DNA of 63,193 nt, counting the filler, from Octopus bimaculoides (lineage: Eukaryota): NCBI RefSeq assembly GCF_001194135.2. It is 8 parts of 7 records of this genome, joined end to end, with 100 filler letters (N's around TTAATTAATTAA, not from the genome) between each part and the next. Parts side by side here need not be neighbours in the genome. Positions count along the whole stretch, not along the records: positions 1 to 18,226 come from NC_068985.1; 7 more parts are not named here. One strand, 5' to 3'. The translations under genes were made by a program, and so were the position numbers. Position 1 is the stretch's first letter. Every line of letters begins with the position of its first letter. This document shows, piece by piece, positions 1 to 63,193 of this stretch. The notes under the pieces are model-generated. The model was not told the origin of the DNA, searched no databases, and saw only the letters and a list, made by a program, of their open reading frames with translations.

Positions 1-196
1 TGGGTTTCTCATTTATATATAGCCAGAACCTGAAGACCTTAAAGGAAAAACTACGAAGGGGAGAGAGAGAGGATGGAGGGGTAGACAGAGGCATGGCGGG
101 AGAAAAGATCATCATCATCATCATATATATATATAAAGAGAGAGAGAGAGAGAGAGAGGGGGGACCAGTCAAGCAGCACATCACGCTGTAATTCTT

Positions 197-234
<38 letters not shown>

Positions 235-544
235 GTGTCTGCTTACATCGAATCAAGCCAGCCAGTATACTGAGACCATTCTATGATACCATTTAAAAGT
301 ATGTCTTCATTGAGCCTGTTTAGAATTGGATCTTGGATAGTTATTGACAGAAAATTCCAGGATAGGTAGGGTAGTTGCCATCATTATCATTACTATCATT
401 ACTTTTCTTTTCATTAACATTATCATCATTTTAATTATTGTTGTTACCGTTTTTAGTTCTGTGTTTTCTTTCCACCCTAAAAACAGTTATGATGTGGAAC
501 TTACATAAAACTACATTTGAAAACCAATGACCTGTGATATTTAA

Positions 545-766
545 CCCTTTAGCATTCAGATTACAAAATGAATAAATGCTTATTTATTCACTTTGTTTTA
601 AATTTATCATTCATTATCTCATAGCTTTAAGCTTTTGATGATGTGATTGTGTATTTTGTATTTTTAGAATGACATTATAGGGTACATGTGAGATATCAGG
701 TCTGTCTGGTCTGGATATAAAACAGGTATATTTGGGCTGGATATTACTGGTTTAAAAGCTAAAGGG
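545..766. mobile_element. Non-autonomous MITE with TTAA target-site duplication (piggyBac-type termini)
   Basis: TTAA(541-544)-CCCTTTAGC ... GCTAAAGGG-TTAA(767-770). A second copy starts at 16841 and loses its right end at about 17040 to a SINE. Confidence 0.8.
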
Positions 767-880
767 TTAATAGATGTAAATCTAAGTATTGATTTATTGT
801 ATTCCTTCATTTATTTGATTCATTGATGTTATGTAAACAAATCTAATTGATGCTACCATACACTGTTTGCTGCTTCACAG

Positions 881-1072
881 GAAGATGGTCCTTTGACAAA
901 ACATGAATTGATATTCCAATATGCTTTCCAGTATGCAATTACTGTTTTGAGTATTGCATGCCCCTGTGCTCTGGGTTTGGCCACACCCACTGCTGTAATG
1001 GTCGGTACAGGGGTTGGTGCCACTAATGGCATTCTCATCAAAGGCGGTGAACCTCTGGAACTGACACATAAG
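881..1072 (+). CDS. ATP7: Cu-transporting P1B-ATPase exon, TM6/CPC (canonical version): [64 protein letters not shown]
   Basis: Acceptor ttcacag|GAA, donor AAG|gtaaga; 192 nt, phase 0/0. CPC motif and [14 protein letters not shown] are typical of ATP7A/B. Confidence 0.96.
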
Positions 1073-1925
1073 GTAAGATCTAGGGAACAGTCAGCAAGGT
1101 TTACAGAAAAGTGTTCTTTGTTAATGCTTCTCTTGGGAGATGTTCTTTGTGTTGTTTTTATATTGACAAATTTCTTTGCTTTCTTGACACTGAATTTTTT
1201 CACTTGCAGATACATCTACTTTTCTTTCAAGGTACAAACATTGTCTTTGTATGTGTATCTATGTATACATATAGGTCCATGGACTACATATATCATAGGT
1301 CATAGATATCAGATGGTCAACACATTTTTACTGATTTGAGAATATTTGGACAGCTTTAGTAATGTGATAGTCTTTTAAAATTATGGTTCAAAATTCTTAT
1401 TTAGATCAGGATGGGGATTCTGCATACTCACAGGCTGAAGTTGTTTGGCAACATTGGAAAACAACAGGTTCTTTTGCTACTTGTTGCATTGATTTTACTT
1501 GAAGTAGGATTTAACAATAGTATCACAGTATCAAAAGATTTGTCTGTTCAGTGCTTCCTACAACAATGAAATATAACTGATATCAAATTTATTTTGAAGT
1601 AATTAAAGAAGTGTGAATGTTGCAGATATTGTAGCCCCATTTGTATCCCATAGCTGTTATCTGGATATAACAGTTGGATATCTGCTGCTGCTAATAATAA
1701 TGTATATAAACAAGTCTTTTGTACAGCTTCTGGATATCTGTGTAAGACTACTTGTAGAGTTTTTGATGAACTAATATCTATCTCTTGGTTGTTTACAGGT
1801 GGATTAAACTGAAATACCAACAATTATCTGGTCTTTGATACTTGCTAGTACCTCTTCTCAGGCAAATATATTGCATTAAGACTGAAAAGAATTTTAAACA
1901 TGTATGTTTCTTACTTCATCTTCAG

Positions 1926-2117
1926 GCTTATGGTACTTGGCATTATCTTCGTGTGGTATTTACAGCTGCTGTCCAATACTCACTCACAGTTTTAACAGTG
2001 GCTTGTCCATGTGGTCTTGGTCTTGCCACACCCACAGCCATTGTTGTAAGTCTTGGGGTAGGCAGCAGTATTGGCCTTCTTATCAAAGGTGGGATTCCTT
2101 TAGAAAATATATCAAAG
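1926..2117 (+). CDS. ATP7: Duplicated alternative TM6/CPC exon of the same ATPase: [64 protein letters not shown]
   Basis: Acceptor catcttcag|GCT, donor AAG|gtaaga; 192 nt, phase 0/0, no stops, ungapped alignment to 881-1072 with 34/64 aa identical. Expression not demonstrated. Confidence 0.85.
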
Positions 2118-4684
2118 GTAAGATGGTCAGTACAGCATAACCAGGCGCTGAGTTCATGATATACCTCTGGTAATGGGCTTACACCATTTTCTTTTGCTAT
2201 GGTGATTAAAGTTGCCTACCCTTTGCTCTCCCCCTAATCTCCTTTTGAACAAACTGGAGTCTTTAATCCCATCAGCTACATTTTATTTTTAAAGCTTTCT
2301 AGTGTTCCAGCACCTTTTAAGAGAGAAAAAAAAGAACTGTTTCTTATTTACGCCACTGGTCAGATTTGGGTTTAGGAATTCTTCTTTAGCTTATTTATAA
2401 TTGTTTTTTTTTTTTCATTCAAAGCTTTTATAAAATGTTTGTATATTGAAGGTGAAAGTTACTGATGTTTCTGTCAGTGATATATTTGTCATGAAGGTAT
2501 ATTGTTATATAATTGATAATTAATTTTAACTTGATGATTTTTACCATAAATTCATATTAAAAAAATTTTTTGTTTGAAAAATTAAATAACTCACAATCAG
2601 TGTTGTATTATTAATAATAATAATAAAATGACCCCAATATTGTAACTAAGATAGAAAGATGATGTTAATAAAATGCCTTTATTTTTTTCATGGGATAGTG
2701 GTAACAAAATTGGTAGAGTGACAAGTAATATACCTTGTGTTTAGTACTGTGCTTTGGGGTTTTGAGTTCAGATCTTGTCAAAGTCAAGAACAAAGTACCA
2801 GTCAAGTATTCGGACTGATAAAAAAAAATCCATTGGTTCTTCCCTACCTAAATTTCTGGCCTTGCATCTATATAGGAAATCATAAATGTGTCATTTAAGA
2901 GTAACAGTAGGGAAAAAACAGTTGAGTGCCTTACAGAGCTAGGCTTATTTTTAATCCACTTTTTCATGCTTGCATGGGGTAGATGAATATATTTTTGAGG
3001 CACTGTTTTACAATTTGATGCTCTTCCTGTCTCTCACCCTTGCCTGTTTTTCAAGTAAGGGACCATTTATTCTACATGTCTTCAAAGGTGAACAAGGGAA
3101 ATCGCACGAACATTACTGTTTGTTACTTAGTAATTTTTATGGAAGAGCAAATGTAAACAGAGACCTCCACACACTCTAAATAGATTTCTGCCAGTTTTGT
3201 CGATAAGTATTCAGTTTGATTTACAGAACTAGCTACAAATGTATTAGTGTGTAAGTGGTTGAATATTCTACAGGCACATGTAAGCCTCAACATATTTATT
3301 ATCTGACAAAATTAGTGTGATATTCTGTAATGAGACTGGATCTTTAAATCACAAGTGCAGTCCATCTAATGAGCTTCCATCTGCACAATTTCACTCATGA
3401 GGCTTGAGGTGATCCAATACTATGGTAAATGTGACTTGTTCTATATGCTATGACATTGGATCGAACCTAGTAACTTGTGATTACAAAGTGAAGTTTTTAA
3501 CCATTTTGCCATGTTGTATTCATTCATTCATTCACACAATCACACACACGTGTGTGTGTGTAAGAAATATTGGTATTTACATGGCCCTGTCAAGTGACCT
3601 GGTATGATCACACAGTTCCTTGGATAAGTGTATGGCTCAGGTTTCACTCAAGCTTTGTTCTTGACATTCAACTTGGAAGCATATCAGGTTGTTTGAAATG
3701 GTCATTAAGTAATAGCTTTAATCTGTTGCCCAGTTTAATACCACCAGTTCTCTCTTTATTGAGTTCAGCAAAGTTCTCTCTATTGCAAGCATTTGAATCA
3801 AGTTTCTGGTCTGAGAAACGATCATATAATTGCTGTTTCATCATTTCTTTATTTCCCCTCCTCCTTTGTCACTCATGGATGCACTGCATAAAGAGATGAA
3901 TGAATGCACTGCTGGAACATGCGATAAGAAGAGACAATGGTTGAAGTAAGAAAGTTATATATTTAATCAGTAAGGTGTTCTGTTAGAGAGTGGAAAATTA
4001 AAGAAAATGCTGTCTCTTCCTTCTCTGTTAAGGCATATTGATTTTTAAAGAAAAGTGGTTGGGATGTAAGGCAGAATCAATTGGGTGGGATTTGAACTCA
4101 GAGCATAAAAGAAGATAACTAAATTTTACAAGGTGTTTAATCCTATGCATTACTAACTCTTTCATACATTATTTGAGAAGAATACTGAATATTGTTGTAT
4201 TGAAATTTATGAAATTTTATCAGTTGTAGCAGTAATATGTTTTGTAATAAAAATTCTAAAGGTTTTAATTAAACTGCTATTTTCTAATTATATTATTGAA
4301 TTTGTGTGGGTTACATTAATGCATTGTTACATTGCTCATATTAGTAAATGTAGCAATAATATTAGTAGATATGTAAGTTACTAGAATTGTGGATTATTTT
4401 TGTGGGTAGGATAGCGTTACTTTGCTCTATTAATAGCTATGTAAACATATTGATATATAGATAATATTAGTACATATATGAGGGTCACATTGTTAGATAT
4501 GTAGGTCATATAAGTGTGTGTATGTGTACATACATATATATATAGTAATAATTTTATATTTGGTTATACACCATGTAGTATGTTGTTTAAAGCCTGTTCA
4601 CAGTATTTGGTTACCTGATATCAACAACTGTATGGAGGTATTTGCCACTGGATTTACTTCAGGAATTCCAGTGCCCATAGAGTT

Positions 4685-4888
4685 TATAAAAATATGAAAA
4701 GAAAATGGAATTCACAAGACTCTTTATTATTCACTACAATTGGTTCAACTCATTGTGCACCAGTGCCTATGATGCATGCAACTGTTTGTACAGCATCTCA
4801 AGCCATGAGGCACCATTGCATGATGGGTCAAAATGATCGTAGTGAATAATAGTCTCATGGATTCCATTTTCTTTCTCTCATATTTATA
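4685..4888. mobile_element. MITE-like element with about 55-bp imperfect terminal inverted repeats
   Basis: 4685-4740 (tataaaaatatgaaaagaaaatggaattcacaagac...attattcactacaat) is near the reverse complement of 4836-4888; TA-rich ends. Confidence 0.65.
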
Positions 4889-5038
4889 CCTCAACCCATA
4901 TATATATAAAGTGGGTCACATTAATAGATATATAGGTCCTCCCCTTGTAAATATGCATATCACATTGGTAGATATATAAACCATTTTAGTTTAACATGTT
5001 GCACTTATTCAAACCATGTTTACTCTTATTTTTGATAG

Positions 5039-5221
5039 GTCAAGAACATCGTGTTTGACAAAACTGGCACCATCACTCATGGAATACCCCGTGTGGCAAG
5101 AATCTGTACTTTTGTTGAGAGTCATGTGTGTTCATTTGTGAAGCTACTTGCTATTGCAGGAACTGCAGAGACCAGCAGTGAACACCCAATTGCTGCAGCG
5201 ATTGTGAAATATGCCAAACAG
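5039..5221 (+). CDS. ATP7: ATP7 exon: phosphorylation motif DKTGT and N-domain SEHP ([15 protein letters not shown]...[16 protein letters not shown])
   Basis: Acceptor tttgatag|GTC, donor CAG|gtaatt; 183 nt, phase 0/0; DKTGT and SEHP are hallmark P1B motifs. Confidence 0.97.
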
Positions 5222-5482
5222 GTAATTTTTTTTTATAGAATATACTTTGATAAATCTGTAGATCATCTTGACATGTTCAGTGTGGTCCTCTAATATGGAG
5301 CTGTTCATTACAAGGTATGTAGATCATCTTAACACTAACAACAAACATATACTATAAGTAACTATTACTACAACTATTCTTTTACTGATTGACTGTGGCC
5401 ATGGGTTTCACAATAAAAAATATACTCAGGCTCCCTGACAGTTATAAAACCATGATTTCCTGTGTGAATGGTAGTGGGGGAG

Positions 5483-5515
<33 letters not shown>

Positions 5516-5559
5516 ACTACTACTACTACTACCACTACCACCACCACCAATAATAATAA

Positions 5560-6000
5560 TCCTTTTTACTATAGGCACAAGGCCTGAAATTTTGGGGAGG
5601 GGGATAATCGATTACATCGACTCCAGTACTCAGCTGGTACTTATTTTATTGACCCCGAAAGAATGAAGGATAAAGTTGATCCCAATGGAGTTTGAATTCA
5701 GAATGTAAGGATGGACAAAATGCTGCTAAGCATTTTTCCTGGCACATTTATGATTCTGCCAGCTTGCTGTCATACTACTACTAATAATAATAATAATTCT
5801 TTCTACTAAAGGCACAAAGCTTGAGATTTGTGGGGAGGGGACTAGTCGATTACATTGACCTCAGTGTTTCATTGGTACTTAATTTATTGACCCCAAAAGG
5901 TTTGATCTTGGCGGAGTTTGAACTTAGAACATGAAGATAGAAGAAATGCCGCAAAGCATTTTGCCTGGCATGCTAACAATTCTGCCAGCTTGCCGCCTTA
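5560..6000 (-). mobile_element. Two head-to-tail copies of tRNA-derived SINE family 1 with (ATT)n tails
   Basis: Both match the gacccc-gaaag-gatgaa...aaagtcgac...gaactcagaac...gccagctcgccgcc pattern seen at 27661-27832, with many CG>TG/CA changes; separated by (TAA)n. Confidence 0.75.
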
Positions 6001-6203
6001 CTGCTGCTGCTGCTAATAATAATAATAATGCTATTTTTCTATGTAGCTTTTAGAAGCATAGATTAAATAACTTGATGAAGTATTGGTTCCTGACTTTTTT
6101 GACAAATTTTGACTGACGTATGTTGTTCTTCCAAATTTCTGTCTTAAACTAGTGAAGATGCTGGTAGTAGCAACTCTTGGAAGTATTCATGATGAATGCC
6201 ATG

Positions 6204-6533
6204 TTATCCTTTACAATACCACCCTATGGTGTTTGTGGATCTTGATATACAGACACAGAATTTCTGAGTAGATAGATAGGGTAGGGGCTGCTGGGTGTAT
6301 GTTTCTGGTTGTAGAATATGTTGCAGGAAGGGATATTGTCCAGACAAGAAGGTATGTTGAATGTGGGTGTGGTGAAAAAATTTATTATATTTATGTGTCA
6401 GAGGGAAATGTTGCTTTAGTAGAGCTAGAATATATTTGGTTGTGTTTATGGTACTGTCCAAGTTGTATAATAGATTAAACCAGAGTACCTTACTTTTCTT
6501 GTTTCTACTCAGTGGGTAATAAACTGGTGCCAT
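6204..6533 (-). mobile_element. Degenerate Penelope-like element fragment (region C-terminal to RT)
   Basis: Translation KVLWFNLLYNLDSTINTTKYILALLKQHFPLTHKYNKFF resembles the WFNPP.S....TN....FL.L..KHFP segment of invertebrate Penelope-like proteins (recognised from memory). Confidence 0.55.
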
Positions 6534-7351
6534 TCAAGGCAGTTTCTTTTGGCTAGTTCTGAAATCTCCCGGCTTGCCTGCACAAAAGCATTCCTACCTT
6601 ATTTCATGGAGATTGCAGAGTAGTTGCTCTTGATGACCAAAGACTTGGAGTAGGCAGCCCCACCTCTAGATTACAGTCGTTTAGCTACCATCAGCATACA
6701 GCCTATACTACCACAGATGTTCTTATGTTTTGTGGTCATAGTTTTATTCTCTGTATTTTATCTAGCCAATTATATGTAAACTGTGTGGATGTGAAGTTTG
6801 CTCCCCAACTATCTGGTCTTGGGTTCAATCCCACTACATGGCACCTTAGGCAAGTGTCTTTTACTGCAGCCTGGGCTGACTAAAGTCTTTGTGAGTCCAT
6901 TTGGTAGGTAGAATCCTTGTCTAGACATTTCATAATGGTTGTAGGTGGGCATCATTGTCATACAAGCAAGGTTTTTCCTTTCCAGTTTTCCATGGAAAAC
7001 ATGTTTACCTATGGGAAAATATTACCTTACTTGGAAACAGGTGAAGGTTGGTGGCAGGAAGTGGACTTTAAATGATGACAATGTGTAACAGTTACTGCGG
7101 TGCTTTGAAGCTGTATTAACTTTGGGTATCTGTTAATGAGCACTTTATTATACCTCGTGGTAATTACCTATCAATAAAGGCATTATTGACAAAACTATTA
7201 GGATGCTAATCATGTTTGAAAATGTCCATATTAAAACCTTCAATCATAAGTGTGCAACCTGATAAAATAATTTTCTGGATGAGCTATATATATTCACAAA
7301 GGTAAGCACATTTGCCCTTTTAATACATTTTCTTTTTTATTTTTTTTGCAG

Positions 7352-7553
7352 ACTCTTAAAACAGAGATACTTGGCCAAGTGACTGACTTCCTAGCTGTCC
7401 CAGGTTGTGGATTACGTTGTAAAGTTTCCAGAGTTGAGTCATTGTTGTCCAGCATTGATATTGAAGGTGTTCACAACCGTAGAAATATGGCTGGTAGCCA
7501 AAGGGTTAAAATTGATAACATTCTTGGTTTGGAAGACAGTCCAATAATTGAAA
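7352..7553 (+). CDS. ATP7: ATP7 exon: N-domain (TLKTEILGQVTDFLAVPGCGLRCKV...SPIIE)
   Basis: Acceptor ttttgcag|ACT, donor GAA A|gtaagt; 202 nt, phase 0/1; VPGCG motif. Confidence 0.94.
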
Positions 7554-8756
7554 GTAAGTTTTTGTTTATTTTGTCCATTTTATTTTTTTATAATTGATTT
7601 CTTTTTTCTGTTTTGTTTAGCTTCTATTTTTCTATTTTCCATTCTACTTTATATTATCAGGAGATTGGATGGATATTTTAGAAATAATTGATGGAGCAAT
7701 TATTTTATATCTGTATATCATTACTGTATTCACAGCCTGACTGCAAAATGACTATCTTAGCTTGATTTTTGTTCTTTTTAATCACTTTCTATTCATTTTA
7801 ATCAAAGTTGGCTTATCTGATCTGAGTAATATGCCTACCCTGACAATATAATGGGGTGTTTCTGATATAGTTTTGACCAATGATCTACAAGTGACTCTAA
7901 TATTTCTCCCACATTTGCTTCGTTGTCATAAATGTCACAACCTTGTATATTCCCTCCACTGCCTAAACTTTAGGTTATATGTATCCTATGAAAAGAAATC
8001 AGTATGAGTTAGCAGTGAGCAATGAAGACACAGACTAAGATTATTCTTCTCGAACACACAGTTTAGTAACTATCTATCACTAATAACACTGTTTAACACA
8101 ATTTTTGTCCTTGGGTAGCAGCTGTTATTTCCTGTTTGCTTACTCCTGGAAAGTATGAAAACTGGCTAATATTTCCTTCAAACTTTGCTTGTGTTACATT
8201 TTTTCCAAACCCCCAAAACATTCCTCTCAACACATGGTTGTGATGCTCCCCCTCTATTCCTGGCCAAGATCAGAGATGCACATATTATCAGCCACTAAGG
8301 GACATGCTCAAGTGGTTAAGCTCAGGCAACTGACAAGCAAAATCTGTGGTATTGAGAAGAATATTTGCTATAATGATATTTCTGCTTCCGTAACTCAGTG
8401 CTGAATCTGTTTGAAATGTAATGGGAAATAGGTTAATTTCAAAATGTTGATGTGCAGGTCACAAAATCCAAGTTTGAAGGAAATAGTAGTCATTTCCTTT
8501 GATTTCTAGATAGAAGCAAATAGGAGATAACACTTACTGACCAAAGACAAAAAAAAAAAAAAAATTGTTACACAATATTATCAAAGACATTCCAGCAGTG
8601 ATCATCCTAACTTTTTTTCAGGCAGAGTATAGATTGACCAACAGTATTCATTTCATTGTGTTTCTAAGGTGGTAGTATGCAATATGAGGGTGATTTGGCT
8701 GCTATTTCTAGCTGGTTGACCATGCCTATCATGTGTTTCAATATTTGTTTATTTAG

Positions 8757-8918
8757 GTATGGAAGCTGTTGGTGCTACAGCATCTCAAACCTATGATGTA
8801 TTCATTGGTAACCGTGAATGGATGCGACGCAATGGACTAGAGATCACTCATAAAATTAACAACAGTATGGAAGAACACGAGGAACAAGGTCACACAGTGG
8901 TGCTTTGTGCTATTGATG
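8757..8918 (+). CDS. ATP7: ATP7 exon: N-domain (SMEAVG...VFIGNREWMRRNG...EEQGHTVVLCAID)
   Basis: Acceptor atttag|GT completes the codon A|GT; donor GAT G|gtaggt; 162 nt, phase 1/1; IGNREWM motif. Confidence 0.95.
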
Positions 8919-9603
8919 GTAGGTTCCTTAATCCTATTGATACCAAATCATCTAAGACCACTTCTGGTTTTGTTTTAACAATTCTACTAATTTCCAAATG
9001 CTCATATTTAAATTGTGACTTTCTGTTACAATGAATGTTTTTAACTATTTGATACTAAATTGCTCCAAATTCTTGATTAAAAATAAAAATCAACTGAAAT
9101 AGTTTGATAATGTATTTCAGTAGAAACATGGTAAAAGAAAGGGTAATATTTTCTACTTATTTGAAATATTTACATATCTTTTAATTTTCAAAGTTACTGC
9201 TCCTCTGTTTCTCATTGATTGGAATATTATTTCTTAGTTTCCTTTTAGAGCCATCAACTTAAAAGCAATAATTTGGGTAATTCTATATAAGAAATCATTT
9301 CTAGCTTTCTAAAATGTTTTGGCTCTTATATATCTGTCTGTCTGTCTGTTTGTCTAATTTTAAAAATTTAAAATAGGATAAAATCTTTATAAGAATTTAT
9401 CAAGTAGTCAGTGTGAAAAACTCATAAGGGAAAAATTTATAATTATTCCCTTAAAATATATTTATTTACATTAAGGGCATTACTACATGTAAATGCCTTA
9501 CACTATGAGGTACTCTTAAAGTTAAAACTACCATAATAAATACACAGTGTACCGAATGCGAGGAAATGCAACCTTTGAAGCCAACCCTTAAAATCAGATT
9601 CAG

Positions 9604-9663
9604 CTGCAAATCATATGATTTCATAGTTAGTGTACATAATCCACTTTCTAATCGTCAGTGCAG
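9604..9663 (-). ncRNA. Type I hammerhead ribozyme motif
   Basis: Minus strand: CTGCA-CTGACGA-(29-nt stem II region)-GAAA-TCATATGA-T-T-TGCAG. Stem I 5 bp perfect, palindromic stem III ATCATATGAT, NUH triplet AUU. Confidence 0.6.
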
Positions 9664-10111
9664 TCATAATCAAGACACATAAAAATGAACAAAATCAACA
9701 TACCAGATGAACACCAAATGTATCCAGCATAGTACATAGAGATGTTCACTCTTATATATCTATGTAAGAGGCGGGCTTTTCAAATTGCATCTCGGTACAC
9801 GTGTTTATTTAGAATAATTCAGCACTGAATATATTCCGGTTAAATTTAAGATTTAAAATAGGATAAAATCTTTATAAGAATTTATCAAGTAGTCAGCGTG
9901 AAAACCTCATAAGGGAAAAATTTATAATTATTCCCTTTAAATATATTTATTTGCATTAAGGGCATTACTACATGTAAATGCCTTACACTATGAGGTACTC
10001 TTAAAGTCAAAACTACCATAATAAATACACAGTGTACCGAATGCGAGGGAATGCAACCTTGTTGGTTCGTCTGGTATGTTGATTTTGTTCATTTTTGTGT
10101 CTTGATTATGC

Positions 10112-10171
10112 CTGCACTGATGATTAAAAAGTGGATCATGTACACTAACTATGAAATCATATGATTTGCAG
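10112..10171 (+). ncRNA. Type I hammerhead ribozyme motif (inverted copy, sense to ATP7 pre-mRNA)
   Basis: CTGCA(10112)-CTGATGA(10117-10123)-ttaaaaagtggatcatgtacactaactat-GAAA(10153-10156)-TCATATGA-T-T-TGCAG(10171). Confidence 0.6.
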
Positions 10172-10310
10172 CTGAATCTGTTTTTAAGGGTTGGCTTCAA
10201 AGGTTGCATTTGCTTGCGTTTGGTACACTGTGTATTTATTATGGTAGTTTTGACTTTAAGAGTCCCTCATAGTGTGAGGCATTTACGTGTAGTAATGCCC
10301 TTAATGTAAG

Positions 10311-10361
<51 letters not shown>

Positions 10362-10371
10362 ATGTATAGGT

Positions 10372-10543
10372 GCAGGAGTGACCATGTGGTAAGAAACTTG
10401 CTTCCCAACCACATGGTTCCGGGTCCAGTCCCATTGCATGGCACCTTGGGCAAGTATCTTCTACTATCGCCTCAGGCCAAGCAAAGCCTTGTAAGTGGAT
10501 TTGGTAGACAGAAACTGAAAAAAGCCCATTGCATGTATGTATG

Positions 10544-10594
<51 letters not shown>

Positions 10595-10795
10595 TTGTGT
10601 CTGTGTTTGTCCCTCCACCATTGCTTGACAACCGATGTTGGTATGTTTATGTCCCTGTCACTTAGCAGTTCAGCAAAAAGAGACAGATAGTATGAGTACT
10701 AGGCTTACAAAGAATAAGTCCTGGGGTCGACTTGCTCGACTAAAGGCGGTGCTCTAGCATGGCTGCAGTCAAATGACTAAAACAACTAAAAGAAT
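10372..10795 (+). mobile_element. tRNA-derived SINE family 2, near full length with internal (TA)n
   Basis: Head ggagtgaccatgtggtaagaaacttgcttcccaaccacatggttccgggtccagtccc (A/B-box-like), shared with 6790-6915, 11021-11440, 48955-49375 (+) and 15990-16130, 54925-55060, 56905-57058 (-). Confidence 0.8.
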
Positions 10796-11020
10796 ATATA
10801 TATGTTTCTGTTTGGGAGAAGGAGAATTAGTGCCCTTAAACCTTTTCAGCAGGTCTTCTCAGACTGGTCAGATTAACCTTTTTGATACCAACCCACCCTG
10901 GTGCTATGATACAAAATTCATGTTTTAAAATGATTTGAATTAAAAACTTAATCAAAATTTGCTGCTAAGTTACATTTGAAACAAGCTTGATAATGACAAA
11001 AATATTTTAGTAAGTTCTTC

Positions 11021-11440
11021 AGGAGTGCTGTGTGGTAAAAAGATTGCTTCCCAACCACATGGTTCCAAGTTCAGTCTCACTGTGTTACACTTTGAGCAAG
11101 CACCTTCTACTATAGTCTTGGGCTGGCCAAAGCGCTGTGAGTGGATGTGGTAGATGGAAACTGAAAGAAGCTACTTGCATATATCAGCATTTAATGTCTG
11201 CCTTCCATGCTGGCATTGGTGGGACATTTGTGTGTCTATATGTGTATCCCTCTGACTACCACTTGACAACTGGTGTTAATGTGTTTATGTCTCTGTAACT
11301 TTGCAGTTTGGCAAAAGGGACTGGTAGAATAAGTACTAAGCTTTTAAAAAATAAGTCCTGGTATCAATCTGTTTGACTAAAAAATCCCTTGAAGGTGGTG
11401 TTCCAGCATGGCCACAGCCAAAATGACTGAACCAAGTAAA
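11021..11440 (+). mobile_element. tRNA-derived SINE family 2 copy
   Basis: Colinear with 10372-10795 from head to the tail aaatgactgaaccaagtaaaa. Confidence 0.75.
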
Positions 11441-12268
11441 AACATTTTTTAAAATTATTTTAAAAGTTTAACTGAAACAAAGGCAGTGTATTTCAGTAGA
11501 AATATAATAGCAAAAAGGTTAATTCAAAGTTAATAGTGCAATTTATTAGAAGAAGTGCATGAAATGGTTAACAAACAAAAACCTTTTTTTAATTAGAAAA
11601 ATTAAAAAAGAAAGCAAAACGAATTAAAAAAATTATAAATAACTGTTTTACATTCATTTTTCATGGTTTTGTGGGTCGTTTACTAGAGTACTTGTGTTTA
11701 CAACTGAATGCTCTTCTTAGTGCTATTTACTCAAGCAGAGAAATAATGAATGAACTCTGTTGTTTGTTAACCTAGTAAATTGCAACAAGCATTGTCAGGT
11801 ACTTTGTCCCTCAGGGTTACATCAGAATAACAATAAGATATCAACATACAATCATTATGTTGTTCTTATTTAACTGCAGTTCAGCCCTGATGGACCTGAC
11901 ATATAATCAATGTCATACCAGCTATAAGTACTCTGTCTTGTTATGGGTAGGGTAGGATATCCTCTTTTTTAAGATAGTAAGGTATAGGTTGAGTGATATT
12001 TAGTTGTTATTTCTAGCAAGTTGGTTTTTAATTAGTTTTACAGTCACATGAATTGATAAAATGCAACTGATCTGGAAGCACTTATCTCAGGTTGTTTAAT
12101 AAATGTTGATGGTAGACTTAAAGAGATATATAAAACCTGTTTGTTTTGTTTATATTTATTGATGAAAGTTTATTCCTCTCTGGTGCACTCTCTGAAGTTT
12201 GATTTATCAGTGACTGGTATCCCACTATAAATTTACTTAGGATTTGCTTTCTTCTTAACATTTTGCAG

Positions 12269-12411
12269 ATGAGTTGATGGCAATGTTAGCTGTGGCTGAT
12301 ACTGTTAAGAGTGATGCTCATTTAGCTGTCAGCACATTGAAAGACATGGGTCTTGAAGTGATTCTTTTAACTGGAGATAATCAAAAAACTGCGAGAGCAA
12401 TTGCCAAACAG
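12269..12411 (+). CDS. ATP7: ATP7 exon: P-domain ([17 protein letters not shown]...[17 protein letters not shown])
   Basis: Acceptor ttttgcag|AT completes the codon G|AT; donor CAG|gtaagt; 143 nt, phase 1/0; TGDN motif. Missed by the ORF track. Confidence 0.96.
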
Positions 12412-12899
12412 GTAAGTTTATAACAAAGATATTAAATATTTTGTTTTATTAAAAGAATTTTGTTGATTTCTAACTCTCTCCCATCCCATAGAACTACAAA
12501 TTAATAGTTTAGTTGATTAAAATATACTACTTGTATTCATTTGATTAATTTCCAATGTGTAAACCTTTTCTTGATCTTCCTCCTTTATTAATAATTTATT
12601 ACAGTTACTTATTTCCTCTTCTGAAGTCTTTGATTTGCTGCAGTAATATTGGCATGAGAAAAGTGATTTTTATAAGTCACTTATCTTAGAATAAAAGTTT
12701 GTTCTCTTCCCACAGATAATTGTTCACCAACCTAAACAGAATTTCACTTTTTCAAAATATCAAGGGGATAGATTCTTACTAATTTCTGTTGTTGTTAAGT
12801 ATGAGTTAAGTGCAATTACCTTTAGATTTATTCTGCACTTAATCATCAAAAACACTTCCTAAATTCGTTCCTTGTCTCTGAAGACCACATTCTCTGTCA

Positions 12900-13620
12900 T
12901 CTTGTTTACACAGGTGCCAAGTATGAAATTTTCCCCAGTCACTTCGACTCAAAAATATACTGTCTGTGTCCTAACTATCACCTTCAGTCAGTTTGCCAAA
13001 GCACACTGCTTGAGATAGTTCTTTGCAGTAAATTCTTTGCACTTTCTTTCTTCACACATATCTATCCCAACTTATAGATGGCAGTGTGTCCCATGCCCCA
13101 AAAGGTTACCTTTTTAAGTATGTTAACTGTTGCCCTGTCACATCAGCTTTTAAATTTCATGAATGTGAAGACACTTGTAAATTATCAATTTCATTTTTCT
13201 TCCTCTCTGATCATTAGTATGGTTTCAGTGCTGCTAAAGAGCCCGAAGATCTTTCCTACTTCACATGAGTTTCATATGTGCTTGAGATCATCAATTGTTG
13301 TTGCTCTTGGGTCATGTTTGTCATAAGAATTGCCTTGGTCTACACCTATCTATTTCTTGGGCTGGAAGTTTCTTCTCAGACCACTCTATTACAGTATTTG
13401 AGATCAAGAACGTCTCCAACCAACATTCTATTGACTCATTATTTGGTTATATTGCATACTGTTCATTCATCATATCAATGAGCAACCTGCTGTTGCTTCC
13501 ACACAAACTTTCCTGTGCAAATGAAACCATCCTTCACTCCCCAGTAACCTTTCACATACAGACGTCATCATTGTCTACAAGCTGTCTAAATACCTCCTTT
13601 GAGAGATGCAGTACTTTATA
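12900..13620 (-). mobile_element. Highly degenerate R4/Dong-like non-LTR retrotransposon remnant
   Basis: Broken minus-strand frames give RLYVKG..G and VLWQTD.R...HRQ.I, echoing the DRLY..R..GGRG and LWD..IQTD....HR.PDI motifs of this clade; many stops. Confidence 0.35.
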
Positions 13621-13903
13621 GACAAAGGCCTTGAAAGCTTCTTCTGATAGGAACATAATAACCGTGTCTCCTTTAATAACATCAAACAAGTCACAACGTT
13701 CGTCAAAGGTACAGACTTTCAAGAGTACCTTATCAAAACATTACCAATACATACATCAAGTACCCATTACTTTTTTTTTATTTCTATATTTCCTTTAACT
13801 GTAATGTTCACTTCTGTAAGTTCCCCTTACTGCTATATCTGACTTACCCATAAGGTTCACTACGTTTCAATACTTACCTGTAAAACATTTGCTTTCACTT
13901 CAG

Positions 13904-14107
13904 GTTGGCATCACGACTGTATTTGCTGAAGTCCTTCCGTCTCATAAGGTGAAAAAAATCAAACAACTTCAAAAGTCCAACAAAAAAGTTGCTATGGTGG
14001 GTGATGGTGTTAATGATTCACCAGCACTTGCTCAAGCAGATGTTGGAATTGCAATTGGCACAGGAACAGATGTTGCAGTTGAGGCTGCAGATATTGTTTT
14101 AATTCAG
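13904..14107 (+). CDS. ATP7: ATP7 exon: P-domain hinge ([15 protein letters not shown]...[39 protein letters not shown])
   Basis: Acceptor cacttcag|GTT, donor CAG|gttgga; 204 nt, phase 0/0; [10 protein letters not shown] motif. Last ATP7 exon found in the window. Confidence 0.96.
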
Positions 14108-15673
14108 GTTGGATGATCAATTCTTCTTGATTTGTCATTATTGTTTTCTCCTCCTCTTCCTTTCATGGTATATCATCATCATCATCGTCGGAACCAGTGT
14201 TAGCATCAACAATGAAAGTGTTAATGATTAATTAACGAATAATGAATTATTTCAGCAAGTTGGGATACAACTCCAATCTTATGTCCTAATCAGTGAAGCA
14301 TAGATTTAATGGCTTCTGAATGAGAAACAAATCCAGAAATTTGAGGAAGGAATCCACTCAGCTGAATTCACCCTCAAAATCAGTTCTGCTGGAGTTCAAT
14401 GCAGAACAGAAAGATAACTAAATGTTGTTAAACATTTCATCCTCTGCTCTACTAATTCTATTCATTGGTAAAAAGAACATGAGTTTCTGATTTAAGCACA
14501 AGCCCACATATTGGGGTTGGTAGTAGTTACATTGATATAATTGACTCCACGGCTTGATTGTTGCCTTTTGATAATGATTTCTTATGTAGGCTTATTAAAG
14601 CCAGTAATTTGGGGGATGCAATTATTGTTTATGTCAACATTAATATGTGACTAATACTTTATTTTATAAATCTCAGAAAGTGTGAAAAGTAATGTAAAAC
14701 CTTGGTAGGATTTGAGCTCAGAATGTAAAGAGCTGAAATAAATATACATTTCCTCAAAGCTCTAATAATTTTCCCTAAGCTATCATCTTGGTGATGATAA
14801 TGATGATAGTGGCGGCGACTTCCACTATCATCATCGTTGTAATTTAGTTCCAGTTTACATTTTTAATCCATCAAAGTAACGAGCAGAAAGCATACTAAAC
14901 GTGACCTTCCTTGGACTGCATTATCTTCTTCGTGTTTTTAAGATTGTGGAATATGATTCTGAAGGAAATTTGGCTGATATCTTTAGCAAGTCATACACAT
15001 AAACGGCTCTAAACTAACGTTTACACTGATTAGAGACTTAATAGAAGGACAGGAATCGTTTCAAGGGAGGTAATTCACTCACCTCTAAAATGCAATTGTG
15101 AATCATTTCCCTTGATTTAATAATTTTTTTCTTTCTCTTTTTCTTTCTGTGCCAAAAGCTGGAAGTATCTCGAACACAATTTTCTGAAATTGTTTCTTTG
15201 AATTTAGATTATAAAATTGTTACACTGCAAAATTGTATCCGACTTGCTGGTTGCTCTTTATAACTGGATTCCGCTTCTGTCATCAAATTACTGACACAAT
15301 AGACAAGGTGTTTATTTTACCAACATCATTTTGTAGGATGCTTTACAGAGCAAGAGAAAGCCTTCTAATTGTACTCGGTGTCTGTTTAGTCGGTAGAGTA
15401 AGGAAGTAGCAGAAAATAATTTACCTTTGTTTGTAGTAAAGGTATACCGTACAATATCTGGGCTATAAGTGTGATGCTTCATTAGAGGTAACTGAAGTAA
15501 GCCTGTGTTGGTTGCACAATATTAATTTTTCATTTCATCTCATATTAACGTCCACTTTTCCATGTCTGCATGGGTCGGATGGAGTTAATTGAGGCGAATT
15601 TTCTACAGACAGATTCCCTTCTTGTCACCAACCCTTACCTGTTTCTAAGCAAGTTAATATTTGTCCCATGGCT

Positions 15674-15890
15674 AAAGTGGTGAGCTGGCAGAAACGTTAG
15701 CATGCCGGGCGAAATGCTTAGTGGTATTTCGTCTGCTGTTACATTCTGAGTTCAAATTCTGCCAAGGTCAACTTTGCCTTTCATCCTTTTGGGGTTGATA
15801 AGTTTAGTACCAGTTGCATATTGGGGTCGATCTAATCGACTGGCCTCCTCCTCAAAATTTTTGGGCCGTGTGCCTAAAGTAGAAAAGAAT
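15674..15890 (+). mobile_element. tRNA-derived SINE family 1 copy (sense)
   Basis: gtggtgagctggcagaaacgttagcatgccgggcgaaatgcttag...gagttcaaattc (B-box-like)...ctttgcctttcatcc. Confidence 0.8.
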
Positions 15891-16429
15891 GTTCTTGCAG
15901 TTTATTGAAAATAAATGACACTGCTTGTATGGTGTTGACAATCATTTACAAATATGGCACTGTGATATCAAACAAGGTTACACACACACACACAGCAAGC
16001 CGTTTTCAGTTTCCATCCGCCAAATCTATTCACAAGGCTTTGGTCAGCTTGGGGCTCTAACAGAAGACACTTGTCCAAGGTGCCATGAAGTGGGTCTGAA
16101 CTGAAAATCGTGTGGCTGAGAAGCCATGCCTGCTCTTGTATTATTCTGTATGAAATAACGAAATAGAACTAATCTGTGAGCCTTATCATCAATTATGTGC
16201 AGAAAAGACAATTACATTGGTATTGACATATTGAGTGGATGATGAGTGTTCAGCAGTGATAGGTGCCATGTACTAACAGCACAGCACAGATCTGTGTCAG
16301 CAAAGGAAGAATAAAGACACAGTTGGAAAGACCCTTTAACAGTGCAAGATCAAATTTCTTGGTGCATTGTTCTTATGAGTCTATCATTCACTATATTTTA
16401 ATAATAATAATACTAATAATGATAATTAA

Positions 16430-17835
16430 TGGTTTCAAATTTTGACACAAGGCCAGCAATTTCAGGGGAGGGAATAAGTTATTTACATTATCTCAGTGCT
16501 CAACTGGTACTTATTTTATCAACCTTGAAAGGATGAATGGCAAAGTTGACCTTGGTGGAATTTGAAATCAGAATGTAAAGACAAACAAATTGCTGCTAAG
16601 CATTTAGCCCAGCTTGCTCATGATTCTACCAGCTTGGCACCTTAATAATAATGATAATGGTTTCAAATTTTGGTGTAAGGCCAGTAAGTTCAGGAGGTTA
16701 TCAACTCTGAAAGGATTAAAAGGCAAAGTCAACCTCAGCGGAATTTGAACTCAGAACATAAAGATGGACGAAATGTTGCTAAGCATTTTGCCCAGCATGC
16801 TCATGGCTCTGCCAGCTCACCATTTTAATAATTATATTAACCCTTTAGCATTCATGTCATTTTGTCAAAGCTAATGCTTATTTACTCCCATTGTTTTAAA
16901 TTAATCATGCATTATTTTGTAGCCCTGAGATTTTGATGTTAGAATGATCTTGTCGGGTTGGTGTGAGAGGCCAGAGCTGGCCAGTTTGCACATAAAACAA
17001 ATAGAATATTTTAGCCAGATGTGGTCAGTTTAAATGCTAATCTTTTCTACTAAAGGCACAAGGCCTGAAATTCATGGAGAGGAGACTAGTCAATTACATC
17101 GATCCAGTGTCTTACTGGTACTTAATTTATCGACCTTGAAAGGATGAAAGAAAAGTTGACTTTGGCAGAATTTGAAATATAATAATAATCCTTTCCAATA
17201 TAGGCACAAGACCTGCAATTTTGGAGGAAAGGGATAACCAATTATATTGATCCCAATTACTGATTGGTACTTATTTAATCAACCTTGAAAGGATGAAAGA
17301 CTAAGTCAACTTAGGCAGAATTTGAACTCAATGTAAAATCTGAAGAAATGCTACTAAGCTTTTTACCTGGTCTGCTAACAATCCTGTCAGCTTGTTTTGT
17401 TTTTTTTTAAAGGCAGAAGACCAGTATATTTGAGGGGAAGGTGATAGTTGATACCATTGACCCTAGTATTTGACTGGTATTTCATTGACCCTGGAAGATT
17501 GATAGGCAAAGTTGACTTTATCAGGATTTGAGCACAGAACAGAAAGAGCTAGAAGAAATACTGAATAGCAGTTTGTTCACTGCTCTTGTGATTCTTCCAA
17601 TACACTGCCCTAATAATCCTTTCTGTTACAGGCACAAGGCCTGAAACTTGTGAGGAGGGGTAAGTCGATTTCATTGACCCCAGTGCTGCACTAGTACTTA
17701 TTTTATCGACCCCAAAAGAATGAAAGATAAAGTCAACTTCAGTGAAATTTGAACTCAGAACATAAAGACAGATGAAGTACCGTTAACCATTTTTCTCGAT
17801 GTGCTAATGATTCTGCCAGCTCACTGCCCACTACA
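16430..17835 (-). mobile_element. Stack of about six same-orientation SINE family 1 copies, with a TTAA-MITE at 16841-17040
   Basis: Repeated ggcacaaggcctgaa...gaaaggatgaa...aaagt(c/t)gac...gaatttgaactcag units at about 16430, 16665, 17040, 17190, 17410 and 17615, mostly separated by (TAA)n. Confidence 0.75.
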
Positions 17836-17841
17836 TTGTGC

Positions 17842-17873
<32 letters not shown>

Positions 17874-17875
<2 letters not shown>

Positions 17876-18226
17876 TAAATTGATCAATAAAGCCATAACT
17901 GAAGACAGCCGCAGAAAGAAGAAAGGCCTCAGTATGGCCTGGGTGGACTACCAAAAGGCTTTCGACAGTGTTCCCCACACGTGGATTCTGGAAACACTAG
18001 CCATAAACAAGGTGGCACCAATTATCATAAAATACATAGAGCACTCAATGAACAAATGGCAGACAGTGCTACAGCTCCAAACAAAAGAGGGACTTGTGAA
18101 AACGAAAGCCATCCCCATTAGAAGAGGAATATTCCAGGGAGACACGCTCTCTCCACTCCTGTTCTGCCTGGCACTCACACCTCTAACAGAATTGCTAAAT
18201 AGAACTGGATGCGGTTACAAATGCTA
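17874..18226 (+). mobile_element. 5'-truncated R4/Dong-like (RLE) non-LTR retrotransposon, RT fragment
   Basis: Open frame ...LSMAWVDYQKAFDSVPHTWI...IRRGIFQGDTLSPLLFCLAL...; begins directly after (TAA)n at 17842-17873 and runs into the scaffold end. Confidence 0.88.
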
Positions 18227-18326
18227 NNNNNNNNNNNNNNNNNNNNNNNNNNNNNNNNNNNNNNNNNNNNTTAATTAATTAANNNNNNNNNNNNNNNNNN
18301 NNNNNNNNNNNNNNNNNNNNNNNNNN
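18227..18326. other. Artificial scaffold spacer (44 N + TTAATTAATTAA + 44 N)
   Basis: Identical 100-bp spacers with the 12-mer at 18271, 25919, 32636, 51563, 54830, 56811 and 60818; the 12-mer has stop codons in all six frames. Confidence 0.97.
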
Positions 18327-18369
<43 letters not shown>

Positions 18370-19947
18370 AATACATATATAGAACGAAGTATTGGCGCAA
18401 TATATACACACAAACGGGTATGTATGTATATATGTATATGGGCAGACAGATAGAGAGGTAGATAGATTGATAAATAGACACATAGACCGATATATCCATA
18501 CATATATATATATATATAACCGTTTTAAAATTTCAGATTACATAAACAGTATTTTACGTAGCATATGGGAAGTTCCCACGAGCACTATTTTCTAAATGTC
18601 TGCCATTTCTGGAATTTTCAGGTAGCTGAGCTAGCTAGCAATCAGCCCCTTTTCCTATCATTCCTATCATTTTTATTATTGTTGTTGTTGCTGTTTTTGT
18701 TATTTATTTATTTATTTATTCATTTATTTATTTATCTTAATAACGAGAGTGAAGAGTGGCACGAGCCATTATAGCTTAAATCATAGCACTAGAATTACCA
18801 CAACGGTATTTATTTTCCTTCCTCTCTCTCTCTAATTTTACTTGAGGCTGAAGATCAAATCACGCCACACCAGAAAATGTACTCTTAACTTATCAAGATT
18901 TTAAAGAAAACTGGTTGACAGCTGCACCTGACCCTCTACATTTGTTTGGATTACGATCTAAGTTAGCGTTATTATTAAAAGTGTGCACGTAATCACGTAA
19001 ACTCATCTAATCCTTAATGAATGTTTCCAACGATGAAGGCCTATCCTCAACTTCTGACGTCAAAATTTTAATTTTTCCGACTCCGCCATCTTTGTCTCAT
19101 TTAAGCTTCTTAAACTTATGCGTTACAGAACATTAAGTAGCTATATAGTTTTATATATCTATATATCTATATATATATANNNNNNNNNNNNNNNNNNNNN
19201 NNNNNNNNNNNNNNNNNNNNNNNNNNNNNNNNNNNNNNNNNNNNNNNNNNNNNNNNNNNNNNNNNNNNNNNNNNNNNNNNNNNNNNNNNNNNNNNNNNNN
19301 NNNNNNNNNNNNNNNNNNNNNNNNNNNNNNNNNNNNNNNNNNNNNNNNNNNNNNNNNNNNNNNNNNNNNNNNNNNNNNNNNNNNNNNNNNNNNNNNNNNN
19401 NNNNNNNNNNNNNNNNNNNNNNNNNNNNNNNNNNNNNNNNNNNNNNNNNNNNNNNNNNNNNNNNNNNNNNNNNNNNNNNNNNNNNNNNNNNNNNNNNNNN
19501 NNNNNNNNNNNNNNNNNNNNNNNNNNNNNNNNNNNNNNNNNNNNNNNNNNNNNNNNNNNNNNNNNNNNNNNNNNNNNNNNNNNNNNNNNNNNNNNNNNNN
19601 NNNNNNNNNNNNNNNNNNNNNNNNNNNNNNNNNNNNNNNNNNNNNNNNNNNNNNNNNNNNNNNNNNNNNNNNNNNNNNNNNNNNNNNNNNNNNNNNNNNN
19701 NNNNNNNNNNNNNNNNNNNNNNNNNNNNNNNNNNNNNNNNNNNNNNNNNNNNNNNNNNNNNNNNNNNNNNNNNNNNNNNNNNNNNNNNNNNNNNNNNNNN
19801 NNNNNNNNNNNNNNNNNNNNNNNNNNNNNNNNNNNNNNNNNNNNNNNNNNNNNNNNNNNNNTATAAGCCTGCATGCAACAATGCATATATATGCATATAT
19901 ACATATCGATGAACATGTACAGACACAATTATAAATGCTTCTGTGTT

Positions 19948-19988
<41 letters not shown>

Positions 19989-20296
19989 CGAGAGACACTG
20001 ACAAATAGAGACCGCGAGAGATAGATGGACTGAGAAGAAGATACATATTTATATGTACATACGTGATTATTGTGTTTGTATATGTGTATATGTTTGTGTA
20101 AGTGTTCAATGGACACATGTAATTCATATTGATTAATCTTCAAACAATTTACCATTCCTATTTCAATATATACGCCTTCATTATACTTGTCCGCACTTTG
20201 TTTTCAACTTTAGATTTGAACCGTTGATGTAACCATTATGTTGTTCAGGTGGTCTGATGAGCTAGCTTTCTTTGTTTGAATTGACTTGCGTTTGTA

Positions 20297-20862
20297 CGAT
20301 GGTGAATCACAAGGTAATGCCATTTTGTTTAGGACAGGTATAATTACCAACACAAGAACATGTATCATGCATCAAAATGAAGCTGGTCCTTTGTGGATCA
20401 CATCCCTACTCCTCAACATAATCACCGTTTCTCTCAATAGCGATGTTCCACCTTCGAATGAGAGCATGTATCCCTGCCCTGTAAAATTCTGTTGACTGTA
20501 CTTTGAGCCACTTCTTCACTACAGTTTTTACTTCATCATCACTGGAATAATGTTTGCCTCTCAAACCCTCTTTCGTGGGGCCGAAGAGATGATAGTCCAG
20601 TGACGATGATTATCCAGTGACGAGGAAATGAAAACTGTAGTGAAGAAGTGACTCAAAGAACAGTCAACAGAATTTTACGGGGTAGGGATACGTTCTCTCA
20701 TTCGAAGGTGGAACATTGCTATTGAAAGAAACGGTGATTATGTTGAGAAGTAGGGATGTGATCCACAGAGGACCAACTTCATTTTGATGTATGATACATG
20801 TTCCTGTGTTGGTAATTTTACCTGTCTTAAACAAAGTGGCATTACTTTTTGACTCACCTTCG
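20297..20862. mobile_element. Mariner-derived palindromic MITE made of two inverted transposase 3' ends
   Basis: TA-CGATGGTGAATCA...TGACTCACCTTCG-TA; arms of about 250 bp; right arm reads SSDEEMKTVVKK*LKEQSTEFYGVGIRSLIRRWNIAIERNGDYVEK*, a mariner transposase C-terminus. Confidence 0.88.
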
Positions 20863-21946
20863 TATATGTCTATATATATATATACGTGCATATATGAGTA
20901 CAGAACGTCGCCAACGGTGCAAGTGACATGAAATACGTAAACAACGAGCAAAAAATGGAAAACAGGACAAGTTAACATATACGCACACACACACACATAT
21001 ATATATTTATATATAATAATTGTAGTTAGATGTATATATATGTGTGTATTTGTTTGATTGTCTATGCACGTGTATACGTCTGTGTATGCGTATGTGTATG
21101 TGTCTGTTTATGTATATATCTTCTAATGAAATAATTAAAACTGCAACTATTCACCAGGAAGCACTCAAATATCTGTACGTAAATTTTAAATCGATTTTCG
21201 TTTTCTCTCTTTACAACTATAAAAAAAAAATTGTATATAAAAAAAACAAAAACGACTTTCCCATCGCGCGCATTATTTCAATGAAATATCTTTTCCAACT
21301 TCCTTTTTGTCAATTTGTTTTCTTCTATTGATATGTGACTAAAATGCAATAAAGTCAATAAACCCTTAATTACATCATTCCGACGATATTCAATTATATA
21401 CAAATGGCGCCCTCTATCTACGAATACTAAGGTCGTTATTACTTCAACGTGGAAAGCAATGTGAATTAAATGTAAGTTTAAAGATTATGTCTTACACTTT
21501 ATTCTATTTAGCAAAACACTCTTTACAACAAACCAAGAACAACTTAGAAATGAAAAATCAAATTCCAACTATATATATNNNNNNNNNNNNNNNNNNNNNN
21601 NNNNNNNNNNNNNNNNNNNNNNNNNNNNNNNNNNNNNNNNNNNNNNNNNNNNNNNNNNNNNNNNNNNNNNNNNNNNNNNNNNNNNNNNNNNNNNNNNNNN
21701 NNNNNNNNNNNNNNNNNNNNNNNNNNNNNNNNNNNNNNNNNNNNNNNNNNNNNNNNNNNNNNNNNNNNNNNNNNNNNNNNNNNNNNNNNNNNNNNNNNNN
21801 NNNNNNNNNNNNNNNNNNNNNNNNNNNNNNNNNNNNNNNNNNNNNNNNNNNNNNNNNNNNNNNNNNNNNNNNNNNNNNNNNNNNNNNNNNNNNNNNNNNN
21901 NNNNNNNNNNNNNNNNNNNNNNNNNNTATATATATATGTATGTATG

Positions 21947-21990
<44 letters not shown>

Positions 21991-22338
21991 TGTGTGTTTG
22001 TTTGATTGTGTGTAAGATTGGTAAGGCTTAAATAGTTATATTCATATGTGTATGTATGTATGTATGTATGTATGTCATTGTTCAGTTTTATTTGAAGATT
22101 TCTTACCAATAGAGAAAGATCCGGTTTCTAACCTAGATCCAAGGCTCCTTCAAGGGAATTTCAACATCAACAACATGGTATTTCTGTATGCATATATGTA
22201 TGTATGTATATATGTATGAACGTGTTTGTGAGTATATATGTATGTGTGTATGTATGTATTCATCTATGTATGTGTGTCTATGTGTATGTATGTGTGTATG
22301 TATATTTGTATATATACGTTTGTATATATATATGTATG

Positions 22339-22408
<70 letters not shown>

Positions 22409-23193
22409 NNNNNNNNNNNNNNNNNNNNNNNNNNNNNNNNNNNNNNNNNNNNNNNNNNNNNNNNNNNNNNNNNNNNNNNNNNNNNNNNNNNNNNNNNNNN
22501 NNNNNNNNNNNNNNNNNNNNNNNNNNNNNNNNNNNNNNNNNNNNNNNNNNNNNNNNNNNNNNNNNNNNNNNNNNNNNNNNNNNNNNNNNNNNNNNNNNNN
22601 NNNNNNNNNNNNNNNNNNNNNNNNNNNNNNNNNNNNNNNNNNNNNNNNNNNNNNNNNNNNNNNNNNNNNNNNNNNNNNNNNNNNNNNNNNNNNNNNNNNN
22701 NNNNNNNNNNNNNNNNNNNNNNNNNNNNNNNNNNNNNNNNNNNNNNNNNNNNNNNNNNNNNNNNNNNNNNNNNNNNNNNNNNNNNNNNNNNNNNNNNNNN
22801 NNNNNNNNNNNNNNNNNNNNNNNNNNNNNNNNNNNNNNNNNNNNNNNNNNNNNNNNNNNNNNNNNNNNNNNNNNNNNNNNNNNNNNNNNNNNNNNNNNNN
22901 NNNNNNNNNNNNNNNNNNNNNNNNNNNNNNNNNNNNNNNNNNNNNNNNNNNNNNNNNNNNNNNNNNNNNNNNNNNNNNNNNNNNNNNNNNNNNNNNNNNN
23001 NNNNNNNNNNNNNNNNNNNNNNNNNNNNNNNNNNNNNNNNNNNNNNNNNNNNNNNNNNNNNNNNNNNNNNNNNNNNNNNNNNNNNNNNNNNNNNNNNNNN
23101 NNNNNNNNNNNNNNNNNNNNGAGAGAGAGAGAGAGAGAGAGAGACATAGAAGTGAGAGAGAGAGAGACATAGAAGAGAGAGAGAGAGAGACAT

Positions 23194-23245
<52 letters not shown>

Positions 23246-24473
23246 AGAGTGATGTGTTCCTGTATAGATGAGTAGACAGGAGCTGCAAAAGACTGATAGA
23301 AATTATTTTCGTTAGCTTTTTTCTTTACTTTTTTTGAGATAAAAGATTAAAATTCATGCCTTTGTAAACTATATTTTAGAATTAAAGAGCTGTTATTTTT
23401 GGTTGTCATAAAGTTAACAAATTGGCGGATTGAAGTTAAACTTTATGTAGAGATTTTGCTAGTTATTAAGTGGGGCCATTACAGTGGCAGCTCGCTGAAA
23501 GGTTTTACTCGAACGACCCGACATCAATATTTTTTTTTTTTAAGACTTGTACTTATTTTCTCAGTTGTTATGCTAAACTGCTAAGTTACAGAGACGTAAG
23601 CAGACCTAACCCGGTTGTCAGGTGGTGGTGAGGGACGAACACAAAGACAACGGCGCCCCTACACACCGTACAGACACGGCAGATTTCTCTCAGTTTACCA
23701 ATTCCACTCACAAGGATTTGGTCGGAGATACTTGCTCAAGGTTCCAAGCAGTGAGACTGAATTCGTAACCACTTGGCTGAGATACAAACTCCTTACTTCA
23801 CAGCCACAATGATTGTAAGTTTGGTAGACTGGAACCAATATTAATTTAGTTAAAATATTTAATTAGGTTTTTTAGGGGAATTAATGGTGTTGTAATATAA
23901 CTGAGTTAGACAAGAGTAAAGGTGTTTGAAGGGCTGTGAGCTGGTAGAACCGTTAACGCGTCGAGCAAAATGCTTAGCTGCATATTTTTTTTTTTTTTTT
24001 GATTCCTTACGTTCTGAGATCAACTATGCCTTTAATCATTTTCGGGATCGATAATCGATAAAATCATGTAATCGATGTAACTGTTTAGCACACTTTACCA
24101 CCAACACTGTCAAATTTTATGCCCTATAGCAGAAATATATATATATATATATATANNNNNNNNNNNNNNNNNNNNNNNNNNNNNNNNNNNNNNNNNNNNN
24201 NNNNNNNNNNNNNNNNNNNNNNNNNNNNNNNNNNNNNNNNNNNNNNNNNNNNNNNNNNNNNNNNNNNNNNNNNNNNNNNNNNNNNNNNNNNNNNNNNNNN
24301 NNNNNNNNNNNNNNNNNNNNNNNNNNNNNNNNNNNNNNNNNNNNNNNNNNNNNNNNNNNNNNNNNNNNNNNNNNNNNNNNNNNNNNNNNNNNNNNNNNNN
24401 NNNNNNNNNNNNNNNNNNNNNNNNNNNNNNNNNNNNNNNNNNNNNNNNNNNNNNNNNNNNNNNNNNNNNNNNA

Positions 24474-24517
<44 letters not shown>

Positions 24518-63193: not shown

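What the first reader, a model, noticed from the sequence alone, without database searches (positions are those of the whole stretch)
881..2117. Tandemly duplicated CPC/TM6 exon in ATP7: candidate mutually exclusive splicing of the copper-binding core
Seen: two exons of exactly 192 nt and phase 0/0, 853 nt apart, each with a pyrimidine-rich cag acceptor and an AAG|GTAAGAT donor. They align without gaps, share 34/64 aa, and both keep [11 protein letters not shown] and LIKGG. The flanking introns show no similarity, so the duplication is old, yet the second frame is intact, which suggests selection. Established: CPC in TM6 is the transmembrane Cu(I) site of P1B-1 ATPases, and cephalopods have high copper demand (hemocyanin). 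Inference: one gene makes two pumps by swapping TM6. Both exons are multiples of 3 and the intron is long, so neither NMD nor steric exclusion would enforce exclusivity; an RNA-structure or factor-based switch would be needed. I found no docking/selector pairing by eye. I am not aware of such an exon pair in ATP7 but could not search.
Basis: partly seen in the sequence, partly recalled or inferred. Interest (0 to 1): 0.9.

Follow-up and report, generated by a model that had tools for sequence, protein, structure and literature searches.

The report
Conserved spare copper-site exon in octopus ATP7
The octopus copper-pump gene ATP7 has a second, unannotated copy of the exon for its copper-binding membrane helix; selection has kept this copy intact since before octopuses and cuttlefish split, so one gene probably makes two pump variants, but no transcript using the copy was found.

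Summary
The window is Octopus (best match O. bimaculoides) ATP7. Exon A (881-1072) and exon B (1926-2117) are both 192 nt and phase 0/0. Both have cag| acceptors and AAG|GTAAGAT donors, share 34/64 residues, and lie in unrelated introns.

Exon B is not a relic. Intact orthologues with conserved splice sites exist in O. sinensis, a third octopod, Argonauta hians and the cuttlefish Acanthosepion esculentum. dN/dS is 0.13 (Octopus-Argonauta) and 0.18 (Octopus-cuttlefish). Nine B-specific residues are fixed in all lineages. A limpet and a scallop have only one such exon.

Octopus-Argonauta intron conservation is confined to the A-B interval and about 400 nt past exon B. Two of these conserved islands (1200-1242 and 2434-2480) form a roughly 39-bp long-range RNA duplex that would loop out exon B.

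However, every annotated isoform and every transcriptome-derived protein retrieved carries exon A only. Use of exon B, and mutual exclusivity, are therefore inferred and not shown.

Verdict: a new, well-supported candidate pair of tandem-duplicated alternative exons in a P1B ATPase, with default use of exon A. Junction-level RNA-seq is the decisive missing test.

The parts
881..1072 (+). Exon A: the canonical TM6/CPC exon of ATP7 (192 nt, phase 0/0). It is the one used in all annotated isoforms.
   Evidence: It is 42-47/64 identical to animal ATP7 proteins and 64/64 identical to the O. bimaculoides, O. sinensis and O. vulgaris proteins. dN/dS Octopus-Argonauta is 0.02.
1926..2117 (+). Exon B: a divergent tandem duplicate of the TM6/CPC exon (192 nt, phase 0/0). 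It is unannotated, conserved and under purifying selection.
   Evidence: Orthologues are 64/64 identical in O. sinensis and in the L001 species, 59/64 in Argonauta, and 74-78% in cuttlefish. dN/dS is 0.13-0.18. Differences by codon position are [5,1,15] and [20,8,35]. It aligns to the CPC helix of solved ATP7B structures.
1200..1242 (+). Arm 1 of the long-range intronic RNA duplex. It starts 127 nt downstream of the exon A donor and contains a conserved AG...GT-bounded 22-nt element (TTGCAG|ATACATCTACTTTTCTTTCAAG|GTACAAAC).
2434..2480 (+). Arm 2 of the long-range intronic RNA duplex. It starts 316 nt downstream of the exon B donor. Pairing with arm 1 encloses exon B in a loop of about 1.2 kb.
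   Evidence: The arms joined by a GAAA linker fold at -41.3 kcal/mol, z = -7.07, with 0/200 shuffles as stable.
2118..2262 (+). Intron segment directly downstream of exon B, about 80% identical between Octopus and Argonauta. It is a presumed splicing-regulatory element.
   Evidence: 82% over 128 nt to Argonauta. Constitutive exons C-G show conserved flanks of about 60-70 nt or less.
1729..1925 (+). Conserved intronic islands upstream of exon B (about 1729-1810 and 1877-1925), including the acceptor region.
5039..5221 (+). Next constitutive exon ([11 protein letters not shown]..., the catalytic aspartate motif). It is the common 3' partner for exon A or exon B, phase 0.
7352..14107 (+). Further constitutive ATP7 exons in the window: D 7352-7553, E 8757-8918, F 12269-12411 and G 13904-14107 (N and P domains).

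Best explanation
Exon B is a functional alternative version of the exon that encodes the copper-binding CPC helix (TM6; called M4 in CopA) and its link to the phosphorylation domain. A tandem exon duplication produced it in the cephalopod lineage before octopods and decapods split. It diverged quickly at first and has since been held by purifying selection. Including both exons would give two copies of the same helix, and skipping both would remove the copper site. The only workable products therefore carry A or B, so B must replace A to give a second pump variant. That variant differs at nine fixed positions in and around the ion pathway and hinge. Default splicing uses exon A. A conserved intronic duplex (1200-1242 with 2434-2480) probably loops exon B out and brings the exon A donor towards exon C. 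Exon B inclusion would then need that duplex to be opened, or factors bound to the conserved flanks, in a restricted tissue, stage or condition.

Shown: the duplication, its conservation, coding-type selection, intact splice sites, and the existence and partial conservation of the duplex. Inferred: that B is spliced in place of A, that the duplex controls this, and any biochemical difference between the two pumps.
For: Selection on exon B:
- Against a third octopod (L001), exon B has 4 differences in 192 nt, all synonymous, while introns differ at 14.3% plus many indels (P about 6e-9).
- Octopus-Argonauta: dN 0.047, dS 0.36, ratio 0.13. Octopus-cuttlefish: dN 0.256, dS 1.43, ratio 0.18.
- Differences concentrate at third codon positions.
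- Nonsynonymous changes are far fewer than the neutral expectation (6.5 against 40; 31 against 90).

Integrity and distribution:
- The 192-nt length, reading frame, AG acceptor and GTAAGA donor are kept in all five species.
- Nine A-versus-B differences are fixed across Octopus, Argonauta and cuttlefish B copies: Q13T, A19S, S24T, A30G, V39I, M40V, T43L, I51L and T62I. This rules out rescue by gene conversion.
- [11 protein letters not shown] and LIKGG are retained, and exon B aligns to the CPC helix of solved ATP7B structures 7SI3 and 7XUK.
- Only one TM6 exon, with the same boundaries, is present in Patella caerulea and Ylistrum balloti.
- In 1.84 billion representative proteins, only two entries are B-type, and both are unspliced cephalopod reading frames.

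Regulatory signature:
- Alignable Octopus-Argonauta intron sequence extends 240 nt upstream and 420 nt downstream of exon B. It extends 90 and 260 nt around exon A, and about 60-70 nt or less around exons C-G.
- At a 62% identity threshold, the only other conserved islands lie between exon A and about 400 nt past exon B.

Duplex:
- It is the only outlier among 66 island pairs (Octopus z = -8, Argonauta z = -2.8).
- The arms are reciprocal best partners within 5-6 kb of pre-mRNA in both species.
- RNAalifold recovers it with 2 compensatory and 4 compatible one-sided changes in Argonauta.
- The joined arms fold at -41.3 kcal/mol, z = -7.07.
- The arms are single-copy in the loci.
Against: No transcript or annotated isoform containing exon B was found. 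All 8 full-length Octopus proteins carry exon A, as do the Argonauta and Acanthosepion pharaonis models. So does every TM6-spanning member listed from two decapodiform transcriptome clusters, whose listed sequences were seen on about 80 contigs in all.

Exon B changes positions that are almost invariant in the P1B ATPases retrieved: the T of the GTG motif becomes L, and the A/S after CPC becomes G. Normal catalytic competence is therefore unproven.

No element that would make exon A be skipped when B is used, and no second selector competing for either arm, was found.

Covariation support for the duplex is weak. There are only four sequences, three of them close. 41 of 500 shuffles reach the observed score, and 7 of 34 pairs are broken in Argonauta.

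The cuttlefish contigs do not reach exon A, so the tandem arrangement there is assumed.
Confidence: 0.7

Rival explanations
1. Exon B is a translated, selected exon, but it is not used as a strict one-or-the-other partner of exon A. It might be included together with A, or only in combination with other alternative events, giving a regulatory or dominant-negative protein and not a second working pump.
For: Both exons are multiples of 3. The intron is 853 nt and both donors are U2-type GTAAGA, so nothing obvious forbids double inclusion. No mechanism for skipping exon A was found. Exon B carries unusual substitutions at near-invariant positions.
Against: Selection preserves exactly the catalytic TM6 motifs ([16 protein letters not shown]) and the helix length. 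A mere disruptor would not need this. From established P-type ATPase topology, a duplicated TM6 would invert the downstream topology.
Confidence: 0.12
2. Exon B is conserved mainly as RNA, for example as a decoy exon or structured splicing regulator of the ATP7 pre-mRNA, and its coding-like appearance is secondary.
For: Synonymous divergence of exon B is lower than that of exon A (dS 0.36 against 0.64 Octopus-Argonauta; 4 against 8 differences to L001). Its 3' half is 93-97% identical at nucleotide level to Argonauta and is followed by a 145-nt intron block at 80%. No B-containing transcript was found.
Against: Against cuttlefish, synonymous sites are saturated (dS 1.4) while dN is 0.26. Differences follow codon periodicity ([20,8,35]), and the frame, length and motifs are intact. 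This is protein-level constraint. RNA-level constraint can coexist with coding, as is usual for alternative exons.
Confidence: 0.1
3. Exon B is a non-functional leftover of an old duplication (a pseudo-exon) whose open frame survives by chance or by gene conversion from exon A.
For: It is absent from all annotations and transcript assemblies examined. It is the more divergent copy: 26-36/64 to any other ATP7 or CopA, against 42-47/64 to animal ATP7 proteins for exon A.
Against: dN/dS is 0.13-0.18 over the octopod-decapod divergence. There are no indels or stops in five species. Splice sites are conserved while the introns are unalignable or 14% diverged. B-specific residues are shared by all lineages, which is the opposite of what gene conversion would give.
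Confidence: 0.03

Closest known systems
Tandem-duplicated mutually exclusive exon pairs controlled by RNA structure, e.g. human ATE1 exons 7a/7b (PMC7797038)
   Same: Both have two homologous adjacent exons of equal length in a long-intron context. Both have conserved complementary intronic elements, including a long-range pairing. In ATE1, disrupting the long-range pairing changes the isoform ratio.
   Different: In ATE1, both isoforms are observed, and two elements compete for a third to enforce exclusivity. Here only one duplex was found, with no competing partner, and no B-containing transcript has been seen.
Unannotated tandemly duplicated exons found by homology scans (Ivanov and Pervouchine 2022, PMC9013439; SCN-alpha exon 5a/5b copies, PMC12772994)
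   Same: An unannotated homologous exon lies next to an annotated one, was detected from sequence, and is conserved in distant species.
   Different: Those studies add RNA-seq support for expression, which could not be obtained here. The gene family (P1B copper ATPase) and the clade (coleoid cephalopods) are different.
Vertebrate ATP7A / ATP7B gene pair
   Same: Both give two copper pumps with the same architecture and diverged sequence. Splice forms and gene duplicates are known alternative routes to subfunctionalisation (PMC4417111).
   Different: Vertebrates duplicated the whole gene. Here only the 64-residue CPC helix and hinge would be swapped, and all metal-binding and regulatory domains stay identical.
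Canonical P1B-1 TM6/M4 segment (CPC[AS][25 protein letters not shown]), as in solved ATP7B structures 7SI3 and 7XUK
   Same: Exon B keeps [11 protein letters not shown] and LIKGG and aligns without gaps.
   Different: Exon B has G after CPC, IVV for VMV, [SG]-L-G for G-T-G, G-L-LIKGG-I for G-I-LIKGG-E, and IS for TH near the end. This combination occurred in none of the other ATP7/CopA proteins examined.

Membership tests
P1B-1 copper ATPase (ATP7) TM6/M4 segment | CPC motif in a hydrophobic helix, followed by LGLATPTA and ...LIKGG..., leading in frame to DKTGT | tested here: met
   Both exons have these motifs. The in-frame DKTGT exon is at 5039-5221. Exon B aligns to ATP7B 7SI3 residues 962-1014 and 7XUK residues 965-1017.
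P1B-1 copper ATPase (ATP7) TM6/M4 segment | Near-invariant G-T-G and A/S after CPC | tested here: not met
   Exon B has S-L-G (G-L-G in cuttlefish) and CPC-G. These substitutions are conserved among B orthologues. Exon A meets the feature.
Tandem-duplicated mutually exclusive exons | Adjacent homologous exons of the same length and phase with usable splice sites | tested here: met
   Both are 192 nt and phase 0/0 and share 34/64 aa. The AG acceptor and GTAAGA donor are conserved in five species.
Tandem-duplicated mutually exclusive exons | Both copies maintained by purifying selection | tested here: met
   dN/dS is 0.02 for exon A and 0.13-0.18 for exon B. See also the tests against the neutral expectation.
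Tandem-duplicated mutually exclusive exons | Mature transcripts contain one and only one of the two exons, and both forms are observed | tested here: inconclusive
   All annotated isoforms and all transcriptome-derived proteins retrieved contain exon A only, with no B form and no A+B form. No read-level data were available.
Tandem-duplicated mutually exclusive exons | A known exclusivity mechanism: steric hindrance from a short intron, a frameshift with NMD, or U2/U12 incompatibility | tested here: not met
   The intron is 853 nt (645 nt in Argonauta). Both exons are multiples of 3. Both donors are GTAAG and both acceptors are AG.
Docking-site/selector competing RNA structures (Dscam and ATE1 type) | One element able to pair alternatively with two or more selector elements next to the variable exons, with conservation | tested here: inconclusive
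   One conserved duplex was found (1200-1242 with 2434-2480). No second partner stood out in either species.
Decayed pseudo-exon | Neutral evolution: dN/dS near 1, stops or indels, and lost splice sites in relatives | tested here: not met

The most novel reading that the evidence does not exclude
Coleoid cephalopods make two biochemically distinct copper pumps from their ATP7 gene by swapping only the CPC transport helix and its hinge. The choice is set by a conserved long-range intronic RNA duplex, and the exon B pump is confined to a tissue, stage or condition that current annotations have missed. This would be an exon-level counterpart of the vertebrate ATP7A/ATP7B split.
Probability: 0.45. 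Interest if true: 0.8.

Novelty: new member of a known kind. Interest (0 to 1): 0.62.

Why it matters
The CPC helix is the transmembrane copper site of the pump. A natural cassette that has been selected since before the octopod-decapod split and changes only this helix and its hinge would be a ready-made experiment on what sets affinity, turnover or release in P1B ATPases. It would also show an invertebrate lineage diversifying copper transport by exon duplication where vertebrates duplicated the whole gene. The exon is missing from every cephalopod annotation examined here. The finding is also an example of conserved coding sequence that annotation pipelines miss, and it gives a testable RNA-structure model for exon choice in a non-model clade.

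Tried and rejected
- a protein search with exon B alone returned nothing. This seems to be a property of the tool and not of biology, because hits never exceeded about 1.75 times the query length (632 aa for a 361-aa query).
- concatenated window exons gave no cephalopod hit for the same reason. Using the full-length Haliotis protein P0158 as query fixed this.
- the O. bimaculoides and Acanthosepion pharaonis loci could not be fetched, because the gene range exceeds 100 kb or the product is not on record.
- RNAduplex on the whole cuttlefish contig was uninformative. It chains helices over long inputs, and the contig does not reach the exon A side, so the duplex could not be tested in decapods.
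- an apparent pairing between exon A and the region upstream of exon B (z about -3 and -2.2) does not involve orthologous segments in Octopus and Argonauta, so I dropped it.
- a search for a second partner of either duplex arm gave only background-level candidates. One candidate in O. sinensis (-26.2 kcal/mol at L008 75226, upstream of the window) was not pursued.
- gene conversion as the reason for the open frame is rejected, because B-specific residues are shared across lineages.
- literature searches found no report of duplicated or mutually exclusive exons in ATP7 of any animal.
- I did not try guessing exact sequences of short B-junction contigs for exact look-up. The contig ends are unpredictable and minor paths are probably removed during assembly.

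Full report
**1. The observation**

- Exon A is 881-1072 and exon B is 1926-2117. Each is 192 nt and they are 853 nt apart.
- Each is preceded by a pyrimidine-rich tract ending in cag. Each is followed by AAG|gtaagat.
- The peptides align without gaps: 34/64 identical residues, 119/192 identical bases, BLASTP E=1e-23.
- Both keep [11 protein letters not shown] and LIKGG.
- The introns on either side are 31-36% identical, which is background.
- Mapping ATP7 homologues onto the window gives downstream exons C 5039-5221 ([11 protein letters not shown]), D 7352-7553, E 8757-8918, F 12269-12411 and G 13904-14107.
- There is no exon in 1-880, and none was detected after 14107.
- Either A or B joins exon C in frame.

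**2. Whose gene it is**

A search with concatenated window exons found only ATP7-type proteins. A full-length query then found the cephalopod orthologues. Exon A is 64/64 identical to ATP7 of O. bimaculoides, O. sinensis and O. vulgaris. The window is 90-95% identical in DNA to the O. sinensis locus. Its other exons match O. bimaculoides best. The window is therefore most likely O. bimaculoides ATP7.

**3. Which copy is canonical**

Exon A is 42-47/64 identical to animal ATP7 proteins. Exon B is only 26-36/64 identical to any of them. Exon B carries substitutions at positions that are nearly invariant in the P1B ATPases retrieved:
- G instead of A/S after CPC
- IVV for VMV
- S-L-G for G-T-G
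- GGI for GGE

It still aligns cleanly to the CPC helix of solved structures: Xenopus ATP7B 7SI3 residues 962-1014 and human ATP7B 7XUK residues 965-1017.

**4. Is exon B a relic?**

No. An exhaustive HMMER scan of 1.84 billion representative proteins found exactly two B-type entries. Both are reading frames called on unspliced genomic-type contigs that run through exon B into its introns. Their DNA, and the annotated loci of other cephalopods, could be fetched. The cuttlefish contigs were identified through run ERR12945500, which a preprint names as A. esculentum reads.

| Species | Locus | Exon B peptide vs window |
|---|---|---|
| O. sinensis | L008 | 64/64 identical |
| Third octopod | L001/L002 | 64/64 identical |
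| Argonauta hians | L004 | 59/64 identical; exon A at 35244-35435, exon B at 36081-36272 |
| Cuttlefish Acanthosepion esculentum | L003, L005-L007 | 74-78% identical |

In all five species, exon B is 192 nt and open, with an AG acceptor and a GTAAGA donor.

Evidence for selection:
- Against the L001 species, introns differ at 14.3% of aligned sites plus many indels. Exon B has 4 differences, all synonymous (binomial P about 6e-9). Exon A has 8.
- Nei-Gojobori estimates for exon B are dN 0.047 / dS 0.36 (ratio 0.13) for Octopus-Argonauta. They are dN 0.256 / dS 1.43 (ratio 0.18) for Octopus-cuttlefish. The exon A ratio is 0.02.
- Differences by codon position are [5,1,15] and [20,8,35].
- Nine A-versus-B differences are fixed in Octopus, Argonauta and cuttlefish B copies: Q13T, A19S, S24T, A30G, V39I, M40V, T43L, I51L and T62I. 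Position 57 is I in all B copies.

These shared residues show that the B sequence itself is maintained and is not refreshed by gene conversion from A. This is protein-level purifying selection that has acted since at least the octopod-decapod split.

**5. Age of the duplication**

The ATP7 loci of the limpet Patella caerulea and the scallop Ylistrum balloti contain a single TM6 exon. In the scallop it is exactly 192 nt with the same boundaries, and the limpet match ends at the same place. Neither locus holds a second copy.

The A-B distance (dN 0.41) is much larger than the B-B distance across coleoids (0.26). I infer a burst of change after duplication in the cephalopod stem, followed by constraint. 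Nautilus could not be checked.

**6. Is exon B used, and exclusively?**

This could not be shown. The following all carry exon A and never B, and never both:
- the 90%-identity cluster holding all Octopus ATP7 proteins (O. bimaculoides X1-X4, O. sinensis X1-X2, two O. vulgaris models)
- the Argonauta model
- the Acanthosepion pharaonis model
- every TM6-spanning member listed from two clusters of decapodiform transcriptome-derived proteins, whose listed sequences were seen on about 80 contigs in all

Exon A is therefore the default in the material sampled so far.

The case for substitution is logical. Selection preserves TM6 motifs, so exon B must serve as TM6. A protein with two TM6 copies, or with none, cannot have the normal topology or copper site.

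**7. Regulatory anatomy**

- Between Octopus and Argonauta, most intron sequence is unalignable.
- Exon B is the exception. It is flanked by alignable sequence for about 240 nt upstream and 420 nt downstream, and the first 145 nt downstream are about 80% identical.
- Exon A has alignable flanks of about 90 and 260 nt. Exons C-G have about 60-70 nt or less.
- At a 62% identity threshold, the only other conserved islands lie between exon A and about 400 nt past exon B.
- Exon B also has lower synonymous divergence than exon A.

Extended flank conservation and synonymous constraint are what is typically reported for regulated alternative exons (general knowledge).

**8. A long-range RNA duplex**

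- Among 66 pairs of conserved islands, one pair stands out: I1 (downstream of exon A) with I4 (downstream of exon B).
- In O. sinensis the pair gives -49.9 kcal/mol, with z = -5.3 and -8.0 in two shuffle runs. In Argonauta it gives -32.8 kcal/mol with z about -3.
- In window coordinates the arms are 1200-1242 and 2434-2480. Joined by a GAAA linker they fold at -41.3 kcal/mol (z = -7.07, 0/200 shuffles).
- Each arm is the other's best partner within 5-6 kb of pre-mRNA. This is clear in Octopus (-33.5 against -21 to -26 for the next best) and only marginal in Argonauta (-25.8 against -22.6 and -24.9).
- RNAalifold on four octopods recovers the helix.
- Of 34 pairs counted, 94.9% of cells pair, against 37-52% when the partner is slid.
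- Argonauta shows 2 compensatory changes, 4 compatible one-sided changes and 7 broken pairs.
- The shuffle control is weak (41/500), as expected with four sequences of which three are close.
- The arms are single-copy in the loci.

Geometry:
- Arm 1 starts 127 nt after the exon A donor.
- Arm 2 starts 316 nt after the exon B donor.
- Pairing encloses exon B in a loop of about 1.2 kb and brings the exon A donor towards exon C.

My inference is a looping-out element that favours A-C splicing, which fits exon A being the default. I found no competing partner that would loop out exon A. The ATE1-type competing-structure scheme (PMC7797038) is therefore a resemblance and not a demonstrated membership.

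**9. Comparison with what is known**

Tandem exon duplication that gives mutually exclusive exons is a well-known kind (PMC9013439, PMC9741552, PMC6071210). Unannotated duplicated exons have been found this way in other genes (PMC9013439, PMC12772994). Full-text searches found no report of such a pair in ATP7 of any animal, and none for cephalopods. I rate it a new member of a known kind. It has unusually good evolutionary support and no expression evidence yet.

**10. Verdict**

| Claim | Probability |
|---|---|
| Exon B is a functional coding exon | about 0.9 |
| Exon B substitutes for exon A | about 0.7 |
| The duplex regulates the choice | about 0.35 |

Junction-level RNA-seq is the decisive missing test.

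Noticed in passing
window 1203-1240: Arm 1 of the duplex contains a 22-nt stretch bounded by a good acceptor and a donor-like site (TTGCAG|ATACATCTACTTTTCTTTCAAG|GTACAAAC). Both the AG and the GT are conserved in Argonauta. It could be a decoy or poison micro-exon (22 nt would shift the frame) or a U1-binding site that the duplex masks.
   Followed up: partly
window 2118-2262: The 145 nt after exon B are about 80% identical to Argonauta and 99% identical to O. sinensis, and no significant pairing partner was found. The block is rich in YGCY and CU motifs (GCGCT, TGCT, TGCC, CTCTCCCCC), which suggests protein-binding splicing elements.
   Followed up: partly
window 17838-18226: This open reading frame matches a reverse transcriptase domain (Pfam RVT_1, E=6.9e-10). 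It is a retroelement fragment downstream of exon G, cut by the edge of the piece.
   Followed up: yes
window 9355-10330 and 10240-10700: Nearly identical short ORFs lie on opposite strands (9466-9624 minus, 10151-10309 plus), and there are inverted BLAST matches to the O. sinensis locus. This indicates an inverted repeat of a mobile element in the E-F intron, next to long (TATG/TACA)n microsatellites.
   Followed up: no
L008 75226-75285 (O. sinensis, about 270 nt downstream of the upstream exon; outside the window): This is the second-best predicted partner of duplex arm 1 (-26.2 kcal/mol). If real, it would loop out exon A and provide the missing competing structure. No conserved island was seen there in Argonauta.
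   Followed up: no
window 881-890 and 1915-1925: The first bases of exon A (GAAGATGG) are complementary to the exon B acceptor tract (CCATCTTC/TCATCTTC). The match holds in Argonauta through a G-U pair. It is only 8 bp and may be chance.
   Followed up: partly
tool behaviour: the search for homologous proteins listed no hit longer than about 1.75 times the query length (632 aa for a 361-aa query). Short exon queries therefore cannot retrieve full-length proteins, and a 'no homologue' result for a short query is uninformative.
   Followed up: partly
P0332 (Artemia franciscana ATP7 model, 1518 aa): This annotated protein contains the identical TM6 segment twice (at residues 780 and 1014). It is probably an assembly or annotation duplication and not biology.
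   Followed up: no
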